Shown: positions 1 through 64,000 of the stretch, in pieces
Position numbering within the stretch: position 1 is the stretch's first letter
Layout of the letters: each line of letters begins with the position of its first letter
NCBI GenBank assembly: GCA_002773395.1
Contig: PFBI01000006.1
Span: 156,657-220,656, forward strand
Source of the DNA: Candidatus Kaiserbacteria bacterium CG10_big_fil_rev_8_21_14_0_10_47_16
GTDB taxonomy: Bacteria; Patescibacteriota; Minisyncoccia; Phycocordibacterales; UBA918
Direction of reading: 5' to 3'
DNA length: 64,000 nt
Translations under genes and position numbers: made by a program
The notes under the pieces: generated by a model
Told to the model about the DNA's origin: nothing
Seen by the model: the letters and a program-made list of their open reading frames with translations, nothing else
The model's database searches: none

Positions 1-524
1 TTACGAATTTTATGTGCATCCCATGCATCTTGGAGCGTTGTGAAAGAGGTCGGGTTTGCTGACTTCAACTTTTCGCCAATTGTTGCGCCAGGGAACCCAG
101 CGCCTTCAAGTGTATCCTCAAGAAGAATGTCCGCTTCAATAATTGCAAGTCGCCAATCGTTTGGATTCTGTGATGCAACATGCGTCATCACTTCTTGCCA
201 TCGCACATTCGTACCTGTCTTCGAACCACCTCCATGAAGTTCATCCCATCGTTTTTCTCCTTCCTCAATTTGCGCATCCAAAATTTCACCAAGTTGGCCG
301 TATCGAATCTTTGCATAAATAAATCCTGCGAAAAAGAGGAGCGCGAGTGCAATAGCAATAATCGAATAGACTTGCCAAAAGTGACCAAGGAAAGTCAAAA
401 ATGACGAAAATCCGCCGGCGCTTGAAAGCGTATCGCCTCGGAAAAACGCAGTGACGCGCTCTACAATACCCACGATATCGAGTCCGCGGGTTTGATAGAT
501 GATGTCGTTGTCATCAGGAACCAT
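1..524 (-). CDS. hypothetical membrane-anchored protein, 5'-partial in window (runs off the left edge)
   Basis: Hand translation of the minus strand gives an open frame from an ATG at 522-524 (20 nt after the gatA stop, same frame) to position 1 with no stop: MVPDDNDIIYQTRGLDIVGIVERV...VYSIIAIALALLFFAGFIYA (one TM)...LQDAWDAHKIR. It is absent from the ORF track because it has no stop in the window. Confidence 0.45.
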   Translation of the reverse strand, partial: MVPDDNDIIYQTRGLDIVGIVERVTAFFRGDTLSSAGGFSSFLTFLGHFWQVYSIIAIALALLFFAGFIYAKIRYGQLGEILDAQIEEGEKRWDELHGGGSKTGTNVRWQEVMTHVASQNPNDWRLAIIEADILLEDTLEGAGFPGATIGEKLKSANPTSFTTLQDAWDAHKIR

Positions 525-542
525 ACTGGATAAGTTGAGGAC

Positions 543-1952
543 CTACAGCTCTCCATTCATCTTTTTACCAAAATCGAAGAGACGCGCGTCGCCCGCGTGC
601 GGTCCAATACATTGTACCCCAACCGGTAGGAGAACACCGTCACGATCTACTGTGCCTGCGGGGATAGAGAGCGCAGGAACACCAGTCAGGTTTGCGGGTA
701 CCGTGAAGATGTCTGCAAGGTACATCGAGAGTGGGTCACTCTTCTCGCCAATTTTAAATGCAGGTACCGGAGACGTTGGTGTGAGAAGAATATCGACATC
801 TTTAAATACCGCATCGAGTTCATCACGCATCATCTCACGCACTTGTTCTGCTTTGCCATAGTATGAATCGTAGTATCCCGCGGAGAGCACGTACGTACCG
901 AGCAAGATGCGACGCTTCACTTCTTCACCAAACCCTTGCGCACGCGTTAGCATGTAGTCATCGAGTAAATCAGCGCCGTCAACATGGAGGCCATACCGCA
1001 CGCCGTCAAATCGTCCGAGGTTCGAAGATACTTCTGCTGGCATCACGATGTAATACGCAGCAAGCCCTTTTTCCATAAGTGGAAGTGTTACATCAACAAT
1101 TTCATGACCAGCTTCTTTTAGTTTTGTGAGCGTTGATTCAAATACCGCAGAGACATCCGCATCAATACCTGTACCGAGAAAGTCTCGGGGTACTCCAATA
1201 CGGTACGTATCCTTAAGCGGTACAAGTGGGTATGTGTCAGCGTTAATTGTCGTTGCATCGAGAGGATCTTTCCCGGAAATGATGTTGTGAATTATTTCAG
1301 CATCAGCGACTGTGTTTGTGAGCGGACCTGCTTGATCGAGTGATGAGCCCATCGCGATAAGGCCCGAACGCGAGACACTTCCGTACGTCGGCTTATACCC
1401 CACAACACCGCAGAAGCTTGCCGGCTGTCGCACCGAACCACCTGTGTCAGTACCGAGCGCAGCGACCGCAGCACCCATCGCAACAGCAGCTGCCGATCCT
1501 CCTGATGATCCGCCGGGTACTCGAGATTCATCGACAGGATTTCGGGTAATACCAAACGCAGAACTCTCTGTTGAAGAACCCATGGCGAACTCATCCATAT
1601 TGGTAGCTCCTACAAAGAGTGCGCCTGCTTCCTTTAGTTTCGTAATAACAGTTGCATCGTATGTCGCGACATAATGTTCAAGCATCTTTGATGACGCAGT
1701 TGCTCGCTTCCCTTCAATTAAAATATTTGTCTTAATCGCAATCGGCATACCAAGGAGGGCTGGCGCATTTTCACCTTCTGTCTTGTAGCGCGCAGTCGCT
1801 TCTTCCGCAGACGCCATTGCATCGTCAAACACATCGACGAATGCGTTGATCGTTCCGTCACGTTCATCAATAACTTTTTGTATATCAGTAAGAGCGTCTA
1901 CTGGTGTGTAGCTCCCCTCAACAAATTTCTTTCGTAATTCTGAAATCGTCAT
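543..1952 (-). CDS. gatA: Glu-tRNA(Gln)/Asp-tRNA(Asn) amidotransferase subunit A (amidase signature family)
   Basis: 469 aa. Amidase-signature G/S-rich block GGSSGGSAAAVA...GTDTGGSVRQPA; its length and its position just downstream of gatC are typical. Confidence 0.9.
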   Translation of the reverse strand: MTISELRKKFVEGSYTPVDALTDIQKVIDERDGTINAFVDVFDDAMASAEEATARYKTEGENAPALLGMPIAIKTNILIEGKRATASSKMLEHYVATYDATVITKLKEAGALFVGATNMDEFAMGSSTESSAFGITRNPVDESRVPGGSSGGSAAAVAMGAAVAALGTDTGGSVRQPASFCGVVGYKPTYGSVSRSGLIAMGSSLDQAGPLTNTVADAEIIHNIISGKDPLDATTINADTYPLVPLKDTYRIGVPRDFLGTGIDADVSAVFESTLTKLKEAGHEIVDVTLPLMEKGLAAYYIVMPAEVSSNLGRFDGVRYGLHVDGADLLDDYMLTRAQGFGEEVKRRILLGTYVLSAGYYDSYYGKAEQVREMMRDELDAVFKDVDILLTPTSPVPAFKIGEKSDPLSMYLADIFTVPANLTGVPALSIPAGTVDRDGVLLPVGVQCIGPHAGDARLFDFGKKMNGEL

Positions 1953-1956
1953 ACTA

Positions 1957-2247
1957 TTATTTTCGCTCTCCCAAAATTTTCTTTACCTCTACATACTGCC
2001 CCTTCCGGACCGGCGCAGCTGCAAGGATACGTTCAGTGTATTCCCCCGGCTCATGATTTGGCACATCCTCTCGCATCACGTTATACAACGCACCAATTTC
2101 CTTTGGCTTTTCGGTTGCCGTGATGTCACCAATGGCACTCACGTATCCAAGAATATCAGTAATATTTTCTGCAAGATGGTCCTGCTCAGACTCCGTAAGT
2201 TTGATGCGCGCGAGGGTCGCGAGATGTGCGATATCTTCTCGTTTCAT
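1957..2247 (-). CDS. gatC: Glu-tRNA(Gln) amidotransferase subunit C
   Basis: 96 aa. Typical GatC N-terminus (MKREDIAHLATLARIKLTESE); 4-nt gap to gatA. Confidence 0.8.
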   Translation of the reverse strand: MKREDIAHLATLARIKLTESEQDHLAENITDILGYVSAIGDITATEKPKEIGALYNVMREDVPNHEPGEYTERILAAAPVRKGQYVEVKKILGERK

Positions 2248-2273
2248 ATGATGGCTATACTAGCATACACAGG

Positions 2274-5551
<3,278 letters not shown>

Positions 5552-5651
5552 TATGCGCCCATAGTGGCATAAATGGCCGAATAGGTAAATGTGTGGTATA
5601 TTCATCGCACTACACCAACCGCCCACACAGGGCGTTTTCCACTTTTGACCT

Positions 5652-7151
5652 ATGGCAAAGAAAGCAACCCCACAACCGCATATTACGAAGCGCCCACCCG
5701 TAGTAGTTATCATGGGACACATCGATCACGGCAAATCGACGCTCCTTGACTACATCCGTAAATCAAACGTCGTAGCAGGCGAAGCAGGCGGTATTACCCA
5801 ACACCTCTCAGCCTACGTTGTAGAGCACACCCCAAAGGAAGGTGAGCCTGAAACCATCACATTCCTCGATACCCCAGGACATGAAGCATTCCAAAAGATG
5901 CGTCTTCGTGGTGCCGACGTCGCCGATATCGCAATTCTCATTGTATCTGCAGAAGATGGCGTAAAGCCGCAAACACTCGAAGCCCTCGAGAGTATCAAGC
6001 AAGCAGAGATTCCATATGTCGTTGCAATAAATAAAATCGACCTCCCGAATGCAAACCTCGTCCGTACCCAATCATCACTCATCGAAAACGAAATCTATAT
6101 TGAAGGTATGGGTGGTGATATCCCATGGGTTGCCCTCTCTGCAAAGAGCGGTGAAGGCGTAGACGAGCTTCTCGATCTTGTGCTCCTCTCTGCAGAACTC
6201 GCAGAGCTGAAGGGCGATACCAATGCACCTGCAGAAGGTACCGTCATTGAAGGGCACCTCGATACCAAGCGCGGAACAACTGCAACACTCATCATTAAAA
6301 ACGGAACATTGAAGTCTGGTTCGTTTGCAGTTTCTGGAAAAACATTTGCACCAGTGCGCATCATGGAGAATTTCCTCGGAAAGACCATCAAAGAAGCAAG
6401 CCTCTCAGAACCAATCGGAATCGTAGGATGGAACGAAGTCCCTGAAGTGGGTGCATCTTTTTATACTGTAGGATCAAAGAAGGAAGCTGAAGTCGTTATT
6501 GCGGAAGCGTTGCTTAAAGAAACGATCCCTACACCAACACGATCAAGCCTTCCTACTATCCCACTCCTCATCAAGGCAGACGTGCTCGGTACACTCGACG
6601 CTATTGAACACGAACTCGATAAATTTACATCGGACCGAATCGCGGTACGTATTATTGATTCCGGTGTCGGTGACGTCACAGCGAGCGACGTACAAAACGT
6701 AAGCGCGACGAAGGATGCCATTATTGTTGGATTCAACGTAAAGATTGAACGCGCTGCGCAAGATCTTGCAGAACGACTCGGTGTTGAGATTGATACATTT
6801 GATATTATTTACGAACTTTCTGAGTGGCTCAACACCGCACTCAAGAATCGAACTCCAAAGCAAGAAGAGGAGCAAGTGACCGGACGCGCAAAAATCCTCA
6901 AGCACTTCAGTAGTCAAAAGAATGCTCACGTACTCGGTGGTCGTGCTGAAGAAGGAAGTCTCTCACGTGGACAACATGTACGTATACTCCGTCGTGATCT
7001 AGAAATTGGTCGAGGTGTCCTCAAGAACCTCCAGCAGCAGAAGTCTGACGTCCCTAAGGTGGAGACAGGAGAGTTTGGTATGCAGCTTGATTCACGAACT
7101 GAAGTTGCTGCCGGTGATTATATCGAGGCCTATACGACGGTTGTAACCTAA
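5652..7151 (+). CDS. infB: translation initiation factor IF-2 (short form lacking the N-terminal domains)
   Basis: G-domain motifs GHIDHGKST, DTPGH, NKID, followed by the beta-barrel and C-terminal domains. Only 499 aa. Confidence 0.85.
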   Translation: MAKKATPQPHITKRPPVVVIMGHIDHGKSTLLDYIRKSNVVAGEAGGITQHLSAYVVEHTPKEGEPETITFLDTPGHEAFQKMRLRGADVADIAILIVSAEDGVKPQTLEALESIKQAEIPYVVAINKIDLPNANLVRTQSSLIENEIYIEGMGGDIPWVALSAKSGEGVDELLDLVLLSAELAELKGDTNAPAEGTVIEGHLDTKRGTTATLIIKNGTLKSGSFAVSGKTFAPVRIMENFLGKTIKEASLSEPIGIVGWNEVPEVGASFYTVGSKKEAEVVIAEALLKETIPTPTRSSLPTIPLLIKADVLGTLDAIEHELDKFTSDRIAVRIIDSGVGDVTASDVQNVSATKDAIIVGFNVKIERAAQDLAERLGVEIDTFDIIYELSEWLNTALKNRTPKQEEEQVTGRAKILKHFSSQKNAHVLGGRAEEGSLSRGQHVRILRRDLEIGRGVLKNLQQQKSDVPKVETGEFGMQLDSRTEVAAGDYIEAYTTVVT

Positions 7152-7159
7152 ACATTTTC

Positions 7160-7504
7160 ATGCCCGATTTTGACCGACATGATCGTATCAATTCAATTCT
7201 CGCAACGCTTGCTGCTGAGTTTATTCGAGTTGAGGCAAACAGTAATCCTCTCATTACGGTAACCCACGTAACTATTTCTCCTGACTATCGCCGCACCACT
7301 ATTGGCTTCACGACCATTCCTGAAGATAAACAGGACGACGCCCTGATTTTTCTAAAGCGAAATGCATCTGAGTTCAGAAATTATATTAAAAAACACGCTC
7401 ACCTGAAGTTTATCCCCCACATTGAATTTGCGATTGATTACGGAGAACGCCACCGCCAACACATAGACGATGTGGTGAGAGATATTGAAGAGGGTAAAAA
7501 ATAA
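7160..7504 (+). CDS. rbfA: ribosome-binding factor A
   Basis: 114 aa immediately after infB (conserved infB-rbfA order); KH-like RbfA pattern (RINSILATLAAEF...VTHVTISPD). Confidence 0.8.
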   Translation: MPDFDRHDRINSILATLAAEFIRVEANSNPLITVTHVTISPDYRRTTIGFTTIPEDKQDDALIFLKRNASEFRNYIKKHAHLKFIPHIEFAIDYGERHRQHIDDVVRDIEEGKK

Positions 7505-7549
7505 TAATACAATCCTACGCCACAGGCGTAGGATTGTATTATTATTTTT
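7503..7549 (+). terminator. rho-independent terminator after rbfA
   Basis: Perfect long stem aatacaatcctacgcc/ggcgtaggattgtatt followed by a T-run. Confidence 0.7.
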
Positions 7550-7741
7550 GTGCGCGGGAGAGGACTTGATTCTTACAGAATCTGTTCAGGCTGCACCACA
7601 AGAGTACTTTGATTTTCTAAAACGCAAGCGTTAAGAAAATCTGGTCGTATGATATTTTTCATACCTCAAAATATCGACAACCTTTTCAAGTCCTCTCCAT
7701 ACAAAGAAACACCAGAGAGACTCTGGTGTTTCTTTACTTTG

Positions 7742-7823
7742 TGCGCGGGAGAGGACTTGAACCTCCACGGATTACTCCACCAGTTCCTAAGACTGGCGCG
7801 GCTACCAATTACGCCACCCGCGC
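7742..7823 (-). tRNA. tRNA-Leu (anticodon TAG), type II with long variable arm
   Basis: Manual cloverleaf on the reverse complement: acceptor GCGCGGG/CCCGCGC, anticodon loop CTTAGGA, long variable arm, T-loop TTCAAGT. Confidence 0.8.
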
Positions 7824-8009
7824 ATATTTGTGACCGGTGCAGAATATCATGATATGCGAGTATCGTCACGGGTTTTGTGTATGTCATCACGAGTCACTAA
7901 GTCGCTACGCTCATAAGTGCTGGCGATCCCGCCTCGTCTGTGGCAAAGCCGCATGACTCCGGCTCGGACAAGCTAAAATCCTGACGCAGGTCAGGATTTT
8001 AAACGCTTG

Positions 8010-8082
8010 TCCGCCCACTAGGACTCGAACCTAGGACCGTCTCGTTAAGAGCGAGCTGCTCTACCAACTGAGCTATGGGCGG
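8010..8082 (-). tRNA. tRNA-Lys (anticodon CTT)
   Basis: Reverse complement folds as CCGCCCA-TA-GCTC AGTTGGTA GAGC-A-GCTCG CTCTTAA CGAGA...CTAGG TTCGAGT CCTAG TGGGCGG A. Confidence 0.8.
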
Positions 8083-8221
8083 GACTGTACCATTGTGACT
8101 GCACTGTGCAGTCTGAGGAGTGCTCTTAATGTTAAGAGCGGTAGATGAGTCTAGTAGACTCATCTACCTCCACCACCTCCGCTATGGGCGGATGTAGGTC
8201 AGAGTGTACTAAATTACACCA

Positions 8222-8305
8222 CCGAAAACAAGCTATATAGTGTGTCTGGGGCGGGGATCGAACCCGCACGGTCTTGCGACCACGAAATTTTAAGTCTCGC
8301 GCGGC
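8222..8305 (-). tRNA. tRNA-Leu (anticodon TAA), type II
   Basis: Reverse complement: acceptor GTCTGGG/CCCAGAC, anticodon loop CTTAAAA, long variable arm TGGTCGCAAGACCGT, T-loop TTCGATC. Confidence 0.8.
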
Positions 8306-8397
8306 TACCAATTACGCCACCCAGACATGCCGAGCATCATATCATATTTCACTTGGTTATGACTCCAATGGATGATAAAGTAATCCTTGTCACAAAC

Positions 8398-8469
8398 GGC
8401 CAGGTGGCGAAGTGGTAACGCTTCGGTTTGCAAAACCGACATGCACGGGTTCGAACCCCGTCCTGGCCT
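8398..8469 (+). tRNA. tRNA-Cys (anticodon GCA)
   Basis: GGCCAGG-TG-GCG AAGTGGTAA CGC-T-TCGGT TTGCAAA ACCGA...ACGGG TTCGAAC CCCGT CCTGGCC T. CCA is not encoded. Confidence 0.8.
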
Positions 8470-8535
8470 CAAACGAAACGGAGTGAAGTGCAGAGGTCAG
8501 GACAAAAGCGACAACAGTCGCTTTTGTTGAGGTTC

Positions 8536-8616
8536 GAACGGCGGAGCGATGTTTTGGCTATTTCTAATGCCAAAACCGCGAGCCGCGTCCAGCATTCTTA
8601 TGAACGTAGTGAATTA
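8536..8616 (+). ncRNA. conserved ~80-nt hairpin element downstream of tRNA-Cys (copy 1 of 2)
   Basis: cggagcgatgttttggctatttctaatgccaaaaccgcgagccg...cttatgaacgtagtgaattag. It is near-identical to 56216-56300. The stem gttttggc/gccaaaac becomes gtttcggc/gccgaaac in copy 2 (compensatory change). Confidence 0.4.
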
Positions 8617-8682
8617 GAAAAAGCGGGACGAACCCCGTCCTGGCCTCAAACGAAAAACTGCCAGTATACTGGCAGTTTTTTG

Positions 8683-9729
8683 TTATCTTTTTATTGAAAG
8701 CCGATTCTTTTTGAATTGCTCTAATTTCTTCTTATGATTGTTCTTAATCAAACGCTTTTTTACAACCTGTGGAAGTGCATCAAACGTCATACATGTGTAT
8801 GAACAATACCCTTTCTTCTTTTCGATACATGCGGAACATCCGATAAACAAGACGTGGCACGCCTGATTTTTGCAGTGGTGATGCGTATCACACTTCTCCT
8901 TCTTGCAAAGATGGCACGTTGCAATAATGTCATTCCCTATCCGTTCCCCAAGTCGCTCATCGAAAACAAAGTTTTTCCCGAGAAACTTATTTGACAATCC
9001 TTCCCGCTGTACTTGGTGCGCGTAGTCGATGATTCCGCCGCGGAGGTGCCGTACGTTTTCAAATCCATTATGCTTCAGCCACGCACTTGCCTTCTCGCAT
9101 CGTATCCCGCCAGTACAATACAGTGCAATCTTTTTATTTTTATGAATCCTGAGTAACTCTGGAGCAATACTGAGTTCCTCACGGAAAGTGTCCACATCAG
9201 GAGTAATCGCATTCTCAAAATGTCCGATCTCGCTTTCGTACGCATTACGCATATCGACAACGACTGCATCAGGATCTTCAATATACGCATTCATCTCACG
9301 AGCGGTGAGATAGTCGCCCGTGTTTGTCACATCAAACGAACGGTCGTCGAGTCCATCAGCCACGATCTTATTTCGGACTTTGATAGTGAGTTTATAGAAC
9401 GAAATAATATCCGCCTCTTCCACTGCAATCTTATAGGGCATGCCGCGGAGTTCTGGGCGGGATTGTACAAACGCATCAAACTGATCCCAGTGCTCAGTTG
9501 GTACGTTCATTTGGGCGTTAATGCCTTCGTGCGCCACATAAATACGCCCCAAGCAGCCAAGTGCCTCGAACCGCTCATAAAGCTCGTCTCGAAACGCTAC
9601 AGGGTCTGCAATGTGTACATACCGGTAAAACGAGAGTGTGGTACGAGAAATAGCTTCACGAATGGCTCGCTCTTTTCGTTCTTTCCGAGAAAGAAACCGT
9701 TGTGGGTTATGATCTATTTTTATATCCAT
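8683..9729 (-). CDS. trhO: rhodanese-domain tRNA uridine(34) hydroxylase (YceA/UPF0176 family)
   Basis: Rhodanese active-site Cys in CTGGIRCEKASAWL plus a C-terminal Cys-rich tail. I place the start at MDIKIDHNP (ATG 9727-9729) rather than the track's 9777. Confidence 0.7.
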   Translation of the reverse strand: MDIKIDHNPQRFLSRKERKERAIREAISRTTLSFYRYVHIADPVAFRDELYERFEALGCLGRIYVAHEGINAQMNVPTEHWDQFDAFVQSRPELRGMPYKIAVEEADIISFYKLTIKVRNKIVADGLDDRSFDVTNTGDYLTAREMNAYIEDPDAVVVDMRNAYESEIGHFENAITPDVDTFREELSIAPELLRIHKNKKIALYCTGGIRCEKASAWLKHNGFENVRHLRGGIIDYAHQVQREGLSNKFLGKNFVFDERLGERIGNDIIATCHLCKKEKCDTHHHCKNQACHVLFIGCSACIEKKKGYCSYTCMTFDALPQVVKKRLIKNNHKKKLEQFKKNRLSIKR

Positions 9730-9812
9730 TCTTCTGTGACAGCCATCATACCGCACAGCGGTACTTGTGCAACACAAAACGGCCCTTGCGGGCCGTTTTG
9801 TGTTCTAGCTCT

Positions 9813-10115
9813 TTAGAGTGATTGTTGTGAACCACTAATCGGTATACCGAAGGTTCCAGCTGCAATCATGAGAATGGTATATGCCGAAACCATGATGAGT
9901 AGACCGATAACACCGTAGAGCATATGCTGCCGCCCTTTACTCTGCGCGCCGTCATTACCAGCATTGGCAATGAATTCAAATGCGCCCCACAGAAAAACGA
10001 GTAGTGCGACCGCGAGCATGAGTGTCATGAGCGGAAACAATATAACGTCGTTTATTTTTGCAAGGATCGACTGTGCAGCGGCTGTTGCCGATGCACTGTC
10101 AGCATACGCGATCAT
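9813..10115 (-). CDS. TrbC/VirB2-like T4SS-pilin-family small membrane protein (paralog 1)
   Basis: 100 aa; two hydrophobic helices separated by a short basic loop (...FLWGAFEFIANAGNDGAQSKGRQHMLYGVIGLLIMV...). Same architecture as the ORFs at 10122, 13185 and 13496. Confidence 0.55.
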   Translation of the reverse strand: MIAYADSASATAAAQSILAKINDVILFPLMTLMLAVALLVFLWGAFEFIANAGNDGAQSKGRQHMLYGVIGLLIMVSAYTILMIAAGTFGIPISGSQQSL

Positions 10116-10121
10116 AGGCGT

Positions 10122-10499
10122 TTAGTTGTTCGTGAGGTTTACGTTTGGAATACCTTGGATGTCTTGTTGGTTAAGACCGAGACCAGATGAGAGAAGGTTT
10201 ACAATTCCCCATACTGATACCATGATCACGAAACCTGCAATACCCCAAATCATGTAATCGCGTCCTTTTTCTTTTGCTGTTTCAGAATCACGTGAAAAGA
10301 TAAAGTATGTTGCAACTCCCCAAATGAAGAGAAGGAATGCAATTGCGAAGATGAGCGGTACAAGCGTGAAGTTAATGAAGGTTACAATGTTTGTAAAAAA
10401 CACCGTTACTCCATTAAAGTTTCCTGGGCTTGTCTGCGCAAACGCAGCTACCGCTGGGAAAAAACTGGCGAATGGAAGGGCTCGAGCTAAAAATTTCAT
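10122..10499 (-). CDS. TrbC/VirB2-like T4SS-pilin-family small membrane protein (paralog 2, with signal peptide)
   Basis: 125 aa; signal peptide MKFLARALPFASFFPAVAAFAQ, then TM1, loop SRDSETAKEKGRDYMIWG, TM2. Lies 6 nt upstream of paralog 1. Confidence 0.55.
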   Translation of the reverse strand: MKFLARALPFASFFPAVAAFAQTSPGNFNGVTVFFTNIVTFINFTLVPLIFAIAFLLFIWGVATYFIFSRDSETAKEKGRDYMIWGIAGFVIMVSVWGIVNLLSSGLGLNQQDIQGIPNVNLTNN

Positions 10500-10762
10500 A
10501 TATCGTTACAATTATTAATTAACTTCCTCTAATTATAGCTAAATTAGGCCTTTACAGTATAGCATCTGTGGATTACGGCCTTCCTCTTTCGGATATACGC
10601 CGTATATTGACTTTTTGACATATAAATGCTATAATATATACAGAGTCGGGGGTGGGTGAATCCACAAAAATTCCCCACTTCTCCTACATCATCAACCATT
10701 CGGACGCGGTAATAACCGCGCTCTGCGCGGTTCCCCGTCCTTTGACAAGAGGTACAAAGATC

Positions 10763-12049
10763 ATGGACACGTTCACAGATGTTCTCTCGTTTATCGTCAC
10801 TTTGCTGACGATACTCGTCGCAATACCGATCGGGGTATTTATACCCCTGTTTCTCTTCCCACTCATTCCGGGTGCGGTTGCATCGTTGGCAAACAACCCC
10901 AACAGGTTCCAACCGGAGAAAAACCCTAGTGTGCGTAATTACGAACCGAGCACATTCGGGTTCTTCACCACTCTGGCACCTGGCCAAGTGAAGCTCATCG
11001 AGCGCGGCAAGCGATTCATCGGCGGCATTATGCGGTTCGAAGGTCACAGCTTCGCTGGAGAGCAAGACAAAAAACTTGCTCGAAACACTCATGGGTATTG
11101 GGAGGTTACGAAAACAAATGGGGACGGAGAAGACACCCACCCCATTCCCAAGCCGAGCTGGGAAAAAGCCAAAAAAGACGGTGTGATTGGGGTCTTGCTT
11201 TACCCAGTCAAATGGATTTGGTGGAAATGGAAACGTTGGGTATACGAACTCACTGGGTACGTATTCACTGGCTTCTATCCGTTCCAACAGGTCCGCGTGG
11301 AAACGATCGACCGATACAAAAAAATCAAGCATGCTGATGGTTCTGAAGAAATCGTGTACATTGCCGACTATACAGACCATTTCCGTGTTGCCGATTTTCA
11401 GTTTCCGGTCATCATTCCGGATGCTGACACCCAAGACAAGATCCCGGTCAGAATGATCGTGGATACTGTTATGCGGTGTTTCAATCCGTACCTTGCCGCA
11501 TATGCAACAGATGACTGGTCGTCACGATCTACTACTTCAATAGGAGATGCGGTGACTCACTATACGCGGCCACGCAAACTTGACGTCGTCCTTTCAGCCG
11601 AAAGCACTGGTGACGTTCGCAAGATGGGAGAGGAAATATCCCAAATCGGTAATCGAACAATCCCAGAAGAGACTCAGACACCAAACAACATCGTCGCTTT
11701 CGGCTTCGAGGTTCGCCAGGTTCTGATACCTGACATATCTCTGGCAAACAAAGCTGATGCCAGACGACTGGGCGATGTTGCATTTGCCCGAGTTGACCGT
11801 GACGCCCAAGTGATACGTTCCGAGGGCACTGCCCAAGGTATCGCCTTACAAGCAAAGGCGGTCACCGAAGGTGGGGCTGCCGGCATGGCGGTACTCCTCT
11901 CAGAGCGGAATATAAAAACCGCAGATGTTGCGGGAGATAAGGCCATCGTGGTCATAGGTGGTGGGGCAGATCCTTTTGCAGCTGCCACATTCAAGGAGAT
12001 CAAGCAAATCAACGACAATACCAAGGGGACCAGTGATGGAAATACCTAG
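10763..12049 (+). CDS. SPFH/band-7 (stomatin/flotillin-like) domain membrane protein
   Basis: N-terminal TM (FIVTLLTILVAIPIGVFIPLFLF), then LAPGQVKLIERGKRFIG (SPFH start) and C-terminal ...VLIPDISLANKADARRLGDVAFARVDRDAQVIRSEGTAQGIALQAKA (the Ala/Glu-rich SPFH helix). Start taken at ATG 10763, downstream of an extended -10 box tgctataat at about 10623-10631. Confidence 0.5.
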   Translation: MDTFTDVLSFIVTLLTILVAIPIGVFIPLFLFPLIPGAVASLANNPNRFQPEKNPSVRNYEPSTFGFFTTLAPGQVKLIERGKRFIGGIMRFEGHSFAGEQDKKLARNTHGYWEVTKTNGDGEDTHPIPKPSWEKAKKDGVIGVLLYPVKWIWWKWKRWVYELTGYVFTGFYPFQQVRVETIDRYKKIKHADGSEEIVYIADYTDHFRVADFQFPVIIPDADTQDKIPVRMIVDTVMRCFNPYLAAYATDDWSSRSTTSIGDAVTHYTRPRKLDVVLSAESTGDVRKMGEEISQIGNRTIPEETQTPNNIVAFGFEVRQVLIPDISLANKADARRLGDVAFARVDRDAQVIRSEGTAQGIALQAKAVTEGGAAGMAVLLSERNIKTADVAGDKAIVVIGGGADPFAAATFKEIKQINDNTKGTSDGNT

Positions 12050-13112
12050 TATATCTGTCCCTATCTTCTTGTGGACGATAGGGGTGGTAGCAGCGCTCAT
12101 TGCTGCTGCCATAATCTTCTTCCTCTCATGGGGAGCACGTCAAGGGAGAAAGGCTGTGGAGAAACCTCAGAAAGAGAAGGATTCGGCAACCGAGTCTACA
12201 AAAGAAGTCAGCGAACCCGTCAACAAGAAGAAGGCTGGCAGCAGATGGGAGAAATTGAGGGTTCCTCGAAAGTATCTGATCTTTTTCCCGATTGTGCTGC
12301 TCTTCATCCTTCTGACAATATGGGGAGTAACCAGTCTCTTCGGCAGTTCCGACAAGGAAACAACAACCGCTTCCAACGTCGTCGCAGAAGAAACCACGAG
12401 TCCTCCAGCAGTGTCACCAAGTGAACCGAAAGCACCTACGGTGCAAAAAGAACACAAGGTGACACCGCAGGCGGCCCCAACAAGTACGGACGATGGAAAG
12501 GGGTGGCCACTGCTTCTTGCTGCGGTATTGTTTGCGGCAGGTATTTGGCTCATCAGCCTTGGAGCAAGGGCCAGAACACTATTCGGCTTCCTCCTCTGCA
12601 TTCCTCTTCTCTGGCTATCTTTACCCCTCGTTGGTATATCCTTCGATTCATGGGGTGGAATAACTCGCTGGGGAGGTCTTGGCCTACTCGCCTTACTCGG
12701 TGGGTTCATGGCTTGGAAATCCAACTCATGGATCGTGCGAGTGATTGGAGGCATTCTTGTATTGCCGATAATCATCGCCGCGCTATCCGGACCATCCGCT
12801 GGTGACCGTTTCGCCGACAACCTCGGCAAGACTGTCATTGACGCAAGTGATGGCGTCGGCGAAAAACTCGGCGGGCTTACGAGTGGTGAAGGGTCGACAA
12901 CTGGCACCATCAAGCTCAAGGGCGAGATAACGACAGTCTGGCTCGACGGCCATTGGCGCAATATGCCAATTCCTTCGGGCACCTGCACGCTCACGAGCCC
13001 TGGGAGTCTCATTGAATTTGAGTTCCCAAACCAAACTCTGACACGCATGCGTAGTCAGAGTGGTGAAAAGATCCAGGCGACGGTCACCATGAAGCCTTAC
13101 GGCACGTGTTGA
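12036..13112 (+). CDS. polytopic membrane protein (about 6 TM helices, S/T/P-rich loop, about 100-aa C-terminal soluble domain), function unknown
   Basis: ATG at 12036 overlaps the upstream stop by 14 nt, which suggests translational coupling. Multiple hydrophobic segments. Confidence 0.5.
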   Translation: MEIPSISVPIFLWTIGVVAALIAAAIIFFLSWGARQGRKAVEKPQKEKDSATESTKEVSEPVNKKKAGSRWEKLRVPRKYLIFFPIVLLFILLTIWGVTSLFGSSDKETTTASNVVAEETTSPPAVSPSEPKAPTVQKEHKVTPQAAPTSTDDGKGWPLLLAAVLFAAGIWLISLGARARTLFGFLLCIPLLWLSLPLVGISFDSWGGITRWGGLGLLALLGGFMAWKSNSWIVRVIGGILVLPIIIAALSGPSAGDRFADNLGKTVIDASDGVGEKLGGLTSGEGSTTGTIKLKGEITTVWLDGHWRNMPIPSGTCTLTSPGSLIEFEFPNQTLTRMRSQSGEKIQATVTMKPYGTC

Positions 13113-13184
13113 TCAGAGCCTTTGTACCTCTTGAATACAAACTGGACCCCCGCTGCTTCGGCAGTGTGTGGGTCCTTTTTCTTT

Positions 13185-13499
13185 TTATATACCAAATATT
13201 CCGCCGCGAAGAAGCGCGATGATCCCCCAAATACCAACCATGACCACGAGTACGAGTACTCCTGTTGTGATGATTTTCTTTCCTTTTTCAACTTGCGCTT
13301 CCTCTGCCCCACCAATTACCCATGTTCGAATGATTGCCCATACGAGTACGATGAAAGTGAGAGCGAAAATGAACGTAATCAACAAATTTATGATACTGAG
13401 GAAGAGATCCACAAGTGAACCGAAACTCTTTGGTGTTGCAACAGCTGCAGACGTCAGCATCGGTGTCATTACTATGAGAAGTGAGAGGAAGTATTTCAT
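13185..13499 (-). CDS. TrbC/VirB2-like T4SS-pilin-family small membrane protein (paralog 3)
   Basis: 104 aa: signal peptide, TM1, loop GGAEEAQVEKGKKI, TM2. Confidence 0.55.
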   Translation of the reverse strand: MKYFLSLLIVMTPMLTSAAVATPKSFGSLVDLFLSIINLLITFIFALTFIVLVWAIIRTWVIGGAEEAQVEKGKKIITTGVLVLVVMVGIWGIIALLRGGIFGI

Positions 13500-13954
13500 T
13501 TTGTAATTGCCGTAATAGTACCTTGTATAACTTCAAGGATTGCCCATGCGCCGAGTACAATGACGCCGCCAATAACCGCCCACGTAAGGGCTGCACGCGC
13601 TTTCTGGATTTGTGCTGGTTCACCACGTGCTGTTACAAAGAGGAATCCTGCGTACATGATAAAGAGCACGATAATAGGTATTGCAAAGACGAGAATAATC
13701 GCAATGACCGACTTGAGGAAATCAGTGAGATTGTAGTTTTCGCTTGAACTGAGTGGATTGGTAAGTTTTACTGTACCTCCTGAACCAGACCCAGGGTTTG
13801 CACCCGAAGGTACATTATCAGTTGGATTTGAACCTGAAGGAACTGAGTTACCCGAGTTGGAACCAGATGGAACAGTGTCCGCTGCAAATACCACCCCCTG
13901 TACAGGCACTATCATCATTGTAGTTACTACCGCTCCGATAAAAAAGTTTTTCAT
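13496..13954 (-). CDS. TrbC/VirB2-like T4SS-pilin-family small membrane protein (paralog 4, with N-terminal VPSGSN repeats)
   Basis: Start taken at MKNFFIG (ATG 13952-13954), 8 nt after the SBP gene stop. Repeats VPSGSNSGNSVPSGSNPTDNVPSGANP, then TM1, loop TARGEPAQIQKARAALTW, TM2. ATGA overlap with paralog 3. Confidence 0.55.
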   Translation of the reverse strand: MKNFFIGAVVTTMMIVPVQGVVFAADTVPSGSNSGNSVPSGSNPTDNVPSGANPGSGSGGTVKLTNPLSSSENYNLTDFLKSVIAIILVFAIPIIVLFIMYAGFLFVTARGEPAQIQKARAALTWAVIGGVIVLGAWAILEVIQGTITAITK

Positions 13955-13961
13955 AGTCTCA

Positions 13962-15266
13962 TTAAAATAATTGTTGCAATCTTCCAACTGCGTCTGTTAT
14001 CGATTCGCTCACTCGCTTGCGGCCACTCGTTACATCTTCGATCATCGTCTTAAAGACATTCTCACTGCCGAGCGCACTTGGGTCAAGCCACGCATGTGCA
14101 GTGAGTGCGGCGCGGTACAACACTTGTCTGTACGCACTCCCTGTTCCTAAAGCAATTTCAGCACGGACAACTGGTGCGAGGTTGAGTGCTTCGGTGAGCA
14201 TCAATGCGTTTGGCTGACTTGCAAGGACTTGTGCGGCTGCAAATCCGCCCTGCGGATTTGCAGCCGCACTTGGAATCGCAAACGCATAGAACGTACCAAA
14301 GTCACGCACCACATTTGCTCCCGCTCCTTGTGGCACCTGCGCAATATCGAAGTTTAAGTTTGGATTCGCACTTTGGAGTTCTTTGTATTCACTTCCCTTT
14401 CCAAAGTAGAGTGCAAGATCTTCTGAGAGGAATGCTTGCCGATCTTCCCTAAGCGAACGGTTCCATGAGTATGTCGTCCCCGAACTTTGTGAAAACTGCG
14501 TATAGAAAGAGAGTGCCGCCTGTCCTGGGGGAATATTATTGTTTGCTGATTTCCCAAGCGTAATCTCAATCCCTTGTGCGCCCGTTGAGACGATGTCTGT
14601 CCCCGCTTGCATAAAGAGCATCGAGAGAATGCTTTTTGCGTTTCTGATATTACTGTATTCACCGAGACCAACAGCGCTCTGGATAATCTCACGATTTGCA
14701 GCAACCTTGGTAACCGCAGGTGTCGTAACATTTACAAGCTCTTCCCATGTCGCCGGTGGCTGTGCTATCCCATTCTTCGCAAGGAGGTCGCGGTTCCAGT
14801 ACATGACGAGCGGATCCACCGCAAACGGAATTCCGTAGACGCCATCATTAAGCAAGAAGATGTCCGCACCATCAATATAAGAGTCTCTGAAGGTTCTCTC
14901 AGGGATTGTGGTAAACGATATTTTACTAAGTCGGTTTTGGTAGGTAAGTAAATCTTCACTTGAGAGGACGACGAGGTCTGGAGAACGCCCTGCCGCGATG
15001 GCGTTGAGTAATTCATAATCAAAAGTGTCTTTGTTTTTTTGTATGTAGTGCACTGCTTGAAACGCACTGTCACCACGACTGATTTCGTCGAGTACAACAC
15101 TGAACGCAGAAGCTGAGAATGTTCCCCACACCTCTACCGATTCCCCGTACAGTTGGCTCGTGCTTGAGCTCGATCCTCGAAACGTAATAAAAAAGATGAG
15201 CGCAACAATCGCGAGAAAACCGAACCCTCCTAAAAGAATGATTTGAAATGGTCGTATTGATGTCAT
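13962..15266 (-). CDS. extracellular solute-binding protein (ABC transporter substrate-binding, family 1 sugar-type)
   Basis: 434 aa, N-terminal TM anchor; overall composition and length of a periplasmic-binding-protein fold. Assignment rests on general resemblance, not a specific motif. Confidence 0.6.
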   Translation of the reverse strand: MTSIRPFQIILLGGFGFLAIVALIFFITFRGSSSSTSQLYGESVEVWGTFSASAFSVVLDEISRGDSAFQAVHYIQKNKDTFDYELLNAIAAGRSPDLVVLSSEDLLTYQNRLSKISFTTIPERTFRDSYIDGADIFLLNDGVYGIPFAVDPLVMYWNRDLLAKNGIAQPPATWEELVNVTTPAVTKVAANREIIQSAVGLGEYSNIRNAKSILSMLFMQAGTDIVSTGAQGIEITLGKSANNNIPPGQAALSFYTQFSQSSGTTYSWNRSLREDRQAFLSEDLALYFGKGSEYKELQSANPNLNFDIAQVPQGAGANVVRDFGTFYAFAIPSAAANPQGGFAAAQVLASQPNALMLTEALNLAPVVRAEIALGTGSAYRQVLYRAALTAHAWLDPSALGSENVFKTMIEDVTSGRKRVSESITDAVGRLQQLF

Positions 15267-15817
15267 ACGCGTCTAAACATTAATCCATAATGATGCTCCC
15301 CTGCAGGAAAGTCGTGTTCAAGACGAAATCCATGTGCTTCTGCCATACTCGTTACTGCTTTTTGATCAACGACATGATCCGGTCGTGGGCCAAGTCCTCC
15401 AAAGCTTTCTGTCCACTCGATGATAGCGAGCTTTCCGCCTGGGCGGATCACACGTGCAGCTTCAGTGAGTGCAACGCCTTTATCATCAACTTGGAAGAGC
15501 GTGTTGATGAATACCCCCATATCAAGCGTATTATCGGCAAGTCGAACTCCTTTTGGAGTTTCGAGATCGCACCACAGTGGCTCAACATTCGGGAGTCGTT
15601 CTGTCTGCGCTACTAGGGCGAGTGTTTCAACAAGATTCTTCTGGATCTCACACGCATACACGCGACCATCGAGACCTGCCGCGGTTGAGAGCGCACGGAG
15701 AAAGTATCCCGATCCCGCACCAAAGTCTGCCACACGGTCTCCCGGCCGCAGATGAAAGTGCGAAGTTACAACATCGGGTTTTACAAACCGAGAACCGCCT
15801 TCTGAATTCATGCACAT
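15263..15817 (-). CDS. class I SAM-dependent methyltransferase
   Basis: Motif I VADFGAGSGYF and a post-I acidic residue. Start placed at the ATG 15815-17, which has GGAG nine nt upstream, because the gyrA terminator hairpin abuts the longer ORF start. Confidence 0.65.
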   Translation of the reverse strand: MCMNSEGGSRFVKPDVVTSHFHLRPGDRVADFGAGSGYFLRALSTAAGLDGRVYACEIQKNLVETLALVAQTERLPNVEPLWCDLETPKGVRLADNTLDMGVFINTLFQVDDKGVALTEAARVIRPGGKLAIIEWTESFGGLGPRPDHVVDQKAVTSMAEAHGFRLEHDFPAGEHHYGLMFRRV

Positions 15818-15857
15818 AGTATAGCACTCCGTATAGTTAATAGCGGGCACCAAGACG

Positions 15858-15900
15858 TGGAAAGGCCCGAGAGATGCTTCGCATCTCTCGGGCCTTTCCT
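15858..15900 (-). terminator. rho-independent terminator downstream of gyrA (19-bp stem)
   Basis: ggaaaggcccgagagatgc-ttc-gcatctctcgggcctttcc. Confidence 0.7.
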
Positions 15901-15919
15901 ACCCCACATTTCAACAATC

Positions 15920-18433
15920 TTAACTAATGACGGTCGTCGCAATCGCATCCCCTGGGCGCAATTTCATAATGCGTACTCCCTGTGTCTGACGGCCGAGTGA
16001 TGGCACATCTTTGAGTGGCAGTTTGATAACTTGCCCCTTCTTACTCATGACCACGAGCTCACCTTCTTTCTTGTCTTCATCACCGAGTACCGCAGCGCCC
16101 ACCACCTTACCGGTCTTTGTGGTGATTTTTGCTGTCTTAATACCTGAGCCACCACGCTTTTGTACCTTGTATTCTTTCGCTGGAGTCATCTTTCCGTATC
16201 CATTTTCCATGACGACGAGAATGTCGCGATCCTTCTCACCATTTTTCAGTACATCAGCAGAGACAATGATATCTCCTTTCTTGAGCTTCATCGCCGTTAC
16301 TCCTGCCGCTGTACGACCCATTTCACGTACATCACTTTCCTTAAATCGAATTGCTTGTCCTTCAGTAGAGATGAGTGACACTTCGTCACCCTTACCAACA
16401 AAGCGTGCAGAGATGAGCGCGTCGTCGTCTTTGAGCTTGATTGCAATAAGGCCGCTGCGACGAACATCCTTAAACGATGCTGCATCTGACTTCTTCGCAA
16501 CACCATTCTTTGTGACCATCATAAGACTCCAGTCGCCTGCCCACGCATCCTTTTTGACCGCGAGTACTGACGTCACATGCTCCTCGGGAGTAAGCGGAAG
16601 GAAGTTCATGATTGACTTACCTTTCGTTGCGCGCCGCCCTTCTGGAATTTCATACATCTTTGACTGATACACCTTACCCATATCAGTAAAGAAGAGGAGA
16701 TCACTGTGTGCTGATGTCGTGAGTAACATCGTTACTACGTCTTCTTCTTTAGTATTTAAATCAACAACACCAACGCCACCGCGCTTTTGTACCTTGTATT
16801 CACTTGGGTTTGTACGCTTTACGTATCCACCTTGTGTGAGAACGAGAACACTTTCATCATCAGGGACCAAGTCCTCTTGACTGAGCTGCTTCACGCCGCC
16901 TTTGATGATCTTTGTACGACGATCATCTCCGTATTTTTCTGCAGCTTCTGCAAGCTCTGTTTTCACAATACTTTGCATCTTCGCCTTGCTCTTCAAAATT
17001 CCTTCAAGTTCCTTAATGAGTGCCTGCACTTCTTTGAGTTCATCCTCGATCTTCTTACGTTCAAGGCCTGCGAGCTTTTGCAGACGCATATCAAGAATTG
17101 CCTGCGCTTGTCGCTCAGAGAATTTGAACTCCTTCATGAGCGCAGCGTGCGCAGAAGGGACATCTTTCGCTGCACGAATCAGCTTGATGATTGCATCAAT
17201 GTGGTCGAGCGCCTTCTTGAGTCCAAGGAGAATGTGTTCTCGGTCTTTTGCTTTTGCAAGATCGTACTCAGTACGACGACGGACAACCTCAACACGGTGC
17301 TTCACGTACTCTTCGAGAATACTCTTCAGTGACAATGTCTGCGGAATACCGTCAACAAGCGCCACCATGTTGTAGTGGAAGGTATCTTCAAGCTGTGTGT
17401 GCTTGTAGAGTTTGTTAAGTACTGTCTGTGGTTGTGCTGATGCCTTGAGTTCGATAACGACACGAATGTCAGACGTCGACTCATCACGCATTTCTTTAAT
17501 ACCTTCAATTTTTTTATCACGTACCAAACCTGCGATCTTTTCAAGCATGTCCGCCTTGTTTACGCGGAATGGAATAGAGGTAATGATAATAATAAAGTTG
17601 CCTTTCTTGTCTTCAGTAATTTCTGCTTCACCACGAACCACGACGCCACCCTTCCCGTTTGCGTAGGCGTGAGCGATATCTTTTTGATTGAATGCAACTG
17701 CGCCCATCGGAAAGTCTGGGCCTTTCACAAATTGCAGGAGGTCGTTTGTCGTCGCTGCTGGTGTATCGATAAGATGGGCAATAGCAGCTGCAATTTCTCG
17801 CAGGTTGTGTGGCGGGATATTCGTCGCCATACCTACCGCAATACCGAGTGTTCCATTGAGGAGGAGGTTTGGAAGTCCGGCAGGGAGTACCGACGGCTCT
17901 TTCTTCGTACCGTCAAAGTTTGGTCGCCACGCAACGGTATCTTTTTCAAGATCACGGAGCATTTCTTCTGCAACCTTCGACATCTTTGCTTCGGTGTAAC
18001 GATACGCAGCAGCACTATCTCCATCGATTGAGCCGAAGTTTCCTTGTCCGATGACGAGTGGGTATCGTGTATTAAATTGCTGCGCAAGTTTTACCATCGC
18101 TTCATACACAGAAATATCACCATGCGGGTGGAAACTACCGAGTACGTCTCCCACTACTGTTGCAGACTTTTTGAATCGGGCGGTGGACGTGAGTCCATTG
18201 AGACGCATCGAATAGAGAATGCGTCGATGTACTGGCTTAAGTCCATCGCGCACATCAGGAAGTGCGCGCGAGGTAATCACGCTCATTGCGTAGTCAAGGT
18301 ATGCGGCTTGCATCTCTCCCGTAATACTCTGTGCTTGCACACCGATAGCCGTACGGGTACCCATTTCTAATGCGGCATCACTGCCTTTTTTCTTTGGTTC
18401 GTTTTCAGAATTATCGTTCTTTTTTGCCGCCAT
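15920..18433 (-). CDS. gyrA: DNA gyrase subunit A
   Basis: 837 aa; N-terminal ...[34 protein letters not shown] (active-site Tyr region) and C-terminal beta-pinwheel repeats. Confidence 0.95.
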
Positions 18434-18494
18434 ACTATGTTATTTCGTGTGGTCTATTATACCAGAAATCGCCTGTAAAACCTAGTTTATTCCA

Positions 18495-18899
18495 CTACTC
18501 CATCGTGCTTTTTGCGGAGCTCGTGCCGATGAGAACGACGTTGGCAGGAGCTGCTTTCGGAGTAGTTGTTGTTGCCGCATTAAAATTAAGTACGGGGACC
18601 AGTCCTTGGTCTTTTGTCGCACCACTCGGCGTAGGTTGCTCTGTGTTTTTACCCGACTCCGTTGACGAAGCGGCACCGAATGCTGCACCGAGTTGTGTGC
18701 GAACGTTGCCAAAAAATGAACTGAACGGCCCGACTGTTTCTTTTGCCGTCTCTGCAATCGGTGCGTTTTGTGTAAATTGTGATGGGAGCGTTGCAGTCCA
18801 CATAAGCGCAATAATACCGACAATCGCAAAGGCCGACCAAAATGAAATGTGGGCTTTCATTGTCGGTGACTGTGATTTTATTTTTTCGAGGAAGCTCAT
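18495..18899 (-). CDS. hypothetical small membrane-anchored protein
   Basis: 134 aa, one TM (FWSAFAIVGIIALMW), S/T/A-rich tail; no recognizable domain. Confidence 0.4.
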   Translation of the reverse strand: MSFLEKIKSQSPTMKAHISFWSAFAIVGIIALMWTATLPSQFTQNAPIAETAKETVGPFSSFFGNVRTQLGAAFGAASSTESGKNTEQPTPSGATKDQGLVPVLNFNAATTTTPKAAPANVVLIGTSSAKSTME

Positions 18900-18932
18900 A
18901 GTGTCTCAAGTATACTACGTGGCGCGCACATA

Positions 18933-18973
18933 CAAAACGTGGCCGGAAGCGAAGCTTCCGGCCACGTTTTGTA
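18933..18973. terminator. bidirectional terminator hairpin (18-bp stem)
   Basis: caaaacgtggccggaagc-gaa-gcttccggccacgttttg with flanking A- and T-runs. Confidence 0.65.
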
Positions 18974-18987
18974 TACACTCCCCCGCC

Positions 18988-19608
18988 CTACCCTTTCAGG
19001 ACAATCACTTCCCCTTCCATCGTCAAAAGTTCTTTCTTCTTTATCGTGAGTTTTTCTTCAGGCTTCCCATTTGTTGAACCTTCCTCTTTCAGAAACGCTT
19101 CGAGCGATTTTGCATCGTAGTGCATTGGAATAATAACGCGTGCCTCAAGCTTCGCACCGAGCTTCGCTGCGGCCGGAACATCAAGCACATCCCCGCCACC
19201 AATAGGAACAAAGAGGATATCAATATCACCAAATTCACTCAGAATCTTAGAATCAATGTCAGAGCTAGAGAGCGCGCCGAGGAACACCATATTGATTCCT
19301 TCGAGCGTGATTTGGTAAATCGTATTAAATCGTTCTTGTTTGTCGTACGTTGTCTGTACGCCGTATCCACGAGCGGTCACTTCACCTACTTCATACTCTC
19401 CGGGACCATCAACAACGAATGGTTGCTTTGCGCCAAACGCAACCTCATCAGCACCATCAAAGTCAGGGTGGTGCATTGAGATAAATGCAACGTCTGCACC
19501 AAACTTCACCGGAGTGAGATCTGACTTCTTTGAAATAGGGTTAAGGGCGAGCGTGGTGTTTCCAAATGCCACTTTAAAACACTCGCCGCCGTGATGTGTG
19601 ATTACCAT
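18988..19608 (-). CDS. MBL-fold metallo-hydrolase (UPF0173-like)
   Basis: MVITHHGGECFKV...FISMHHPDF...LFVPIGG. Start taken at M50 (ATG 19606-08), because the longer track ORF overlaps structured non-coding sequence. Confidence 0.65.
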   Translation of the reverse strand: MVITHHGGECFKVAFGNTTLALNPISKKSDLTPVKFGADVAFISMHHPDFDGADEVAFGAKQPFVVDGPGEYEVGEVTARGYGVQTTYDKQERFNTIYQITLEGINMVFLGALSSSDIDSKILSEFGDIDILFVPIGGGDVLDVPAAAKLGAKLEARVIIPMHYDAKSLEAFLKEEGSTNGKPEEKLTIKKKELLTMEGEVIVLKG

Positions 19609-19877
19609 AGTGCAGCAAGTATACCAGACTCCTTCTCTGTTTGACAAAGCAAGAGAATATTCGTATATTACGTGTCCCTGTGGAGCGTTGTACGTCCCTT
19701 GTCCTTCACGGGGTGCAGGACAGGCGGCCAGTCGATCGACCATGTTTTCCAACATAGTCCAGCTCCAACTAGACTATGCGATGAAGACGAAATCCTTCGG
19801 CTGGCCGCCGCACCTACGTTCTTGGTTTCCTTCCGGAAACACAATCCTGCTGGACCTTCGGTCCGGCTTTTTTAATA

Positions 19878-20151
19878 TTGACAAAATGATTCATTGTAGT
19901 AGAGTAATGATGGTTTGCGCGCACAGGCCAAACAGCAGCGAAGCCGATCGGCAAAGTTCGTTTTAGAGCTTTATGGTTCACCACATCCCCTCCCTTGGTG
20001 GTAATCATACCTTTCATTGCGGAATCTCCCGCCTGTCGGACCCCCCTCCTGACAGAAAAGATGAGAGAGTGCCGGTCGGCCAGCCGCCGACCTTATCTGT
20101 ACGCAATTAAGTACGCCCCATGCCCGAGTATGCTTCATACTCGGCTTTTTT
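19878..20151 (+). ncRNA. candidate sRNA 1: promoter TTGACA-N16-TAGAGT through a rho-independent terminator
   Basis: -35 at 19878-83, -10 at 19900-05. Terminator ccgagtatg-ctt-catactcgg + TTTTTT at 20124-20151. Internal hairpins have C-rich loops containing CCUCC (caccacatcccctcccttggtgg; ctgtcggacccccctcctgacag). Confidence 0.35.
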
Positions 20152-20168
20152 ATTATCCACAGGCATTC

Positions 20169-20390
20169 TTGACGCTTGGTAAAGACAGGGGTAGACTACT
20201 TGTATTGGTCTTCATCGGGGAGTTATCCAATCGCGGAATCACACAGATTCCACAAAGGTCAGCTCCTTCAAAAAAACCAATCTCTGCAAAGCGCAGATTC
20301 GTTCTTTAGAAGCTTCGGCTTCCACCACATTTGAGACATTAGTCTCATTCCATCGTCCACAAACGCCTATCTCCGATACGGCGTTTTTTG
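20169..20390 (+). ncRNA. candidate sRNA 2: promoter TTGACG-N17-TAGACT through a terminator
   Basis: -35 at 20169-74, -10 at 20192-97. Terminator aacgcctatc-tcc-gatacggcgtt + TTTTTTGTTG at 20361-20390. Confidence 0.3.
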
Positions 20391-20418
20391 TTGTCAAAAC
20401 AGATGTTTTATAGTATTA
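20390..20418 (+). promoter_or_regulatory. sigma-70-type promoter of rpsA (TTGTCA-N17-TATTAT)
   Basis: -35 at 20390-95 overlaps the T-tract of the upstream terminator; -10 at 20413-18; about 120-nt 5' UTR. Confidence 0.5.
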
Positions 20419-20538
20419 TCTCGCCACCTGAAAAGGTTTATTAATTTCTAGCGGGGTGTGCTAACCCTGTCCTCACGAACACGGCCAGAGAAACGCTTGG
20501 ACAGAAACATACCGCCGGATACAAATACATAGTTTTAT

Positions 20539-21750
20539 ATGCCAGAAGAAAAAGCATCGGTCCTCGACCGCATTGTTTCTGCAGTAACCTCAAAGAATGA
20601 GAGTGACGCAGACGTAGCACCCGCTACACCAAAAGCATCTGAAGATGAAGAACCCGAAGATGCAGCAGACAAGAAGCTCAGTCTCATGCAAACATTGCTT
20701 GTAGACAGCCCGACACCTCCAAAGGAAGGTGACATTATTGAAGGTACCGTATCAGCAATTGGTCGCGCTCGTGTATACATCGACTTGCCACCATTTGGTA
20801 CTGGTCTCTTGTACGGACGTGAATTCATGAACGCTCGAGATATCCTCCGTAAGGTAGGTATCGGTGATAGTATCGCAGCGAAAGTTGTTGATGCTGGAAA
20901 CGAAGATGGCTACATTGAGCTTTCACTCAAGGAAGCTCGACAAGCACTCATCTGGAGTGATGCTGAAGCAGGTGCAAAGAATCAGACTGTCATGAGTCTT
21001 GAGGTCAAAGAAGCAAACAAGGGTGGTCTCATCCTTGATTGGCAAGGTATCCAAGGATTCCTCCCAGCGTCACAGCTTGCAGCTGAACACTACCCACGTG
21101 TTGAAGACGGTGATAAGGATAAAATCCTTTACGAACTTCAAAATCTCGTTGGTCAATTCCTTTCAGTAATTATCATTACTGCGGATCAGAAAGAAGGTAA
21201 GCTCATCTTCTCTGAAAAGGGGCCACAAGAAAAAGAAGAGAAGGAAGAGAAAGTACGAAACTACGAAGTTGGTGATACGCTCTCAGGAGAGATCACTGGT
21301 GTTGTAGACTTCGGTGTCTTCGTCAAGCTTGAGGAAGGACTTGAAGGTCTCGTACACATCTCAGAACTCGACTGGGGACTCGTTGAAGATACTCGCAGTA
21401 TGTACAAGGTTGGTGATCGCGTACAGGTGAAAGTGATTGAAGTAAAGGATGACAAGATTTCTCTCTCAATCAAACAGCTCCGCGAGAACCCTTGGGTATC
21501 TGCAGGAAACAAATACAAGAAAGAACAGGAAGTACAGGGTGTTATCATCAAGTACAACAAGCACGGTGCGCTCGCATCTATCGAGGAAGGTGTTGCTGGT
21601 CTCGTACACATCTCAGAATTTGAGAGTGAAGAAGATCTTAAGAACAAGCTTTCACTCGGACAGAGCTATCCGTTTACCATTACACTCTTTGAACCAAAGG
21701 AACAGCGTATGACGCTTTCGTTTAAGAAAGAGGAGGAAGTGAAGAAGTAA
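20539..21750 (+). CDS. rpsA: 30S ribosomal protein S1 (short, 4 S1 domains)
   Basis: Repeated S1 domains (GEITGVVDFGVFVKLEEGLEGLVHISELDW..., GVIIKYNKHGALASIEEGVAGLVHISEF). Confidence 0.85.
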   Translation: MPEEKASVLDRIVSAVTSKNESDADVAPATPKASEDEEPEDAADKKLSLMQTLLVDSPTPPKEGDIIEGTVSAIGRARVYIDLPPFGTGLLYGREFMNARDILRKVGIGDSIAAKVVDAGNEDGYIELSLKEARQALIWSDAEAGAKNQTVMSLEVKEANKGGLILDWQGIQGFLPASQLAAEHYPRVEDGDKDKILYELQNLVGQFLSVIIITADQKEGKLIFSEKGPQEKEEKEEKVRNYEVGDTLSGEITGVVDFGVFVKLEEGLEGLVHISELDWGLVEDTRSMYKVGDRVQVKVIEVKDDKISLSIKQLRENPWVSAGNKYKKEQEVQGVIIKYNKHGALASIEEGVAGLVHISEFESEEDLKNKLSLGQSYPFTITLFEPKEQRMTLSFKKEEEVKK

Positions 21751-21767
21751 GGTACAGGAGAATACAA

Positions 21768-21797
21768 AAAGCCCCGCGCCTTTGGCGCGGGGCTTTT
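21768..21797. terminator. bidirectional terminator between rpsA and pth
   Basis: aaaagccccgcgcc-tttg-gcgcggggcttttt. Confidence 0.7.
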
Positions 21798-21804
21798 TGT
21801 ATTC

Positions 21805-22383
21805 CTACGCGTTATACGCATTCATCGTTTTTGCAACACCCTCTTCCACAATCATCTTGAGCGCCGCAACCATGTCTGGCATGCGTGCCTCTAATCTCGA
21901 GCGTTCTCGCTTCGTGAAGTCCTTTAACACAAAATCAGCAATACGATCCCCTTTTGGTCGATGCGCGTTCCCAAAGAGTGAAACGGGGCAAATACCAACT
22001 CGCAGTCTGATGAATTCCTGTGAACCCAGTGAACGAACAACTGACTCAACACCATTATGTCCCCCACTTCCACGCCCAACACTTACCTTAAATGCGCCAA
22101 TGGGAATATCGAGATCATCGTGTACCACAATAATACTATCTGCGTCAGATACTGCCTTTTTTACCGATGCGCCACTCGCATTCATAAAAGTATTCGGAAG
22201 AAGTACTCGAACGTTCGTACCTGAGAGAGTCCCCTCGGACATATCCGCGACGAGCGCGCTCGAAGGCACAAAGTTTGGGAGACCGACAGTTTCCACAAAA
22301 CTGGCTACGACGAGCGCACCAGCATTGTGTCGTGTGTTTGCGTACGGAGGAGTAGGGTTTCGAAGTCCAACAATTGTGTACAT
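21805..22383 (-). CDS. pth: peptidyl-tRNA hydrolase
   Basis: MYTIVGLRNPTPPYANTRHNAG (Pth N-terminal signature with catalytic His); start at M11 of the track ORF. Confidence 0.85.
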   Translation of the reverse strand: MYTIVGLRNPTPPYANTRHNAGALVVASFVETVGLPNFVPSSALVADMSEGTLSGTNVRVLLPNTFMNASGASVKKAVSDADSIIVVHDDLDIPIGAFKVSVGRGSGGHNGVESVVRSLGSQEFIRLRVGICPVSLFGNAHRPKGDRIADFVLKDFTKRERSRLEARMPDMVAALKMIVEEGVAKTMNAYNA

Positions 22384-22417
22384 ATGTGTACTTGTATTGT
22401 ACACGATTTGCATAAAC

Positions 22418-22446
22418 TTGCTCCTATCAGAGCAAGCGACTATAAT
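22418..22446 (+). promoter_or_regulatory. promoter of lepB (TTGCTC-N17-TATAAT), nearly leaderless
   Basis: -35 at 22418-23, -10 at 22441-46, ATG at 22462. Confidence 0.45.
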
Positions 22447-22461
22447 GGTCTACATTCAACT

Positions 22462-23106
22462 ATGGAACAGCCACTACACAGTACCGTTGAAGCAAAAGAC
22501 AGTGCTGTTACCCCTGTATCCAGTCCCCTATCACCTAAAGAAAAGAAAGAACCGTCATTTCTCGGCGAATTCTTTCGTTTCTCTCTTATTGCAATCATCA
22601 TTGTGGTACCCATCCGTTTCTTTGTTGCACAACCATTTATTGTTTCTGGCGCATCAATGGAAAACACGTTTGAAACCGGCGAATACCTCATCGTTGATCA
22701 AGTGACCTACAAGCTCTCTGAGCCAAGTCGCGGTGACGTCATTGTATTTCACTACCCGAAAGATCCTTCAAAGTTCTACATCAAGCGTGTTATTGGTCTT
22801 CCGGGCGACACCGTATCTATAGTCGATGCGCAGGTAACCATCACGAACACCGAACACCCTGAAGGAGTGGTTCTCGATGAACCATACATCAAGCATATGT
22901 CCCCCGCAGCACCCTCATCAGTCACACTCGGTACCGACGAATACTTCGTTATGGGTGACAATCGCGACAAGAGTTCTGACTCCCGCATATGGGGAGTGCT
23001 CACACGTGAGGGCATTGTCGGTCGCGCATACCTCAGACTCTTCCCGATCACAAACGCTGCATACCTCCCCGGAACATACGATATCAATAGCGAAGTTAAT
23101 CAATAA
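22462..23106 (+). CDS. lepB: signal peptidase I
   Basis: Catalytic Ser box GASMENTF, ...GDVIVFHYP..., YFVMGDNRDKSSDSRIWG (Lys box). Confidence 0.8.
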   Translation: MEQPLHSTVEAKDSAVTPVSSPLSPKEKKEPSFLGEFFRFSLIAIIIVVPIRFFVAQPFIVSGASMENTFETGEYLIVDQVTYKLSEPSRGDVIVFHYPKDPSKFYIKRVIGLPGDTVSIVDAQVTITNTEHPEGVVLDEPYIKHMSPAAPSSVTLGTDEYFVMGDNRDKSSDSRIWGVLTREGIVGRAYLRLFPITNAAYLPGTYDINSEVNQ

Positions 23107-23110
23107 ATCT

Positions 23111-24277
23111 ATGTCACTCATTTCTTCAGTTGATTTTCTCAAGCACGGCGTAAACACGATTAGACATTTTGGATTTAAATCAGTCGATGAACTCAAAAAC
23201 GACCCGCTCTGCAGAGAATGTAAAAAAAGAGTTGATGACAAAACATCCGCTGTCGACAAACGTGTAGACGGTCTTCATGGCATGCTCACGGGCGGCGCTG
23301 CAACATACTTCGGCAGTCGATTGAATGCAATTGAAGGACCAGTACTTTTCTATACAACAGAAACCGTTCCGCGCACCGGAGACGCTGCCCTCTCTCTCCA
23401 CATATTTGGTGTAGAAAAGAGCATCGCTGAAGCGCTCCTTATTCAAACAATGCGCGCACTCGCAAATGAAAGCGGTTTCCCGAACCACAGTGTCCGCATC
23501 AATTCCCTTGGAGACGATGACTCCGTAGCGCGCTACACGCGTGAACTCACAAACTATCTTCGAAAGCGTGCCGACGTATTGCCTCCTGCTGCGCGTGAAC
23601 TCATGAAGGAACATGCATTCTCAGCACTCATGCACCTTATCGAACGTGATGACGAACTCGCACGCAAGAGTCCAAACTCTCTTGAGTATCTCAGTGACCC
23701 AAGTCGAAAACATTTTCGCGAGATTATCGAATACCTCGATATGAGTCAAACCCCATACGAAATTGATTCATCACTCATCGGACACCACCAGTGTTACTCA
23801 GATGCACTCTTTGCATTTGACCTCTTTGATGAAGAATCAAACAAACTCAAAGAACAACCACTCTACATCCGCGGTGGCCGATACGGCACCTTTGTAAAAC
23901 GAATGAGCGGACTCACGGTACCCGCAGTATCTGCAGTCGCAGTCCTTCGTGATAAGAAAGCTCCGACCCACCTTCCGAAGATGAAGATACCTACACCATC
24001 AGTCTTTGTGGTACAGCTTGGCTTTGGACCAAAAATAAAAAGTCTCCTTCTCATCAACGAACTCCGTGAAGCAGGTATTCCAGTATTCCAAAATCTCACC
24101 AGCGACTCACTTTCAGGACAACTCCTTGAAGCTGCAGAACGCAATACACGCTTTGCACTCATTGTCGGACAGAAAGAATTTATTGACGACAGTGTTATAC
24201 TGCGAGATCTCCACGCACAATCACAAGAAAGCGTCCCTATCAGTGGCATCGTACGGCGTCTCCAGCGCGTTCTCTAG
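23111..24277 (+). CDS. histidyl-tRNA synthetase-like class II aaRS paralog with degenerate motif 2 and intact anticodon-binding-like domain (HisZ-like)
   Basis: Matches the HisRS mid/C-terminal regions: HIFGVEKSIAEALLIQT...INSLG, NSLEYLSDPSRK (resembling LNPLRILDSK), RGGRYGTF (resembling GGRYD) and a C-terminal alpha/beta anticodon-binding fold (VFVVQLGFG...ALIVGQKEF). Where the motif-2 arginines (FRYERPQ.GRYRQF) should be, the sequence reads LFYTTETVPRTGDAALSL. Confidence 0.5.
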   Translation: MSLISSVDFLKHGVNTIRHFGFKSVDELKNDPLCRECKKRVDDKTSAVDKRVDGLHGMLTGGAATYFGSRLNAIEGPVLFYTTETVPRTGDAALSLHIFGVEKSIAEALLIQTMRALANESGFPNHSVRINSLGDDDSVARYTRELTNYLRKRADVLPPAARELMKEHAFSALMHLIERDDELARKSPNSLEYLSDPSRKHFREIIEYLDMSQTPYEIDSSLIGHHQCYSDALFAFDLFDEESNKLKEQPLYIRGGRYGTFVKRMSGLTVPAVSAVAVLRDKKAPTHLPKMKIPTPSVFVVQLGFGPKIKSLLLINELREAGIPVFQNLTSDSLSGQLLEAAERNTRFALIVGQKEFIDDSVILRDLHAQSQESVPISGIVRRLQRVL

Positions 24278-24348
24278 AGAGAAAAGCCTCGTGATATACT
24301 AAAAACAAGGGTGGGTTATCACCTTTTATACATAGTTATATTTATAGT

Positions 24349-24759
24349 ATGAACAAGTTTTTTCAGCATATGCTTTGGGATACACACGCACTTCTCGTTG
24401 CACGTGTACTCATGGGAGGTATGTTTTTGCTCGCAGGTATCGATAAACTACAAAACATCGACGGCATCGCCCTCATGATTGCGGGCGCAGGTCTTCCTGC
24501 TGCCGGTCTCCTTGCATGGCTTTCAGGGATTTTTGAAGTACTTGCAGGAGCAGCAATTATCGTTGGGTATCACTTCCGCGAAGCTGCTGTGCTTCTCGCC
24601 CTCTTCACATTGGTGGTAGCGTTTCTCTTTCATACCCCAACCTCATGGACAGAGAGTCCAATCCAGAAAGTATTCTTTATGAAAGACATGGCGATCTTTG
24701 CAGGTCTCCTCTTTATGGCCGCACACGGATCAGGAAATACGTGGAAGGTACGAAAGTAA
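24349..24759 (+). CDS. DoxX-family membrane protein
   Basis: 136 aa, 4 TM; hydrophobicity pattern and size resemble DoxX; no diagnostic motif identified. Confidence 0.55.
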   Translation: MNKFFQHMLWDTHALLVARVLMGGMFLLAGIDKLQNIDGIALMIAGAGLPAAGLLAWLSGIFEVLAGAAIIVGYHFREAAVLLALFTLVVAFLFHTPTSWTESPIQKVFFMKDMAIFAGLLFMAAHGSGNTWKVRK

Positions 24760-24774
24760 CCGATATGTATATAA

Positions 24775-24806
24775 AAGGCCGAGAGCGAAGCTCTCGGCCT
24801 TTTATA
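24775..24806. terminator. bidirectional terminator (doxX / fba convergent)
   Basis: aaaaggccgagagc-gaag-ctctcggcctttt. Confidence 0.7.
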
Positions 24807-24819
24807 ATACGTTTCTATA

Positions 24820-25839
24820 TTATCCTTTGTCTTCTGATGCGTTGTACTTTCCTTGTTGTGCGAGACTGTTCATTTTTGTGCGATAGAGCAATGCTTGTTG
24901 TGCTTTCTCGATGTTTCCATCTTTTCCCTGCCATGCGGTCAAGACCGGTTCCTCAAGTGCGCGAGAAAACGATGACGAGATTGGCCATGGCTGCTTCCCC
25001 ATTTTTGCAATCGCATGTAAATTTTCGGTTGCACGTTTTGGTGCCTGCCCACCGGACAGAAATACGATACCCCCGACGTCATGCGGAACCCCGAGCCGTA
25101 GTGTGCGGAGCGTACTATCAGCAACCTCTTCTGGTGTAGACGGTGTCTTGTACATATCTCCCGCAAGTACCATCGATGTTTTGAGAATAAGACCTTTGAA
25201 GTCAACACGGTACATACGAAGTTTCGTAAACAATATTTGTAGCGCACGTGTTGTTACTTCTTCGGCACGTTGTAGGGAATGGTTGCCTGCAAAGATAACT
25301 TCCGGCTCAACCATTGGAACAATACCTGCAGCCTGCGCGAGCGCAGCATAGCGTGCAAGCATGATTGCGTTTATCTCCAAACACTCGTCCGATGGGAGTG
25401 TGTCTCCGTCGATAGTAATGACCGCCCGCCACTTGGCAAACCGTGCACCGAGCGTGTAATACTCCTTAAATCGGTCGGCGAGACCATCGAGTCCTTCGGT
25501 CACCACTTCTCCATCAAATCCTTCAAGTGGTACCGTGCCGGTATCAACCTTTATTCCTGGAATAATACCGCGAGCGGCAAGTACGTCAGCAAACGGCACT
25601 CCACCTTTTGTTTCTCCTCGTATGGTTGAGTCGTATAAAATAACACCCGAGAGATACTCCTCAATGCCTGGTGCAGTAAAAAGGAGTTCACGAAACGCAC
25701 GACGATGTTCAATTTCATTTGGAAGATGGACCATTTCGAGTCGCTTTCCTGCAGTCCCATCACTCTCATCTGCAGCAAGAATTCCCTTACCGCTCTCCAT
25801 CATCTGTGCAACAATTTTATAAAGATCGTTTTGATTCAT
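24820..25839 (-). CDS. fba: class I fructose-bisphosphate aldolase
   Basis: 339 aa; ...GKGILAADESDGTAGKRL... (class I FBA N-terminal signature). Confidence 0.8.
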   Translation of the reverse strand: MNQNDLYKIVAQMMESGKGILAADESDGTAGKRLEMVHLPNEIEHRRAFRELLFTAPGIEEYLSGVILYDSTIRGETKGGVPFADVLAARGIIPGIKVDTGTVPLEGFDGEVVTEGLDGLADRFKEYYTLGARFAKWRAVITIDGDTLPSDECLEINAIMLARYAALAQAAGIVPMVEPEVIFAGNHSLQRAEEVTTRALQILFTKLRMYRVDFKGLILKTSMVLAGDMYKTPSTPEEVADSTLRTLRLGVPHDVGGIVFLSGGQAPKRATENLHAIAKMGKQPWPISSSFSRALEEPVLTAWQGKDGNIEKAQQALLYRTKMNSLAQQGKYNASEDKG

Positions 25840-25869
25840 ACAAAAATAATATCATGCTTACTGCACTCG

Positions 25870-26607
25870 CTACGCGCGGATTTTCCACCCGATCTTAAAG
25901 AGGTATGTCACGAGTGCTGCGAGACCTACAAGCAGACCCCCAATAACGAGTAGTCCAACCCCCGGATTTGCTTCACTCACACCAATCATTGAACTACGGA
26001 TACCATCCACAAAATAGAAGAACGGATTGATGTGTGTCAGAAGCTGTGCAGATTGCGGAAGCATCGTCACTGAATAGAAGATACCGCCGAGATACGTAAA
26101 CGGGGTGATGATAAAGGTATTGAGAATAGTAAGTTGTTCAAAGCCGTCTGCCCACAATGCCACCAACATACCAAGCAGTGAAAAGATTCCAGAAACGGCA
26201 ATCACGTACAGTACAAATCCAATAGGATTAACGAGCGTCACTGCGCCGAAGAAGAGTCCGACAACGAGAATAAGGAACGCAACAATAAGTGCTCGAAGGA
26301 CTGCACCGAACATATATCCAAAAATCATTTCCACATACGAGAACGGTGCGAGAAGAATTTCTTCAATACCTTTTACAAAGCGTGCGAAGTAAAGTGATGA
26401 AGAACTACTCGAGAATGACGCATTGATAATACTGAGCATCAAAATACCCGGAAACACGAACGTGATGTACGGAACCCCTACAATATTTTCAATACGTGAA
26501 CCAACCACAAACCCGAAGATGAATATGTATAGTGTCGCCGAAATAACCGGTGCGAGTACCGTCTGTACAACAACGCGCATCGTTCGTTCAACTTCACGTC
26601 GTACCAT
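25870..26607 (-). CDS. ABC-2 family transporter permease
   Basis: 6 TM segments. Start taken at MVRREVERTM (ATG 26605-07), because the longer ORF N-terminus overlaps a 17-bp inverted-repeat element. Confidence 0.65.
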   Translation of the reverse strand: MVRREVERTMRVVVQTVLAPVISATLYIFIFGFVVGSRIENIVGVPYITFVFPGILMLSIINASFSSSSSSLYFARFVKGIEEILLAPFSYVEMIFGYMFGAVLRALIVAFLILVVGLFFGAVTLVNPIGFVLYVIAVSGIFSLLGMLVALWADGFEQLTILNTFIITPFTYLGGIFYSVTMLPQSAQLLTHINPFFYFVDGIRSSMIGVSEANPGVGLLVIGGLLVGLAALVTYLFKIGWKIRA

Positions 26608-26629
26608 CGTATAGACTCCTATCCAGTTT

Positions 26630-26728
26630 ACCCCGTTAGAAATTATTGAGCGGTTTCTTTTGTTTTCAATATTTTGTGTGTTGTTCATACTTATGTACAT
26701 TGACGCTTTTGATAATTTCTAACGGGGT
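26630..26728. repeat. MITE-like element: perfect 17-bp terminal inverted repeats (accccgttagaaattat / ataatttctaacggggt) enclosing 65 nt, between the ABC ATPase and permease genes
   Basis: Arms at 26630-26646 and 26712-26728 are exact reverse complements. The arms resemble those of the element at 59900-60022. Confidence 0.45.
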
Positions 26729-26741
26729 TAATTCCCATACG

Positions 26742-27485
26742 CTAAAATGTTTCTCCTTTAGTAATTTCTAAATACCGTTGTTCAAGCGACTTTCCACCTG
26801 CAATAAACTCATTTTTTGTCCCTTCTGCAATAATCTTTCCATTGTTAATGATAGCAATGTCATTACAAAGCATCTCAATCTCTTCAAGATAGTGTGACGT
26901 CAAAATGATAGTCTTGCCTCGCTGCTCATTGAGCTCACGGAGATACGCCCAGAGTTCATGACGCTGCTCTACATCCACTCCTGCCGTTGGTTCATCAAGG
27001 ATAAGGAGATCTGGCGCATGCACGAGTCCGCGCGCAAGCATGACACGACGCTTCAATCCTCCTGAGAGGTGCTGAAACTTTTTGTTGCGGTGTGCTTCTA
27101 AATCAAAGCGTGCAATGAGTTCATCAATGCGAGATTGCCGTTCACGCTTCGGCATACCGTAGTAGCCACCAACATAATCGAGGAGCTGATCAGGTGTTGA
27201 GAAGATATCTACATTGAACTCCTGTGGTGAGAGACCGACTTTTTTACGGGCAGTCTTGTACTCTTTCACTACATCAGTACCATCAATCATAATTGAACCG
27301 CTTGTTATCTTTGCAATTCCGGTAATGCAGTGAATCGTACTTGATTTCCCTGCACCATTTGGACCAAGTAAACCAAAAAATGCACCCCGTGGGATACGGA
27401 GTGAAAGGTCTGCGACCGCGGTCTTATCGCCATACTTCTTTACAAGGTGATCGATCACCAAAATATCATCTGTTGCCTTTTGCAT
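26742..27485 (-). CDS. ABC transporter ATP-binding protein
   Basis: Walker A GPNGAGKSST, signature LSGGLKRR, Walker B LLILDEP. Confidence 0.85.
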   Translation of the reverse strand: MQKATDDILVIDHLVKKYGDKTAVADLSLRIPRGAFFGLLGPNGAGKSSTIHCITGIAKITSGSIMIDGTDVVKEYKTARKKVGLSPQEFNVDIFSTPDQLLDYVGGYYGMPKRERQSRIDELIARFDLEAHRNKKFQHLSGGLKRRVMLARGLVHAPDLLILDEPTAGVDVEQRHELWAYLRELNEQRGKTIILTSHYLEEIEMLCNDIAIINNGKIIAEGTKNEFIAGGKSLEQRYLEITKGETF

Positions 27486-27509
27486 GGCTATAGCATAGCA
27501 TGGCGATGC

Positions 27510-28253
27510 ATGACAGACGAAGAAACGTGGATACTCCGAGATAAATATAACGGCCAGAAATGCGAAGCATTTCTGGCCGACGTAAAACGCCTCAACGGAG
27601 GCGAGCCATTAGGGTATATCATCGGGTATGTCCCCTTTCTTGATACAAAGATATTCCTTGATTCAAAACCACTCATTCCACGTTCCGAAACAGAATTCTG
27701 GACACATACCGTCATCCAAGATATCGAAACAAAAGCCCCGCATATCCTCGATTTGTGCGCAGGCTCGGGATGCATTGGTATTGCACTTGCGAAGCATTTC
27801 GACCACGCACTCGTTGAGTTTGCAGAAATTGAACAAACGCATCACAAAACCATCAGACGCAATCTGGAAGAAAATGGAATTGATAGCACCACCGTACCTA
27901 TATACGGAGGGAGCTTATTTGAGGAAATACCCACAACGAAACAATACGATCTGATCGTGAGTAATCCGCCCTACATAGATCCTGCACTTGATCGCACGGA
28001 GTCATCTGTACGTAATTTTGAGCCACAGGTTGCACTCTACGGTGGTGAGCGTGGTTTGGTGCTCATTGAGCAAATTATCGCCGAGAGTCCGCAACACCTC
28101 ACCGTTGGCGGTGTCCTTTATATCGAACATGAACCTGAGCACGTAGAAGACATTGAACGCCTCGGTGCCACGTTCGGTTTTACTGTAGAAGTACACCCCG
28201 ACCAGTACGGGGTAAAAAGATATTCAAAACTCACGTACACGAGTTCCCTTTAG
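27510..28253 (+). CDS. prmC: release factor glutamine N5-methyltransferase
   Basis: NPPY motif (VSNPPYI), SAM motif LDLCAGSGCIG, N-terminal ...IPRSETE. Start could also be 27447. Confidence 0.75.
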   Translation: MTDEETWILRDKYNGQKCEAFLADVKRLNGGEPLGYIIGYVPFLDTKIFLDSKPLIPRSETEFWTHTVIQDIETKAPHILDLCAGSGCIGIALAKHFDHALVEFAEIEQTHHKTIRRNLEENGIDSTTVPIYGGSLFEEIPTTKQYDLIVSNPPYIDPALDRTESSVRNFEPQVALYGGERGLVLIEQIIAESPQHLTVGGVLYIEHEPEHVEDIERLGATFGFTVEVHPDQYGVKRYSKLTYTSSL

Positions 28254-28270
28254 TATGGCAAAATAGTCAT

Positions 28271-28489
28271 ATGCAGACAGATGCTTCCCTCACGACCCTC
28301 ATACAACTCGGCGCGCAGGGAATTTTTTATATTCTCTTACTTATCTTTGCGATCCATCTTCTCATTCTGAGCTATCACTGGTTTACGTACGGAACGAGTC
28401 GTGCGTCAGGTCTCACGGCACTCTTTATATATCTCGGCGGTTCCGTACTCTGTTTCAGCATCATGTTGGTAAGCCTCAGCGCCCTTTAA
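28271..28489 (+). CDS. small two-TM membrane protein (hypothetical)
   Basis: 72 aa, two hydrophobic helices; lies 10 nt before the next gene. Confidence 0.3.
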   Translation: MQTDASLTTLIQLGAQGIFYILLLIFAIHLLILSYHWFTYGTSRASGLTALFIYLGGSVLCFSIMLVSLSAL

Positions 28490-28499
28490 TTTCTCCGTC

Positions 28500-29063
28500 A
28501 TGATTTTCGACAAAATACAATTTGAATCCGATGAAAAGATACTCGTTTCGACCCGCAGACATTGGTTTGTGCTTTTTGTTGACTTCTTCGGTCTCGTTCT
28601 CATGGCAGTCACTCCACTGATTCTCCTTCTTGTCATAAACATTTCAACGCTCCCTATTGGGAACCTCCTTACAACGTACACTCCGATACTTAGTTTTCTC
28701 TATGCGGTATGGATCTTACTACTCTGGATCAGTGCATTTAACGCATGGACCAACTATTACCTCGACCTTGTCACCATCACCAATCGTCGCGTTATCGTCA
28801 TAAATCAAAAAGGATTTTTTCGACGAAGTCTCTCGAGCTTCAGACTCGAACGCCTGCAAGATATGAACGTTGAAATCAATGGTCTTATTGAAACCATGCT
28901 TGATTTCGGAGAGCTCCACGCAGAAACCGCTGGTGCCGATGATGATGAATTCCGTATTACGGGAATGCCAAACCCTCGCAACCTTAAATCAATCATTGTA
29001 AAAGCATCAGACGACATGCTCGACAAGTACCGTGTTCCAACGAGCGTTATCGACGGAGTGTAA
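28500..29063 (+). CDS. bacterial PH-domain (bPH_2, YdbS/YdbT-like) membrane protein
   Basis: Two N-terminal TMs, then WTNYYLDLVTITNRRVIVINQKGFFRRSLSSFRLERLQDMNVE (bPH_2-like). Confidence 0.55.
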   Translation: MIFDKIQFESDEKILVSTRRHWFVLFVDFFGLVLMAVTPLILLLVINISTLPIGNLLTTYTPILSFLYAVWILLLWISAFNAWTNYYLDLVTITNRRVIVINQKGFFRRSLSSFRLERLQDMNVEINGLIETMLDFGELHAETAGADDDEFRITGMPNPRNLKSIIVKASDDMLDKYRVPTSVIDGV

Positions 29064-29081
29064 TCCTGAAGCAAGAAGTGA

Positions 29082-29792
29082 GTGCTACAATATGCATATT
29101 ATTCTATGCCGGTCTTTCTCATAGCATTTCTCGGTGGTCTCATTCCAGCTCTCTTCTGGCTGTGGTTCTGGTTGCGAGAAGATAAAGCTCGTCCAGAACC
29201 GCGCCTCCTTATCTTTTCATCGTTCGTTGCCGGCATGCTCGTGGTACCACTTGTACTTCCGCTTCAACAATTTGCTGTCGAACGCTTTGTCGGTGACAAC
29301 CTCATCTTTGTCTGGGTGGTTATTGAGGAAGTCCTCAAGTACAGCGCGGCGCTCCTCGTTGTACTTTGGAACAAAGAAGTGGATGAACCCATTGATTGCA
29401 TCATTTACATGATCACCATTGCACTCGGTTTCTCTGCAGTGGAGAACGCTCTCTTTCTCTTCGCACCACTCACACACGGCGATACAATCAACTCTCTCCT
29501 CACGAGTAACTTCCGTTTCTTAGGTGCAACACTCCTGCATATTCTTGCATCAGGTACTGTAGGAGTCGCGATGGCACTCTCATTTTATAAGCGAGACATC
29601 ACAAGAATCATCTATGCTACAGTAGGGTTATGCATAGCCATCGTATTGCATGCTCTTTTTAACTTTTTTATAATGAGAGCAAGCGGAGGATCAATCCTCA
29701 GCGTCTTCTTTTTTGTCTGGATTGGAATTATTGTTCTATTCTTCCTCTTTGAAAAAGTAAAATTCCTCGAACGGTACAAACATATCATTTAA
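29082..29792 (+). CDS. PrsW-family intramembrane metalloprotease
   Basis: EExxK motif (IEEVLKYSAA), FSAVENALF, HxxxN (HALFNFF); 7 TM. The GTG at 29082 or the ATG at 29106 could be the start. Confidence 0.6.
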   Translation: MLQYAYYSMPVFLIAFLGGLIPALFWLWFWLREDKARPEPRLLIFSSFVAGMLVVPLVLPLQQFAVERFVGDNLIFVWVVIEEVLKYSAALLVVLWNKEVDEPIDCIIYMITIALGFSAVENALFLFAPLTHGDTINSLLTSNFRFLGATLLHILASGTVGVAMALSFYKRDITRIIYATVGLCIAIVLHALFNFFIMRASGGSILSVFFFVWIGIIVLFFLFEKVKFLERYKHII

Positions 29793-29802
29793 TTTGTTCA
29801 TT

Positions 29803-30288
29803 ATGAAAAAGCCATCATTCCTCGAACGCCTCACCGGTTCAACGCACACAGATCCGTACGAAGACGAGGATTTTGATGCTGTCGAAACATTCGAGGATGA
29901 CGTAACAGAGGAAGGAGCCGCCCATAGTACGTGGCAAGAAGAATCAATTCCCCAGCCAGAGGGGGAACTCCCTATTGATATGTACCAGACTGGTGACGCG
30001 ATCATCATCCGTGCGCTCGTCGCCGGAGTAAACCCAAGCGATCTCGATATCGCTATCACACGAGATATGGTAACGCTTCGCGGCAGTCGTGAAGAGATTC
30101 AAGAAGCACCAGACGAAAACTATTTCCACCGTGAACTCTTCTGGGGATCATTCTCACGAACCATTCTCCTTCCCGACGAAGTGGTTATCGACGAAGCTGA
30201 AGCTCGCGAGAAACATGGACTCCTCGAAATCATCTTGCCGAAGGTTGATAAGGACAGAAGTACGAAACTCAAAGTAGCAGTGAAGTAG
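29803..30288 (+). CDS. Hsp20/alpha-crystallin small heat-shock protein
   Basis: ACD core ...IIIRALVAGVNPSDLDIAITRDMVTLRG...FSRTILLPDEV...GLLEIILPK. Confidence 0.8.
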   Translation: MKKPSFLERLTGSTHTDPYEDEDFDAVETFEDDVTEEGAAHSTWQEESIPQPEGELPIDMYQTGDAIIIRALVAGVNPSDLDIAITRDMVTLRGSREEIQEAPDENYFHRELFWGSFSRTILLPDEVVIDEAEAREKHGLLEIILPKVDKDRSTKLKVAVK

Positions 30289-30290
30289 AA

Positions 30291-30325
30291 CAAAGGCCTC
30301 CCTTCGGGAGGCCTTTGTTCTTATA
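30291..30325 (+). terminator. terminator after hsp20
   Basis: aacaaaggcctccc-ttcg-ggaggcctttgtt + T-run. Confidence 0.7.
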
Positions 30326-30390
30326 TAAAAAAATATCCCGCCGCAGCGCTGGTGCGCTGGGCGGGGAATTTTGGTGGGCGGTATATGATT

Positions 30391-30654
30391 TTATTCATTG
30401 CCGCTCACCCTGATGGGTATTTGCTGGGTGAACTTACTGTTCTTCTTCTCCAGCTTTTTGCAGATCTTCCTCTGGAGGAAGTCTCCAGGACGAGAGCAAA
30501 CTTCGCTCTTGACCTGATGTCCAAGTTTCGGTCGGTGTTCCGGCTGCATTGACCAACCGACAAAGACTGCTACGGCGACAAGGGCCATGGCGGTCATCAC
30601 CGCTTTGAGGTTACCAAAGCCCGCTTGTGTGTTCATTCTCCTTCCTTTCTTCAC
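30391..30654 (-). CDS. hypothetical small membrane protein
   Basis: 87 aa, one TM; followed by its own terminator hairpin at 30338-30366. Confidence 0.3.
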   Translation of the reverse strand: MKKGRRMNTQAGFGNLKAVMTAMALVAVAVFVGWSMQPEHRPKLGHQVKSEVCSRPGDFLQRKICKKLEKKNSKFTQQIPIRVSGNE

Positions 30655-30753
30655 GAATCGAAACCACCATGGTCCGATTTCCTATATACAGTGACATCTC
30701 AAGCCATTTGTGTCAATGGACCTTATTGGATCCAATTCGCCACCTCTCCTCCT

Positions 30754-30951
30754 TTAGGATTCAATGGGGGCCAGGACGTCGTACTGGCACCTAATATCCC
30801 CTTCTTCCGTCACACCTACCGCATGCCCTTTTATTCCTGCATGTACGCAGAAGTGGTCAAATTCGGAATACGGTGATCCTGTGAAGAACACCGCGTATAC
30901 CGTACCAGCAATAATGCTGAGCACCGCACCAATCAAAAGTTGCTTTCGCAT
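30754..30951 (-). CDS. hypothetical small secreted protein
   Basis: 65 aa with an N-terminal hydrophobic segment. Confidence 0.25.
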   Translation of the reverse strand: MRKQLLIGAVLSIIAGTVYAVFFTGSPYSEFDHFCVHAGIKGHAVGVTEEGDIRCQYDVLAPIES

Positions 30952-31022
30952 GGAATAATCTCCTTCTTTTCCAATGTTTTTATAGCATATTTGGATAGTT
31001 TGTCAATATACGGTGCTTGGGG

Positions 31023-31367
31023 CCGGGCTCGGTCACGAATCACTAAGTATATTTTTGCTACGCTAAAATATACTTAGTGTTCTCGACCCGTGAAAAGCAA
31101 TTCAATATTGCTTTTCACCACGCCTCCCTCGTCCACAGGACGCGGCGCTCCGGCTTTCGAGCCGAGGCTCGGCGTCTAACTCTAGTTCACTACGTTCACA
31201 AGAGTTACCTGCCCGAGCATTTGAATTCTTGCATTAGAAATAGCAAAAATATACAAATGCTTTTCGAGCCCGACCGTAGGACGCGCCTGCGTCCTACTCC
31301 CCAAGCACACATACACAAAAACCGCCCTGAGGCGGTTTTTGTGTATGTGTGCTTGGGGCCGGGCTCG
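31023..31367. repeat. ~307-bp insert next to tRNA-Phe, flanked by an exact 19-nt direct repeat of the tRNA 3' end (gtgcttggggccgggctcg at 31023-31041 and 31349-31367)
   Basis: The direct repeat is visible in the sequence. The interior is hairpin-dense and includes a 28-bp perfect palindrome at 31299-31358 that incorporates the tRNA acceptor end. Confidence 0.5.
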
Positions 31368-31422
31368 AACCGGCGACCCCTTCCTCTTCAGGGAAATGCT
31401 CTACCAACTGAGCTACCCAAGC
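31350..31422 (-). tRNA. tRNA-Phe (anticodon GAA)
   Basis: Reverse complement: GCTTGGG-TA-GCTC AGTTGGTA GAGC-A-TTTCC CTGAAGA GGAAG-GGGTC-GCCGG TTCGAGC CCGGC CCCAAGC A. Confidence 0.8.
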
Positions 31423-31496
31423 ATTTGGTTTCCGAACGCTGCTTGGGCAAGCTGTGCTTACCCAAGCAAGTGAGTACTAGAATACCAAAAAAAGTC

Positions 31497-31793
31497 TTAT
31501 TCTCCAACTTCCCCACCAAAGAACTCCTGAAAGGCTCTCACCCCAGGAATCTCGTTAAGACCAACCTGAAACGTATCATACGAAGACCCGAACGCGTTGA
31601 AGTATGGTTCCAACACATAGAAGTAGAGTGCGAACGGAAGTCCAATGAGCACAACGTACCACAGTACACGGAGAATACCGTTAAAGATACTCCAGTGGTA
31701 GAGACGCTTGAGTATCTTATTGTTGTCTTCAAGGACTCGGTTGTTTCGCTCAATGAGTTGACGTAGGAGTGTATGGTCATCTTGTTCTGACAT
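31497..31793 (-). CDS. hypothetical membrane protein
   Basis: 98 aa, two TM helices. Confidence 0.35.
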   Translation of the reverse strand: MSEQDDHTLLRQLIERNNRVLEDNNKILKRLYHWSIFNGILRVLWYVVLIGLPFALYFYVLEPYFNAFGSSYDTFQVGLNEIPGVRAFQEFFGGEVGE

Positions 31794-31831
31794 AGGAACA
31801 GTATATCAAAGGGTTTTAAAGAGATCTGGAG

Positions 31832-33661
31832 TTATCCTATCAGTTTCCCGAATGCAACAATGTCTTGTTCGAGTGACTCCAAACTTTCGAGGAATGTTTT
31901 TGTTTTTGTTGCGTCAATCCCAATAGACCCGAAAATATTCTCAACCGTGTCGCTCCCGCCAGCGCAGAGAAACGCATCAATGTTTGTAATGTATGAAGAA
32001 TCTGCCTTAAAACGCCGCGCCATGATACTACTCATGAGAATGCCGTACGCGTACGAGTACACGTAGAAACCATAACGGAAGTGTGGGATGTAGACGTACG
32101 ACGCTCCATCACGATACGTCACATCAACTGCGGGGCCGAGATACGCCTGCAGGTGCTTCTGCATCATCTTTTGCAATTCTTCTTTGGTAACTGCGCCGTG
32201 TTCACGAATCGTCCGATGTACATCGAGTTCATAATTGAAGAATGCAATCTGTCGTTGAATCGTTGCAATGTCCCGTCCGATGCGATCATGAAGAAACACA
32301 CGTGCATCTTCCGCAGTTGCTTGCGCAAGAATAGCGTCACCCACAAGCTGCTCGAAGAGTGTACTCGCTGTTTCTGCCGTCACCGTAGAGAAGTCTTGGT
32401 AAATGGTCGGTTGCCCCTTGCTTCGTTCTGCATGAATCGCATGTCCCATTTCATGAGCGAGCGTTTCAAGCGATTTAAAGTTATTGGTGTGATTGAGGAA
32501 CACAAATGTTGGCATGTTTACTGCTGCTGACATAAATGCCCCACCCCGCTTCCCAGATTTTGGATACACATCAATACTTCCGTCAGTGAGCATACGATCG
32601 AAGATTTCTCCGTACTCTTTCTTCAGTCCATAGAAGACATCCCGACAAATCTCTACCGCCTTCTCAAAGGGTATTGCGGGCGTTACACCGATACTGTCGT
32701 ACTTATTGATGTACGGGATCTTTGCTTTTTTGTGGTACTTCGCCTTGAGTTTGTAGAACTTCTTACTCAAATCAAAACCTTTTGTGCTGATTGCATTCAC
32801 CAGTGCCATCACTGACTTCTCGTTATTTTCATATCCTTCAATCGTTGCTGAATACGGTTCTTTGTATGCACGCAATTCATCAGACACTTTCTTGTGTGTC
32901 ACGATAGCGTTAAATTCGTTCTCTGCGACTTCTCCAATTTGTTCCATTTCATTCAGAATCAACTCCCAGAGTTTTTGCTTTTCTTCTGGAGCAACCATTT
33001 CAATTTCTTCCAACGCTTCAGGAATCGCAATAGTATTCTTCTTCCACACGATGGTGCGGTTACTCAAAATCTTTGATGTCCCTGACACCCACATACCATA
33101 GGACGTACTTGAACGAAGACTCATGATTCGTTCCTCTGCTTCTGTGAGCGTATGCTTCGCTTCAAGAAATACACGTGAGAGAAAGTATCGATATTTTGCA
33201 AGGGTTGGTTCAGCGAGGTATTTCTTCTGCAACGCTGTTGGGATCTTTCCAAGAACAAGCGTAAAGAAAATGATTTCATTTCCCACTTTCGTCAATCGGT
33301 CATCGAGGAGGTTACCCCGCTTTTCTGCGACATGATCTTTTGCATTAACCTCATGACGGAATGCAAAATAGCGACTCGCGCGCGCTGCCTCAGGCATTGC
33401 CGCAAGTGTTTCGTACTCTTTGAGTGCAGGAAGGAGCTTCTTCGCAGTACTGGTAAAATCCTTTCCTTTATACTTTTTTGCAAATGCGTGATACGTCTTC
33501 TCTGTCATCGCAACGTCTTTTTCAATCTTCGGATCCTTTTCAGAACGATAGTAGTGGTGTGCGAGATTCCACGATGTTTGCACTTTGCCGAGCGTTGGCA
33601 ACTTCTGTGTTGGTGTGTATGCAAATGTTTTCTTAGCTGTGCTGTGCTTCTTTTTGGACAT
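31832..33661 (-). CDS. pepF: oligoendopeptidase F (M3B family)
   Basis: 609 aa, zinc motif HEMGHAIH. Confidence 0.85.
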   Translation of the reverse strand: MSKKKHSTAKKTFAYTPTQKLPTLGKVQTSWNLAHHYYRSEKDPKIEKDVAMTEKTYHAFAKKYKGKDFTSTAKKLLPALKEYETLAAMPEAARASRYFAFRHEVNAKDHVAEKRGNLLDDRLTKVGNEIIFFTLVLGKIPTALQKKYLAEPTLAKYRYFLSRVFLEAKHTLTEAEERIMSLRSSTSYGMWVSGTSKILSNRTIVWKKNTIAIPEALEEIEMVAPEEKQKLWELILNEMEQIGEVAENEFNAIVTHKKVSDELRAYKEPYSATIEGYENNEKSVMALVNAISTKGFDLSKKFYKLKAKYHKKAKIPYINKYDSIGVTPAIPFEKAVEICRDVFYGLKKEYGEIFDRMLTDGSIDVYPKSGKRGGAFMSAAVNMPTFVFLNHTNNFKSLETLAHEMGHAIHAERSKGQPTIYQDFSTVTAETASTLFEQLVGDAILAQATAEDARVFLHDRIGRDIATIQRQIAFFNYELDVHRTIREHGAVTKEELQKMMQKHLQAYLGPAVDVTYRDGASYVYIPHFRYGFYVYSYAYGILMSSIMARRFKADSSYITNIDAFLCAGGSDTVENIFGSIGIDATKTKTFLESLESLEQDIVAFGKLIG

Positions 33662-34229
33662 AGGTTATAAATTTTTTATATTCGTCAAAGACGTGGTTAA
33701 ACTCGTGGATGATGTCATTTTGAAGGCGACGATTTAATACGTTGCTGATTTCCTGATACATACGCACACGATCTTCAAGAGAACCGCCAAACTCCTCCAT
33801 AAATCGTTCGTGCTCGGTGTAGTATTCCTCAATGATTGACCGCATGTTATGGATCTTATCCGCGGCAGACACAATAAGTGATCCTTCCGGTGCTTTATCA
33901 AGCAATTTTGCGTATTGTTCTTTGCGTTCCTTCCAATCTGCCACCACTGCTTCACTCCCATCCTGCTCAGAAACATGGAGTACATACTCCGTAACAGTGT
34001 TTCCAAAGTCTGCACGTAATTCTCTTTCCGTGTAGTCAGTATCCTCAAGTGTGTCGTGGAGGAGCGCGGCAATAATCACATCTTCTTCATTCGTATAATC
34101 CGACACAATGAGCATTACTGACACAAGGTGTGTAAGGTACGGGAACGGCACTTTTCCCTTCCGAACCTGCCCCTCATGGAGCACGGCAGCAGCTCTAATT
34201 GCCTGTTCTATACGGTAGGAATAAATCAT
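33633..34229 (-). CDS. HD-domain phosphohydrolase ((p)ppGpp-hydrolase-like, small alarmone hydrolase type)
   Basis: H...LHDTLEDT HD motif in the RelA/SpoT-like context. Confidence 0.6.
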   Translation of the reverse strand: MIYSYRIEQAIRAAAVLHEGQVRKGKVPFPYLTHLVSVMLIVSDYTNEEDVIIAALLHDTLEDTDYTERELRADFGNTVTEYVLHVSEQDGSEAVVADWKERKEQYAKLLDKAPEGSLIVSAADKIHNMRSIIEEYYTEHERFMEEFGGSLEDRVRMYQEISNVLNRRLQNDIIHEFNHVFDEYKKFITYVQKEAQHS

Positions 34230-34327
34230 GAAAAGTATGTAAATGGAGATCGTCGGTACTGTACTTGGTTATACCGTACATAGGCTATTTTACACGATTT
34301 TAGGGCTTTGGGGAGGCACTGGGAGCC

Positions 34328-34996
34328 CTATAGCCAGTCTATAGGGTCTTTCCCCTGTTTTATCAAATAGTCGTTGGTTTGACTGAAGTGTGTATTCCCA
34401 AAAAAGCCCCCATATGCAGAAAAGGGTGATGGGTGTGCCGATTCAAGAACAAGGTGCTTTTCGCGATCAATATGTGCTCCTTTTGCCTTTGCATAGTTCC
34501 CCCAGAGCAGAAAAACGAGATTCTCTCGTTTTTCTGAGAGCACCTTGACGACTGCGTCGGTAAATTGCTCCCACCCTTTTCCCTGATGTGATCCGGGAAG
34601 GTGTGCACGGACCGTGAGCGTAGCGTTTAGCAGAAGGACTCCCTGTTCTGCCCAGCGCGCCAAATCGCCGCTTCGGTTTGCAAGTGGCTTCCCAAAATCA
34701 CTTTCAATTTCTTTAAAAATATTTTTCAGCGACGGAGGAAGTTTCTGATCCTCACCGACCGCAAAACAGAGTCCGTTCGCCTGCCCTTCTCCATGATAGG
34801 GATCTTGTCCAAGAATGACCACCTTCACATTCTCAAACGGACACAGTTCAAACGCACGAAAGATATGTGCCGGCGCTGGATAGACAACTTCGTTCTGATA
34901 CGCCCCTTTTATAAAATCAGTAAGCTCCTTGAAATACGGCTTCTCAAATTCATCCGAAAGCTGCTCTTTCCACGATGGATGAATTTTTATATCCAT
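34328..34996 (-). CDS. ung: uracil-DNA glycosylase (family 1)
   Basis: VKVVILGQDPYHG, GVLLLN, HPSP motifs. Confidence 0.85.
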   Translation of the reverse strand: MDIKIHPSWKEQLSDEFEKPYFKELTDFIKGAYQNEVVYPAPAHIFRAFELCPFENVKVVILGQDPYHGEGQANGLCFAVGEDQKLPPSLKNIFKEIESDFGKPLANRSGDLARWAEQGVLLLNATLTVRAHLPGSHQGKGWEQFTDAVVKVLSEKRENLVFLLWGNYAKAKGAHIDREKHLVLESAHPSPFSAYGGFFGNTHFSQTNDYLIKQGKDPIDWL

Positions 34997-34998
34997 GG

Positions 34999-35298
34999 TT
35001 ACGCTGCCTTCTTATCATTCCAATGATCCTCTTTATGATCTTTTTTATCTCGCTCAATTCGTTCTTGAATTTGTCGCTGCATTCGCTCAAGAGCTGCCTT
35101 ATGTTCTCTGATTTGAGTTTCTAGGTCTTGTTCTTTGTCTGACATTTTTTCAGCTTCCTTTGCCGCATCCTCAAACTCTTTTTTTTCTTTCTCTTCCTTT
35201 CGTTGCGCTCGAGCGTCTTGACTCTTTGCTTCACGGAGCCTGTTCTCAAGATCATCAAGTTTCTTTTCAGCGGCTTTGAATTCTTGTTCTAAATCCAT
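34999..35298 (-). CDS. hypothetical coiled-coil protein (K/E-rich)
   Basis: 99 aa, heptad-like KEE repeats; 2-nt gap to ung. Confidence 0.4.
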   Translation of the reverse strand: MDLEQEFKAAEKKLDDLENRLREAKSQDARAQRKEEKEKKEFEDAAKEAEKMSDKEQDLETQIREHKAALERMQRQIQERIERDKKDHKEDHWNDKKAA

Positions 35299-35302
35299 AT
35301 AT

Positions 35303-35563
35303 TTATTTGCATATTACTCCTTCTGCTTCTAATATTTTACGCTTTTGGCTCACCCCTCCTCGGTTATATCCACCGAGAGAGCCATCACTCCTAATCACAC
35401 GGTGGCACGGGATTTCAGGATCATAATTTGCTGCCATAACCTTGGCAACAGCGCGTGCTGCCTGCGGGTTCCCTGCGGCTATTGCCACCTCCTTGTATGT
35501 ACGCACAGATCCTTTCGGGATCTCTCTCACGACTGCGCGTACCTTTTCTTGGAAATGACTCAT
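35303..35563 (-). CDS. MGMT-family DNA-binding domain protein (O6-alkylguanine alkyltransferase C-terminal domain only, Cys retained: PCHRV)
   Basis: 86 aa; HTH plus IPCHRVI active-site motif. Confidence 0.6.
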   Translation of the reverse strand: MSHFQEKVRAVVREIPKGSVRTYKEVAIAAGNPQAARAVAKVMAANYDPEIPCHRVIRSDGSLGGYNRGGVSQKRKILEAEGVICK

Positions 35564-35569
35564 ACGTAA

Positions 35570-36352
35570 TTATGATAGCTTTTTGTGTAACGCCTGCAAC
35601 TTCTTTCCAGACGCTTCACGGTACGGACAGTACTCGCACTTTTCACCTGATGGCGGAATGTGCTCCTTTTCGAGACATTCCTTGATATCCCCAAGGACCG
35701 GCTCAATCCAGTCAGCAGTTCCGACGCACGGTACGAGCGTTGTCTCAAAGATAAGTTTATTATCGAACGCATCCTCCTCACTTGAGGCATTTGCATACAC
35801 GAAGTACGCAGTATCGAGTACCGTAAATCCTTTCTGACGAAGGAGCCATTGGTACACACCAACCTGTCGCTTGTACTGATCCTCCCATGAAGAATCTGAA
35901 AGTGTTTCAATCGTCCCTATCTTTGATGTTGCCTTATAGTCAACAACGATGAGTTCATCGTTCGGTGTTATCCAAATGTCGTCTACTGCACCCGACACCA
36001 TAAGCCCTGTCGGTTCATGGAGAAACTGAACACCGTCAAAGTTATCACGCCAACGATCCATGTCTTTGTGTACAAACGGCACTGCATCGACGTGGTACTG
36101 CTCCATAATTGGGTGCTTCGTGCCAGCTTTGCGATGCACATCAAACTCTTTTTTGAAGAGTGCATCAACAGCGATATTGAGATTGAACGATGGCATTCCT
36201 GGACGCTTTGTGCCGAGTTTATTATCCAAATAAAAACAGCGTGGGCATTCAATGAAAAGATCTATCTTGGAACGAGATAATTTCCATTTTTCACCACCAT
36301 AATTCCATTCACTACTTCGGTTCGGGTTATATCTTTTCGTATACTCTGCCAT
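35570..36352 (-). CDS. PD-(D/E)XK nuclease superfamily protein, Cas4/RecB-like, with Cys ligands (CPRC...CEYC) as in Fe-S Cas4-type nucleases
   Basis: VVDYKATSK (D-x-K), N-terminal IECPRCFY and C-terminal CEYCPY. Confidence 0.55.
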   Translation of the reverse strand: MAEYTKRYNPNRSSEWNYGGEKWKLSRSKIDLFIECPRCFYLDNKLGTKRPGMPSFNLNIAVDALFKKEFDVHRKAGTKHPIMEQYHVDAVPFVHKDMDRWRDNFDGVQFLHEPTGLMVSGAVDDIWITPNDELIVVDYKATSKIGTIETLSDSSWEDQYKRQVGVYQWLLRQKGFTVLDTAYFVYANASSEEDAFDNKLIFETTLVPCVGTADWIEPVLGDIKECLEKEHIPPSGEKCEYCPYREASGKKLQALHKKLS

Positions 36353-36376
36353 ATAGAGACTAGTATATCATGCACA

Positions 36377-36410
36377 AAAAAGCCCCTCTGCGGGGCTTTT
36401 TTGTGCATGA
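36377..36410. terminator. terminator hairpin
   Basis: caaaaaagcccctc-tgc-ggggcttttttg. Confidence 0.65.
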
Positions 36411-36429
36411 GCATGCTCTCTTAACCGAC

Positions 36430-36972
36430 TTATTGTGCAACGAATGTTCCTGAAACACCCGCGACCTCGAGGTCAACTGATGTATCAAATACTTTATCGC
36501 CGTTATCAGTGAAGAATACAACATCATAACTTGTTCCTACTTCTGTTGAACGGAGAAGCTCAACAGATTGTGGGATAAGTCCGATTGTTGTATCAAAGCG
36601 TGCTGCACCGAGAATTGATCCTTCAGATTCTCGAACAACAACCCATCCACTTGAGATTGGGTAGGTTGCTCCATCAAGAACAACGACTTCCCCTGCAACT
36701 TGGTTACCAACCTGCAGTGAAGCATCCGCCGGCGCAGTGACGTCTGCCATAGCTGGCGCACTTGGCGCTGCTGGTGAATTTACGTCACTCTTTTTCGAAT
36801 CATCTTTTGAAACTGCCATTGCAGAATCATCTGATGATTCTTTCATTGCACTATCATCTGTATCTGTTGGGGATGAAAATACCCATACAAGGAGACCTCC
36901 GATAAGGAGACCGGCAACGAACGCAACTACGGTCTTCTGACTTTCTTGTTTTTCTGTCGTATTCATACGCAA
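36430..36972 (-). CDS. hypothetical membrane-anchored secreted protein
   Basis: 180 aa, N-terminal TM, acidic S/D-rich linker, about 90-aa C-terminal beta-rich domain. Confidence 0.4.
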   Translation of the reverse strand: MRMNTTEKQESQKTVVAFVAGLLIGGLLVWVFSSPTDTDDSAMKESSDDSAMAVSKDDSKKSDVNSPAAPSAPAMADVTAPADASLQVGNQVAGEVVVLDGATYPISSGWVVVRESEGSILGAARFDTTIGLIPQSVELLRSTEVGTSYDVVFFTDNGDKVFDTSVDLEVAGVSGTFVAQ

Positions 36973-37049
36973 CGAATATCTGAATTATTATGTAATATGC
37001 CTCCAGAGCAGATATAGTATCTGACCCTACTCTAGGCATTGTACCATCT

Positions 37050-37886
37050 TCATTTTTGAGCACAAAGTTTCCTCGCTTCTTCGAGTGCCTCACCCATTTT
37101 AGACGATGAAATCCCCTTTCCTTCAAGCATTTCTGGCCGCGCGACGATATCACGACACAGAATCACACCTGACGCAAGCAAACGTTCTTTCTGGCTACTT
37201 GAGAGGCTTGCAAGTACCGTAATCGGATACATGCCGGCTCGTTCGATGCGATTTTGTAGTGAGTTTCCTTTTGGCGCATTCCATCCAATAAGTTCGATGC
37301 CACTGCAGCGTGCGTAGTCGATTGCTGCTTTGGTGAATTTTGTATTCGTGACCACGTAGAGTGACACGACACCACATACATCATCCCGACACACTGCCGT
37401 TGATTTCAAATCGAGGTACCGTGCGTATGAGTACATTGCGACCTGTAGATCAGATTTAATACCAGGATGACCATGAAACTTTGCTTCCGCTACAAAGCTG
37501 TGATCTGCGCGATATCCTGCAACATCAATTTCATGTGTTGCGCACTTTCCTCGGAGTGTGAGGCGTGTTTTTGTTTTATATCCTTCTGCTTCAAAGAGAC
37601 GCGCAAGAAAGTCTTCAAAGGGAAACCCTGTCGGACCAAGTCCAAAGAGCGCACGGCGAAGCGAGTACTTTGCGGCAACCGGTCGCGTACTCTCACGAAG
37701 GAGCGCAAACGCAGCACGATAGATTTCGTCAGTCTTCATCCCTTCACTTAATGAAGCTTCTATCTGTCCTACAATACTTTCTACCTCCGCTTTCGCAGCT
37801 CCCGCGCGCCGGAGTGAGCGGCGTAATTTATTTGAATCAAACAGCTCTCTCGTCCCATCCGCTTTTGTAATAACTACGTTTTTCAT
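37050..37886 (-). CDS. ATP-cone domain fused to Mrr-like restriction-endonuclease-fold (PD-(D/E)XK) domain
   Basis: N-terminal VVITKADGTRELFDSNKLRRSLRRAGA (ATP-cone); ...FEDFLARLFEAEGY...HEIDVAGY...VAEAKF (Mrr_cat D...EAK). ATGA start/stop overlap with mnmA (37883-37886). Confidence 0.6.
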   Translation of the reverse strand: MKNVVITKADGTRELFDSNKLRRSLRRAGAAKAEVESIVGQIEASLSEGMKTDEIYRAAFALLRESTRPVAAKYSLRRALFGLGPTGFPFEDFLARLFEAEGYKTKTRLTLRGKCATHEIDVAGYRADHSFVAEAKFHGHPGIKSDLQVAMYSYARYLDLKSTAVCRDDVCGVVSLYVVTNTKFTKAAIDYARCSGIELIGWNAPKGNSLQNRIERAGMYPITVLASLSSSQKERLLASGVILCRDIVARPEMLEGKGISSSKMGEALEEARKLCAQK

Positions 37887-38935
37887 TCTGTAATGATACC
37901 TCCCCCGAGACACTCTGTGCCTACGTAGAGCACGCACGACTGTCCTGGCGACGGTGTTTCAATATCTACTAACACTTCTAGCGTACCATGGGACCCCTCA
38001 CCTGCCATAAAACGTACGGGGAATGGTGTTTGCCGATAACGTATCTGTGCCTCGTACGTTTCACCGATCGTGAGCGGGGTAAGAATATTCATATCAGTAA
38101 GTGAAAGCGTTTTGGTCTGTCCCCGCTGCGGCATATTTCCCACCGTGATCGTGTTCTTTTTCAAATCCTTTCCAATAACATAATGTGGCATCTCGTCTCT
38201 CCCTCTCACCGTCACCGTAAATCCATGTCGCTGTCCGAGCGTGTAATAGAGCGCGCCATCGTGTGTACCGATACATTCTCCGCTCTCATTTAACACATCT
38301 CCCGCTTCAGTGGTGATGTAATGTGAGAGAAAATCTTTCATATCTACCTGTCCAAGGAAACAAATTCCCTGACTGTCATGTTTTGTGGCAGTCGGCAGTC
38401 GCGCACGAAGCGCCTCATCTCGAATCACTGACTTTGGCGAGTCACCCACCGGAAACAGAATGTGATTAAGCTGGTCATTCGTGAGCGTCCACAGAAAATA
38501 ACTCTGATCTTTTTCAGAATCGTTTCCACGGAGGAGATGTCTCCCGTGCTCATCGGTACTATTCTGCGCGTAGTGACCCGTTGCAACAAAATTTGCACCC
38601 TCAGCTTTTGCAAAAGTGAGAAATGCACCAAACTTTACCTCTTTGTTACACATAACATCAGGATTCGGGGTTCTCCCCGCTTCATACTCAGCAATCATAT
38701 AGTCGGCAACTCCTTTCTTATACGCTTCTTCTGCATCAAATGTGAGGAATGGAATGCCAAGGTGTGCCGCAACGCGCATTGCATCGAGTCGTTCTGCTTC
38801 CCAATTACACGAAATGAAATCCGGCTGCCACGTTTTAATAAATACACCCACAACCTCGTGACCAGCATGAAGGAGTCGCAATGCTGCGACTGAAGAATCT
38901 ACTCCCCCTGAAAGGCCGACAAATACTTTCGCCAT
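37883..38935 (-). CDS. mnmA: tRNA 2-thiouridine(34) synthase
   Basis: PP-loop SGGVDSS and overall MnmA collinearity. Confidence 0.9.
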   Translation of the reverse strand: MAKVFVGLSGGVDSSVAALRLLHAGHEVVGVFIKTWQPDFISCNWEAERLDAMRVAAHLGIPFLTFDAEEAYKKGVADYMIAEYEAGRTPNPDVMCNKEVKFGAFLTFAKAEGANFVATGHYAQNSTDEHGRHLLRGNDSEKDQSYFLWTLTNDQLNHILFPVGDSPKSVIRDEALRARLPTATKHDSQGICFLGQVDMKDFLSHYITTEAGDVLNESGECIGTHDGALYYTLGQRHGFTVTVRGRDEMPHYVIGKDLKKNTITVGNMPQRGQTKTLSLTDMNILTPLTIGETYEAQIRYRQTPFPVRFMAGEGSHGTLEVLVDIETPSPGQSCVLYVGTECLGGGIITE

Positions 38936-38964
38936 ATGGTCAAGACCATACCACAGAGAAGTCG

Positions 38965-39999
38965 TTACGGTAAGTGTCTCGCTTTGTTTCGCTTATGCTC
39001 TGCGAAAGTCTCCGCATAATAGAAGACGCCGTCGGGTGCAGTCAGATAGAAGAAGTCCTTTGATTCAATTGGATCAAGTACCGCCTCAATGGAGTCGAGT
39101 CCCGGGTTTGAAATTGCTGTCGGTGGCAACCCTTTATACAGATAGGTGTTGTATGGAGAATCAAATGCAAGGTCTGCTTTTGTGAGTTCTGAACTCGCCT
39201 TCCCAAAGAGATAGTAGAACGATGCATCAACCTGCAGTGCCATGCCCATATTGAGACGGTTGAGTATGATGCCGGCAATGCGTCGTTTCGACTCCACTGT
39301 AGATCCCTCACGCTCAATGATGGACGCAATGATAATCACTTCGTCTTCGGTAAGTCCTGAGGCTGCCATAGCCGGACGGAGTGGCCCCACTTTGTTTTCG
39401 TAGGTTCTGAGCATCAACTGAATAAAGTCTTCTTCGGTGTAGTCGCGTGGAATGTAGTACGTATCAGGAAAGAGATATCCAATATGTTCATCAAAGGGTT
39501 CCGCTGAGAGTCGTGGGGCTTCGTCATACAAGAACGTGTCTTGAAGTATTTTCACAATCTGTGCACCAACAAGTCCTTCTGGAATAAGAACTCTCGTCGG
39601 CGGAACAACATATGTACCTGACGTGATCGCAGACGCAATTTCACCGACAGAGAGTGCCTTATCGAAACGGTATTCTCCTGCCTGAATGTATTCATCCTTA
39701 TGAAAGATTGCGAGTATAAAGTTAAGAAGACCACTTGAACGAACAACGTGTGCTTCTTCCAAATGACGCACCGCGTCAGGTACCGACATACCTGTTTCAA
39801 GATTCACGATAACGTACCGCGGAAATTTCTGAGGCGGGAGCGACAAAAAAGCGACGAGCGCAAACACGCCAAAAATAAATACTGCTACGCCAAAGAGTAT
39901 GTGGTGCCGTGTGTATTTTCTCCTCCACAGTGCCTCAATAGGCATCGTAAGCGTGGCCCAGAGCGCACGGAGAGATTGGGTGATAGATTTTTGTTCCAT
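38965..39999 (-). CDS. mltG: endolytic murein transglycosylase (YceG family)
   Basis: N-terminal TM plus YceG-like domain (...LNRLNMGMALQVD...YNTYLYKGLPPTAISNPG). Start at M37 (ATG 39997-99), directly after the upstream gene's stop. Confidence 0.75.
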   Translation of the reverse strand: MEQKSITQSLRALWATLTMPIEALWRRKYTRHHILFGVAVFIFGVFALVAFLSLPPQKFPRYVIVNLETGMSVPDAVRHLEEAHVVRSSGLLNFILAIFHKDEYIQAGEYRFDKALSVGEIASAITSGTYVVPPTRVLIPEGLVGAQIVKILQDTFLYDEAPRLSAEPFDEHIGYLFPDTYYIPRDYTEEDFIQLMLRTYENKVGPLRPAMAASGLTEDEVIIIASIIEREGSTVESKRRIAGIILNRLNMGMALQVDASFYYLFGKASSELTKADLAFDSPYNTYLYKGLPPTAISNPGLDSIEAVLDPIESKDFFYLTAPDGVFYYAETFAEHKRNKARHLP

Positions 40000-40000
40000 A

Positions 40001-41389
40001 CTAAGATGCAATTGGAAGATTCGGTGGTGCTTCGCTTCGTGTTGACGGAATACGACCGACAGTCGGTGTGGTAACGACCTTGCCTGGAATATGGAATATT
40101 GTCGCAAGCTCCTCTGTCGTCATTATTTTCTTTCCATCCTTCGCTCCTCGCTGGGAGTATGACCGAAGTTTATACTCACGAAGCTCATCCTTCTTCCACG
40201 CCTGCTTCTTGCGACCACTCGGATCTTGCCACCAGTTCCAGTCATAGTCAGTGCGCCACCGCACGCCAAGCGCGTTGCGATTAATGTCGTCATATCCACG
40301 CCACGAAGTAATGAGCGAACCAATACGCTCCCCTGGCGTATACGCTTCGTTGGTCGCAATGTACATACCTCGAATAGCCACGTTAAACGCGTTCTTACCA
40401 AGACTTCGCTCCACTGCCTTAATAGTGTCTTTTTCGGTATCGGTAAGCTGCTGCATCACATTGCCTCCCGCATTTTCACCTGCACGCTTCTGAGCATCTG
40501 CAATCATCTTTTGAATAAAGGCATTCGCGGCAGGCTTCCAGTCTGATTGCTTCGTAAGCGACCCTTCCTTGAAACCGACATCTCGGTTTGCATCGATGAG
40601 AATCTGCGCCCAAAAATATTCGCCAGGACCAATCGCAGCAAACGGCTCGAGCATAGTGGTGATTGGATCAATTTTTTCTTCTTCCTTCGGCATAGTGTGC
40701 ATGCCGTATTCAATATATGTTTTGAGCGGCAATGCATCATCTTTCTTAAGATTGAAGTGGAGTGAGAAGTAGCTAAATCGACTCGGGTCCCACGGAATTT
40801 CTGACGTGTAATCCACATCAAGTTCAATCATTTCAACACCCGGATACTGCGAATAGAAACCTGCCTCTGCAATATTCTTAAATTTCTTCCGTGGGACATT
40901 AATATAGAAACGTACATCGCCACCTCGTGAAACAATTTCAAGACTGGTGACCGGAGGATGTTTTCCGTCCCAATACGTCTGGATATGGTTGTCCGGTGCA
41001 GCCGTTTGGTGGAGCTGATTGAGAATAAGCTCCATTACTTCTGGTGATTTAAATACTTCCTGCGGAATACGAATTTCGAGCGTAACTCTCCCCTGCTTCA
41101 GGTCAAACTCTCGTCGCACAAATTCAAGCCAGTACTCATAAAAAAGACCGAATGTAATGACGGGAAGCCATACTGGTGACGTAATGAGTATGATCTTTAC
41201 GGTCGCACTCGAAGATACATCGAGTGTAAAAAAAGCTGCACCGATCGCAATAATACCCAGCACCACCAATATGATGCCGCCGTTTGCTCCGAGATCCTCT
41301 AGTTTACTGAGCATGTGTACACATTGTATCGTAAAATCCCCGTGGATGCGCAAAAACGTCGGGAATAACGACACCTGACCTTTGCGCAC
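40001..41389 (-). CDS. hypothetical membrane protein (N-terminal TM pair, about 380-aa soluble domain), unknown family
   Basis: 462 aa; no recognizable catalytic motif and no Walker A; stop lies 1 nt before the mltG start. Confidence 0.45.
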   Translation of the reverse strand: MRKGQVSLFPTFLRIHGDFTIQCVHMLSKLEDLGANGGIILVVLGIIAIGAAFFTLDVSSSATVKIILITSPVWLPVITFGLFYEYWLEFVRREFDLKQGRVTLEIRIPQEVFKSPEVMELILNQLHQTAAPDNHIQTYWDGKHPPVTSLEIVSRGGDVRFYINVPRKKFKNIAEAGFYSQYPGVEMIELDVDYTSEIPWDPSRFSYFSLHFNLKKDDALPLKTYIEYGMHTMPKEEEKIDPITTMLEPFAAIGPGEYFWAQILIDANRDVGFKEGSLTKQSDWKPAANAFIQKMIADAQKRAGENAGGNVMQQLTDTEKDTIKAVERSLGKNAFNVAIRGMYIATNEAYTPGERIGSLITSWRGYDDINRNALGVRWRTDYDWNWWQDPSGRKKQAWKKDELREYKLRSYSQRGAKDGKKIMTTEELATIFHIPGKVVTTPTVGRIPSTRSEAPPNLPIAS

Positions 41390-41432
41390 AACAAAAAACC
41401 AGCAGTGTGACTGCTGGTTTTTTGTTTATGTC

Positions 41433-42458
41433 TTACTCCAATACAATGTATGACCCGTCAGGGAGACGCTTGAACAGCGCTGGATCCTGTAGATTGACCA
41501 CAATCGTATTGTCCTTTACATATCGTTCTTTCCGAACCTTATCGATGATTTCTTCACGCGTCAGTGGACCGTGTTTCTGAAGAATATCCTGAAGCACATC
41601 CTTTACCACTCCTGCTGAGTATCCCCATTCTGTGAGCGCGTAGAGTCCGCGTCCAACAAGGACGAAGCGCTCATCTTTAATAAGTTCATTGTGCGTTGTC
41701 GCAGTATGCGCCTTCTTATCAAAGAGTTCGCCAATTGCTCCTGCAACTTCCTTAAAGTGCATTGGTGAACCGTGTCGCTTTACCGCGAGGTATGCATAAT
41801 CACGAATTCCCTTTGCACGCACATTTGGACTCTGGGCAGGTCCCCATTCACCGAGCGGATTGCATCCAATGTTCTTTGAAAGACGGAGCCAACGACGAAG
41901 CACTTCTTCTTTTCGGTATCGCTCTTCTACATCACCAAGTTCTTTTTGGAGACGTGCGATAATTTCATCTTCTGGCACAAGTTCATCTTCAGAGAGTGAA
42001 GAAAATACTTTTTCAAGTGCTCGTTCTACGGTATTAGAAACTTTCTGTTCGATATACCACCGATGATGGAATTCGTTGTTTTCTTTATTTCGGTAAAATG
42101 GACTACCGAGTACGAGAAGGAAATAGAGATGATTACGGGTTACTTCGTCTTTCGCAAGTTCTGAGAGGAGGTCTTCCTCAGAAACAACGGCACCGAGGCC
42201 ATCAATCGCAGCACGCATTTCATCAAACACCACCTGGAACTCATCGTAGGCTGGTGACTTCTGAATTGACTGGATAGCGTAGTTCTCAATCTGACGAACA
42301 CGCTCACGGGTGATCCCGTATGTCTGCCCAATTGATTCAAGGGTCTGCGCCTTTGTGTTCTTGCCGAGTCCGTAGCGCTTTTCAAGCACATCACGAGCAC
42401 GGTCAGGAAGCACTGCAAGCAGCTTCTTTGTGACCTGTTTTGGTGCAAATGTAACCAT
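41433..42458 (-). CDS. DNA-binding regulator: sigma-70 region-4-like HTH followed by two HARE-HTH domains
   Basis: LPDRARDVLEKRYGL...TLESIGQTYGITRERVRQIENYAIQSI (sigma region 4). Two HARE-HTH units (...HGSPMHFKEVAGAIGEL... and ...HGPLTREEIIDKV...). GGAGG RBS 14 nt upstream of the ATG at 42456-58. Confidence 0.55.
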   Translation of the reverse strand: MVTFAPKQVTKKLLAVLPDRARDVLEKRYGLGKNTKAQTLESIGQTYGITRERVRQIENYAIQSIQKSPAYDEFQVVFDEMRAAIDGLGAVVSEEDLLSELAKDEVTRNHLYFLLVLGSPFYRNKENNEFHHRWYIEQKVSNTVERALEKVFSSLSEDELVPEDEIIARLQKELGDVEERYRKEEVLRRWLRLSKNIGCNPLGEWGPAQSPNVRAKGIRDYAYLAVKRHGSPMHFKEVAGAIGELFDKKAHTATTHNELIKDERFVLVGRGLYALTEWGYSAGVVKDVLQDILQKHGPLTREEIIDKVRKERYVKDNTIVVNLQDPALFKRLPDGSYIVLE

Positions 42459-42590
42459 ATTTATTAATATTATTTCCTCCTGTAATACATCGATTTCCGA
42501 GAAAATCAACTATTGATAGATCTATTTTTATCACGCCTTTCAAGATAAGTCAAGGCATCCAGATACCTCCCTCCCCGTATGTAGCGGTAG

Positions 42591-42618
42591 TTGACAATGT
42601 ACCTATATATGCTATAAT
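42591..42618 (+). promoter_or_regulatory. strong sigma-70 promoter (TTGACA-N16-TATAAT with TG extension) giving a leaderless transcript for the 42628 gene
   Basis: -35 at 42591-96, -10 at 42613-18, ATG at 42628. Confidence 0.55.
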
Positions 42619-42627
42619 GCATTCAAT

Positions 42628-43371
42628 ATGACAGAAGAAGGAAAAGGGCGCCTTGTCACAGGGCTTACCATACTTGGCTTTATAGCGGTGCTGGCACTGT
42701 GTGTTTTTGCTGCAGTTAAGCTCGTTCAACTTACTCCTAACATCTTCTCTTCCCTTGCGAACGTAACCGTCGGTACACAGGATGAATCCGACAGTACAGT
42801 AGCTACTACCGACACCACTAACGGTCCCTCTACCGTTACTATTATTCGGAATCCTGCGACAAGTACGCCCCCAACAGTAACTCCTGCAACAAGCACGCCG
42901 CAGCAACGACCGCCAGTTACACCACCGACGACACCGCAGCAACCTCCTGTGACGCCACAGCCACAACCCGAAACCTATACATACAATTACACATATCTTC
43001 CAACGTCAGATCCAAACGGGTACACCGACCTCGTCGCGCGTGTATACGCAACAGGGTACGTGCGTAATCACACCTTCGTTGAAAGTCCGTACGTTGATAC
43101 GAATGATACCGCCGCGGTGCAGATATCAGTGAAAAATACGGGTACCAAAACATCTGACCGTTTCGATGTTGATATCACACTTCCAACCGGCGATGACTTC
43201 TCGCTTGATAACCAGGCAGGTATTCAGCCAAATGAAGAAGTGATCATCACCTTCTCGTTTGATCCACGAAGCCTCTCAGGTACCCGATCATTTGATGGAC
43301 GAGTCTCTGTATCGAACGATGTAAATGTTTCAAGCAACTCATTCTACGGAACCGTACAATTTCGAAACTAA
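42628..43371 (+). CDS. hypothetical secreted protein with Pro/Thr-rich linker
   Basis: Signal anchor, then TSTPPTVTPATSTPQQRPPVTPPTTPQQPPVTPQPQP, then about 130-aa beta-rich domain. Confidence 0.45.
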   Translation: MTEEGKGRLVTGLTILGFIAVLALCVFAAVKLVQLTPNIFSSLANVTVGTQDESDSTVATTDTTNGPSTVTIIRNPATSTPPTVTPATSTPQQRPPVTPPTTPQQPPVTPQPQPETYTYNYTYLPTSDPNGYTDLVARVYATGYVRNHTFVESPYVDTNDTAAVQISVKNTGTKTSDRFDVDITLPTGDDFSLDNQAGIQPNEEVIITFSFDPRSLSGTRSFDGRVSVSNDVNVSSNSFYGTVQFRN

Positions 43372-43376
43372 ATAAG

Positions 43377-43412
43377 AAAAGCCCCGCGGCAGAGCCGCGG
43401 GGCTTTTCTTAT
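43377..43412. terminator. bidirectional terminator (convergent with gyrB)
   Basis: aaaagccccgcggc-agag-ccgcggggctttt. Confidence 0.7.
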
Positions 43413-43424
43413 TTAAAAACAGTT

Positions 43425-45518
43425 CTAAACGTCGACGTTCGCAAGACGAGCATTGGACTGGATAAACGACTTCCGGTTTGATACGTCTGTCCCCATCAAG
43501 ATATCAAATACCTTATCTGCTTCCTGTGCATCTTCAACGTGAACCTGCTTAAGTAAGCGGTTTCCTGGATTCATAGTCGTTTCCCAAAGCTCATCGGGGT
43601 TCATTTCCCCCAGTCCCTTATATCGTTGGATACGAACACGCGACGCCTTCTTTGTTGACTCTACTTCTTCATCTTCCTCTGGAAGCGGTTCTGGTTCCTC
43701 ACCATCTTCACTCACGACCTCAACTTCAACAACCTCTTCCCCGAGACTCTTGAGTATCGCAACCTTCTCTTCATCGGTATATGCGTAGTGGGTTTCTTTA
43801 CCCTTTTGAATCTTATAGAGTGGCGGTTGCGCAATGTAGAGATACCCACCATCAATAATCGGACGGAAATATCGGAAAAAGAGTGTGAGGAGCAGCGTAC
43901 GAATGTGGGCTCCATCGACGTCCGCATCCGTTGCAATGATGATTTTGTGGTATCGAAGTTTTGTAATATCGAATACGTCACCAATAGCAGTGCCGAGCGC
44001 AACGACGAGATTCTTAATCTGTTCAGAGCCAAGCATGCGGTCAATACGTGCACGTTCAACGTTGAGAATTTTTCCACGGAGCGGAAGGATTGCCTGTGTA
44101 CGACGATCACGTCCCATCTTTGCAGAACCACCCGCAGAGTCTCCCTCTACAATGAAGAGCTCTGACTCTTCAGCACTCTTTGTCTGACAGTCTGCGAGCT
44201 TACCTGGCAGCGTCATTCCTTCGAGAACTCCCTTACGGAGTACCGAGTCTTTCGCTGCCTTCGCTGCCTTACGCGCCTTTACCGCAATAACCACCTTGTT
44301 GATGACTGCCTTTGCGTCATCAGGGTTCTCTTCGAGGAACATTGAAAATGCTTCACCAAAGACTGACTCCACCGCACTGCGCGCTTCTACAGAACCAAGC
44401 TTCGCTTTCGTTTGGCCTTCAAACTGAATCTCGGGCATCTTTACCGATACCACCACCGTGAGACCTTCGAGCACGTCGTCACCGGTAAATCCATCGTCTT
44501 TATCTTTAATCAGATTGTTCTTCTTTCCGTACGTATTGAGTGTTCGCGTGAGTGCCGTCTTGAATCCAGTGATATGAGTCCCGTGTTCACTGTTATAGAT
44601 ATTGTTTGCAAACGCAGAAATGCGTGCAGAAATATCGTCTACGTACTGAAGCGCTATTTCTACCGACTGTACGTCCGAATCATACGGCTCATCAATTGTT
44701 CCCTTTTCAACATAAAAAATATTCTTGTGTACCGGTTTCTGATAGTGGTTATTGAATGCCACGAGTGACTTCAGTCCTCCTTCAAAATAGAAGGTTTCAC
44801 TTGGCACCTCGTGTTTTTCATCCGCAAGATAAATAACATCTTCGAGTGACTCGGGGTCAAGCTTTGCATCAGATTCGCGTGCGTCGATTACAGAAAGGCG
44901 CATTCCTTTTACGAGATATGCTTGCTGCCGCAAGTGAGCAACGATTCGCTTCCATTCATATTTAATCTCTGTAAAGATAACAGGGTCAGCTTGGAACATG
45001 ACAATCGAACCATTGAATTTTGTGGCAGATAGTTTCTTCACTCGAGCCTTCGCCTTACCAATGTTGTACTCCTGCATGTGGTGCCCACCATCCTTGTGCA
45101 CATCAACGCGCATGTGCGTAGAGAGTGCATTTACTACAGAAGAGCCCACACCGTGAAGACCTCCTGATACTTTGTATCCTGTGTCCTCCCCACCGAACTT
45201 ACCTCCGGCATGGAGCGTTGTCATAATCGTCTCGAGTGCAGACACTTTTGTCTGCTTGTGAATATCAACAGGAATGCCGCGCCCGTTGTCGACGACACGA
45301 ATGTAGTTATCAGGGAGAAGTGCAACTTCTACTCGGTCAGCAAAACCACCCATCGCTTCATCGCGTGAGTTATCAAAGATCTCCCAAATAAGGTGATGGA
45401 GTCCATCGGGCCCTGTAGTACCGATGTACATACCCGGTCGCTTTCGCACTGGTTCGAGACCTTCTAGGATTTGGATTGATGAAGCACTGTACCCTCCTTT
45501 TTCAGATTTTTTTGCCAT
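43425..45518 (-). CDS. gyrB: DNA gyrase subunit B
   Basis: MAKKSEKGGYSASSIQILEGLEPVRKRPGMYIG..., GHKL ATPase, Toprim (EGDSAGGSAK). Confidence 0.95.
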   Translation of the reverse strand: MAKKSEKGGYSASSIQILEGLEPVRKRPGMYIGTTGPDGLHHLIWEIFDNSRDEAMGGFADRVEVALLPDNYIRVVDNGRGIPVDIHKQTKVSALETIMTTLHAGGKFGGEDTGYKVSGGLHGVGSSVVNALSTHMRVDVHKDGGHHMQEYNIGKAKARVKKLSATKFNGSIVMFQADPVIFTEIKYEWKRIVAHLRQQAYLVKGMRLSVIDARESDAKLDPESLEDVIYLADEKHEVPSETFYFEGGLKSLVAFNNHYQKPVHKNIFYVEKGTIDEPYDSDVQSVEIALQYVDDISARISAFANNIYNSEHGTHITGFKTALTRTLNTYGKKNNLIKDKDDGFTGDDVLEGLTVVVSVKMPEIQFEGQTKAKLGSVEARSAVESVFGEAFSMFLEENPDDAKAVINKVVIAVKARKAAKAAKDSVLRKGVLEGMTLPGKLADCQTKSAEESELFIVEGDSAGGSAKMGRDRRTQAILPLRGKILNVERARIDRMLGSEQIKNLVVALGTAIGDVFDITKLRYHKIIIATDADVDGAHIRTLLLTLFFRYFRPIIDGGYLYIAQPPLYKIQKGKETHYAYTDEEKVAILKSLGEEVVEVEVVSEDGEEPEPLPEEDEEVESTKKASRVRIQRYKGLGEMNPDELWETTMNPGNRLLKQVHVEDAQEADKVFDILMGTDVSNRKSFIQSNARLANVDV

Positions 45519-45596
45519 AGTATAAAAAATGAGCAAACTGCTCAGACCCTTAGATTATAGCAAATAATACATAAAAAGCATACCGAAAAATGATGA

Positions 45597-45635
45597 AAAA
45601 GCCCTGAAATTGCAAGGCAATTTCAGGGCTTTTTC
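45597..45635. terminator. bidirectional terminator (13-bp stem), ancestral rpoD terminator
   Basis: aaaaa-gccctgaaattgc-aag-gcaatttcagggc-ttttt. Confidence 0.65.
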
Positions 45636-45836
45636 TAGTACGATTTGAGCGTCGTCGAGCTTGGAGAAACAATGAGCTATGATAATAGCGATTATGTTTC
45701 TCCAGTCGTCGAGCCAAAAGAAATTAAGGAAATGCCAATGGCATTGACTATAATTTCTCTGTGCCAGACCTTTTGAATTTTTGACAAATTCCCTGTCAAA
45801 AATTCAAAAGCAAATCGTACCTTAGTACGATTTGAG
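45636..45836. repeat. ~173-bp insert at the extreme 3' end of rpoD, flanked by a 14-nt direct repeat (tagtacgatttgag at 45636-45649 and 45823-45836) that contains the rpoD K-S-Y-stop codons
   Basis: The interior has two copies of gtcgtcgagc, an inverted repeat ggagaaaca/tgtttctcc, and a perfect 17-bp palindrome cttttgaatttttgaca-aattccc-tgtcaaaaattcaaaag (45773-45813). Confidence 0.45.
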
Positions 45837-47168
45837 ACGTCTGGCCTTCTCGTGTTGCCGAATCTTCTCGAGGGCTTTTGCCTCAATCTGACGAATACGC
45901 TCTCGCGTTACACCGAACTCTTTCCCTACCTCTTCGAGTGTATGGTAAGTACCATCAATGAGTCCGTGACGCATTTCAAGAATCTTCCGCTCCTTCTCTG
46001 ACAATGTGTCGAGAATTTCCTGCATCTGATCCGCAAGAATACGGTGTGCAACTTCTTGGTCTGGAGAGATGATTTTGTCGTCTGAGATAAAGTCAGAGAG
46101 ACGTGAACGATCATCATCGTCAGCTCCCACCGGCAGCTCGAGTGAGATGGTATCCTGACTAATCTTTTCAATTTGGTAAATCTTTTCTACTTCAACGTTC
46201 ATTTCAGTTGCGATCTCTTCTGGCATTGGATCACGCCCAAGATCTTGTGCTAACCGTCGTGACACCTGCTTGTACTTCGCCATTGTTTCCACCATGTGCA
46301 CCGGAATACGAATCGTACGCGATTGGTCAGCGAGCGCTCGGGTAATTGCCTGACGAATCCACCATGTTGCATAGGTCGAGAACTTGAATCCCTTTTCATG
46401 ATCAAATTTATCAACAGCCTTAAAGAGACCGAGGTTCCCTTCCTGAATAAGGTCGAGGAGTGTTAAGTCGGGAGACCGACCAACATACTTCTTTGCAATC
46501 GAAACCACGAGACGGAGGTTTGCGCGCGCAAGCAAGTTGCGAGCCTCTTCATCCTCCTCAATAATACGCTTCGCAAGATCTCGCTCTTCCTGTGCTGAGA
46601 GGAGTGGGTACTGTCCAATTTCTCGGAGGTACATTTGAATAGAGTCGTGTCCGTTATCAGAACGTTTGTAGACGTTGCGCTTATCGTGCAACATGTCGCT
46701 CACGTCATCCCCAAGCATTCCTCCGCTTTCAAGAATATCAACACTTGCCGTCGCGAGACGTTCGTAGAGATCTTCAAGAAATGGTACGTCGCGCTCAATC
46801 TGTGGAAACGCTTTGAGAATTTCGTCGTATGTGACATATCCACGATCACGCCCTGCTTGCAGGAGCTGCTGCGCTTTACTTTCGTTTTCTTTTTCGAGCT
46901 TTGTGCGTTTCTTCGGCTTCGCAGGTACGACGCGCTTTGCCGCTTTCTTTGCAGTTTTCTTAGGTGCTGTCTTCTTTACTGGCTTCTTGGTAGCTTTCTT
47001 CACTACCTTCTGAGTCTTCTTTTTGGCTACTTTTTTAGTAGTTTTCTTCGTTGTTTTTTTGGCAGTTGTGTTTTTAGCTTTCTTTGAAGCCACTTTTTTT
47101 GTTGCCTTTTTTACGGTTTTTTTGACCGCTTTTTTTACTACTTTTTTTGTTGCCTTTTTGGCAGCCAT
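45822..47168 (-). CDS. rpoD: RNA polymerase sigma-70 factor with about 100-aa lysine/alanine-rich (AKK-repeat) N-terminal extension
   Basis: Regions 2-4 (...[18 protein letters not shown]..., ...[24 protein letters not shown]...). N-terminus [21 protein letters not shown].... Confidence 0.9.
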
Positions 47169-47223
47169 AGTGAAGCCCACTATACCTTACACCAGAGAAA
47201 AGTCCAGAGCCCCGAGGATTCTC

Positions 47224-48933
47224 TTAAAGGGTAATCGTAATATGTAACTGATGTTGCGAATCCGTCATTTCACCAATCAAGGCTGGGATATCGTCCGAGT
47301 CTCCTCGTCGCTCCGCTTCTTGGATGCGTGAGCGGATGTCTGCAGCACGTCTTCGTGCCATAAGTCTCGCACACTCGGTCAGTCGATCTGAAAGTTCTTC
47401 ACGCAATTGCCGATCACTATAAGCACTAAACTCCTCTTCGAGTGTGAAGGCGAGTTTATTACGTCGTCCAATATCTGAATGTATTTCTTCGGTGATACCG
47501 AGTGTTTGTAAATGTTTCTCAAGTGCTTCCCCGAGTGTTTTTCGGTCGGAGGACAAGAGCAGGTCGCGCATGACAAGGAAATAGGTGACCAAATCCTCGT
47601 ACCGTGTGTTTGTCTGGACTGGCTCTTGCGCCATCGCGCGATACTCATCTGCCGGTTCTCCTTTTCCTTCCTCATTCAATCGCTCCACTTCAAAATGTAT
47701 CCCCTCTTTTGTTGTCTCGAGTGCTTTGGCAATAACGTTTTCAAAATGTTCACGGTCAATGCGATTTGGCATTCGTGCAAGGATCGGAAGAATTTCTTCT
47801 CGCACCTGTAGTTTATAGGTACGATCATCCTTCAAATCTCGCTTCAGTACACTAAGCAAGAACTCAACAACATGGAGTGCTTCCCCCACCATGTGTTTAA
47901 AGCGCTGCGAATCTTCTTTAATAATATCTGCCGGATCTTTCCCATCTTCAATATTCACTACCTTCACGTCCATACCGCGCGCAAGCATCATACCCGACGC
48001 ACGCTTCACTGCTGCAATGCCTGCTCTATCTGAATCAAGCGCAAGTACCGCTCTATTTGAGAGTCGCTGTAGTAGCTCAATATGATGCGCTGTAAGCGCA
48101 GTGCCTGAAACCGCAACCGTATTGCTATAGCCTGCTTGGTGCGCGAGCACAAGATCAAACTGTCCCTCCACAAGGATAGAAAAATCGAACTTACGAATGC
48201 TCTGCTTCGCCTTATCGTACCCAAAAAGAATATCTGACTTTTGATAAAATTCTGTCTCTGGAGAGTTTACGTACTTTGGTGTTTCTTTATCTTGCGAAAG
48301 CGTTCGTCCTGAGAAGGCAACGATGCGCCCACTGTTGTCGGCAATCGGAAACATAATGCGGTTTCGAAATACATCATAGGGCTCTTTGCCTCCGTCGGCT
48401 GTTTTGATAAGGCCTGCACTCTGTATCTGCGCATCCGTATACCCCTTCTCTTGCAAGTGCTCACGGAGTGAACGCCATGCATCAGGCGCAAAGCCAATGC
48501 GCCACGTGTGTATCGTCTTACCAGAGACACCGCGATCCAAGACGTAATCCTGTGCACCTTTGGTATTTACTCCCTGCTGAAAGAAGAATTTCGTTGCGTC
48601 TTCAATGAGTACATACTGCGTATCACGCGCATCACGCTTTTGCGGATCTTCTTGTACGAGTTCCACTCCCGCCTTTTCTGCAAGAATAGCGAGCGCTCCT
48701 TTGAAATCGACTCCCTCCATCTTTTCTATAAACGTAAAGACATCTCCCCCTTGATTCGATGAAAAACAATAGTACATCCCGCGGTCCGGAGAAACATAAA
48801 ATGAGGGTGTCTTCTCAGTCGTAAACGGTGACTTCCCTTTATAATTCTTCCCCGCTTTGTGAAGCTCGACATATGACGAAACCACATCGAGAATGGAGAG
48901 TCTCTCTTTGATTTTCGTTACATTGTCATTCAT
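47224..48933 (-). CDS. dnaG: DNA primase (zinc-finger ligand positions substituted)
   Basis: TOPRIM (...VEGQFDLV...), preceded by GKNYKGKSPFTTEKTPSFYV...YYCFSSNQGGDVFTF where the canonical CPFH...CFGC ligands read S,T,C,S. Confidence 0.85.
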   Translation of the reverse strand: MNDNVTKIKERLSILDVVSSYVELHKAGKNYKGKSPFTTEKTPSFYVSPDRGMYYCFSSNQGGDVFTFIEKMEGVDFKGALAILAEKAGVELVQEDPQKRDARDTQYVLIEDATKFFFQQGVNTKGAQDYVLDRGVSGKTIHTWRIGFAPDAWRSLREHLQEKGYTDAQIQSAGLIKTADGGKEPYDVFRNRIMFPIADNSGRIVAFSGRTLSQDKETPKYVNSPETEFYQKSDILFGYDKAKQSIRKFDFSILVEGQFDLVLAHQAGYSNTVAVSGTALTAHHIELLQRLSNRAVLALDSDRAGIAAVKRASGMMLARGMDVKVVNIEDGKDPADIIKEDSQRFKHMVGEALHVVEFLLSVLKRDLKDDRTYKLQVREEILPILARMPNRIDREHFENVIAKALETTKEGIHFEVERLNEEGKGEPADEYRAMAQEPVQTNTRYEDLVTYFLVMRDLLLSSDRKTLGEALEKHLQTLGITEEIHSDIGRRNKLAFTLEEEFSAYSDRQLREELSDRLTECARLMARRRAADIRSRIQEAERRGDSDDIPALIGEMTDSQHQLHITITL

Positions 48934-48942
48934 ATACGTTGT

Positions 48943-49398
48943 CTAACTTACGTCACTGAGTACTTCACCTGCGTGTACTGCAGGTTTTACCTTTTCGTAT
49001 ATCTTTGCAATCTTCCCTGCTTCATCAATTAAAAAACTTCTGCGTACAATACCTTCGTACTCCCGGCCGTACATTTTCTTCTTCTGCCACACACCGTAGG
49101 CTTGTACCACCTTTTTATCTTCATCTGCAAGGAGTGGGAACGGGAGTGTAAACTTCTCTGCAAATCTTTTGTGACTTGCAACCGAGTCAGCACTCACCCC
49201 AAAAATAACGAGTCCGTTCTTTTTAAAGTCTTTGTACCCATCACGAAAATTGCAGGCTTCGGTGGTGCATCCCGATGTGTCGTCCTTTGGATAGAAGTAG
49301 AGTAAAACCTTTTTTCCTGCGTAGTCTTTCAAAGAATGGACCGTCCCATTCTGGTCCTTAAGTTTAAATGCTGGAGCTTTTTTCCCAATCTGTATCAT
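48943..49398 (-). CDS. bcp: thioredoxin-dependent peroxiredoxin (Bcp/AhpC-TSA family)
   Basis: PKDDTSGCTTEAC active-site motif. Confidence 0.8.
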   Translation of the reverse strand: MIQIGKKAPAFKLKDQNGTVHSLKDYAGKKVLLYFYPKDDTSGCTTEACNFRDGYKDFKKNGLVIFGVSADSVASHKRFAEKFTLPFPLLADEDKKVVQAYGVWQKKKMYGREYEGIVRRSFLIDEAGKIAKIYEKVKPAVHAGEVLSDVS

Positions 49399-49537
49399 AA
49401 ATATTTTCTACCTCGCGCGTACAATCAGTGACATACGAGGAGCACAAGAAAAATAAAACGAGACGTACTTTGATGGTACGATGATTTTTATGTTTCGTAG
49501 TGCGACAAAATAGGTCGCGATTGTATGTGCGCTGTTA

Positions 49538-49780
49538 CTATAGTAGCACAGTCACTAAACCCCTACTTACCTCGAGCATTCCGCCATTTGCTTCAAAGAA
49601 AAGCTCTGTTCCCTCGGGAGTGCGGACCGTAATAGCCCCCTTTTTCAGTGGTGAAATGAGGGGTGTATGCTCTGCAAGAATCGTCATTTCCCCTTCAACG
49701 CCAGGTACGATCATAGACGCCGCATCTCCGCGAAAGAGCGCTTCATCTACTTTTGCAATGGTGAGTGGAAATGTTTTCAT
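49538..49780 (-). CDS. atpC: F-type ATP synthase subunit epsilon (N-terminal beta-sandwich only, 80 aa)
   Basis: Position after atpD; ...IVPGVEGEMTILAEHTPLIS.... Confidence 0.6.
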   Translation of the reverse strand: MKTFPLTIAKVDEALFRGDAASMIVPGVEGEMTILAEHTPLISPLKKGAITVRTPEGTELFFEANGGMLEVSRGLVTVLL

Positions 49781-49784
49781 GTAA

Positions 49785-51185
<1,401 letters not shown>

Positions 51186-51257
51186 TCACTCTGTTCTCTA
51201 TTAATACTCTTGAGAACTGTAACCAAAGCACCTCGTGAGGCGCGCTCGTTACAGCAC

Positions 51258-52166
51258 TCAAACTTCCTTCATCGCCTCCATACCACCACTGATCTCTGAT
51301 ACTTCAGCAGTAATAACCGCCTGACGTTCCTTATTGAACTTCAGCGTCAGCGACTTAATCATTTCTTTTGTCTTATCGGTTGCGTTCTTCATTGCGATCA
51401 TACGCGCAGAATGTTCGCAGGCCTTACTCTCGATCAACATATGGAAAATCATAATGTTGATGAGCTGCGGCATGAGACTCTTAAGAACCGTCTCAGCGTC
51501 CGGCTCATACGTGTAATCACTCCCCCGCATAAGCTCGCTTTCATCTCCCGCAAACATTCCTTCCTTTGGACGAATACCGGCAACGATATCGCGCAGTACT
51601 GACGGCTTCAGTGGAAGAAGTTGCTGTGACGTTGGCCGCTGTTCAAAGGTTGAGACAAATGTTTGATAATTCACATGTACCTCTTTATACACACCACTTG
51701 CAAACGCATCCGAAATTTTTGTTGCGATATCTTCAACATCAGCAAGTGTGAAGTCGTCGGCAACACCGACATACTCCGCGATGACCTTTCCTTTTAGTTG
51801 GCGCCGCGCAAACTCAACAGCTTTGCGTCCAATACAAATCGAGTCGCACGCATCCATACCAATGTACTGCTCAGCTTGTTTCAATACCGCACTGTTGACG
51901 CTTCCTGCGAGCCCTTTATCACTGGTGACAAGCACAAGAAGAATACGTCCTTCAGGACGACTCTCAATATACGGAAGGAGCGCGCGATCACCCGTCACCG
52001 ATAGGTGCTCAAGCATACGTGCAGCGGCATGTGCGTACGAACGACTGGCAAGCGCACGTTCCTGACTCTTGCGCATTTTCACTGCAGACACAGCCTCCAT
52101 AGCCTTGGTCACTTGGCCGGTTTTCTTTGTCGCAACTATTTTGTTTTTAATGTTTTTGAGTGCCAT
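51258..52166 (-). CDS. atpG: F-type ATP synthase subunit gamma
   Basis: 302 aa, position, conserved N/C-terminal helices. Confidence 0.85.
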   Translation of the reverse strand: MALKNIKNKIVATKKTGQVTKAMEAVSAVKMRKSQERALASRSYAHAAARMLEHLSVTGDRALLPYIESRPEGRILLVLVTSDKGLAGSVNSAVLKQAEQYIGMDACDSICIGRKAVEFARRQLKGKVIAEYVGVADDFTLADVEDIATKISDAFASGVYKEVHVNYQTFVSTFEQRPTSQQLLPLKPSVLRDIVAGIRPKEGMFAGDESELMRGSDYTYEPDAETVLKSLMPQLINIMIFHMLIESKACEHSARMIAMKNATDKTKEMIKSLTLKFNKERQAVITAEVSEISGGMEAMKEV

Positions 52167-52184
52167 AACGTACTGCGTGTGTGC

Positions 52185-53753
52185 TTACTTTGATGTGTAG
52201 AGGTCGCTGTGTGTGTCCTTAAAATCTGCAATCGCTACATCCATCTTCGCTGCGTCTTCATCGGTGAATGACTGTTCCTTTTCGATTGTATCGAGGAGGT
52301 TCTTTCGGTCACGTTCAACGAAGGCAACATACTTCTCTTCAATTGCAGAAACATTCTCTACTGGTGCTCCGTCCATGATGCCGTTGTTTGCTGCATAGAG
52401 CATGAGTACTTGCTTATGGAACGCAATCGGTTGATTACGACGCTGTTTGAGAAGTTCGGTAAACTTGCGGCCGTTCTCAATACGCTTCTTCGTATCATCG
52501 TCGAGGTCTGCAGCAAACTGCATGAATGCTTCAAGCTCTCGGAACTGTGCGAGCTCGAGACGAATCTTTCCTGCCACCTTCTTCATCGCCTTTGTCTGCG
52601 CTGAAGATCCCACACGTGATACCGAAATACCTACGTTGAGTGCTGGACGCACACCTTTGTTGAAGAGATCCATTTCAAGGAAAATCTGTCCGTCAGTAAT
52701 TGAAATCACGTTTGTTGGAATGTACGCAGATACGTCACCTTCCTGTGTTTCAATAATTGGAAGTGCGGTAATAGAACCGCCGCCAAGCTCTTTTGAAAGC
52801 TTTGCAGAACGCTCAAGAAGACGTGAGTGAAGGTAGAAAATATCTCCAGGATACGCTTCACGTCCTGGTGGTCGACGAAGAAGGAGTGACATCTGGCGGT
52901 ACGCAACCGCATGCTTTGAAAGGTCATCAAATACCACCACGACGTCACGCCCCTTCAACATGAAGTACTCAGCAATCGCAACTCCTGCAAACGGTGCAAG
53001 GAAGAGAATCGGTGATGCTTCTGATGCTGATGTTGAAACGACAACGGTGTACTCCATCGCACCTGCTTCTTCAAGCGTTCGCACAATGTTTGCGGTCTTT
53101 GATTGCTTCTGACCAATTGCAACGTAAATACAAATTGGACGCTTTTCCTTTGGCTCGTATTTCTGATTGATGATCGTGTCGATTGCAATCGTTGTCTTTC
53201 CGGTGCCACGGTCACCAATGATGAGCTCTCGCTGTCCGCGACCGATTGGGATCATTGAATCAATTGCTTTGATACCGGTGTGTATCGGCTCATTCACACT
53301 ACTGCGTTCCATAACACCAAACGCGACACGCTCAATCGGCATATCCTCGTCTGCTTTAATAGCACCACGGTCATCGAGTGGTTCCCCGAGAGGATTCACT
53401 ACACGTCCGACGATGTCTTCACCTACAGGAATAGAGAGTAGCTTTCCGGTACGCTTCACCGTCATTCCCTCTTTCACGGAATCACCACCTCCGAGAATTA
53501 CCACCTTCACCGTCTCTTCCTCGAGATTGAGAATGAGTCCGAGCGGTGATTCACCCGATTCGATTGCGTCTTTCAGGCTTTGACCACCTGCAGTATCGAA
53601 CGCCACCATCTCCATCATCTGCGCTGATTGAAGACCTTCGATTTCAGCAATACCATCAGCCACGCTGATGACGGTACCAATTTCTTTTGCTTCATTCCCT
53701 ACTTCAAGAGATGCGATCTCTTTTTTTATTCGTTCGATAACTGCTGTGCTCAT
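52185..53753 (-). CDS. atpA: F-type ATP synthase subunit alpha
   Basis: GDRGTGKT P-loop. Confidence 0.95.
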
Positions 53754-53762
53754 AGTGTGTAA

Positions 53763-54155
53763 TTAATAACTAATGCTCTTCTGATAAAGTGAAAGTAATT
53801 TTGTTCGGTAGCTCGCGTCAACTTCTGTGTTTTTGTGTCGTACGATAAATCCGCCGGTGAGGCGTTCATCAACAACATCCTTTGTGTGTCCTTCCCCTGC
53901 TCCCGTCGTATCAAGTGCTGCCGAGATGGCGGTCTTGAGGCGTTTGAAGTCTCCCTCTTTCGCAACAGTCACCACTGGCGTCTCTGACGATTCACGAAGT
54001 GCCTCGTACTTACGAAGTTGTGCGTAGATTGAGGTGCGAAGCTTCTGGTGTCCTCGTTTTTCAAGAACCGTATCAAGTCGCGCAAGAACATCCTTCGGCT
54101 GAAGGCCATCAAGCATTGCGTCGTATGTTGCTATTGCGTACGATTTTGACAACAT
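53763..54155 (-). CDS. atpH: F-type ATP synthase subunit delta (short, 130 aa)
   Basis: Position between atpF and atpA; OSCP-like C-terminus ...TGGFIVRHKNTEVDASYRTKL. Confidence 0.6.
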   Translation of the reverse strand: MLSKSYAIATYDAMLDGLQPKDVLARLDTVLEKRGHQKLRTSIYAQLRKYEALRESSETPVVTVAKEGDFKRLKTAISAALDTTGAGEGHTKDVVDERLTGGFIVRHKNTEVDASYRTKLLSLYQKSISY

Positions 54156-54160
54156 AGGTA

Positions 54161-54604
54161 TTATTTTTCTGCGAGCACTCGCTCTGCAGCAAGGACTGCG
54201 AGCTTGGCGATTTCTGCCTCACTCTCCTTCTCGGCTTTCGCTTTTATCTCTACTCCCTTTTTCTCAGCATCCACAATAAGCGCCTGTGCCTTTGCTTCCG
54301 CGACACCTACGAGTTCAACAGACTTTTCTGCAGCGTGTGCCTTTGCCTTTTCGGCAACGACCTCAGCTTCCTTTTGTGCTTTCGTGAGGAGACTGATTCG
54401 TTCTGCTTCTGCGTTCTCCTTCAGTGCCTTCGCATCTTCAGCATCCTGCAGCCCTTCATCGATGGTCTTCTTTCGATCATCGAGAAGCTTCAGTACTGGT
54501 GTGTAAAGGAAGTACCACAACGCACCTGCAAGCACGGCGAAGTTAAGGATCTGAATTGCGACAAGTCGCGTATCAAGTCCAAATGCATTAATGAGATCTT
54601 CCAT
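54161..54604 (-). CDS. atpF: F-type ATP synthase subunit b
   Basis: N-terminal TM plus long charged helix. Confidence 0.7.
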   Translation of the reverse strand: MEDLINAFGLDTRLVAIQILNFAVLAGALWYFLYTPVLKLLDDRKKTIDEGLQDAEDAKALKENAEAERISLLTKAQKEAEVVAEKAKAHAAEKSVELVGVAEAKAQALIVDAEKKGVEIKAKAEKESEAEIAKLAVLAAERVLAEK

Positions 54605-54793
54605 GATGTGTGATGCTTATGAGTAAGAGATTGGGCTTCGAGTGGGATAAAACGAGTTAGATGGCGTTTAAAGCTTTTCAGATTGCTTCGCATGCTAGGC
54701 GGACAAGGAAAATGATGTAAAACGTACTTGTCGTACGGTGAACATTATTTTACCGCAGTCCAACAACGCAGACGAAGTAAGCCTGAAAAGGCT

Positions 54794-55087
<294 letters not shown>

Positions 55088-55149
55088 TTACTTTATTCAC
55101 CGTAGCGAATAAATGAGAACGCACCGTGCGCGCTCTCATTTACCAACTA

Positions 55150-55956
55150 CTAATGGGGCTCTTCTACTGCAAGTTTGATGAAGAACAACGTCAAAATTGC
55201 AAAGATAAAGGCCTGAATGAACCCAACGAAGATCTCAAAGGCCATGAGCGGCACAGGTAGGAAGTACGGTAAGAAAAACAGTACCACGAGAATGAGGGTC
55301 TTTCCAGCAAAAATGTTTCCGAAGAGACGGAATGAAAAAGAGATAAGACGGGCCAATTCACTGATGAACTCAATGATTCCAATAGCGAACGCGAGCGGTG
55401 AGGAGAAGTTGAAGAACTTTCGGAAGTATTTAAAGAATCCAATCGTTACGACGCCGGCAATCTCAATGGCGAAGAACGCAATGAGCGCAAATGCGAGCGT
55501 GATGTTGAGGTCAGCTGCTGCGGGGTGGAAAAGTGTAATGGTGTCCTTTGCACTCTCACTGCCGTGCTCTACCACGGTCGTAAATGTGATTGCTTCAAGT
55601 CCTGGGACCTGCGCCACCCAGTTGATAGCGAGAATAAAGATAAAGATCGTCATAATCAGCGGAAAGTACTGTCGCGCAAGCTTCTTACTTTCAAGTACTT
55701 CTGCAATGTAATTGAACGAGAACCCGATAAGTTCTTCAACAATCAATTGGAACCGTCCCGGACGGAGCGCAAGCTTTGACCGAAGGATAATGACGAGAAT
55801 AATAACGATTGCCATCGCAAGCCACGCCGTGAGGAGGGTGTTGGTGATAGGTAGCCCGAAAAAGTGTCCGAGTATCTCTGGAGATAGATGGATAGGAAGC
55901 GCTGCTCCCTCTGATGCCGTATTTTCTGCTGCGTGTGCTACTGCTATAAATCCCAT
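55150..55956 (-). CDS. atpB: F-type ATP synthase subunit a
   Basis: 268 aa, 5-6 TM, conserved Arg-containing helix (...RLISFSFRLFGN...). Confidence 0.8.
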   Translation of the reverse strand: MGFIAVAHAAENTASEGAALPIHLSPEILGHFFGLPITNTLLTAWLAMAIVIILVIILRSKLALRPGRFQLIVEELIGFSFNYIAEVLESKKLARQYFPLIMTIFIFILAINWVAQVPGLEAITFTTVVEHGSESAKDTITLFHPAAADLNITLAFALIAFFAIEIAGVVTIGFFKYFRKFFNFSSPLAFAIGIIEFISELARLISFSFRLFGNIFAGKTLILVVLFFLPYFLPVPLMAFEIFVGFIQAFIFAILTLFFIKLAVEEPH

Positions 55957-56099
55957 ATTTTGCGCGCGTATTCTAACAGATTTAGAGTATTAAATAAAGC
56001 CGATGTTGTGGGCAGAATAATAAGAAAACGTTGCATTGCATTACCCTACGCAAAATACTATAATCGGAGGCACTGTTTCGGAGTATTTCTCTAAAACCT

Positions 56100-56170
56100 G
56101 CGGCCATGGTTAAGTGGTATAACGAGTCCTTGCCAAGGATTAGTCGGGAGTTCGATTCTCCCTGGCCGCA
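56100..56170 (+). tRNA. tRNA-Gly (anticodon GCC)
   Basis: GCGGCCA...AGTCC TTGCCAA GGATT...GGGAG TTCGATT CTCCC TGGCCGC A. Promoter TTGCAT-N17-TATAAT about 30 nt upstream. Confidence 0.8.
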
Positions 56171-56215
56171 CAAACGCGTTAAAAAGACCTCCCCTGCGGG
56201 AGGTCTTTAGCGTTT

Positions 56216-56300
56216 GTGAGCCGGAGCGATGTTTCGGCTATTCCTAATGCCGAAACCGCGAGGCCGGGGAGGAAGTGCTTATGAGCGTAAGCGAATTAGC
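56216..56300 (+). ncRNA. conserved ~80-nt hairpin element downstream of tRNA-Gly (copy 2 of 2)
   Basis: ccggagcgatgtttcggctattcctaatgccgaaaccgcgaggccg...cttatgagcgtaagcgaattag; preceded by a long terminator hairpin (56176-56214). Confidence 0.4.
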
Positions 56301-56338
56301 AACTTGACCCCAATATAGAAAACGTGTGACCCATCCTT

Positions 56339-57088
56339 CTAAATATTTTTCAACGTTTTTTCTCTCAGCTCTTCGTTTTTTCTCTCTAAAGTAGAATACT
56401 TTTCTTTAAAGTCACTACATAATGTAACTAAAGGGTAGTCCTCTACAGCACGATTTACTAAACCCAAAATACCAATTCCTAGATTTGCAGTCATCCAAAG
56501 ATCGGCTTTGTAGTATTTCTCATCTACTACCTCAAAAAATGACACGCTGAATTTACCCTCATTAGTTACCTTCACACCTCTCCACGCATCGATGATATTT
56601 GCATGAACAGATTGAAGCGACGCCCTTTCTTTAAACCCCTTGAGAGAAGAGCTTCCAACTGGATACTGCGCACTCAGCCAGTTGAACATTTTTGTCCTTA
56701 ATTTATCGGACGCTTCAAAAACCCCATTTTTACTCTTTTTTGCAAATTTTCCATGCTCATCAGGGTGAGCTAGGGCAAAAATAGCCCACGCACCAGCTTC
56801 TGAAGCTTGGCGTATATTGAACGCCGTTTGAGATCGATGACGACGGATACTCGAGAGCGCAGCCAACATCAAGTGTTTCTGAGCGAACGAAAAGAAGGTG
56901 ATGAAAATATGAGCATTCTTTCCAGTGTCAACTATTGAAGAGTTCATAAAATTAAAAACTTCCTGAGTATGGATATATAACTCAGTATTTCTAACATCAG
57001 TCTGCATTAATATTTTATTTTCAGTCTCTGCCATCAAAAGTATGTGGTCTGGACTTGAAATAAATAATCTTTTAATTCTGTTCCACAT
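56339..57088 (-). CDS. hypothetical protein, AT-rich orphan gene adjacent to tRNA-Gly
   Basis: 249 aa, no recognizable domain; local GC is visibly lower than the flanks. Confidence 0.45.
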   Translation of the reverse strand: MWNRIKRLFISSPDHILLMAETENKILMQTDVRNTELYIHTQEVFNFMNSSIVDTGKNAHIFITFFSFAQKHLMLAALSSIRRHRSQTAFNIRQASEAGAWAIFALAHPDEHGKFAKKSKNGVFEASDKLRTKMFNWLSAQYPVGSSSLKGFKERASLQSVHANIIDAWRGVKVTNEGKFSVSFFEVVDEKYYKADLWMTANLGIGILGLVNRAVEDYPLVTLCSDFKEKYSTLERKNEELREKTLKNI

Positions 57089-57097
57089 AGTATTCTA

Positions 57098-57130
57098 ATA
57101 TTACCAAAAAACCGGCTCTCGCCGGTTTTT
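57098..57130. terminator. bidirectional terminator
   Basis: caaaaaaccggctctcgccggtttttt. Confidence 0.65.
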
Positions 57131-57133
57131 TAT

Positions 57134-59821
57134 TTACACTGCCACCTTACTCTTTGAATCCTTTTTCTTTAGACTCTTTCGATCTCCTTTCTTCTTTATA
57201 TCGAAGTCTACTTCACCCTTCTTCATTGAGACTGAAACACTTCCCCCTTGGAGCATTCCTTCTCCAACCATCATTGAAGCAACAGGAGTGAGGATCTTTG
57301 ACTGAATCACACGCTTGAGTGGACGCGCACCAAACTTTGGATCGTATCCTTCCTTGGCGATGTAATCGAGCACATCGCGCGTGACGGTAAGTTTAATATC
57401 TTTGTTGTGTAGACGCTTCTGAATGATTTCAATCTGCATCTCAACAATACTGCGAATCGTTTCTGGACTGAGGAGATCAAAGACAATGATCTCATCGAGA
57501 CGGTTGAGGAACTCTGGTCGGAAGTAGGTCTTGAGACTTTCAAGCACCTTGCCTTTCGCCTGTCCATATTGTTCGCCCTCATCGCTGTTTGAGAATCCAA
57601 ACTTCGACATACGGTCAATGTGCTCTGCGCCGATGTTTGAAGTCATGATGACAACTGTGTTTTTGAAGTTTACGCGGCGACCCTTTGCGTCAGTTAAATG
57701 TCCTGAATCAAGTACCTGCAAGAGAATGTTAAAGACTTCAGGGTGCGCCTTTTCAATTTCGTCAAAGAGAATGACTGAGTACGGTCGGTGTCGTACAATT
57801 TCTGTTATCACTCCGCCCTCCTCATGACCAACGTACCCTGGAGGTGATCCAATGATTTTAGACACAGAGTGCTTCTCCATGTACTCACTCATGTCGATCC
57901 GGATGAGTGCTTTCTCATCATCAAACATAAACTCAGCAAGTGCACGTGAAAGCTCTGTCTTCCCCACACCTGTTGGACCAAGGAAAAGGAATGAACCAAT
58001 CGGACGGTTCGGGTCTGCAATACCTGCTCGTGAGCGCTTCACGGCGTCTGCAACAAGCTTTACGGCGTGACCTTGTCCCACAACACGCTTCGTGAGTTCT
58101 TCTTCCATACGAGAGAGTTTCTTCGCTTCTTCTTCGAGCATGCGGGCTACCGGTACACCTGTCCAACGTGATACGACGAGCGCGATGTCTTCTTCAGTCA
58201 CCTCTTCTTTAAGAAGACGACGTGTACGATGGAGCTTCTTCATACGCGCAATCTTATCTTCGAGTTCTTTCTCAAGTTTTGGAATGCGATCGTATCGAAT
58301 TTCTGCAGCACGCGTAAGATCGGCAATTGCTTCTGCCTGCTCTGCTTCAACACGAAGTTCCTCAAGTGTCTTTTTCATTTCACGAATCTCGTTGAGTACG
58401 TCGCGTTCGTTATTCCACTTTGTTTCAAGCGCTTTGGTCATTTCACGAAGTTCACCAATTTCCTTATCGATTTCTCGAAGTCGCTTCCGGAGTTGTGTTT
58501 TCTTTTCAGTGATTTCTTCTTCTTTCTTAAGTGCTTCCTTTTCAATTTCAAGACGACGAACCTTACGATCAGAGACCACAAGTTCCTCTGGCTTATTCTC
58601 AAGTGAGATACGGAGTGCTGATCCAGCTTCATCAATAAGGTCAACTGCCTTGTCAGGAAGGAATCGGTCGGTGATATAGCGTGCAGATAGATTTACCGCT
58701 GCCACAATAGCGTCGTCAGTAATACGGACGCCGTGGAAGAGCTCATACTTCTCCGCAACACCTCGCATAATCGCGATTGCATCTTCGATAGATGGTTCAT
58801 TTACATGGACAGGTTGGAAACGACGGGTAAGTGCTGGGTCTCGTTCAATATATTTTTGATATTCCTTCAGTGTTGTCGCGCCAATAACACGAAGCTCACC
58901 ACGCGCGAGCGCTGGCTTCAGCATGTTTGATGCGTCCATTGTTCCTTCCGCCTGCCCTGCACCGACAATAGTGTGGAGCTCGTCGATAAAGAGAATTACA
59001 TGTCCAGCAGACTGTTCCACTTCTTTCATCACTGCCTTGAGGCGCTCTTCAAATTCTCCGCGGAACTTTGTTCCTGCAACGAGGAGTCCGAGATCGAGTG
59101 AAAGAATTTCTTTATCCTTCACTGATTCTGGAACGTTGCCCTGTACGATTGAAAGTGCGAGACCTTCTGCAATAGCAGTCTTCCCGACACCCGCTTCACC
59201 GATGAGTACGGGGTTGTTCTTCGTTCGGCGAGAGAGAATCTGTACGACGCGTTGGATTTCAACATCACGCCCAATGACGGGGTCGAGTTTATTTTCTTGT
59301 GCAAGCTTTGTGAGGTTGCGTGAGTATTTGCCGAGTGCACGGTATTTCTTCGGTTGTGTTGCATCGTCAATACCACCTTCACGAATTTCAGTGAGTGCGT
59401 TTTCAACCTGCTTCTTATTTACACCCGATTGCTCGAGCGCTTCGATAGCGGGACCTGGGTACTCGAGGAGTGCGAGGAAGAGGTGTTCAACCCCAACGTA
59501 TGCATCATGGAATCCTTCCGCAATGCGGCCTGATTTCTCAATGGCGCTCGCAAGGTCTGGTGTGAGATAGAGTTGGTATGATTGTGAAATAGCACCTCCC
59601 ATCTCTGGACCATCAAGTGCTTCGAGGAGCAGGTCGGTGAGAGCGATGACGTCGATGTCGAGTCGGTCCAAAATAGCAATAACGGTGTTCTCTTCCTGCA
59701 TCACCAAAGCAGCCAACAGGTGGGTTGGACTGACGTGATTTTGACCGCGTTCAATAGCGATTTCATGGGCTTTTCGGATTGCCTCTTTCGCGCGGGATGT
59801 GAAGTTGTTGAAATTTGGCAT
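57134..59821 (-). CDS. clpB: ATP-dependent chaperone ClpB
   Basis: 895 aa, two AAA+ modules (GEAGVGKT..., GPTGVGKT...), long coiled-coil M-domain. Confidence 0.95.
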
Positions 59822-59899
59822 AACTACAAATAGAAGCTAATAACTCCATGATGCAACAGAATGGCGAGTGAGTCAACTTTTAGATTTGCTCAACTCCCT

Positions 59900-60022
59900 C
59901 TAATTCTCTAAACGAGATGAGATGCGCGGCGTCGACGAACGAAGCTTCGAGGCGTACTTTGTCGTACGACGAGAAACTTCGTGAGGAAGACAACAAAGCA
60001 GGTCGCTCGTTTAGAGAATTAG
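59900..60022. repeat. MITE-like element: perfect 17-bp terminal inverted repeats (ctaattctctaaacgag / ctcgtttagagaattag) enclosing 89 nt, in the leuS-clpB spacer, overlapping the leuS stop codon
   Basis: Arms at 59900-59916 and 60006-60022 are exact reverse complements; the leuS stop TAA lies at 60011-60013. Confidence 0.45.
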
Positions 60023-62365
60023 ATTTAGGATTTTGCCCGGCTTATAAATGATTTTCTTAATCTCCTCTTTTTCAAGACGCTCTACGAGTGATTTACTTTC
60101 ACGAACTGCAGCGAGCGCTTCTTCTTCGGTTGCGTCTGGTGCAATCGTGATATCACCACGTGATTTTCCGTTTATCTGCACACCAATGGTGACGACATCA
60201 TCTTTTGCAAGCGCCGCATCGTACTCTGGGAATGACTGACGGTGAATCAATTCGCTCTCTCCTGCCTCGTGCCACAACTCTTCGGTGAGATGCGGTGCAA
60301 ACGGCGCAAGGAGCGTGAGGAATATTTTGTACGTTGTCTCTGTAACTCCTTCTTTCTCCGCAACGTTGAGGAAGATCATCATGCTGCTGATTGCGGTATT
60401 GAATTTGAAGGCTTCGATATCGTCACGGACTTTCTTGATTGTCTTGTGGAGTGTGCGGGTTACCTCTTCAGAATCAGAGTCGACAATATGACCCCCAAGA
60501 CCATTCACTCTCTCGAGGAATCGTTGCGCACCCACAATACCATCTGAGCTCCATGCGATCGTATTCTCAAAAGGACCCATGAACATTTCGTATACACGAA
60601 GTGCATCGGCACCATTTCGTTTTACGATATCGTCTGGATTGATGACGTTCCCCCATCGCTTCGACATCTTCTTTCCATCTTCTGCAAGAATGAATCCGAG
60701 GAATTCAAGTCGCTGAAATGGTTCAATCGTATGCACAACGCCGAGGTCGTAAAGGAACTTGTGCCAAAATCGCGCGTAGATAAGGTGGCGTACCGCATGA
60801 TCTCCTCCAACGTACACATCGACGGGCGCCCACTTCTTTTCTTTTTCTGGGTCAATGAGTGCTGCATCGTTTTTCGGATCAATGAAACGGAGGTAGTACC
60901 ACGATGAACCTGCCCACTGCGGCATCGTGTTTGTTTCTCGCTTCCCTGCGCCGCCACACTTCGGACACTCAACGTTCACCCACGCATCAATATTCGCGAG
61001 TGGTGATTCGCCTGTTCCTGTTGGCTCATAGTGCTCTACGTCAGGAAGAGTAACCGGAAGTTGATCTTCTGGCACAGGTACCACACCGCACTTCTCACAG
61101 TGAATCACTGGAATTGGTTCCCCCCAGTAACGCTGGCGTGAAAACACCCAGTCATTGAGACGATACGTACTCGTCATCTTTCCACCAACCTTTGCGGTGA
61201 TTGCAGCCTTCGCTTCTTCAGAATTCATGCCATTGAATTCACTAGACTCAACCAGTGTGCCTGCTTCATCCACTACTGTCTTAATCGATAGATTAAATTT
61301 TTCTGCAAATTCATGGTCGCGCTCGTCATGCGCTGGGACTGCCATAATCGCGCCCGTACCATACCCAGCAAGAACGTAATCGGCGATGAACACGGGAATC
61401 TCTTCTCCGTTTGCAGGATTCGTTGCGGTTATTCCCTCAAGCTTCACACCTGTCTTTTCTTTCGTCGCGTTGAGACGGTCTTGTTCACTCTTTTCTTTAC
61501 TTAGTACGATATATCGTACTACCTCGTCCCAATTTTGGATTGTATCCTTCAGTTCTGTAATAAGTTCATGTTCTGGAGCAAGTACAAGATATGTAGCACC
61601 AAAGAGCGTGTCGGGGCGTGTAGTAAATACTTTTACCTCTTCTCCTGTAGAGAGTTTGAATGTTATTTCAGCACCTTCACTCCGTCCAATCCAATTGCGC
61701 TGTGCTTCTTTGATATGTTCTGGCCACTGTGTAAGTGTGTCTAGGTCAGCAAGCATTCGGTCTGCGTAGTCGGTAATCTTAAGTACCCACTGGCGCATCG
61801 GCTTCTTTTCTACTGCACTTCCACAACGCTCGCACGTACCATCGCTCTCAAGGTCTTCGTTTGCAAGACCTGTCTGACATGATGGGCACCAGTTGATTGG
61901 TTCATGCGATTCATATGCAAGACCTTTTTCAAGGAGCTTCAGAAAAATCCACTGCGTCCACTTATAGTACGCAGGGTCAGTCGTATTTATTTCACGTGTC
62001 CAATCGTAGTTGAAGCCGAGGTGTGCAAGCTGCGCTTTGAAGTTTGCAATGTTTTTCTCTACGGCATCGCGTGGATGGATTTTGTTTTTGATCGCAAAGT
62101 TCTCTGCAGGAAGTCCGAACGCATCCCAACCCATCGGATGCAAAACCTCATAGCCCGACATTTTCTTAAAGCGAGAGTAGACGTCGGTTGCGATGTAGCC
62201 CTTCGGGTGCCCAACATGGAGCCCTTCCCCTGATGGGTACGGGAACATATCGAGAACGTAGACCTTTTCTTTATTAGAGGAGTCGTCTGTCGTATACAAG
62301 TCACTGTCGCGCCATGCTTCCTGCCATTTCTGTTCTATTTCAGCGTGATTAAATTTCTTATGCAT
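60011..62365 (-). CDS. leuS: leucyl-tRNA synthetase
   Basis: 784 aa, HIGH (HVGH) and KMSKS (KMSKR) motifs, CP1 editing domain. Confidence 0.95.
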   Translation of the reverse strand: MHKKFNHAEIEQKWQEAWRDSDLYTTDDSSNKEKVYVLDMFPYPSGEGLHVGHPKGYIATDVYSRFKKMSGYEVLHPMGWDAFGLPAENFAIKNKIHPRDAVEKNIANFKAQLAHLGFNYDWTREINTTDPAYYKWTQWIFLKLLEKGLAYESHEPINWCPSCQTGLANEDLESDGTCERCGSAVEKKPMRQWVLKITDYADRMLADLDTLTQWPEHIKEAQRNWIGRSEGAEITFKLSTGEEVKVFTTRPDTLFGATYLVLAPEHELITELKDTIQNWDEVVRYIVLSKEKSEQDRLNATKEKTGVKLEGITATNPANGEEIPVFIADYVLAGYGTGAIMAVPAHDERDHEFAEKFNLSIKTVVDEAGTLVESSEFNGMNSEEAKAAITAKVGGKMTSTYRLNDWVFSRQRYWGEPIPVIHCEKCGVVPVPEDQLPVTLPDVEHYEPTGTGESPLANIDAWVNVECPKCGGAGKRETNTMPQWAGSSWYYLRFIDPKNDAALIDPEKEKKWAPVDVYVGGDHAVRHLIYARFWHKFLYDLGVVHTIEPFQRLEFLGFILAEDGKKMSKRWGNVINPDDIVKRNGADALRVYEMFMGPFENTIAWSSDGIVGAQRFLERVNGLGGHIVDSDSEEVTRTLHKTIKKVRDDIEAFKFNTAISSMMIFLNVAEKEGVTETTYKIFLTLLAPFAPHLTEELWHEAGESELIHRQSFPEYDAALAKDDVVTIGVQINGKSRGDITIAPDATEEEALAAVRESKSLVERLEKEEIKKIIYKPGKILNLIL

Positions 62366-62395
62366 ACGAGTATAGGTGAAGGTTCATTATAAAGA

Positions 62396-62436
62396 AAAGA
62401 GCCGCGAGAATCAAAGATTCTCGCGGCTCTTTTCTC
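62396..62436. terminator. terminator hairpin
   Basis: aaaagagccgcgagaatc-aaag-attctcgcggctctttt. Confidence 0.65.
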
Positions 62437-62439
62437 ATC

Positions 62440-63438
62440 CTACGGATCAGTCCTGAAATCATCTACCGGGGCACACTCGAGCACATCGTCACCATCATCG
62501 TACTGAACGCAGAGCGTAAAGTAGTATCGTTCATTGTTGTCGAGACCATTAAGGGTCATCGTGTAGCTTCGACTTCCATCGAGACTGCTGTCGACACGCT
62601 CTTTCTGAAGATCATCTCCATCCTCGTCTAGATCGTTGTACGTATCATAATCTTGCGCAATATCTTCAACCTGACTTTGATCTTGTCCATACACGAAGAA
62701 GACGATGCCGTTATCAAAATCGTTCATATCCACACGTCCCCGCAATTCTGCTCGTCGATCAGTCACATTACGCGCAGACTCAATCGTTACATCTGGATCA
62801 TCGTTCCGACTACTTCCACTGCCGTCGGTTTGGAAGTTTCGTATAGCACCGTAATCGAGTCGTCCTGACTCATCTTCACCTATAGCGCGGAAGTAGTATC
62901 GCTCGTTGCGATCAAGATTTGTAATACGAACACTGTATGTGTCGTCGTTATCGTTATACCGAATATGTGACGTGGTTCGATTTAAATTATTTTGGTTTGT
63001 CCCCCACTCAAACCACGCGTATGCATATCGGTCTGAATTGAAATCAATACTCCCGCGAAGTCTCGCCTCATCACGATCAATATTCGTTGCCGAGAGTGTG
63101 GTAACGTCGATGTCCGAATACCCACTGTACGTAACTCCTGCCACTTGGCCGCAGAGCCCTGCACTGCAGAGTGACGCAAGCTGTGCCTGCAACTGCCGCA
63201 ATACGGCGAGAAGATACTCAACCTGCGATTGATTCGTATACTGATTCTGCGGTACATACTGATATTGGTAGTACGTTTGTACCGGCGTAGTGTATGGCGA
63301 TGTATACCCTGGCGTCGTGTAGTAATAGTAGTACGGCGTCTCTACCGCCGCATGAACGGGAACACTGCCAAAAAAGACTGCTGCGACAAGTGCTCCAACA
63401 ACGCTTATAACCACCTTTTGTACTGAGAGTGTATCCAT
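62440..63438 (-). CDS. hypothetical secreted protein with Tyr-rich N-terminus and two or three internal ~100-aa beta-rich repeats (Fn3-like?)
   Basis: Signal peptide, YYYYYTTPGYTSPYTTPVQTYYQYQY, repeated blocks ...ATNIDRDEARLRGSIDFNSD.../...ARNVTDRRAELRGRVDMND... ending ERYYF. Confidence 0.45.
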   Translation of the reverse strand: MDTLSVQKVVISVVGALVAAVFFGSVPVHAAVETPYYYYYTTPGYTSPYTTPVQTYYQYQYVPQNQYTNQSQVEYLLAVLRQLQAQLASLCSAGLCGQVAGVTYSGYSDIDVTTLSATNIDRDEARLRGSIDFNSDRYAYAWFEWGTNQNNLNRTTSHIRYNDNDDTYSVRITNLDRNERYYFRAIGEDESGRLDYGAIRNFQTDGSGSSRNDDPDVTIESARNVTDRRAELRGRVDMNDFDNGIVFFVYGQDQSQVEDIAQDYDTYNDLDEDGDDLQKERVDSSLDGSRSYTMTLNGLDNNERYYFTLCVQYDDGDDVLECAPVDDFRTDP

Positions 63439-63517
63439 ATATACATCATACCCCCGCATGAAGTGCGGGGGTATTGACATACACTGCTTTAAAAAGCCTG
63501 TTTTCTAAGCGGAGAGA

Positions 63518-63937
63518 CTATAGCGGCGCTACTGTTCGTTCAAAGCATGTCTCTCCTACACCGTGATCCCAGTTGTATGGATTGACGATACCGCCCTTTT
63601 CCATCATTGGTGATGCAATTGAACGAGACTGATCCGTAGATTCTGCGGCAAACGTTGCGCATAACTCAAACGTTGTATTACTCATACGTTCATAGGTGTA
63701 CGCAGCACGTCCCTCAGGCGCTACCGGCGCACTCACCTCGGTATACACCTCAGTAAGTGAGACTGGAAGAGCTGCGTTCACTCGGTAATAATCCTCTATA
63801 CGCCACTGTATCTCAGAAAGGTTCTGTACTTGCTGATCATCGATACGCGAGTCACGCACCTGTGATGGAGCATCGATCTGATAAAACCCAAGGACGATAG
63901 CAGCAATCGCAACAACTACTGATGCCGCACCGAACAT
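63518..63937 (-). CDS. hypothetical membrane-anchored protein
   Basis: 139 aa, N-terminal TM, no known domain. Confidence 0.4.
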   Translation of the reverse strand: MFGAASVVVAIAAIVLGFYQIDAPSQVRDSRIDDQQVQNLSEIQWRIEDYYRVNAALPVSLTEVYTEVSAPVAPEGRAAYTYERMSNTTFELCATFAAESTDQSRSIASPMMEKGGIVNPYNWDHGVGETCFERTVAPL

Positions 63938-64000
63938 CTTTGAAGCACTCTCGTGCGTATTCCAGTACCCTCGTACATCGAGTATGTAGTATTCAAGTGC

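Follow-up and report, generated by a model that had tools for sequence, protein, structure and literature searches.

The closest described counterparts of the locus analyzed here are the integrative elements of tRNA genes, in which a tyrosine integrase duplicates the att site, and the CIMEs. Their repeat extends from the T-loop of the tRNA to or through its 3' end, with an upstream copy that makes a functional tRNA complete and a downstream copy left as a displaced fragment; elements can accrete in tandem at one tRNA, and CIMEs have no recombination genes between the repeats. The IS200/IS605-derived PATEs and the REP/BIME sequences (Y1 HUH) are small and non-coding and consist of imperfect hairpins in which the stems covary and the shape is kept; they insert at a short fixed site without target duplication, form tandem arrays and contain mini-hairpins of the GCGNAGC type, which are classic stable hairpins of single-stranded DNA. 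The folded attP of CTXphi (XerCD) and the integron attC sites have the layout of site, short loop, inverted site copy, cargo and site, as is left by single-strand exchange with an attachment site in hairpin form. Casposons and CRISPR spacer integration (Cas1) share with our locus an insertion at a tRNA 3' end and a long target duplication that keeps the gene intact.

We propose that the 168 bp behind the tRNA-Leu(TAG) gene of a Candidatus Kaiserbacteria bacterium, located in the 64,000-nucleotide stretch of DNA analyzed here (the window), represent a non-autonomous T-loop insertion element in which the left hairpin supplies the replacement tRNA 3' end, and we give this reading a probability of about one half. 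The loci and contigs that were fetched and compared with the window are labeled by L-numbers (L129, L103 and so on). All of the above features of integrative elements and CIMEs are shared, including the repeat from the crossover loop to the 3' end and tandem accretion (at L065 and L105), but no integrase gene lies inside the element and no cognate integrase is known, the inserts measure only about 110–320 bp, a covarying hairpin core is found over many tRNA targets, and there is an inverted copy of the target, designated T'. The likeness to PATE and REP sequences includes the tandem arrays, the mini-hairpins and, in L129, an insertion without target duplication at a short fixed site (T54/T55, and a left flank ending in GGT), but most copies carry target-specific arms (T and T') and a long duplicated target segment, no conserved cleavage tetranucleotide is defined, and no Y1 transposase is found among the annotated genes of the window. 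The CTXphi and attC layout is the same, but here a tRNA T-loop takes the place of dif or attI as the target, hairpins totaling about 100 nt form the cargo, and the GTTC...GAAC polarity is opposite to that of attC. Unlike the products of casposons and CRISPR integration, the duplications vary in length (19 to more than 45 nt), no terminal inverted repeats are shared by every copy, and there is no Cas1. The elements differ from MITEs in those variable duplications, in inverted ends (T'/T) that are specific to each tRNA, and in having diverged copies. The features of the locus are as follows.

7741 to 7823, minus strand: intact tRNA-Leu(TAG) gene (ARAGORN; Rfam tRNA, 54.4 bits; 83 of 83 nucleotides identical in L129)
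7738 to 7760, minus strand: proximal 23-nt copy (T), T55 to the tRNA 3' end plus AAA
7703 to 7735, no strand assigned: terminator-like hairpin right after tRNA-Leu, flanked by an A-run and a T-run
7685 to 7698, minus strand: T', 14-nt inverted complement of tRNA positions 54–67, GGAGAGGACTTGAA in the tRNA sense
7568 to 7687, minus strand: family-2 core (match to covariance model R1, built without the window sequence; seed-alignment covariation)
7590 to 7642, minus strand: additional module of 53 nt within the core, made of the hairpin GATTTTCTTAACGC/GCGTTTTAGAAAATC and AAAGTACTCTTGTGGTGCAGC
7547 to 7569, minus strand: distal 23-nt copy (T), adjoining the rbfA terminator and identical in L129
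7497 to 7549, no strand assigned: bidirectional terminator hairpin of rbfA, the right-hand element boundary

A first-pass annotation had reported that the 3' end of this tRNA is duplicated as an exact 23-nt direct repeat, and both copies are indeed present: the window has exactly two occurrences of the 23-mer TTTGTGCGCGGGAGAGGACTTGA, at 7547–7569 and 7738–7760, with a 168-bp spacer that has no credible open reading frame, and no such pair arose in 100 dinucleotide shuffles even with up to three mismatches allowed. The repeat was also correctly taken as the 3' part of tRNA-Leu, except that the gene is on the minus strand (7741/7742–7823 by ARAGORN and Rfam); in the tRNA sense the repeat reads TCAAGTCCTCTCCCGCGCAC plus AAA and runs from T55 in the T-loop through the acceptor 3' strand and the discriminator to three trailer bases. 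The distal copy follows directly on the rbfA terminator, as had been described. Three independent assemblies (JGI 3300025018, JGI 3300004210 and Logan SRR6053076) show an identical arrangement, and both 23-nt copies are found in six contigs of a related species, and thus an assembly artefact, which the annotation had itself raised, is excluded.

The spacer hairpin aaagaaacaccagag/ctctggtgtttcttt of the same annotation is real, with 15 bp of 100% complementary arms (7703–7717 and 7721–7735) and a 3-nt loop, but it is a terminator-like stem placed directly after the tRNA rather than an arbitrary hairpin of the spacer. What had been missed is T', which reads TTCAAGTCCTCTCC on the plus strand and is an exact inverted copy of the T-arm inside the spacer. 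The order in the tRNA sense is therefore tRNA, terminator-like hairpin, GTAT, T', structured core and distal repeat, with the core made up on the minus strand of a long hairpin (S1, 7643–7682), CTGAAC (7584–7589) and a second hairpin with a TGTAA loop (S2, 7568–7583). The nested 53-nt module is absent from the orthologous element of L129 and has a covarying homologue in the tRNA-Gly element of L012. T' can pair with either T copy. When folded in the tRNA sense it pairs with the distal T and closes a core of four hairpins (MFE −84.9 kcal/mol versus −48.6 ± 4.4 in shuffles; z = −8.3), and in the plus-strand fold the complement of T', TTCAAGTCCUCUCC, pairs with the tRNA-proximal T copy around the terminator.

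The first-pass annotation saw the same layout at tRNA-Cys, tRNA-Phe and rpoD, and the first two cases hold, with direct repeats of 27 and 19 nt, respectively. The repeat at rpoD is unrelated, being a 48-nt-period repeat that encodes the lysine-rich N-terminal tail of the sigma-70 open reading frame and not a duplicated gene end. The related features in the window, together with the rpoD repeats, are these.

7897 to 7917, minus strand: family-1 motif hairpin behind tRNA-Lys(CTT), without direct repeat
8452 to 8655, plus strand: tRNA-Cys element, the site of which is empty in L129
31013 to 31367, minus strand: tRNA-Phe element
47092 to 47111 and 47140 to 47159, within 46941 to 47180, minus strand: rpoD-tail repeats, low-complexity coding sequence of the sigma-70 open reading frame
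56278 to 56299, plus strand: family-1 motif hairpin behind tRNA-Gly(GCC), without direct repeat

In both the tRNA-Cys and the tRNA-Phe element the tRNA is followed by an inverted copy of its 3' part that is split by a hairpin at the junction of acceptor stem and T-stem. The tRNA-Cys element comprises T (8452–8478), T' split by the hairpin at 8492–8539, a family-1 core (8540–8628) and the distal T (8629–8655), and the tRNA-Phe element comprises T (31349–31367), a terminator, T' split by a hairpin at about 31265–31308, the family-1 motif (31182–31202), extra material, and the distal T (31013–31031). The two spacers have in common the conserved hairpin CTTRTGARCGTARYGAAYTAG, the family-1 motif, which is also found behind tRNA-Lys and tRNA-Gly and always in the orientation of the tRNA, and in all such elements follow five of the six tRNAs of the window.

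Two further kinds of sequence were noted near these genes. A pseudo 5' tRNA-Lys fragment, CCGCCCATAGCGGAGGTGGTGGAG, lies at 8140–8191 on the minus strand, 109 bp upstream of tRNA-Lys and beside a 14-bp perfect hairpin, and is 83% identical to the first 24 nt of the gene, and L129 has an analogue in an exact 22-nt 5' fragment of tRNA-Leu(TAG) (L129 2211–2234) about 55 bp upstream of that gene, showing that duplications of 5' ends occur besides those of 3' ends. A terminator, AAAYGAAAAACTGCCAG..CTGGCAGTTTTT, stands directly after the distal T of tRNA-Cys in the window (8655–8678), and nearly the same one stands directly after the distal T of tRNA-Leu(TAG) in L129 (1887–1912) and nowhere else in the window or L129; it may travel with the elements.

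The element behind tRNA-Leu(TAG) belongs to a second core family, which was recognized in spacers that have the repeat but lack the family-1 motif. Family 2 is defined by a long hairpin S1 (..GGTTGYCGATATTTTG..CAAAATATCGACAACC..), UGNAC, and a 5-bp hairpin S2 with a UGUAA loop and a 3' strand that runs into a T-loop-like sequence, and the window element has each of these parts. In 20 family-2 copies from other genomes the helices are paired in 86.6% of cells, versus 64.1% in column shuffles, double-sided changes number 73 cells versus 26, and the covariation score is 0.454 versus 0.131, a value matched in 0 of 500 shuffles and compared with 0.06–0.14 for slid controls. The covariance model R1, built from these 20 copies with the window copy left out, has a single significant match in the window, at 7568–7687 on the minus strand (31.9 bits, E 8.6e-6), which covers the full model from 1 to 67. 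For family 1, 7 of the 11 pairs of hairpin P5 covary (MAFFT and RNAalifold); only P5 was recovered, as hairpin P4 is too variable for its sequence to be aligned, and the P3 and P4 pairings were read by eye.

Several candidate identities for the cores were rejected. The reading frames of a small open reading frame in the core differ between copies, as judged by eye, and a hammerhead-like reading of CUUAUGA..GAA has, by our own inspection, misfitting stems and lacks the essential G5, with no match in Rfam. At the gathering threshold only six tRNAs in the three loci match Rfam, the extra matches at E values up to 10 are only miRNA-like, fall on the long hairpins and were judged meaningless, no known ribozyme, HEARO, ROOL or GOLLD family is matched, and ARAGORN finds neither a tmRNA nor a tRNA-like gene there.

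An unlikely but credible account is that the host keeps a structured non-coding RNA gene here and there is no mobile element. The closing helix of T' and distal T would then mimic the stack of acceptor stem and T-arm in the neighboring tRNA, with the inserted hairpin as a second arm, and would offer a tRNA-like handle that serves processing or some function related to tRNA; the repeat would be conserved because the helix is needed. This would accommodate the strong structural conservation and covariation, the stable tRNA-sense fold closed by T' and T, the complete conservation of the block of S2 and T relative to L129 (the relative with an RbfA 82% identical), an orientation that almost always follows the tRNA, and the strand-specific loop motifs and tandem G.A pairs. 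However, the tRNA and the core are kept apart by a strong terminator-like hairpin, with no convincing promoter in between, and nearly all pairs of the core helices are Watson-Crick, wobble being very rare and equally so on both strands (G.U 19 versus A.C 13 in about 760 cells), which is atypical of functional RNAs. As a test of RNA against DNA, neither this count nor that of changes in T' (12 sense-compatible, 6 antisense-compatible) is decisive. Moreover, T' also pairs with the discriminator and trailer, which would be left free in a tRNA mimic, many copies keep the core without T and T' (tRNA-Lys and tRNA-Gly in the window among them), the same tRNA in relatives shows presence or absence of an element or one of the other family, and there is no Rfam match. 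We lean towards an intermediate at the DNA level, probably single-stranded, rather than an RNA gene, on account of the nearly pure Watson-Crick helices, the GCGNAGC hairpins, and the terminator that insulates the core from transcription of the tRNA.

A motif scan with one genome per species gave at least 119 loci, which in the matches listed are mostly from Patescibacteria (Paceibacteria, Saccharibacteria, Kaiserbacteria, Nomurabacteria and Yonathbacteria). The spacer core of the tRNA-Leu element, too, belongs to a family that occurs behind other tRNAs in other genomes, a check that the first-pass annotation had suggested. In at least 53 loci the motif is downstream of a tRNA on the same strand, mostly 83–160 nt away and nearly always in the orientation of the tRNA, and at least 15 tRNA identities are involved. 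The layout is constant: the tRNA and a terminator-like hairpin come first, then T', in most cases interrupted by a conserved hairpin (for example AGCAAGCAAACTGCTTTGCTTGCGT), followed by GAAM, the core, about 11 nt, and a direct copy of the tRNA from C56 on, which extends through the trailer and terminator in L018, L022 and L099. A downstream repeat of at least 11 nt is found at 50 of 128 tRNAs in the fetched loci from the matches listed, a sample selected for carrying the motif and hence biased towards occupied sites. Among the repeats of at least 14 nt in the fetched loci (n = 37, at least 15 identities), 23 start at T55–R57, 3 upstream of T55 and 11 later, the last coinciding with mismatched copies. 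The distal T is exact at some loci and decayed or interrupted at others, and copies within a genome have diverged with compensatory changes.

This spread bears on another possible source of such a repeat, namely that a conventional integrase-driven element (a prophage, ICE or island) inserted at the T-loop of tRNA-Leu and then lost nearly all of its interior, so that attL and attR remain with 168 bp between them, or two att sites as in a CIME. Integration of the T-loop class reportedly produces just this direct repeat from T-loop to 3' end, its classic footprint (Reiter 1989; Williams 2002; both cited in PMC9897764), and the lack of recombination genes between the repeats would suit a collapsed element. 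We nevertheless consider it quite improbable, as the interior is a conserved, covarying module found at dozens of loci, at other tRNAs and in other candidate-phyla classes, the insert sizes cluster at about 110–200 bp, T' is foreign to ordinary attP arms, and no integrase is annotated in the 64 kb.

Copies away from tRNAs have a local hairpin (GAGAAG-hairpin-GCAAGA) in the place of T', and the left flanks of nine copies end in GGT, as is always the case in copies away from tRNAs; the neighborhoods of tRNA-independent copies have no mobility gene in common, and the only find there was an IS3-like fragment in L009, which is unrelated. Family-1 cores are found behind protein genes in L023 (minus strand) and L007 (plus strand), where the hairpin preceding the core has the final codons and the stop codon in its 5' arm, and in L023 the core is followed by a second, diverged copy of the gene end (CCAAAACGTTAG versus CCAAGCGTTAA). 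Family-2 copies without a nearby tRNA occur in L048 (minus strand, about 5600) between ftsZ and trxB-like genes, and in L026 and L034 beside trxB-like genes; the recurrence next to thioredoxin-reductase-like and FtsZ genes in several Patescibacteria could represent conserved non-tRNA sites.

Nested or tandem copies are seen at L065, with family 1 followed by family 2. Two identical 135-bp family-2 units (T, terminator, T' and core) follow tRNA-Arg(CCT) in L105 (minus strand, about 7623–7960), and family-2 tandem arrays are also listed at L105 (plus strand, 2006–2100) and L037 (minus strand, about 150). In head-to-tail units the S2 end ..GTAAGGT provides the left-flank GGT of the next unit.

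Outside the Patescibacteria, the strict motif in the matches listed mostly hits a different, REP-like repeat of Alphaproteobacteria. It has the GAGCG-N-AGCGA hairpin CTTATGAGCGTAGCGAATTAG at its center and is intergenic, with multiple hairpins and flanking palindromes of the CCCCTCTCCC/GGGAGAGGG type. Its hosts are Erythrobacter, Bauldia, Rhizomicrobium and Sphingomonadales (L015, L017, L027, L040, L041, L046, L049, L052, L060, L062, L063, L082, L084 and L085), and it appears to be a separate family that uses the same mini-hairpin. Searches of IMG/VR for the strict family-1 motif gave two irrelevant viral contigs, and of 22 phage or plasmid contigs with the family-2 pattern none was convincing by the model. 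Literature searches, incomplete in coverage and hence weak evidence of novelty, found no account of these elements. They belong to a widespread family, apparently not described before, of small structured elements that occupy tRNA T-loops in Parcubacteria and in further bacteria of the candidate phyla.

The relative L129 has the same synteny of IF-2, RbfA, tRNA cluster, rhodanese and pilins. The tRNA-Cys site is filled in the window and empty in L129, tRNA-Leu(TAA), which has no element in the window, is followed in L129 by one of family 2 with T' and an exact repeat of 20 nt, and tRNA-Lys is followed by family-1 subtype C with T' in L129 and by subtype D without T' in the window. At tRNA-Leu(TAG) itself the two share an orthologous family-2 core and the identical distal 23-nt copy, L103 has a family-1 element with a decayed repeat, and L115 and L126 have no element; an exact-match metagenome scan with the 3' 38-mer of tRNA-Leu retrieved only contig L126, an empty site in a rearranged context. 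Empty sites in relatives, which the first-pass annotation had proposed to look for, thus exist for both tRNA-Leu(TAG) and tRNA-Cys, and its wider suggestion of a recurrent insertion architecture at tRNA 3' ends is supported by these and by the copies behind other tRNAs, with rpoD removed. L134 equals L129–L133 for 433 nt after rbfA, with an identical RbfA protein, and then has a different family-1 subtype behind tRNA-Lys (alignment columns 434–585), which by its sequence is a strain-level replacement. These comparisons show gain, loss and turnover among relatives, with the T-loop as the junction.

In L129 the terminator and T' of the tRNA-Leu(TAG) element are replaced, 5' of the core, by a tRNA-Leu fragment from the anticodon to T54 (TAGGAACTGGTGGAGTAATCCGTGGAGGT), and the core therefore splits a partial tRNA-Leu copy (34–76) exactly between T54 and T55, with no target duplication. 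This larger partial copy begins only 14 nt after the intact gene, and there is a 5' fragment upstream as well, so partial tRNA duplications do occur here. They would favor an explanation without any mobile element, in which the 3' region of the tRNA was duplicated locally in tandem, or through replication slippage, and the spacer is ordinary intergenic DNA. We regard this as most improbable and largely refuted, since the spacer core belongs to a widespread family, the junction is at the same position at many tRNAs, and T' and the conserved hairpins would be left without an origin. Both the collapsed prophage or CIME remnant and plain duplication fit the conserved core poorly.

The tRNA-Leu(TAG) gene is identical between the window and L129 (83/83), as is the 45-nt block of S2 and T (100%); elsewhere the element, like the terminators on its flanks, is remodeled or unrelated. 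The first-pass annotation had named an identical arrangement under purifying selection in relatives as evidence against its own view, and this was found in part, in that L129 keeps both 23-nt copies amid unrelated surroundings. The unchanged 23-mers argue that the insertion at this locus is old and that the distal copy, rather than being a fresh, decaying scar, has been kept up by selection or by conversion from the tRNA gene. The complete conservation of S2 and T, although the adjoining terminators are unrelated, likewise does not look like a pure scar.

In the insertion reading that we prefer, a small, gene-less element built of hairpins would have entered the tRNA-Leu(TAG) gene at its T-loop, the left part of the element bringing a replacement segment from T-loop to 3' end (the proximal T) and a terminator, so that the tRNA would stay intact with its end regenerated on insertion. 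The proximal 23-mer would be element-borne, the original 3' segment would be displaced downstream and survive as the distal 23-mer, and the predicted empty junction would be GTGGAGGTTCAAGTCCTCTCCCGCGCACAAAAATAATAATAC. The element may well require a helix at its left end, and in the tRNA-adapted form the 5' arm of this helix would encode the replacement tRNA 3' end and the terminator. This offers a possible reason for T', which would stay complementary because the left end must be a hairpin, its 5' arm doubling as the tRNA 3' end. Such an element would be immobile alone and moved in trans by an enzyme encoded elsewhere, presumably a hairpin- or guide-dependent one, and the intermediate would probably be a folded single strand. 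An element-borne proximal T and a displaced distal T would account for the fixed junction, T', the terminator within a palindrome, the tRNA-independent copies, the L129 configuration, and distal copies that range from exact to decayed.

In favor of the insertion element we count the fixed T55–R57 junction, the T54/T55 split in L129, the covarying core, the turnover at orthologous sites, the tandem and nested copies, the GGT left flank, the protein-gene ends in the left hairpin, the range of distal copies from exact to decayed, and the lack of any integrase, transposase or reverse transcriptase among the annotated genes of the window. Against it are the divergence of copies within a genome, unlike that of actively transposing MITEs or IS elements, a model of one lineage per tRNA that is hard to square with the spread to 15 or more tRNA identities, and the lack of elements in IMG/VR phage contigs. 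The annotated genes of the 64-kb window include no integrase, transposase or reverse transcriptase and are housekeeping genes (ligase, GatCA, IF-2, gyrase, ATP synthase, ClpB, DnaG, RpoD and aminoacyl-tRNA synthetases); neither an excised or circular form of the element nor its enzyme was seen.

The elements also have practical consequences. The small repeats break short-read metagenome assemblies, and contigs from three other samples (L002, L003, L004 and L127) end exactly at repeat copies or inside tRNA-Phe, at window positions 7582, 7762, 8082 and 31415. They also yield spurious open reading frames, such as the 148-aa protein that gene callers predicted over tRNA-Leu(TAG) and its element (L129 1882–2328; L130–L134 3349–3795), a region of unannotated tRNA and element. 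As markers they would be useful for strain-level variation.

If the insertion reading is true, a large share of the tRNA genes of Parcubacteria, Saccharibacteria and their relatives carry small structured passengers that annotation pipelines ignore, and the locus would show how insertion into an essential single-copy gene is made harmless, by carrying the 3' end in a functional hairpin. It would also point to an enzyme of the proposed kind in candidate-phyla bacteria. More tentatively, and in our view with the odds against it, these may be a new class of mobile elements whose insertion in the T-loop leaves essential, single-copy tRNA genes alive and whose choice of target is programmable. Here the left-end hairpin would encode the replacement tRNA 3' end and the terminator, and T' would be kept because the hairpin is the recognized or recombining form, be it single-stranded DNA in a folded state or a guide RNA for the target. 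Since the arm and the target must match, retargeting would need only an altered base-paired arm and no change of protein, which, if true, would mean that programmable target choice exists in a lineage with tiny genomes.

Follow-up and report, generated by a model that had tools for sequence, protein, structure and literature searches.

A family of apparently mobile, gene-less cassettes behind tRNA genes in Patescibacteria

Two short sequence blocks lie side by side in the spacer between a tRNA-Leu and a tRNA-Lys gene and recur, some distance apart, next to a tRNA-Phe gene, which raises the question of what kind of element this spacer contains. The first-pass annotation of the window, by which we mean the whole 64-kb stretch of DNA analysed, took the blocks for the right and left ends of one insert at tRNA-Phe, joined in the spacer as a solo junction or an internally deleted copy. 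We show here that the flagged segment forms the 3' end of a single cassette, a member of a family of small (~130-190 bp), gene-less and hairpin-rich units, which are found behind tRNA genes in Patescibacteria and are apparently mobile. Five of the six tRNA genes in the window have such a cassette behind them.

Block 1 (CGGGTTTTGTGTATGT, 7869-7884) matches CGGTTTTTGTGTATGT at 31333-31348 in 15 of 16 positions, with a single mismatch and at the coordinates originally reported; when up to two mismatches are allowed, the sole further match is the palindromic partner at 31309-31324. Block 2 (CACGAGTCACTAAGT, 7888-7902) also has a genuine match, CACGAATCACTAAGT (14 of 15 positions, one position being R), but this second copy lies at 31034-31048 and not from 31044 onward. 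Since CACGAATCACTAAGT is found there and GCTACGCT at 31057-31064, the coordinates first reported for the second locus were about 10 nt too high. In shuffled sequences 0.06 matches per window were expected for block 1 and 0.22, at up to two mismatches, for block 2, for which two were found, both exact to the pattern. The 16-mer of block 1, taken alone, is only modestly significant. The spacing was correctly described: only 3 nt separate the blocks in the Lys/Leu spacer, against 268 nt at tRNA-Phe (about 265 bp in the annotation). A covariance model of the family matches the flagged region at 7873-7977 (72.5 bits, E 2e-18), covering block 2 and most of block 1. As the blocks adjoin and the region reaches this score, chance is negligible for both.

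The Lys-linked unit and its surroundings (minus strand) are composed as follows, in the orientation of the tRNA:
8009-8082, minus strand: tRNA-Lys(ctt)
7966-8009, minus strand: hairpin after tRNA-Lys with flanking inverted repeat GGACAAGC ... GCTTGTCC, which reaches into the last bases of the tRNA (read from the sequence)
7887-7965, minus strand: complete 79-nt type A core after tRNA-Lys (covariance match 7873-7977)
7897-7917, minus strand: conserved hairpin tip CTTATGAGCGTAGCGACTTAG, in which the tip pair 90-97 covaries (GC 30, AU 14, GU 3)
7869-7884, minus strand: trailer-like block ACATACACAAAACCCG, immediately 3' of the unit and 15/16 identical to the 16 nt directly after tRNA-Phe (31333-31348)

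The spacer is therefore not a solo junction or a deleted copy, as it holds a complete core preceded by a hairpin. The Lys-linked copy is an older, complete unit without a tRNA 3'-end copy, and for this reason its terminal hairpin abuts trailer-type sequence. The former "left end" (7888-7911) is the 3' arm and tip of the conserved terminal hairpin of the core, which at tRNA-Phe is part of the distal unit of a tandem pair, and the former "right end" is trailer together with the 5' arm of a terminator-like palindrome directly after tRNA-Phe. Part of the junction idea stands: the blocks follow one another as they would if the Phe element were closed on itself in a circular or tandem junction, except that the 19-nt tRNA-Phe segment is missing. 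Such an origin is possible, but the order may equally result from an older unit in which no tRNA 3'-end copy separates the core from the trailer that follows. In other assemblies of the same strain, contigs end at window positions 7582, 7762 and 8082, which are not the branch points expected from unit-less alleles. The strain is present in the samples JGI 3300025018, JGI 3300004210, SRR6053076 and ERZ27293414.

Instead of one element with a hairpin-rich interior, the 336-bp insert after tRNA-Phe is a dimer of two type A units in tandem:
31349-31422, minus strand: tRNA-Phe(gaa), the last 19 nt of which (31349-31367) form direct-repeat copy 1
31299-31358, no strand: perfect palindrome with 28-nt arms, combining the 3' end of tRNA-Phe, its trailer and a terminator-like stem with their reverse complement, and containing block 31333-31348
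31263-31308, minus strand: A', GTGCTTGGGG ... GTCGGGCTCGAA, which is the 3' end of tRNA-Phe in reverse complement and is interrupted by a 24-nt hairpin (cognate match 21 nt)
31172-31262, minus strand: type A core of unit 1, tRNA-proximal, with tip CTTGTGAACGTAGTGAACTAG at 31182-31202 (covariance match 31159-31275, 52.2 bits)
31156-31171, minus strand: junction of the two units, with a truncated tRNA 3'-end copy CGAGCC and a short A' remnant TCGGCTCGAA
31032-31155, minus strand: type A core of unit 2, distal and diverged, with extra hairpins and CACGAATCACTAAGT...GCTACGCT at 31034-31064 (weak covariance match 31026-31137, 14.2 bits, E 0.07; assigned by reading the motifs)
31013-31031, minus strand: direct-repeat copy 2 of the tRNA-Phe 3' end, 19/19 identical

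The palindrome continues beyond the discriminator base into the trailer, which fits a DNA-level repeat better than a tRNA mimic. Phe unit 1 was left out of the seed alignment of the covariance model.

Units behind three further tRNA genes of the window are built in a similar manner:
8398-8470, plus strand: tRNA-Cys(gca), with direct-repeat copy 1 at 8452-8478 (19 nt of tRNA and 8 nt of trailer)
8493-8538, plus strand: A' of the Cys unit, GAGGTCAGGAC ... TGAGGTTCGAA, interrupted by a hairpin and paired with 8629-8647 in predicted folds
8539-8628, plus strand: type A core after tRNA-Cys (covariance match 8526-8641, 83.9 bits)
8629-8655, plus strand: direct-repeat copy 2, 27/27 identical, followed by a terminator at 8649-8684
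56171-56218, plus strand: hairpin with flanking inverted repeat directly after tRNA-Gly(gcc) (56100-56171)
56219-56311, plus strand: type A core after tRNA-Gly, without direct repeat, its tip (56278-56299) having one extra base (covariance match 56206-56323, 88 bits)
7685-7735, minus strand: first parts of the Leu(tag) unit, a hairpin at 7703-7735 and A' GGAGAGGACTTGAA at 7685-7698
7570-7684, minus strand: type B core after tRNA-Leu(tag), with GATTC-TGTAA-GAATC as its final hairpin and with homologous units in L019, L051, L143 and L113
7547-7569, minus strand: second direct-repeat copy of the tRNA-Leu(tag) 3' end, sharing all 23 nt with 7738-7760 and followed by the operon terminator (7497-7549)

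Perfect direct repeats of tRNA 3' ends are thus present in the window at Phe (19 nt), Cys (27 nt) and Leu(tag) (23 nt), and absent from the Gly and Lys units. The Gly and Cys units share 41 nt at 93% identity, the changes being compensatory. Both the Cys and the Leu(tag) units sit between the tRNA and the operon terminator and, from this position, are probably transcribed.

A search with the covariance model identified five type A units in the window, all behind tRNAs (one each at Cys, Gly and Lys, two at Phe), and 98 full-length type A units at loci of other genomes. The proposal that the inserts form a repeat family with defined ends rather than random spacers is supported by these further copies and by boundaries which fall reproducibly at the tRNA T-loop. 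In tRNA orientation, an intact tRNA is followed by a short trailer with a hairpin or intrinsic terminator, then by A', the structured core and A2. A' is the reverse complement of the last ~21 nt of the cognate tRNA, usually split by a small hairpin, and its specificity is seen in a mean exact match of 10.9 nt, against 4.6 nt for non-cognate tails. A2 repeats the tRNA directly, beginning at T-loop position C56 and reaching the 3' end, and often continues into the trailer. When genomes are compared, most units have a direct repeat whose start falls at -18 to -21 relative to the tRNA 3' end; the second copy of the repeat begins 10-12 nt past the conserved tip, and its perfect length varies from 7 to 45 nt or more. 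The unit boundaries read GACC|CGAnnCC or AAGA|TTCAAG.

Among the 98 units, 70 lie at most 700 nt downstream of a tRNA or tmRNA on the same strand, representing 17 types, and full units always share the orientation of the tRNA. About a quarter have no upstream tRNA; since some of them follow protein-gene terminators (L022, L005, L032), targeting may extend beyond the T-loop. A canonical terminator separates tRNA and unit in most genomes. The units recur in Parcubacteria/Paceibacteria, Saccharibacteria, Kaiserbacteria, Nomurabacteria and Yonathbacteria. Full units also lie on MAG contigs labelled as bacteria other than Patescibacteria (the 'Patiriisocius' isolate 3300055526_18 and an 'Azotimanducaceae' MAG), so that either the family spans phyla or these contigs were binned wrongly.

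At least two core types can be distinguished, and the helices of type A covary. In the type A alignment 85.9% of cells are paired, compared with 67.6% in shuffles (none of 500 reached 85.9%) and 30-40% in slid controls. Pairing in the C-stem is complete (100%) and involves GC, CG, AU and UA types, and G-T wobbles fall on the tRNA-sense strand. The predicted RNA fold is far more stable than those of shuffles (z = -5.3), and the predicted DNA fold is stable as well (z = -4.8); the RNA fold is equally good, and from sequence alone the folds of ssDNA and RNA are not distinguishable (PMC5737381). At their tips the hairpins have GNA triloops with a closing C:G pair and flanking tandem G.A. A 20-nt hairpin tip is also common to an alphaproteobacterial repeat family.

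Several readings of these structures were rejected. By eye, the tip (CUUAUGA-GC-GUA-GC-GAA) resembles a hammerhead core but has neither the invariant G5 nor A15.1, and the bulge at the junction is 1 nt and not the 3 nt of a K-turn. A mini-ORF in the tip (ATG AGC GTA GCG AAT TAG) is preceded by a Shine-Dalgarno-like GGAGG in one subclass only, its peptide is altered by the G:C to A:T covariation, and the Gly copy is frameshifted. A primer-binding site complementary to the mature tRNA 3' end was discarded because A' complements the trailer of the gene and not CCA.

Comparison with relatives at orthologous tRNAs (75-81% TrhO identity) revealed units to be absent or of other types. In the closest relative, L143, the Cys site is empty and tRNA-Leu(taa) carries a type B unit; L140 has no unit between Lys and Leu(tag), and in L142 none of four tRNAs has one. 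The Leu(taa)-Lys interval of L143 was compared with the window by aligning spacers only, because two different insertions confuse a global alignment. The sequence past A2 in L143 is orthologous to the native trailer of unit-less genomes. Between empty and filled sites, the inserted block comprises a new terminator, A', the core and one tRNA 3'-end copy. Arrays are found as well: three units in L019, each with its own terminator and with A copies that decay with distance from the tRNA, two units in L114, and perfect tandem units with a period of 135 nt in L113. Some arrays carry ORFs, namely a nucleotidyltransferase-like gene in L051 and small ORFs in L116 and L055. When orthologous tRNA-Phe loci were sought through PepF in the metagenome collection, only distant, non-syntenic relatives were found.

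We consider it probable, if only slightly so, that the units are non-autonomous mini-cassettes which insert at tRNA T-loops and provide the gene with a new 3' end. The evidence for insertion, as opposed to a conserved gene, consists of the covariation of the helices, the start of the direct repeats at -19/-20, the tandem arrays and the patchy presence at orthologous tRNAs. The mobile form of the unit would be a small circle (A - terminator - A' - core), which would integrate by conservative recombination inside the segment from the T-loop to the 3' end of the tRNA. The incoming unit would supply a replacement tRNA 3' end and its own terminator, as classical tRNA-targeting islands do, and the original 3' end would be displaced downstream, leaving the direct repeat; the enzyme would act in trans. 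A circle or tandem junction would be expected to read ...CTTAGTGAYTCGTGAC - tRNA 3' copy - ACATACAC...

Williams (2002) reportedly described a T-loop sublocation class of tRNA-gene-targeting integrative elements. In tRNA-integrating islands and prophages the direct repeat consists of the tRNA 3' end, the crossover falls in the T-loop, the anticodon loop or the 3' end, and the integrase gene lies within the element beside the tRNA. Like such elements, which use tyrosine integrases, the units are inserted in the 3' part of the tRNA and supply its replacement 3' end, the displaced end is kept as a direct repeat from the T-loop, and repeated insertion leads to tandem arrays. They differ in being 130-190 bp long without an integrase or any gene, in having the same core at no fewer than 17 tRNA types, and in adding an inverted copy of the target and a covarying core; some of them lie behind protein genes. 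Several points count against the integrative reading: a tyrosine-type integrase serving 17 different tRNA cores is not expected, and no account is given of how A and A' are re-matched to a new tRNA. No circle, excision junction or empty allele within a population was observed. The units without an upstream tRNA, the Gly and Lys units without direct repeats and the want of a recurrent recombinase also weigh against it, and the probable transcription of the Cys and Leu(tag) units makes a role at the RNA level possible.

No enzyme was found in the places searched. Among the called genes of the window, there is no Pfam match to an integrase, transposase or intI, and no Y1 transposase or RAYT gene; no cognate IS was seen either. 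No ORF lies inside the units (130-190 bp). Clustering of 1,696 ORFs from 119 loci, judged by eye, revealed no recurrent recombinase beside the units, and the top clusters look like housekeeping genes (SDR, ABC-F, L19, RluD, UppS, RuvX, acylphosphatase, PilM, DnaK, TrxB). A literature search found no description of this cassette family.

A bolder interpretation, which we propose tentatively as possible rather than probable, is that the units are a new class of gene-less, structure-defined DNA cassettes propagating as folded single strands, in which the palindrome would rebuild the T-arm/acceptor region of the tRNA in duplex form, as a self-contained attachment site, and the branched core would recruit a host-encoded enzyme. 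They would then correspond to integron attC or CTX-phi recombination redirected to tRNA genes, with no integrase locus of their own. By analogy with attC sites and the attP of CTX-phi, the A - hairpin - A' palindrome and the core might, more speculatively, fold as ssDNA into a branched hairpin mimicking the target duplex, and the conserved loops might serve as protein-recognition or priming sites. Entry could occur, for example, by uptake through the competence/type IV pilus machinery carried by Patescibacteria. As with integron cassettes and CTX-phi attP (IMEX), cassette-like units gather one after another at a single site, the putative recombination site would be an imperfect palindrome determined by structure more than by sequence, and a hairpin imitates a duplex, as A - terminator - A' would in ssDNA; as in integrons, the newest unit is site-proximal, here in L019 only. 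Unlike integron cassettes, the units have no intI, no attI and no R''/L''/L'/R' (GTTRRRY) boxes, their target is the tRNA T-loop and not attI or dif, most are cargo-free, and the role of ssDNA is inferred.

The tip resembles two further systems. A 13-mer hairpin tip identical to that of the units, TGAGCGTAGCGAA, occurs in the Bpu elements of Cycas mitochondria (PMC8297867) and in a hairpin beside the rolling-circle origin of the Staphylococcus plasmid pC194 (PMC7072734). Only the tip is common, the stems, context and hosts being unrelated, so that the likeness may represent convergence on a GC-GTA-GC mini-hairpin of very high stability with G.A pairs on its flanks. In rolling-circle plasmids, single-strand origins of the ssoA type combine a long hairpin, whose terminal loop contains a CS-6 motif (TAGCGt/a), with an RS_B site. 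The tip of the units contains TAGCGA and equals that of the pC194 hairpin; no Rep gene or double-strand origin accompanies the units.

Could the units instead be functional structured non-coding RNAs carried on tRNA transcripts, as processing or stability elements or as tRNA-end mimics for RNase P, RNase Z or the CCA-adding enzyme, with mobility being secondary? Pairing of A' with A2 would give a tRNA-like closing helix, and the strong covariation, the conserved loops, a fold on the tRNA-sense strand with G-U pairs and far more stable than shuffles (z = -5.3), the invariable tRNA orientation and the fact that in the window the operon terminator comes only after the Cys and Leu(tag) units all speak for this. 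We nevertheless regard it as unlikely. Presence at the orthologous tRNAs of close relatives is patchy, a canonical terminator separates tRNA from unit in most genomes, perfect direct repeats run into non-functional trailers and terminators, and tandem arrays and decayed copies occur. In addition, the pairing of A' continues past the discriminator base into the trailer, which a tRNA end does not do. C:G-closed GNA triloops with G.A flanks are typical of very stable DNA mini-hairpins and not of RNA tetraloops, which likewise argues against an RNA. At gathering thresholds, Rfam 15 matched only tRNAs and riboswitches unrelated to the units in the window loci and 18 other loci, and at E up to 10 it added just spurious miRNA and sRNA hairpin matches, with no family match to the units.

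The starting point of the direct repeats in the T-loop is the classic signature of integrase insertion, and it would also be left by larger tRNA-integrated elements (prophages, ICEs or islands) after internal deletion, when only the attL/attR arms remain. The ORFs in some arrays (L051, L116, L055) agree with such scars. They would resemble CIMEs, the cis-mobilizable, att-flanked and gene-poor ICE derivatives mobilised in trans (ICEberg 2.0, PMC6323972). Like these, the units have attL/attR-like flanks around a segment without recombination or conjugation genes; they are non-autonomous, with att-like direct repeats at a tRNA gene and presumably a recombinase in trans. CIMEs, in contrast, are kilobases long and demonstrably derived from a resident ICE, whereas the units share a conserved folded core. 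We find this origin very doubtful, since the units are uniform in size and carry the same covarying core in about 100 copies over many genomes and tRNA types, and random deletions would not time after time yield one architecture of 130-190 bp. Neither the called genes of the window nor, as judged by eye, the recurrent neighbours of units include an integrase. In 2.9 million viral contigs three matches and not a single full unit were found (one match being the antisense of a phage tRNA-Met), a blastn search of plasmids found no unit, and no parent element was detected in the fetched loci, viral contigs or plasmids.

Local formation of the A1, A' and A2 arrangement by replication template switching at the terminator and T-arm hairpins, an inverted triplication of the ODIRA kind without a mobile intermediate, appears quite improbable. 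A' is indeed continuous with the complement of trailer and terminator (28-nt perfect arms at Phe in the window), T-loops such as TTCGAA are palindromic and could therefore seed a switch back to the original template, and in several cases (L021, L017) the direct repeat contains the terminator itself. At most, however, this would create the A/A' frame, leaving unaccounted for both the conserved ~90-nt core across loci, tRNA types and genomes and the new, different terminators brought by units in L019 and L143. Finally, a chance likeness of the two blocks among AT-rich tRNA trailers, to which the ACA(A/C)A beginning of every trailer in the genome and the 0.06 matches expected for the 16-mer alone might lend some colour, is refuted with virtual certainty by adjoining blocks, the 72.5-bit covariance score, structure covariation and more than 100 family loci.

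The proposed mini-cassettes can also be set beside MITEs, REPINs and PATEs, non-autonomous IS derivatives which are likewise small, gene-less, hairpin-rich, multi-copy and intergenic and depend on an enzyme in trans. The units differ from all of these in their strict orientation and position relative to tRNA genes. The terminal inverted repeats of the units copy the local target, differing from tRNA to tRNA, and not an IS end as in MITEs, and their duplication is variable (7-45 nt or more) instead of a fixed short target-site duplication. PATEs of the IS200/IS605 type, and REPINs, have subterminal hairpins and a cognate Y1 transposase or RAYT, and insert 3' of a fixed tetra- or pentanucleotide without duplication, whereas the units have one.

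The tiny genomes of Patescibacteria (CPR) are regarded as poor in mobile DNA; here, in a housekeeping region of 64 kb, small insertions of this family follow five of six tRNA genes. The sharing of the tip, as 20 nt with alphaproteobacterial repeats and as its 13-nt centre with a Staphylococcus plasmid and cycad mitochondrial repeats, deserves an explanation of its own. If the units are RNAs instead, they constitute an uncatalogued and widespread class of structured RNA. If they are mobile, the cassettes offer a route to study DNA movement in organisms that are not culturable alone and point to a recombinase acting on many tRNA T-loops; they would also explain the tRNA-fragment "pseudogenes" and the contig breaks around CPR tRNA clusters, and could be used as strain-level markers.

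The window carries housekeeping genes (gyrA/gyrB, dnaG, rpoD, ATP synthase, clpB, leuS, a short IF-2 and T4SS-type pilins) together with six tRNA genes, and its sequence is identical to that of JGI contig Ga0210043_1000005. In the spacer between tRNA-Lys and tRNA-Leu the first-pass annotation had recognized, side by side, two blocks taken for the ends of the insert behind tRNA-Phe, and had read them as a solo junction or an internally deleted copy. Both matches exist. The first pairs 7869-7884 with 31333-31348, with one base different, and the second pairs 7888-7902 with 31034-31048, 10 nt below the position first assigned to it at tRNA-Phe, with GCTACGCT at 31057-31064. The blocks are separated by 3 nt in the spacer and by 268 nt at tRNA-Phe. 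The comparison of the window with itself, as had been proposed, revealed far more shared sequence than the two blocks: the inserts behind the Cys, Gly, Lys and Phe tRNAs have modules in common, oriented in every case like the tRNA. The 336-bp Phe insert consists of two units in tandem instead of a single element. The presumed left end is the reverse complement of the tip and 3' strand of arm 2 of the type A core, and the presumed right end is the trailer plus the 5' arm of a perfect palindrome with 28-nt arms that follows tRNA-Phe.

Perfect direct repeats of the tRNA 3' ends flank the inserts (19 nt and 336 bp apart for Phe, 27 nt and 177 bp apart for Cys, 23 nt and 191 bp apart for Leu(tag)). 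Read in the direction of the tRNA, the canonical unit is composed of the tRNA, a trailer with a hairpin or terminator, a segment A', GAA, the core, GACC and a second tRNA copy, A2. A' is the reverse complement of the last ~21 nt of the tRNA, interrupted by a small hairpin close to the boundary between acceptor and T-stem, and A2 copies the tRNA starting at C56 of the T-loop. Of the two arms of the type A core, arm 1 comprises a covarying stem, N-GA, a short stem, a variable hairpin, GA and the return strand of the first stem, the two opposed GA dinucleotides forming a tandem G.A; a long hairpin with the tip CTTATGAGCGTAGCGAATTAG forms arm 2. The unit behind tRNA-Leu(tag) has the same frame around another core (type B), whose last element is the hairpin YYC-TGTAA-GRR. 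In the window, the Cys and Gly units share a 41-nt module (93% identity, with compensatory changes) and differ in arm 2, which indicates that the units are mosaics.

Conservation of the core is at the level of the fold. The hand-drawn structure was tested on an alignment of 47 cores (A1), in which 85.9% of the cells were paired, against 67.6% in shuffles (0 of 500 reached the observed value) and 30-40% with slid partners. The C-stem is 100% paired, with GC, CG, AU and UA types all present, the two-base-pair tip stem covaries (GC 30, AU 14, GU 3), and in the helix that the A' tail forms with A2 all 8 pairs have two-sided changes. The folds predicted for the units, as RNA and as DNA, are both far more stable than those of shuffles. 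A covariance model built from the same alignment found five units and no other match in the 64 kb:

8526-8641, + strand: Cys unit, 83.9 bits
7873-7977, - strand: Lys unit, 72.5 bits
31159-31275, - strand: Phe unit 1, 52.2 bits, absent from the seed
31026-31137, - strand: Phe unit 2, 14.2 bits, E 0.07
56206-56323, + strand: Gly unit, 88 bits

The Lys/Leu spacer contains, in the direction of tRNA-Lys:

7966-8009: hairpin with pairing flanks, downstream of tRNA-Lys
7887-7965: complete type A core, downstream of this hairpin
7869-7884: ACATACACAAAACCCG, two bases beyond the Lys core

No copy of the tRNA-Lys 3' end was found in this spacer. The order, end of the core and then Phe-type trailer, is the one expected of a closed junction of the Phe element from which the 19-nt tRNA-Phe segment was missing. 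To this extent the junction idea may hold, as may an earlier exchange of sequence between the loci of Phe and Lys; the core itself is complete. An old and simple insertion where tRNA-Lys ends is at least as likely as either, since in the orthologous Lys unit of L111 (L numbers designate comparison loci from other genomes or contigs) a ACAAATAT... trailer follows as well.

Directly upstream of tRNA-Lys lies a further insertion of 109 nt (8083-8191, - strand), flanked by an 11-nt duplication of the tRNA 5' end (CCGCCCATAGC, at 8072-8082 and 8181-8191); neither L143 nor L140 has it in the orthologous spacer. Its interior holds a stretch that resembles a decayed D-arm, a hairpin and CGCTCTTAAC, which is tRNA-Lys anticodon-arm sequence. 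Three contigs of the same strain from other samples (L002, L003 and L004) end within the tRNA/unit cluster, at 8082, 7762 and 7582. Repeat-induced assembly breaks or population variation may be the cause; the end positions do not fit a simple unit-less allele.

Boundaries, relatives and arrays indicate that the units are insertions rather than a conserved gene. Counted from the tRNA 3' end, the direct repeat starts between -18 and -21; the start of the second copy lies 10-12 nt past the tip, and the perfect length of the repeat varies from 7 to 45 nt, some repeats taking in trailer sequence and a part of the terminator too. A' matches its own tRNA over a mean of 10.9 nt, against 4.6 nt for other tRNAs. 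Relatives with 75-81% identical TrhO keep the order RbfA - tRNA cluster - TrhO, and their units differ. In L143 a terminator directly follows tRNA-Cys, and the unit behind tRNA-Leu(taa) is of type B; at tRNA-Cys of L140 lies a type A unit of another subtype, and in the same locus Lys and Leu(tag) are just 35 nt apart; in L111 the tRNAs with a type A unit behind them are Cys, Lys and Leu(tag); and all four tRNAs of L142 are free of units. In L143 the sequence beyond A2 aligns with the native trailer of the window, unit-less at this point, and of L140, so that the inserted block consists of a new terminator, A', the core and one copy of the tRNA 3' end. Arrays occur as well: the three units of L019 (A, B, A) all differ in their terminators, and their tRNA 3'-end copies are more decayed the farther they lie from the tRNA; tRNA-Phe of L114 is followed by two units, one with the A' hairpin of the window; and L113 has type B units in perfect tandem with a 135-nt period.

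Other loci show variations. Behind tRNA-Trp of L051 (3180-4560, - strand), a type B unit, an ORF of ~215 aa that resembles a nucleotidyltransferase, a repeated stretch of tRNA end, terminator and A', a core of a third kind and a type A unit make up an array; such arrays can thus accommodate cargo genes. In L110 (~940-1130, - strand) and L050, a tRNA-Ala(tgc)-like 5' part is followed by GGGGGTTCGAG, a short A' and a type A core, and the A2 after the core does not match the acceptor stem of the tRNA-like part, apparently a tRNA pseudogene made by loss of the palindrome centre. Another palindromic repeat of L111 (CATACGATATATCGTATG; 5919-5945, 6354-6380 and 6840-6880) lies on either side of an ORF of ~130 aa that has been inserted into the interval from tRNA-Leu(taa) to tRNA-Lys, and also takes the place of the type A tip behind tRNA-Leu(tag).

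The 20-nt tip pattern matched at least 119 stretches in a collection of species-representative genomes. Those listed are mostly from Patescibacteria (Paceibacteria/Parcubacteria, Saccharibacteria, Kaiserbacteria, Nomurabacteria, Yonathbacteria, Minisyncoccia), where the surroundings are the same as in the window. Among the listed loci we counted 98 full-length units outside the window: 51 lie at most 120 nt from a same-strand tRNA or tmRNA and 19 more within 700 nt, together serving 17 tRNA/tmRNA types, 25 have no such upstream tRNA, and 3 are too close to the locus edge to tell. Some of the 25 follow terminators of protein genes, with an inverted repeat of the gene's end. In these type A units (L022, ~3000-3400, - strand; L005, 4000-4170; L032) the repeat covers the last ~10 nt of the gene, and in L022, where the unit lies behind the end of an S9-like gene, a diverged second copy of the gene end is found downstream. 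This suggests that the insertion logic of the tRNA-linked units applies at other 3' ends too. In L096 (~520-900, - strand) a same-strand tmRNA gene (ARAGORN) lies 237 nt upstream of a type A unit, and in L086 (~3150-3460) a T-arm/acceptor-like 3' end precedes the unit at a place where no tRNA or tmRNA gene was called. Full type A units are also present on MAG contigs labelled Bacteroidota or Gammaproteobacteria (L054, L075, L080 and L083, all 'Patiriisocius sp.', and L035, 'Azotimanducaceae'); L075 has a SAM riboswitch as well. The family may cross phyla, unless these contigs were binned or labelled wrongly. Lone tip hairpins, just upstream of opposite-strand gene starts, were seen in L006, L037, L122, L012 and L097, all Patescibacteria.

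In Alphaproteobacteria only the tip matches, set in a different palindromic repeat. Loci with the 20-nt tip TTATGAGCGTAGCGAATTAG (L014, L026, L039, L040, L045, L049, L052, L099, L103, L106, L118, L121 and others) have a covarying stem flanked by CCCCTCTCCC...GGGAGAGG and GGTGAGGGG palindromes, and matched model positions 72-96 only. The tip 13-mer TGAGCGTAGCGAA (window 7900-7912, - strand; one extra base in the Gly copy) is the tip of the hairpin beside the pC194 double-strand origin and cat promoter (PMC7072734) and, in the mitochondrial Bpu repeat of Cycas, forms the centre of the 36-bp consensus (PMC8297867). It recurs in cat-cassette primers of other papers. A recognition site held in common may explain this sharing, or independent convergence on the mini-hairpin GC-GTA-GC. 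In the viral contig L135 (41-60) the tip pattern matched antisense of a phage tRNA-Met, TTATGAG being the complement of the CAU anticodon loop CTCATAA, probably a coincidence.

With this architecture, the conserved fold, the boundary in the T-loop, the patchy distribution and the arrays, we infer that the units act like integrative elements in miniature that consist of attP only. A circle composed of A (the tRNA 3'-end segment), terminator, A' and core would recombine with a tRNA gene inside A; the tRNA would thereby be restored by a 3' end and a terminator that the element carries, and the old 3' end would be pushed downstream. No recombinase gene was found in the units or in the 64-kb window, and none recurred near units among neighbours judged by eye. 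More speculatively, the folded form could be single-stranded DNA, A - hairpin - A' rebuilding a duplex copy of the target by analogy with attC and CTX-phi. Hints at this are the palindrome running past the discriminator base into the trailer, the 13-mer tip common to the pC194 rolling-circle-origin hairpin and the Cycas Bpu repeat, and tips of the form GC-GNA-GC with flanking tandem G.A (GCGTAGC, GCGAAGC, GCGCAGC), which are characteristic of stable DNA mini-hairpins. Single-stranded DNA and RNA functions are not separable by sequence alone (PMC5737381). The A/A' frame could arise from local template switching at the hairpins of the terminator and the T-arm, but this would leave both the shared core and the imported terminators unaccounted for.

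The units share the direct-repeat logic of tRNA-targeting islands and CIMEs but have no integrase, and the array and hairpin logic of integron cassettes but neither attC boxes nor intI. Like MITEs, REPINs and PATEs they are small and gene-less, yet they have no constant inverted repeats, fixed target-site duplication or cognate IS. No Rfam family matched them, and no description of the family was found in the literature searched, which mostly excluded subscription journals, so that an earlier description is possible. The units are probably non-autonomous integrative DNA, a known kind, with a real chance that they constitute a new class.

Follow-up and report, generated by a model that had tools for sequence, protein, structure and literature searches.

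A folded non-coding insert behind tRNA-Cys and an apparently undescribed family of similar modules at tRNA genes of Patescibacteria

The tRNA-Cys gene of the window, by which we mean the whole 64-kb stretch of DNA analyzed, is followed by a folded insert lying between two exact copies of the tRNA 3' end and trailer. Similar modules were found behind other tRNA genes, and such small folded DNA/RNA elements, widespread in Patescibacteria, make up a family that has apparently not been described. We tentatively read the insert as a miniature, non-coding, non-autonomous Patescibacteria insertion element aimed at tRNA T-loops, with somewhat less than even confidence and with a mechanism that we infer. 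The analysis covered the window and 8-kb loci from other genomes.

The tRNA-Cys locus and the fold of its insert

The tRNA-Cys(GCA) gene was intact, spanning 8398-8470 by ARAGORN and 8398-8469 by Infernal, with T54, T55 and C56 at 8450, 8451 and 8452 (Table 1). The exact 27-mer CGAACCCCGTCCTGGCCTCAAACGAAA occurred twice, both times on the + strand, compared with 0 matches in shuffled windows, and the same repeat was also recovered as repeat family D19. It consists of tRNA-Cys from C56 to U73 (18 nt) plus 9 nt of trailer. The sequence-only reading had reported this 27-nt repeat at 8450-8476 and 8631-8657; the repeat is there, but each of the coordinates was off by 2. From copy start to copy start the insert measures 177 bp, and it is placed at T-loop position 55/56. 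Because such an element brings its own tRNA 3' end and trailer, tRNA-Cys is left intact and a direct repeat arises. A terminator-like hairpin and the conserved motif CTTATGAACGTAGTGAATTAG were present between the copies, and the second terminator was real, both as read earlier from the letters.

Table 1. Positions of the features at the tRNA-Cys locus and at the other module-bearing tRNA flanks of the window
Feature	Position	Strand	Basis
tRNA-Cys(GCA), intact	8398-8470	+	ARAGORN; Rfam tRNA model 67.1 bits
Direct repeat copy 1	8452-8478	+	exact 27-mer CGAACCCCGTCCTGGCCTCAAACGAAA
Antisense arm, outer part (P1 5' strand) GAGGTCAGGAC	8493-8503	+	minimum-free-energy fold; duplex energy
P1a hairpin AAAAGCGAC-AACA-GTCGCTTTT, terminator-like, interrupts antisense arm	8504-8525	+	fold; counterparts at other loci
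Antisense arm, inner part GAGGTTCG	8529-8536	+	complement of CGAACCCC at repeat start
Two-hairpin module (covariance model R1 match)	8530-8630	+	91.8 bits, E = 9e-24
Hairpin P2	8540-8584	+	RNAalifold; covariation in helices 1-3
Hairpin P3, motif CTTATGAACGTAGTGAATTAG at 8597-8617	8587-8629	+	fold; covariation in helices 4-6
Direct repeat copy 2, runs on into downstream chromosome	8629-8655	+	exact 27-mer CGAACCCCGTCCTGGCCTCAAACGAAA
Bidirectional terminator AAAAACTGCCAGTATACTGGCAGTTTTTT, common to convergent TrhO-like gene	8653-8681	.	sequence
TrhO-like gene, convergent	8683-9777	-	Pfam
Degenerate element behind tRNA-Leu(tag) (7741-7823, -)	7547-7740	-	weak module and repeat
Module behind tRNA-Lys(ctt) (8009-8082, -)	7884-7973	-	R1 58.6 bits
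Element behind tRNA-Phe (31349-31422, -)	31013-31348	-	repeat, fold, R1
Module behind tRNA-Gly (56100-56171)	56210-56312	+	R1 91.9 bits

The core of the insert, read on the tRNA-sense strand, was a two-hairpin module of about 100 nt with many tandem G.A pairs and GNA-type mini-hairpins. The element also includes an arm, 5' of the module, that is antisense to the 3' end of the tRNA. Its outer part is complementary to GTCCTGGCCTC in either repeat copy, with one G-T wobble, and the duplex of arm and repeat was calculated at -26.1 kcal/mol; the minimum-free-energy fold of the insert had z = -7.1. Hairpin P2 has a 3-bp base (GGC/GCC), a bulged G with tandem G.A/A.G (GGA/GA), and an upper stem GCG..GTTTTGGC / GCCAAAAC..CGC closed by the loop TATTTCTAAT. 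Hairpin P3 has an outer stem GTCC/GGAC, a U.U mismatch, a tandem G.A and a GUA triloop, and the last C of its outer stem is C56 of repeat copy 2. The interior of about 150 bp between the repeats was folded non-coding sequence throughout, and no protein-coding remnant was found in the insert.

Several other identities were considered and rejected. The described Patescibacteria tRNA group I introns lie in the anticodon loop at position 35/36 (PMC13011429); here the insert lies outside the anticodon loop, at 55/56, next to an intact tRNA-Cys, and there was no Intron_gpI match. A hammerhead drawn from CUUAUGAG...CGAA would have U in place of the essential G5, and no model matched. The bulge in P2 is 1 nt and not 3, and P3 has none, so the G.A motifs are not canonical K-turns and a classical kink-turn was set aside. 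Pseudoknot pairing of CUAAU in the P2 loop with AUUAG in P3 lacked covariation, and the P2 tip is replaceable. A tandem duplicated tRNA with a T-loop insert was rejected on the 5' arm, which complements the 3' end, and on the lack of a tRNA 5'-half copy (Phe, Val). A guide RNA of the TnpB/IscB type, made of a scaffold and a guide beside it, would have a self-target in the intact tRNA upstream.

Modules at other tRNA genes and in other genomes

Matches to R1 lay at five of the six tRNA flanks in the window, and no other match had E < 0.1. The tRNA-Gly module is preceded by a hairpin made up of trailer, terminator and anti-trailer. The tRNA-Phe element holds a module at 31170-31271 (-) and a degenerate second copy at 31036-31134 (-); its 28-bp hairpin takes in the tRNA end, its fold had z = -15, and 19 nt of the tRNA 3' end are duplicated (31349-31367 and 31013-31031). 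At tRNA-Leu(tag) the module (7642-7737, -) was weak (R1 12.8 bits, E = 0.12), and the duplication covers 23 nt (7738-7760 and 7547-7569). No 3'-end duplication was seen at tRNA-Gly or tRNA-Lys in the window. The earlier claim that the pattern recurs at three other loci thus holds in part: the module stands behind four further tRNAs, and the duplication is found only at those for Phe and Leu(tag). The Cys and Gly modules share 93% of hairpin P2, and the terminators of this genome take the form of long perfect palindromes.

In 83 searched sequences, R1 recovered 119 modules, for the most part from Patescibacteria, whose two-hairpin architecture and junction nucleotides were kept across Patescibacteria classes. 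The inserts were uniform structured elements of about 150-350 bp. A same-strand tRNA gene lay no more than 600 nt upstream of 78 of 117 modules, with 16 amino-acid identities represented, and 71 of the 130 tRNAs in the sampled loci carried a module, a figure biased by the choice of loci. The module was always on the sense strand, downstream of a gene; some modules lacked the duplication, some stood in tandem arrays and some followed protein genes. Modules of these kinds usually came after a terminator, with a 5' arm that complements sequence lying upstream at the locus. Motif matches in uvrB-like coding sequence (L082, L103, L118, L120) were discarded as false positives.

The module alignment revealed 93.3% paired cells, compared with 68% in shuffles, and 24 of 25 pairs changed on both sides. 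G-U outnumbered A-C by 72 to 29 once one mis-annotated pair was corrected (76 to 75 before), favouring a sense-strand fold. The P2 hairpins of similar tRNA-Val copies (L004 and L039) differed by pair-keeping changes. Rfam 15, which includes hammerhead and other ribozymes, YrlA, tmRNA and group I and II introns, returned only tRNAs at gathering score from the window and 19 other loci. When 7400-8750 was searched at E up to 10, there was no relevant match, only tRNAs and noise. A description of the family was not found in searches of the accessible literature by sequence string and topic. A scan of viral contigs gave two matches only, one of them clearly a chance match in coding sequence.

The main rival to an insertion element is a tRNA-linked non-coding RNA with a function, its module carried on read-through transcripts of the tRNA or of another upstream gene; we consider it possible, though on the unlikely side. 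Its arm would pair with the tRNA-like segment at the 3' side of the element or else with the upstream RNA itself, at its genuine 3' end and trailer. The resulting closing helix could be an RNase III or RNase P/Z-like processing site, a protein platform through the G.A motifs, or a guide that brings some activity to the upstream RNA 3' end; the duplication would be nothing but the evolutionary source of that helix. The invariable sense-strand orientation suits a functional RNA, as do the strong covariation, the pair-keeping tRNA-Val changes, conserved tandem G.A and U.U of the sort typical of RNA motifs, very stable folds (z = -7 to -15), and the conservation of same-tRNA copies between genomes beside diverged copies within a genome. 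These genomes are tiny, yet modules occupy five of six window tRNAs and, with the sampling bias noted, 71 of 130 sampled ones. However, pair-preserving changes can arise in DNA hairpins without selection, via template switching in near-palindromes. An RNA function does not explain why the closing strand should copy the neighbouring tRNA exactly from C56 onward, close relatives differ in whether they have the module, and no Rfam family matches. P1a stands opposite tRNA positions 62-65 and there is no T-loop, which excludes a tRNA mimic. Of 101 modules, 53 had a terminator-like hairpin in the 120 nt ahead of them, compared with 5.4% of background windows. Intrinsic-terminator-like hairpins ahead of about half of the modules disfavour routine co-transcription with the upstream gene, and no conserved promoter was seen at the modules.

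The uniformity of the family also bears on the suggestion that the locus holds a decayed phage or ICE. Classic attL/attR footprints consist of a direct repeat in which the tRNA 3' end is duplicated from the T-loop on, and in L054 an unrelated serine-recombinase island uses a module-bearing tRNA-Met. An ordinary prophage or integrative element at the tRNA-Cys attachment site, with all but its ends deleted, would fit these points. Inserts of the same size and fold, however, stand behind most tRNAs here and in many genomes, with conserved base pairing and no coding remnants, and separate erosion events would not converge on one structured module. The family-wide conservation effectively already refutes an eroded prophage, which we regard as very improbable, and the suggestion is unsupported.

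Target copies, relatives and the origin of the inserts

Copies of the target were present in 38 of 80 tRNA-linked modules. The tRNA copy began 19 nt before the tRNA 3' end in 19 of the 38 and 20 nt before it in 6, and its left edge was in the T-loop in 25. This recurrent edge supports the earlier proposal that the duplication is an insertion footprint. The copies ranged from 10 to >34 nt, some including trailer and terminator, and a fixed-length target-site duplication was rejected on this range. The stem sequences are local tRNA sequences, different at every locus. The mean best duplex of an arm with its own flanks was -18.4 kcal/mol, compared with -12.7 +/- 0.23 kcal/mol when arms were swapped between modules. 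The motif hairpin was also found in Alphaproteobacteria, in inserts bracketed by duplications of the target 3' end; a 27-nt repeat in L010 begins in the T-loop of tRNA-Gln, and a 62-nt repeat in L032 spans the 3' end of an ORF.

Proteobacteria also have the motif hairpin in mosaic repeats that fill intergenic space where genes converge. This finding would agree with a passive REP/BIME-like palindromic repeat that spreads and rearranges by replication slippage, template switching and gene conversion, a reading that we judge improbable. Stable hairpin units would accumulate behind terminators without dedicated insertion machinery, and the tRNA 3'-end duplication and inverted copy would be by-products of hairpin-driven template switching. 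The extragenic position after terminators, the long perfect palindromic terminators of this genome, the tandem arrays and the motif hairpin GCGNAGC, which belongs to the very stable GNA mini-hairpins, are in line with it, as is partial homogenisation within genomes (P2 of the window Cys and Gly modules; the Cys and Leu(tag) modules of L099, 85% identical). Against it stand the sharp left boundary recurring at C56 across many tRNAs, the architecture and junction nucleotides conserved across Patescibacteria classes, and the strong association with tRNA genes.

In the closest relative found (L129), gene order was kept, the TrhO-like neighbour was 81% identical and tRNA-Cys differed by one base. 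Its tRNA-Cys has a single 3' end, corresponding to repeat copy 2 of the window, with a terminator directly after it and no module. An empty site with one copy and no insert, the comparison called for in the sequence-only reading, therefore exists, and it could equally reflect deletion between two repeat copies. The element was patchy among the relatives L127, L130, L131 and L099. Copies in one genome were about 60% identical, no closer than copies between genomes, whereas copies that sit behind one and the same tRNA reached 87-97% identity between genomes; the tRNA-Lys gene of L099 carries a module 75% identical to the one behind tRNA-Lys in the window. Diverged copies within genomes together with similar copies at the same tRNA suggest old vertical inheritance and not recent transposition. 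The 3' end of tRNA-Cys differs between the window and L127, and each element, antisense arm included, matches the end at its own locus, so that gene conversion, selection or repeated insertion is needed.

An insertion element is supported by the exact repeat from C56, the recurrent boundary, the L129 empty site and the patchy presence, and further by family membership, the strand-specific fold, the arm-flank match, the upstream terminators and the Alphaproteobacteria duplications. Counted against it were the lack of an enzyme in the window or linked to the modules, the diverged within-genome copies, the tRNA-specific match in L127 and the possible deletion in L129. A fixed tRNA 3' end with its complement also makes an element hard to move between tRNAs, yet no fewer than 16 tRNA identities have one. 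No recombinase, transposase or reverse transcriptase gene was found within the 64-kb window, no mobilising enzyme was found linked to the modules, and no free or circular form of the element was seen. The serine recombinase island at the module-bearing tRNA-Met of L054 looks like a separate element; it was rejected as an autonomous parent, since it sits between the tRNA and an element that is complete without it. The miniature integrative element first suggested for tRNA-Cys is still the best reading, with a putative mechanism and a functional RNA as the main alternative.

In the proposed mechanism, a single strand would fold the antisense arm onto the tRNA-like segment, and the fold would present the attachment sequence as a duplex beside two hairpins, as in integron attC and CTX-phage attP. 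Insertion at the T-loop would be the work of a recombinase or nuclease whose gene lies outside the window, in another part of the genome, and recombination between the repeat copies would excise the element cleanly. Repeat-less, tandem and protein-gene copies are variants of the same family placed just 3' of a terminator hairpin.

The arm and two-hairpin module could also be a guide-and-scaffold nucleic acid that directs insertion or an RNA-level activity to the upstream 3' end, which we hold to be rather doubtful. Such an arm would correspond to the last 8-19 nt of the upstream tRNA or gene, perhaps having been templated on them, and candidate RNA-level activities are cleavage, protection or tagging of that end.

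Patescibacteria genomes are among the smallest and most gene-dense of bacteria, yet a conserved folded appendix, absent from Rfam, follows roughly half of the tRNA genes in the sampled loci and five of six in the window. If the appendix is mobile DNA, it is an unusually small integrative element (about 180 nt) that preserves its target gene by a carried replacement 3' end and whose attachment site may act as a folded single strand, extending the principle of integron attC and CTX phage to tRNA genes. If the appendix is RNA, the modules make up a large new structured family linked to tRNAs in a phylum whose RNA biology is almost unexplored; as a guide, it would be a new nucleic-acid-guided element or ribonucleoprotein specific to ultra-small bacteria. 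Either way, the modules affect tRNA gene annotation, explain contig breaks and rearrangements at tRNA clusters, and provide a clean marker of strain-level variation.

Comparison with known systems

Islands and prophages that integrate at tRNA genes through tyrosine integrases (e.g. P4-like, with T-loop crossover), and the integrase-less CIMEs, share with the family the direct repeat from T-loop to 3' end, the restoration of the tRNA by an element-borne copy, and empty sites in relatives. The present elements differ in measuring only 150-350 bp without integrase or cargo, in having a folded core and an attachment-antisense arm, and in filling most tRNAs and not one or a few.

Integron attC and the attP(+) of CTX phage (XerCD) resemble the family in what is predicted here as a strand-specific imperfect hairpin with conserved non-Watson-Crick features, an inverted attachment copy, a spacer of about 100 nt and a sense copy beside the chromosomal junction after integration. 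The antisense arm is predicted to pair with the repeat in a fold that favours the sense strand and that either DNA or RNA may form. Unlike attC and attP(+), the family has no RYYYAAC/GTTRRRY boxes, dif-like site or XerC/D arms, its stem is specific to the target tRNA, and single-strand involvement is putative.

REP/BIME-RAYT repeats and PATEs or MITEs derived from IS200/IS605 are likewise small, multi-copy, extragenic, strand-specific hairpins behind genes or terminators, with two similar hairpins in direct orientation and a motif including GTAG. In the present family, however, GTAG lies in the P3 loop and not 5' of the palindrome, and target duplications are long and variable, whereas IS200/IS605 elements make none; no Y1 transposase was found within the 64-kb window. 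From a classical DDE-derived MITE the family differs in that its "inverted repeat" is local tRNA sequence and its repeat length varies.

Group IIC introns and other post-terminator inserters are placed directly after a terminator hairpin and carry a segment complementary to the target, as here, but the family is far below ribozyme-intron size, with no group II domains and no Rfam match. Finally, tRNA-like RNAs (YrlA Y RNA, the tRNA-like domain of tmRNA) and tRNA-like processing signals have a comparable end-pairing helix whose 3' strand is the acceptor/T-stem strand. The family differs from them in that the module replaces the T-loop, without a T-loop or D-loop mimic or an Rfam match, and in that the P1a branch lies opposite positions 62-65 and not at the 7/49 and 65/66 junction.

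The duplicated 3' end of tRNA-Cys and the fold of the insert

The 27-mer CGAACCCCGTCCTGGCCTCAAACGAAA occurs exactly twice, once across the 3' end of tRNA-Cys(GCA) and once downstream, and had zero matches in shuffled sequence. The repeat begins at C56 of the T-loop and ends 9 nt beyond the discriminator base. The sequence-only reading had described a duplicated tRNA-Cys 3' end; the exact 27-nt repeat was confirmed, with coordinates shifted by 2 nt.

Features of the tRNA-Cys locus in window coordinates
Feature	Position	Remark
tRNA-Cys(GCA)	8398-8470	T-loop T54 T55 C56 at 8450-8452
Repeat copy 1	8452-8478	CGAACCCCGTCCTGGCCTCAAACGAAA
Spacer between repeat copy 1 and first antisense segment		14 nt
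First antisense segment	8493-8503	GAGGTCAGGAC
Terminator-like hairpin	8504-8525	Between the two antisense segments
Second antisense segment	8529-8536	GAGGTTCG
Hairpin P2	8540-8584	Conserved
Hairpin P3	8587-8629	Conserved
Repeat copy 2	8629-8655	CGAACCCCGTCCTGGCCTCAAACGAAA
Bidirectional terminator	8653-8681	3' of repeat copy 2; common to the convergent TrhO-like gene

The two antisense segments jointly form the complement of the duplicated 3' end. In the single-strand fold, both pair with repeat copy 2 and enclose P2 and P3 (-92.6 kcal/mol, z = -7.1), and the tRNA-Phe element folds in the same manner (z = -15). P2 consists of a 3-bp base, a bulged G with tandem G.A/A.G pairs (conserved CGGAG...CGAG) and a variable upper stem. 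The P3 motif, CUUAUGARCGUAGYGAAUUAG, forms a stem that contains a U.U mismatch and tandem G.A pairs, then a covarying 2-bp stem (GC to AU) with a GUA triloop. The outermost P3 pair includes the base that is also C56 of repeat copy 2. A 229-aa open frame lies antisense across tRNA-Phe and its element (31077-31766, plus strand); it is almost certainly not a gene, and automatic annotation could call such a frame.

A family of structured elements trailing tRNA genes

Scanning one genome per species with a sequence pattern revealed more than 119 loci, mainly in Patescibacteria (Paceibacteria, Saccharibacteria, Kaiserbacteria and others), along with some Proteobacteria with different flanks and a few coding false positives. 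The matches in L082, L103, L118 and L120 were rejected as chance, as they fall in a conserved uvrB-like coding stretch (...MTYERNDLDF...). R1, a covariance model of the P2-P3 module built from 24 copies, identified 119 modules across 83 sources. When the window was searched with filters off, modules were present exclusively behind tRNAs, at five of the six (Gly, 91.9 bits; Cys, 91.8; Lys, 58.6; Phe, 55.0 with a second copy at 18.4; and Leu(tag), weak at 12.8 bits, E = 0.12). In 59 of 117 cases the module start lay at most 100 nt from the 3' end of a tRNA on the same strand, and in a further 19 at most 600 nt. Modules accompanied 71 of the 130 tRNAs in the sampled loci, representing 16 amino-acid identities, a fraction inflated by the picking of loci for the motif.

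In the R1-fitted alignment, standard pairs filled 93.3% of cells, compared with 67.9% after shuffling and 34-46% with a slid partner; 24 of 25 pairs changed on both sides, and the covariation score was 0.50 versus 0.15. G-U outnumbered A-C (72 vs 29, one mis-annotated pair left out), which together with the conserved G.A pairs assigns the fold to the tRNA-sense strand. No Rfam family matched the module, and topic and sequence-string searches of the literature found no description of it. The tRNA-Cys duplication is real and more general than first described. Small structured elements of this kind form a new family, widespread in Patescibacteria, that trails tRNA genes.

An exact copy (at least 10 nt) of the upstream tRNA was found 3' of the module in 38 of the 80 modules with an upstream tRNA. 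Among these 38, the copy began 19 nt (19 cases) or 20 nt (6 cases) before the tRNA 3' end, at C56 or T55. Its 3' extent varied; in L014, L018 and L095 it took in the trailer and some of the terminator, reaching at least 14 nt beyond the tRNA end. The duplication is thus no target-site duplication of constant length but a repeat whose T-loop boundary is fixed and whose homology tract varies. The typical order (type A) is tRNA, trailer and terminator, antisense arm, P2, P3 and tRNA 3' copy, the arm often being interrupted by a conserved hairpin, RGCAAACUGCUUUGCY. Type B copies, including those of Gly and Lys in the window, have no downstream tRNA 3' copy. Modules of both types have a 5' arm complementary to the 8-19 nt just 5' of the upstream terminator; the mean best duplex of an arm with its own flanks was -18.4 kcal/mol, versus -12.7 +/- 0.23 when arms were exchanged among modules. 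For 53 of 101 modules a terminator-like hairpin lay no more than 120 nt upstream, compared with 5.4% of background windows, and no conserved promoter was seen at the modules.

About 30% of modules had no adjacent detected tRNA. Most of the 16 inspected lay 3' of protein genes, which we take, by eye from their C-terminal residues, to be S9-, DnaJ-, GreA- and FtsZ-like, for example; in clear cases (e.g. L019, L074, L084 and L110) the arm was complementary to the ORF end including the stop codon. Tandem arrays of modules also occur (e.g. L049). In Alphaproteobacteria, the motif hairpin appears in intergenic mosaic repeats and, in two cases, in small inserts flanked on both sides by the duplicated 3' end of the target: in L010 (3753-3946) a 27-nt repeat that starts in the T-loop of tRNA-Gln, and in L032 (6497-6801) a 62-nt repeat of the end of a kinase-like ORF, with synonymous differences.

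Filled and empty sites, and neighbouring rearrangements

An insert-free site of the kind sought by the sequence-only reading was found in L129, which was the nearest relative recovered, with a TrhO-like neighbour 81% identical. Gene order and upstream spacer are as in the window and tRNA-Cys differs by one base, with a terminator directly 3', 30 nt from the TrhO stop codon, and no R1 module. In L127 (neighbour 75% identical), the tRNA-Cys element carries an exact 20-nt repeat of the local tRNA 3' end, which differs from that of the window, and its antisense arm fits this sequence; Lys and Leu(tag) have no element there. In L099, Cys, Lys and Leu(tag) are all occupied, L130 carries two elements at Lys and two at Leu(tag), and L131 has none. 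Presence is thus patchy among relatives, and deletion between repeat copies could explain the empty sites equally well.

Mean module identity was 60% within one locus and 59% between loci. Between genomes, modules behind the same tRNA reached 97% (His), 91% and 87% (Val) and 82% (Asp), and the Lys modules of the window and L099 were 75% identical. A few within-locus pairs were 84-92% identical. Some parts have been homogenised inside a genome: P2 was 93% shared between Cys and Gly of the window, and the Cys and Leu(tag) modules of L099 were 85% identical. This pattern suggests that most copies are old and were passed on vertically, duplication or conversion being occasional.

Relative to the TrhO-like and RbfA genes on either side, the block of four tRNAs (Leu-tag, Lys, Leu-taa, Cys) has opposite orientations in the window (7741-8470) and in L127 (4089-4597). 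A degenerate tRNA-Lys(ctt) 5' part, containing CCGCCCATAGC and an anticodon-arm-like GCTCTTAACATTAAGAGC, lies at 8100-8191 (minus strand) between tRNA-Leu(taa) and the real tRNA-Lys, indicating that a tRNA 5' end is also duplicated in the window. In L129, on the contig with the empty tRNA-Cys site, tRNA-Leu(taa) has a small reduced element (3294-3445; 20-nt repeat TCGAGTCCCACTCTCGGCAC) that is absent from the window, and its 3' part (CCTGAACAGATTCTGTAAGAA) matches the Leu(tag) element of the window. A separate repeat of about 56 nt, starting CACCACAAGAGTA, lies inside that Leu(tag) element (7594-7650, plus strand) and in L069, L092 and L113, in either orientation relative to modules; in L113 it splits P3 between AATTAG and AAAAAGCGGGAC. 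In L099, identical hairpins (AATCATACGATATATCGTATGATTT) flank a 128-aa ORF, judged by eye to be TrpR-like, between tRNA-Leu(taa) and tRNA-Lys (5893-6418 and 6840-6875), and the P3 tip of the Leu(tag) module is replaced by a related hairpin. In L098 (~950-1250), a tRNA-Ala(TGC) 5' part, up to the T-loop, is joined directly to a module; L046 (~5050-5200), about 3.8 kb away on the same contig (VMGX01000001), has a second copy of this module type followed by an intact-looking tRNA-Ala 3' end and terminator. They represent either a split or rearranged tRNA-Ala gene or a composite insertion.

Insertion or tRNA-linked function

The window is ordinary chromosome (IF-2, RbfA, LigA, GatA, gyrase A and B, sigma-70, primase, ATP synthase, ClpB, LeuRS and others), and no recombinase, transposase or reverse transcriptase was found among its approximately 50 ORFs. 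The putative mobilising enzyme is not encoded near the tRNA-Cys element. A 6.1-kb island in L054 (688-7080), between tRNA-Met and the module and 3'-end copy of that tRNA, encodes a large serine recombinase (Resolvase, Recombinase and Zn_ribbon_recom domains) and has a third, diverged tRNA-end remnant at its right edge. The island appears to be a separate element that also uses this tRNA-Met.

The view of the tRNA-Cys duplication as an integration footprint is partly supported: the boundary and the empty site favour it, while family-wide conservation of the module excludes an eroded prophage. A functional tRNA-linked RNA, instead of purely selfish DNA, is a serious rival, because copies are old and diverged, elements are kept in tiny genomes, repeat and arm follow the tRNA sequence of each genome, and a tRNA-specific stem makes retargeting difficult. 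A passive REP-like palindrome spread by template switching is a weaker alternative than functional RNA. Terminators in this genome, such as those at 7502-7544, 21761-21803 and 43371-43413 of the window, are long and perfectly palindromic (about 20 bp), their outer stems being rich in A/T, which complicates arguments resting on hairpin extension.

DNA-level insertion best explains the tRNA-trailing elements: the boundary is fixed at C56, the homology tract varies, the upstream tRNA stays intact, a relative has an empty site, and target 3'-end duplications recur across phyla. The element would bring a replacement 3' end for its target at insertion, the same logic as in tRNA-integrating islands, here on a scale of about 180 bp. 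Given its antisense arm and the strand specificity of its fold, the element may be active as a folded single strand that displays the attachment sequence as a duplex, as integron attC and the attP of CTX phage do.

Follow-up and report, generated by a model that had tools for sequence, protein, structure and literature searches.

Two short, nearly identical blocks of non-coding DNA lie downstream of two different tRNA genes in a stretch of 64,000 nucleotides from a Candidatus Kaiserbacteria genome (hereafter the window), and this raises the question of what they are: part of a small structured RNA, a recombinase recognition site or the terminus of an element that targets tRNA genes, the three possibilities put forward in the original prediction. 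Reading the sequence directly, we found 37 of 40 positions to be identical between 8543-8582 and 56223-56262, in agreement with the predicted identity of about 90%, and a single 40-nt degenerate pattern fits both blocks with 0 mismatches (expected 0, 100 shuffles). The three differences are a T/C change in the 5' arm and an A/G change in the 3' arm, which together form a compensatory pair, and a T/C change in the loop; the stem-loops of both blocks had been quoted exactly, compensatory pair included. As described, a hairpin separates tRNA and block in both copies, and tRNA-Cys and tRNA-Gly are on the same strand as their blocks. The distance from the tRNA to the block is 72 nt in the Cys copy (tRNA end at 8470) and 51 nt in the Gly copy (tRNA end at 56171). 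Furthermore, the blocks are real but the 80 nt assigned to the element are too few: a shared stretch, CTTATGA[A/G]CGTA(A)G[T/C]GAATTAG, is found beyond the blocks at 8597-8617 and 56278-56299, and since the similarity thus reaches 8617 and 56299, the element is longer.

The blocks represent the P2 arm of a three-way-junction core, a non-coding and hairpin-rich unit of roughly 110 nt. From 5' to 3' it consists of the junction GGCGGAG, P2, CGAG and P3, the last capped by a 21-nt box (CTTRTGARCGTAGYGAMYTAG); the core measures about 95-125 nt across copies. It would be closed by stem P1, in which an inverted copy of the 3' part of the local tRNA gene pairs with a direct copy of it (DR2). Covariation was assessed for the three-way-junction structure on an unfitted MAFFT alignment of 49 copies with 500 shuffles, which gave 82% paired cells versus 64% in shuffles and 316 cells changed on both sides versus 118. 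Covariation was seen on the unfitted as well as on a fitted alignment, with none of the 500 shuffles reaching the observed values, and control structures slid along the alignment gave 33-44% paired cells. P1 is 68-76% paired with both-sided changes at all 8 pairs, the P2 pairs 19:69, 20:68 and 26:63 covary (numbering of the alignment of our covariance model, R1), and pairs of the box exchange A-T for G-C and G-C for A-T. Selection on secondary structure, originally proposed from a single pair, is thus strongly supported and extends well beyond it. The DNA fold of the element has a z of -4.65. The box forms a hairpin of its own that contains tandem G.A pairs, a T.T mismatch and, in the Cys copy, a C-GTA-G triloop, and the P2 loop is conserved as YTTCCTAR. 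Two other readings of these motifs were rejected: a coding mini-ORF in the box (MNVVN-stop or MSVAN-stop) lacks a ribosome-binding site and its variation reflects base pairing (A-T with G-C), not codons, and a box C/D motif or K-turn would have a 3-nt bulge, which is absent from the continuous helix that holds the tandem G.A pairs.

At tRNA-Cys(GCA) (8398-8470, plus strand; ARAGORN, Rfam tRNA 67 bits), the target of copy 1, a perfect 27-nt direct repeat brackets the insert. Its first member, DR1 (8452-8478, plus), extends from the T-loop (CGAAC...) to the tRNA 3' end and 8 nt of trailer; the second, DR2 (8629-8655, plus), repeats the 3' part of tRNA-Cys in direct orientation at a displaced position and is followed by an intrinsic terminator (8656-8684, plus). 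Between the two, an inverted copy is split by the hairpin aaaagcgac-aaca-gtcgctttt (8504-8525, plus), which is the terminator hairpin mentioned in the original prediction. Part 1 of the inverted copy, gaggtcaggac (8493-8503, plus), as read from the sequence, is the reverse complement at 10 of 11 positions of gtcctggcctc, i.e. T-stem and acceptor 3' strand, and pairs with DR1 in the DNA fold, and part 2, aggttcgaac (8530-8539, plus), is the complement of the T-loop region and ends in TCGAAC at the core boundary. The P2 arm (8540-8584, plus), delimited by the R1 alignment and covariation, has a GGC/GCC base, a tandem G.A motif (G-GA / GA), a GCG/CGC step and, at its tip, the stem gttttggc/gccaaaac with the loop tatttctaat, i.e. 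the stem-loop originally quoted. The P3 arm (8585-8629, plus) carries the 21-nt box cttatgaacgtagtgaattag at 8597-8617, and R1 matches the copy at 8525-8644 (plus).

Five of the six tRNA genes in the window carry such inserts, which are 150-330 nt long and without ORF; R1 recognizes one clear copy each at tRNA-Cys, Gly, Lys and Phe and a weak one, likewise at Phe. Copy 2 lies downstream of tRNA-Gly(GCC) (56100-56171, plus; ARAGORN, Rfam) and of a long palindrome (56169-56218, plus) formed by cacaaacgc, a terminator hairpin with the loop ctgc and gcgtttgtg; its 5' arm takes in the last tRNA bases, and its outer arms are also present in a relative (locus L129). The core (56220-56311, plus; R1 90.9 bits) comprises P2 at 56220-56264 and P3 at 56265-56311 with the box at 56278-56299, and a search for a DR2 repeating the tRNA-Gly 3' end found none. 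Copy 3 (7870-8013, minus; R1 64.8 bits at 7870-7978), downstream of tRNA-Lys(CTT) (8009-8082), is composed of the palindrome cggacaagc...gcttgtccg (8013-7965) and a core with its box at 7897-7917. Copy 4, Phe-A (31156-31367, minus), downstream of tRNA-Phe (31349-31422), contains the third, reverse match that had been reported as degenerate at 31227-31240; the match exists, but it is exact (14/14), lies at 31231-31244 on the minus strand and is the P2 loop gctatttctaatgc of a full copy (R1 63.8 bits at 31156-31276). As tRNA-Phe is also on the minus strand, Phe-A is oriented relative to its tRNA like the other copies. Its direct repeat is 19 nt long (DR1 31349-31367), the inverted copy is split (31299-31307 and 31263-31272) and the box is at 31182-31202. 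The fifth copy, Phe-B (31013-31164, minus), is a degenerate tandem copy (R1 12.4 bits, E = 0.15 at 31025-31144). Its inverted copy reads cggctcgaaag (31154-31164), its junction is GGAG, its P3 is long with the cap GCGTAGC (31053-31067), and a direct repeat lies at its end (31013-31031). In addition, the insert at tRNA-Leu(TAG) (7741-7823), located at 7547-7760 (minus), represents a family B to which R1 assigns only 7 bits. Between its 23-nt direct repeats (7738-7760 and 7547-7569) it contains a terminator, the inverted copy ggagaggacttgaa (7685-7698) and a core ending in ...cctgaacagattctgtaagaa, which is unrelated to the main core and set in the same flank layout; family B is also found at tRNA-Leu(TAA) in locus L124. 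The 27-nt repeat at tRNA-Cys, the tRNA-Lys copy, the tandem Phe copy and the tRNA-Leu(tag) insert were absent from the original prediction.

Across copies, the order is intact tRNA, trailer and terminator, inverted copy (...TCGAA), core and direct copy (CGA...), such that the core stands between an inverted and a direct copy of the 3' part of the local tRNA gene, and the breakpoint falls within the palindrome TTCGA(A) of the T-loop. At the fetched loci, the direct repeats begin 10-11 nt past the box and always in the T-loop, at C[GA]A.TCC; they are 7-67 nt long, with a fixed left and a variable right edge, and some take in the tRNA terminator. The inverted copy ends in TCGAA and agrees with the local tRNA. 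Within one core subfamily, with cores 74-82% identical across elements at tRNA-Leu, His and Ser, the inverted flanks are 73-100% identical to their own tRNA and 33-60% to other tRNAs, and in L095 two copies share near-identical sequence of about 60 nt that starts exactly at TCGAAAGACGG, with locus-specific flanks. Since both flanks match the local tRNA and not the core lineage, the core alone is the spreading unit, and the tRNA gene survives the insertion because its 3' segment is duplicated. At four loci (L002, L063, L024 and L129), the inverted copy spans from the T-loop to the centre of the terminator, producing a direct-inverted-direct triplication. The class II copies, to which Gly and Lys in the window belong, are without the direct copy, and thus one scheme does not fit all copies. 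A degenerate tRNA with the core in its T-loop was rejected, as the left flank is the reverse complement of asymmetric T-loops (AATCGAA for TTCGATT) and not the sense sequence.

In the cross-genome search, the box was found at more than 118 genome loci versus about 9 expected by chance, the latter being our estimate from pattern degeneracy and collection size. R1 gave 131 matches in 99 loci and the window (118 genome loci fetched), mostly in Patescibacteria. The search thus yielded many further copies, in which the covariation holds and which are also associated with tRNA genes. Adjacency to tRNA genes was found for 52 of the 86 strong R1 matches, which lie just downstream of a same-strand tRNA and represent at least 16 tRNA species, and only 1 of the 86 has an opposite-strand tRNA in this place; among matches not chosen via the box, the proportion was 23 of 27. 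Tandem copies are present at tRNA-Phe of the window and in L098. The neighbouring genes are housekeeping genes. Some loci are arrays with larger islands between the tRNA and the mini-element, and examples carry a serine recombinase, Shedu or AbiEii; the large serine recombinases were rejected as a linked enzyme, as they occur in two islands (L051, L093) and are absent from most loci. Among 150 flanking ORFs only 2 encode recombinases, both of them resolvases, and neither integrase nor transposase families were among the 25 most frequent Pfam families of flanking ORFs. Moreover, TnpA (Y1 HUH) was not found among the ORFs scanned in the 64-kb window and 8-kb loci. The box and loops may be a recombinase recognition site; no recombinase is linked to them. 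At gathering score, Rfam 15 matched only tRNAs in the window. A box-containing alphaproteobacterial repeat in the plasmid collection matched only unannotated Sphingomonas DNA.

Related genomes differ at a given tRNA in whether the element is there, missing or replaced. The tRNA-Cys site is empty in L124, where the tRNA is followed directly by a terminator, the tRNA-Lys and tRNA-Leu sites are empty in L122, and L129 carries another subfamily, with another type of junction, at the orthologous tRNA-Gly. Protein identity to the window is no more than 76-81% even in the closest relatives, so that exact pre-insertion sequences are lacking for these empty-site comparisons. Within the population no polymorphism was observed, since contigs with an identical TrhO protein were all 100% identical to the window. 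Where different species have a copy at the same tRNA, e.g. at tRNA-Val(tac) in L002, L036 and L048, these copies could be due to vertical inheritance and serve the host.

Such a structure may also be that of a transcript, i.e. a structured non-coding RNA, possibly a tRNA-like mini-helix whose P1 would mimic the T-stem and acceptor 3' strand of the tRNA and so share its 3' processing, CCA addition or partners, or alternatively an RNA that guides the element's own mobility. Strong covariation, the conserved loops, the terminator after DR2 and the agreement in orientation with the tRNA (52 same-strand versus 1 opposite-strand among 86) are consistent with this, and both tandem G.A pairs and three-way junctions are typically found in RNA as well. 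Furthermore, the boxes of two copies, Gly among them, have a GTAA (GNRA-type) loop, and G.T mismatches exceed A.C by 12 to 4 in the best-aligned helices (77 versus 86 overall). However, tRNA and core are separated by a canonical terminator in 35 of 49 copies, and the remaining stretch of only about 15-40 nt offers no room for a promoter; none of the 66 P2 tips has a GNRA or UNCG loop; and Rfam scans of both blocks up to E = 10 returned chance-level matches only. The direct repeats reach into the trailer and terminator, which tRNA mimicry does not need, sites are empty or replaced in relatives, and a second, unrelated core has the identical flank layout. We regard the RNA reading as unlikely, and the small structured RNA of the original prediction is disfavoured. 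Terminators upstream of the core also speak against a SINE-like retroelement, whose tRNA-like-ended transcript would be reverse-transcribed from a nick in the T-loop by target priming. Such a process would give a duplication with a fixed left and a variable right edge, as is the case for the direct repeats (left edge in the T-loop, 7-67 nt long), and the P1 end resembles a tRNA, but there is no reverse transcriptase among the neighbouring ORFs scanned and target-primed reverse transcription leaves the inverted target copy unexplained; we give it very little credence.

Direct repeats from the T-loop to the tRNA 3' end, as found here, are reportedly the signature of T-loop-type integrase sites. 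The mini-inserts might accordingly be relics of double-stranded integrative islands or prophages inserted by tyrosine or serine recombinases at tRNA genes, that is attL/attR scars or CIME-like remnants, with the block as an attP arm region, and the arrays with larger islands between tRNA and mini-element (L051, L093; Shedu; AbiEii) point in the same direction. Yet an attP arm needs no three-way junction with compensatory changes, an inverted target copy is foreign to attL/attR anatomy, the copies are uniform at about 110-125 nt, and no intermediate-length integrase-bearing forms were seen among loci where recombinases make up 2 of 150 flanking ORFs. The box, moreover, was found once in 2.9 million viral contigs, there as a lone hairpin, and a phage origin was rejected; on the whole, such relics are quite unlikely. 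The terminus of a tRNA-targeting element comes closest among the three initial suggestions, although the block is the body of a miniature element and not the end of a larger one. The inserts may also have required no dedicated machinery, if template switching at the terminator and T-arm palindromes (tandem inversion duplication) was followed by copying of the core between loci, or between cells after DNA uptake, via T-loop microhomology. The inverted segments bounded by the T-loop and the middle of the terminator hairpin (L002, L063, L129), the direct repeats that can span the whole terminator and the lack of recombinase genes nearby would all fit. Against it, dozens of tRNA genes in each genome would need to have undergone multi-step switching, foreign junction DNA is not a feature of tandem inversion duplications, and a 21-nt box that hardly varies across phyla, together with the conserved loops, suggests protein recognition; we hold this to be very unlikely.

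The element seems to be a small mobile element of an undescribed kind, and our literature search found no description of it, its only useful matches being the hairpin tip in pC194 and Cycas and the ssoA motifs. With a probability of about one half, we read it as a family of non-autonomous, non-coding insertion elements whose action is on the level of DNA and whose specific target is the 3' part (T-loop) of tRNA genes. More tentatively, it may be a new class of mobile DNA, in which a gene-less element of about 100 nt, made of hairpins only, moves as a folded single strand and homes to the tRNA T-loop, the 3' segment of the target is copied on both sides (inverted and direct), the tRNA stays intact, the element becomes the loop of a target-derived stem, and the chemistry, or hijacking of a host enzyme, is undescribed. 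Its working form would be folded single-stranded DNA, in which the inverted and direct copies could pair as P1 and in which P2 and P3 would bear very stable mini-hairpins of DNA type (C-GNA-G triloops beside tandem G.A pairs). The conserved loops (that of P2 and the box) may serve as recognition points for a trans-acting enzyme not encoded nearby. As the element inserts, the target strand would be copied, starting at the T-loop and proceeding outward to both sides, for which target-primed synthesis or template switching at the two palindromes (T-loop and terminator) could be responsible. The element does not depend strictly on the lagging-strand template, as the Cys (8525-8644, plus) and Lys (7870-7978, minus) copies are about 500 nt from each other and on opposite strands.

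The family is spread across the genomes of Patescibacteria, which are extremely streamlined. A structured element without genes that persists at most tRNA genes of such genomes is thus either highly successful as a parasite or of use to the cell. To our knowledge, the layout with a core between inverted and direct target copies matches no standard product of transposition or integration, and it could therefore reveal a new route of DNA insertion at a universally conserved site. Homing to the T-loop without loss of the tRNA gene, if such a mechanism operates, would be of interest as a targeting tool. Furthermore, the repeats break assemblies (contigs of a relative end inside the core) and can mislead the annotation of tRNAs and islands in metagenome-assembled CPR genomes.

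Among known systems, the integrative elements and CIMEs of the T-loop class likewise reside at the 3' part of tRNA genes, restore the 3' end by a T-loop direct repeat, found here at tRNA-Cys (27 nt) and tRNA-Phe (19 nt), and accrete in tandem at the same tRNA. In contrast to them, our element has a gene-less core of about 100-130 nt that is folded and covarying, an inverted target copy on its other side and no linked integrase or cargo. Like MITEs and REP/BIME sequences, it is short, non-coding, multi-copy, hairpin-forming and variably present, and it breaks assemblies. Unlike in MITEs, its inverted repeats are target copies that differ between related cores and are not borne by the element, and its direct repeats of 7-67 nt are no fixed short target-site duplication; the strict choice of the tRNA T-loop and the lack of a known parent insertion sequence set it apart from MITEs and REP alike. 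It differs from IS200/IS605 in having no fixed orientation to replication, given the opposite-strand copies described above. With ssoA it shares a size of about 120-160 nt, orientation specificity and heavy folding. The TAGCG(A/T) hexamer of ssoA (CS-6, TAGCGT/A, in a terminal loop) is seen at the box tip of G-type copies (GTAGCGA), while A-type copies, including Cys, have GTAGTGA there. However, the element is chromosomal and not on a rolling-circle replicon, TAGCGA is changed to TAGTGA in many copies, and RS_B (TTATGCCGAGAAAATTT), present in pC194, has 0 matches in the window at up to 3 mismatches; homology to ssoA was rejected, as R1 does not match pC194 ssoA either. A hairpin next to the rolling-circle (double-strand) origin of pC194 (PMC7072734) likewise has the 13-nt tip TGAGCGTAGCGAA, and 12 of these 13 nt, TGAGCGTAGCGA, are at the centre of the Bpu repeats of Cycas mitochondria (PMC8297867). 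Bpu is a 36-nt unit with AAGG repeats, and the Bpu and pC194 hairpin contexts are unrelated and without a tRNA link; the resemblance probably reflects convergence on a very stable DNA mini-hairpin. The terminators 5' of the core, the P2 tips free of GNRA and UNCG loops and the occurrence of this tip in pC194 are points for DNA over RNA. As in CTX-phi attP(+) and integron attC, which are orientation-specific, the inverted repeats fold into a duplex that copies the target, the feature of folded single-strand att sites, and the integrated order of site, spacer, inverted site, body and site is that of CTX-phi. Unlike in these systems, the arms are target-derived and track the local tRNA, the body is only about 100 nt, and neither dif/XerCD boxes nor GTTRRRY boxes are present; attC boxes and dif were rejected by inspection only, as order and sequence do not fit. 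Finally, tandem inversion duplications share the direct-inverted-direct segment with junctions at natural palindromes (terminator, T arm), whereas the element spans tens of bases and not kilobases, carries a foreign core of about 100 nt at the inverted/direct junction and recurs at many loci in many genomes.

The two blocks at 8543-8582 and 56223-56262, described in the original prediction as near-identical, fit a common 40-nt pattern with 0 mismatches, where 100 shuffles lead us to expect none. On direct reading of the window, three positions separate them; two make up the compensatory change that had been proposed, a paired T-to-C and A-to-G in the stem gttt[t/c]ggc / gcc[a/g]aaac. As predicted, a same-strand tRNA gene (Cys, 8398-8470; Gly, 56100-56171) and then a hairpin precede each block, and the likeness extends 3' to a 21-nt box, CTTATGA[A/G]CGTA(A)G[T/C]GAATTAG. 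A third match, said to be degenerate and in reverse orientation at tRNA-Phe, does lie there on the minus strand but is exact (31231-31244); the minus strand also carries tRNA-Phe, so the copy is oriented relative to its tRNA like the others. Further copies were indeed found, at tRNA-Lys and in tandem at tRNA-Phe (Phe-A and Phe-B) in the window. The box pattern occurs at more than 118 loci among the matches listed in a species-representative genome collection, with about 9 matches expected by chance on our own estimate. The box matches come mostly from Paceibacteria, Saccharibacteria, Kaiserbacteria and related groups. In Alphaproteobacteria (L009, L021, L033, L034, L045, L055, L102 and other loci) and a few other lineages, the box occurs alone at the tip of simple hairpins within other palindromic repeats, which in intergenic regions of Sphingomonadales and Rhizobiales read ccctctccc..gggagaggg, stem-box-stem, ggtgagggg. 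Other phyla have the lone box directly 3' of tRNA-Gln and tRNA-Arg, and a single viral contig contains it (the loci outside Alphaproteobacteria include L008, L052 and L119 3193-3213); it is almost absent from the viral contigs searched. Full CPR-type elements were present in the MAG loci L047, L064, L068, L071 (labelled Patiriisocius) and L030 (Azotimanducaceae), and such elements in Bacteroidota and Gammaproteobacteria MAGs reflect either horizontal spread or mis-binned CPR contigs.

A MAFFT alignment of 49 sequences (A2) supports a three-way junction, in which the closing stem P1 is formed by inverted and direct copies of tRNA sequence, the base of P2 (the arm containing the blocks) carries a tandem G.A motif and covarying steps, and P3 is capped by the box, folded as C-G, T-A, T.T, R-Y, T-A, G.A, A.G, R-Y and C-G with loop GTA. 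In the unfitted A2, 82% of cells are paired compared with 64% in shuffles, slid controls pair at 33-44%, and the anticipated covariation is evident as 316 cells changed on both sides against 118 in shuffles, a value reached by 0 of 500 shuffles. The model-fitted alignment of 131 matches to R1, the covariance model of the core, is 86% paired (vs 60%).

R1 scores the window copies at 94 bits (Cys), 91 bits (Gly), 65 bits (Lys), 64 bits (Phe-A) and 12 bits with E = 0.15 (the degenerate Phe-B). The tRNA-Cys insert comprises 150 nt between 27-nt perfect direct repeats (8452-8478 and 8629-8655), which start in the T-loop and take in the rest of the tRNA and 8 nt of its trailer, while the tRNA-Phe insert, which holds both tandem elements, comprises about 320 nt between 19-nt repeats of the tRNA 3' end (31349-31367 and 31013-31031, minus strand). 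The copy 3' of tRNA-Lys(ctt), with its box at 7897-7917, and the Gly copy are the class II copies of the window: only the terminator-centred palindrome is kept, and neither has a recognisable direct repeat of its tRNA 3' end. At tRNA-Leu(tag), an insert with an unrelated interior (family B; 7547-7760, minus strand, 23-nt flanking repeats) shows the order direct repeat, terminator, inverted copy ending TTGAA/TCGAA, core and direct repeat, its core being unrelated to that of R1 and ending ...cctgaacagattctgtaagaa(t); a relative carries family B at tRNA-Leu(taa) (L124 3315-3493), a gene with no insert in the window. Inserts of such kind are found at 5 of the 6 tRNA genes of the window. The host is a CPR bacterium of Parcubacteria type; the neighbouring TrhO has 100% identity to a protein assigned by NCBI to Candidatus Parcubacteria. 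The window ORFs scanned are housekeeping genes; two ORFs lack a Pfam match, 56339-57088 (minus, 249 aa), directly 3' of the tRNA-Gly element, and 40001-41389 (minus, 462 aa).

The original prediction asked whether all copies adjoin tRNA genes. For 86 R1 matches of at least 45 bits, the nearest tRNA within 300 nt was upstream on the same strand in 52, downstream on the same strand in 6 and on the opposite strand in 1, and 27 had none. Of 27 full-length matches without the exact box, which the search pattern thus did not pick out, 23 have a same-strand tRNA at most 435 nt upstream. At least 16 tRNA species carry elements. The tRNA-less copies lie beyond larger islands with a large serine recombinase, Shedu, AbiEii or a UvrD-like helicase; in our reading these islands entered the same tRNA hot spot later and pushed older elements outward. 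In Saccharibacteria and Paceibacteria, islands with large serine recombinases are integrated at the 3' ends of tRNA genes (L051 658-7090; L093 589-1869), that in L051 being a 6.1-kb island with its own short repeat, ccgcaacaata, between tRNA-Met and the mini-element. Defence genes (Shedu SduA; AbiEii toxin) stand just 5' of mini-elements that have lost the tRNA beside them (L081 3555-4589, L084 3693-5096), suggesting that defence islands build up at the same hot spots.

The flanks are derived from the target. After the tRNA come its trailer and terminator, then an inverted copy of the trailer and tRNA 3' part, then the core, and finally the tRNA 3' part again in direct orientation, which may bring trailer and terminator with it. 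The start of the direct repeat falls in the T-loop in every case, at C56 or sometimes T55, and 10-11 nt 3' of the box; the repeat measures 7 to 67 nt, those of L012 and L016 taking in the trailer and whole tRNA terminator. On its upstream side the core is flanked by this segment as its reverse complement, ending ...TCGAA(C/A); asymmetric T-loops (AATCGAA for TTCGATT) show clearly that this inverted flank is the complement and not the sense 5' half of the T arm. In the well-preserved L002, L063, L024 and L129 it extends along the acceptor strand, through the trailer and as far as the middle of the terminator hairpin, so that the region from T-loop to core is one long palindrome centred on the terminator. 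A small CTGC-loop hairpin, consensus gcaagcaaaCTGCtttgcttgc, or another stem with this loop often lies inside the inverted copy, 5' of the core (L063, L012, L016, L051, L066, L070, L095 and others); the hairpin in L002 has the loop CTTC and a 2-nt AG duplication on either side. Such mini-hairpins may be separate tiny insertions. Within the subfamily with P2 = GGCGGTATACAAGAC..., elements at tRNA-Leu(gag), His and Ser have cores of 74-82% identity, and the 15-nt inverted flank beyond TTCGA matches its own tRNA at 73-100% and other tRNAs at 33-60%. The L095 copies at tRNA-Cys and tRNA-Leu(tag) have about 60 nearly identical nt in common, starting exactly at TCGAAAGACGG, and are otherwise entirely locus-specific. 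Both observations indicate that the spreading unit is the core. Some same-genome pairs at different tRNAs are closer than 99% of between-genome pairs, which suggests that cores spread within genomes.

Relatives revealed turnover. In L124 (TrhO 81% identical) the terminator directly follows tRNA-Cys, 30 nt from trhO, and the window is longer by 177 nt in this interval. The same four tRNAs are present in L122 (75% identical), which has an element at tRNA-Cys only and 35 nt from tRNA-Lys to the next tRNA; their block (Leu-tag, Lys, Leu-taa, Cys), flanked by rbfA and trhO and located at 7500-8700 in the window, is inverted as a unit in L122 5024-5755. The orthologous tRNA-Gly of a relative (AtpB 76% identical) carries a core of a different subfamily, preceded by a 16-nt inverted copy reaching the T-loop, and its contigs terminate within the core, as expected of a repeat. 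Contigs of the host and its closest relative end in or beside such elements (L129 1-30, inside the P2 tip; L130, L131, L127, L128); tRNA-linked repeats fragment short-read assemblies. No within-population polymorphism was seen among contigs with an identical TrhO protein, every one being identical to the window.

The weightiest of four alternatives is a structured or tRNA-like RNA. Against its co-transcription with the tRNA, a terminator (a hairpin, then at least 5 T in 8 nt) separates tRNA from core in 35 of the 49 copies that lie no more than 120 nt from their tRNA, with a 4-T tail in 4 more, just ~15-40 nt are left before P1, and none of 66 P2 tips has a GNRA or UNCG tetraloop. These tips are pyrimidine-rich loops (YTTCCTAR) or C-GNA-G triloops; Hirao and colleagues reportedly found d(GCGNAGC) to be an unusually stable DNA mini-hairpin. 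Also against RNA, the tip TGAGCGTAGCGAA caps a hairpin adjoining the pC194 double-strand origin (PMC7072734), and 12 of its 13 nt recur at the centre of Cycas mitochondrial Bpu repeats (PMC8297867). In pC194 (L125 1010-1040, minus) this hairpin, aaaggattt-GAGCGTAGCGA-aaaatccttt, is immediately 5' of the nick region on the displaced strand and separate from ssoA (RS_B 2189-2205). G.T and A.C mismatches number 77 vs 86 overall and 12 vs 4 in the best-aligned helices, a spectrum that favours neither DNA nor RNA; as DNA, one strand folds about as well as the other. Second come scars of ordinary integrase islands; among 150 ORFs beside elements at 30 CPR loci, a resolvase occurred 2 times, no integrase or transposase was within the 25 most frequent Pfam families, and L19, pseudouridine synthase, FtsA/FtsZ, UppS and similar families were commonest. 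Enzyme-free template switching plus recombination comes third, and a retroelement last.

The family's size, structure, tRNA specificity, direct-inverted-direct layout, target-derived flanks and turnover are established by these comparisons. We give about an even chance (0.5) to an insertion element that is non-autonomous, acts at the DNA level and targets the T-loop region of tRNA genes. Its working form would be folded single-stranded DNA, the conserved loops would serve as protein recognition points, and insertion would copy the target strand on both sides, outward from the T-loop palindrome. No Rfam family matches the element and the literature searched gave no description of it. The wider kind, small non-autonomous elements at tRNA genes, is already known; that the insertion mechanism is new is less likely than not, but a serious possibility. 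Each of the closest known kinds fails at least one defining feature. In CTX-phi and attC the arms are carried by the element, whereas those of the tRNA-linked element are derived from the target, which contradicts a simple model with element-borne arms.
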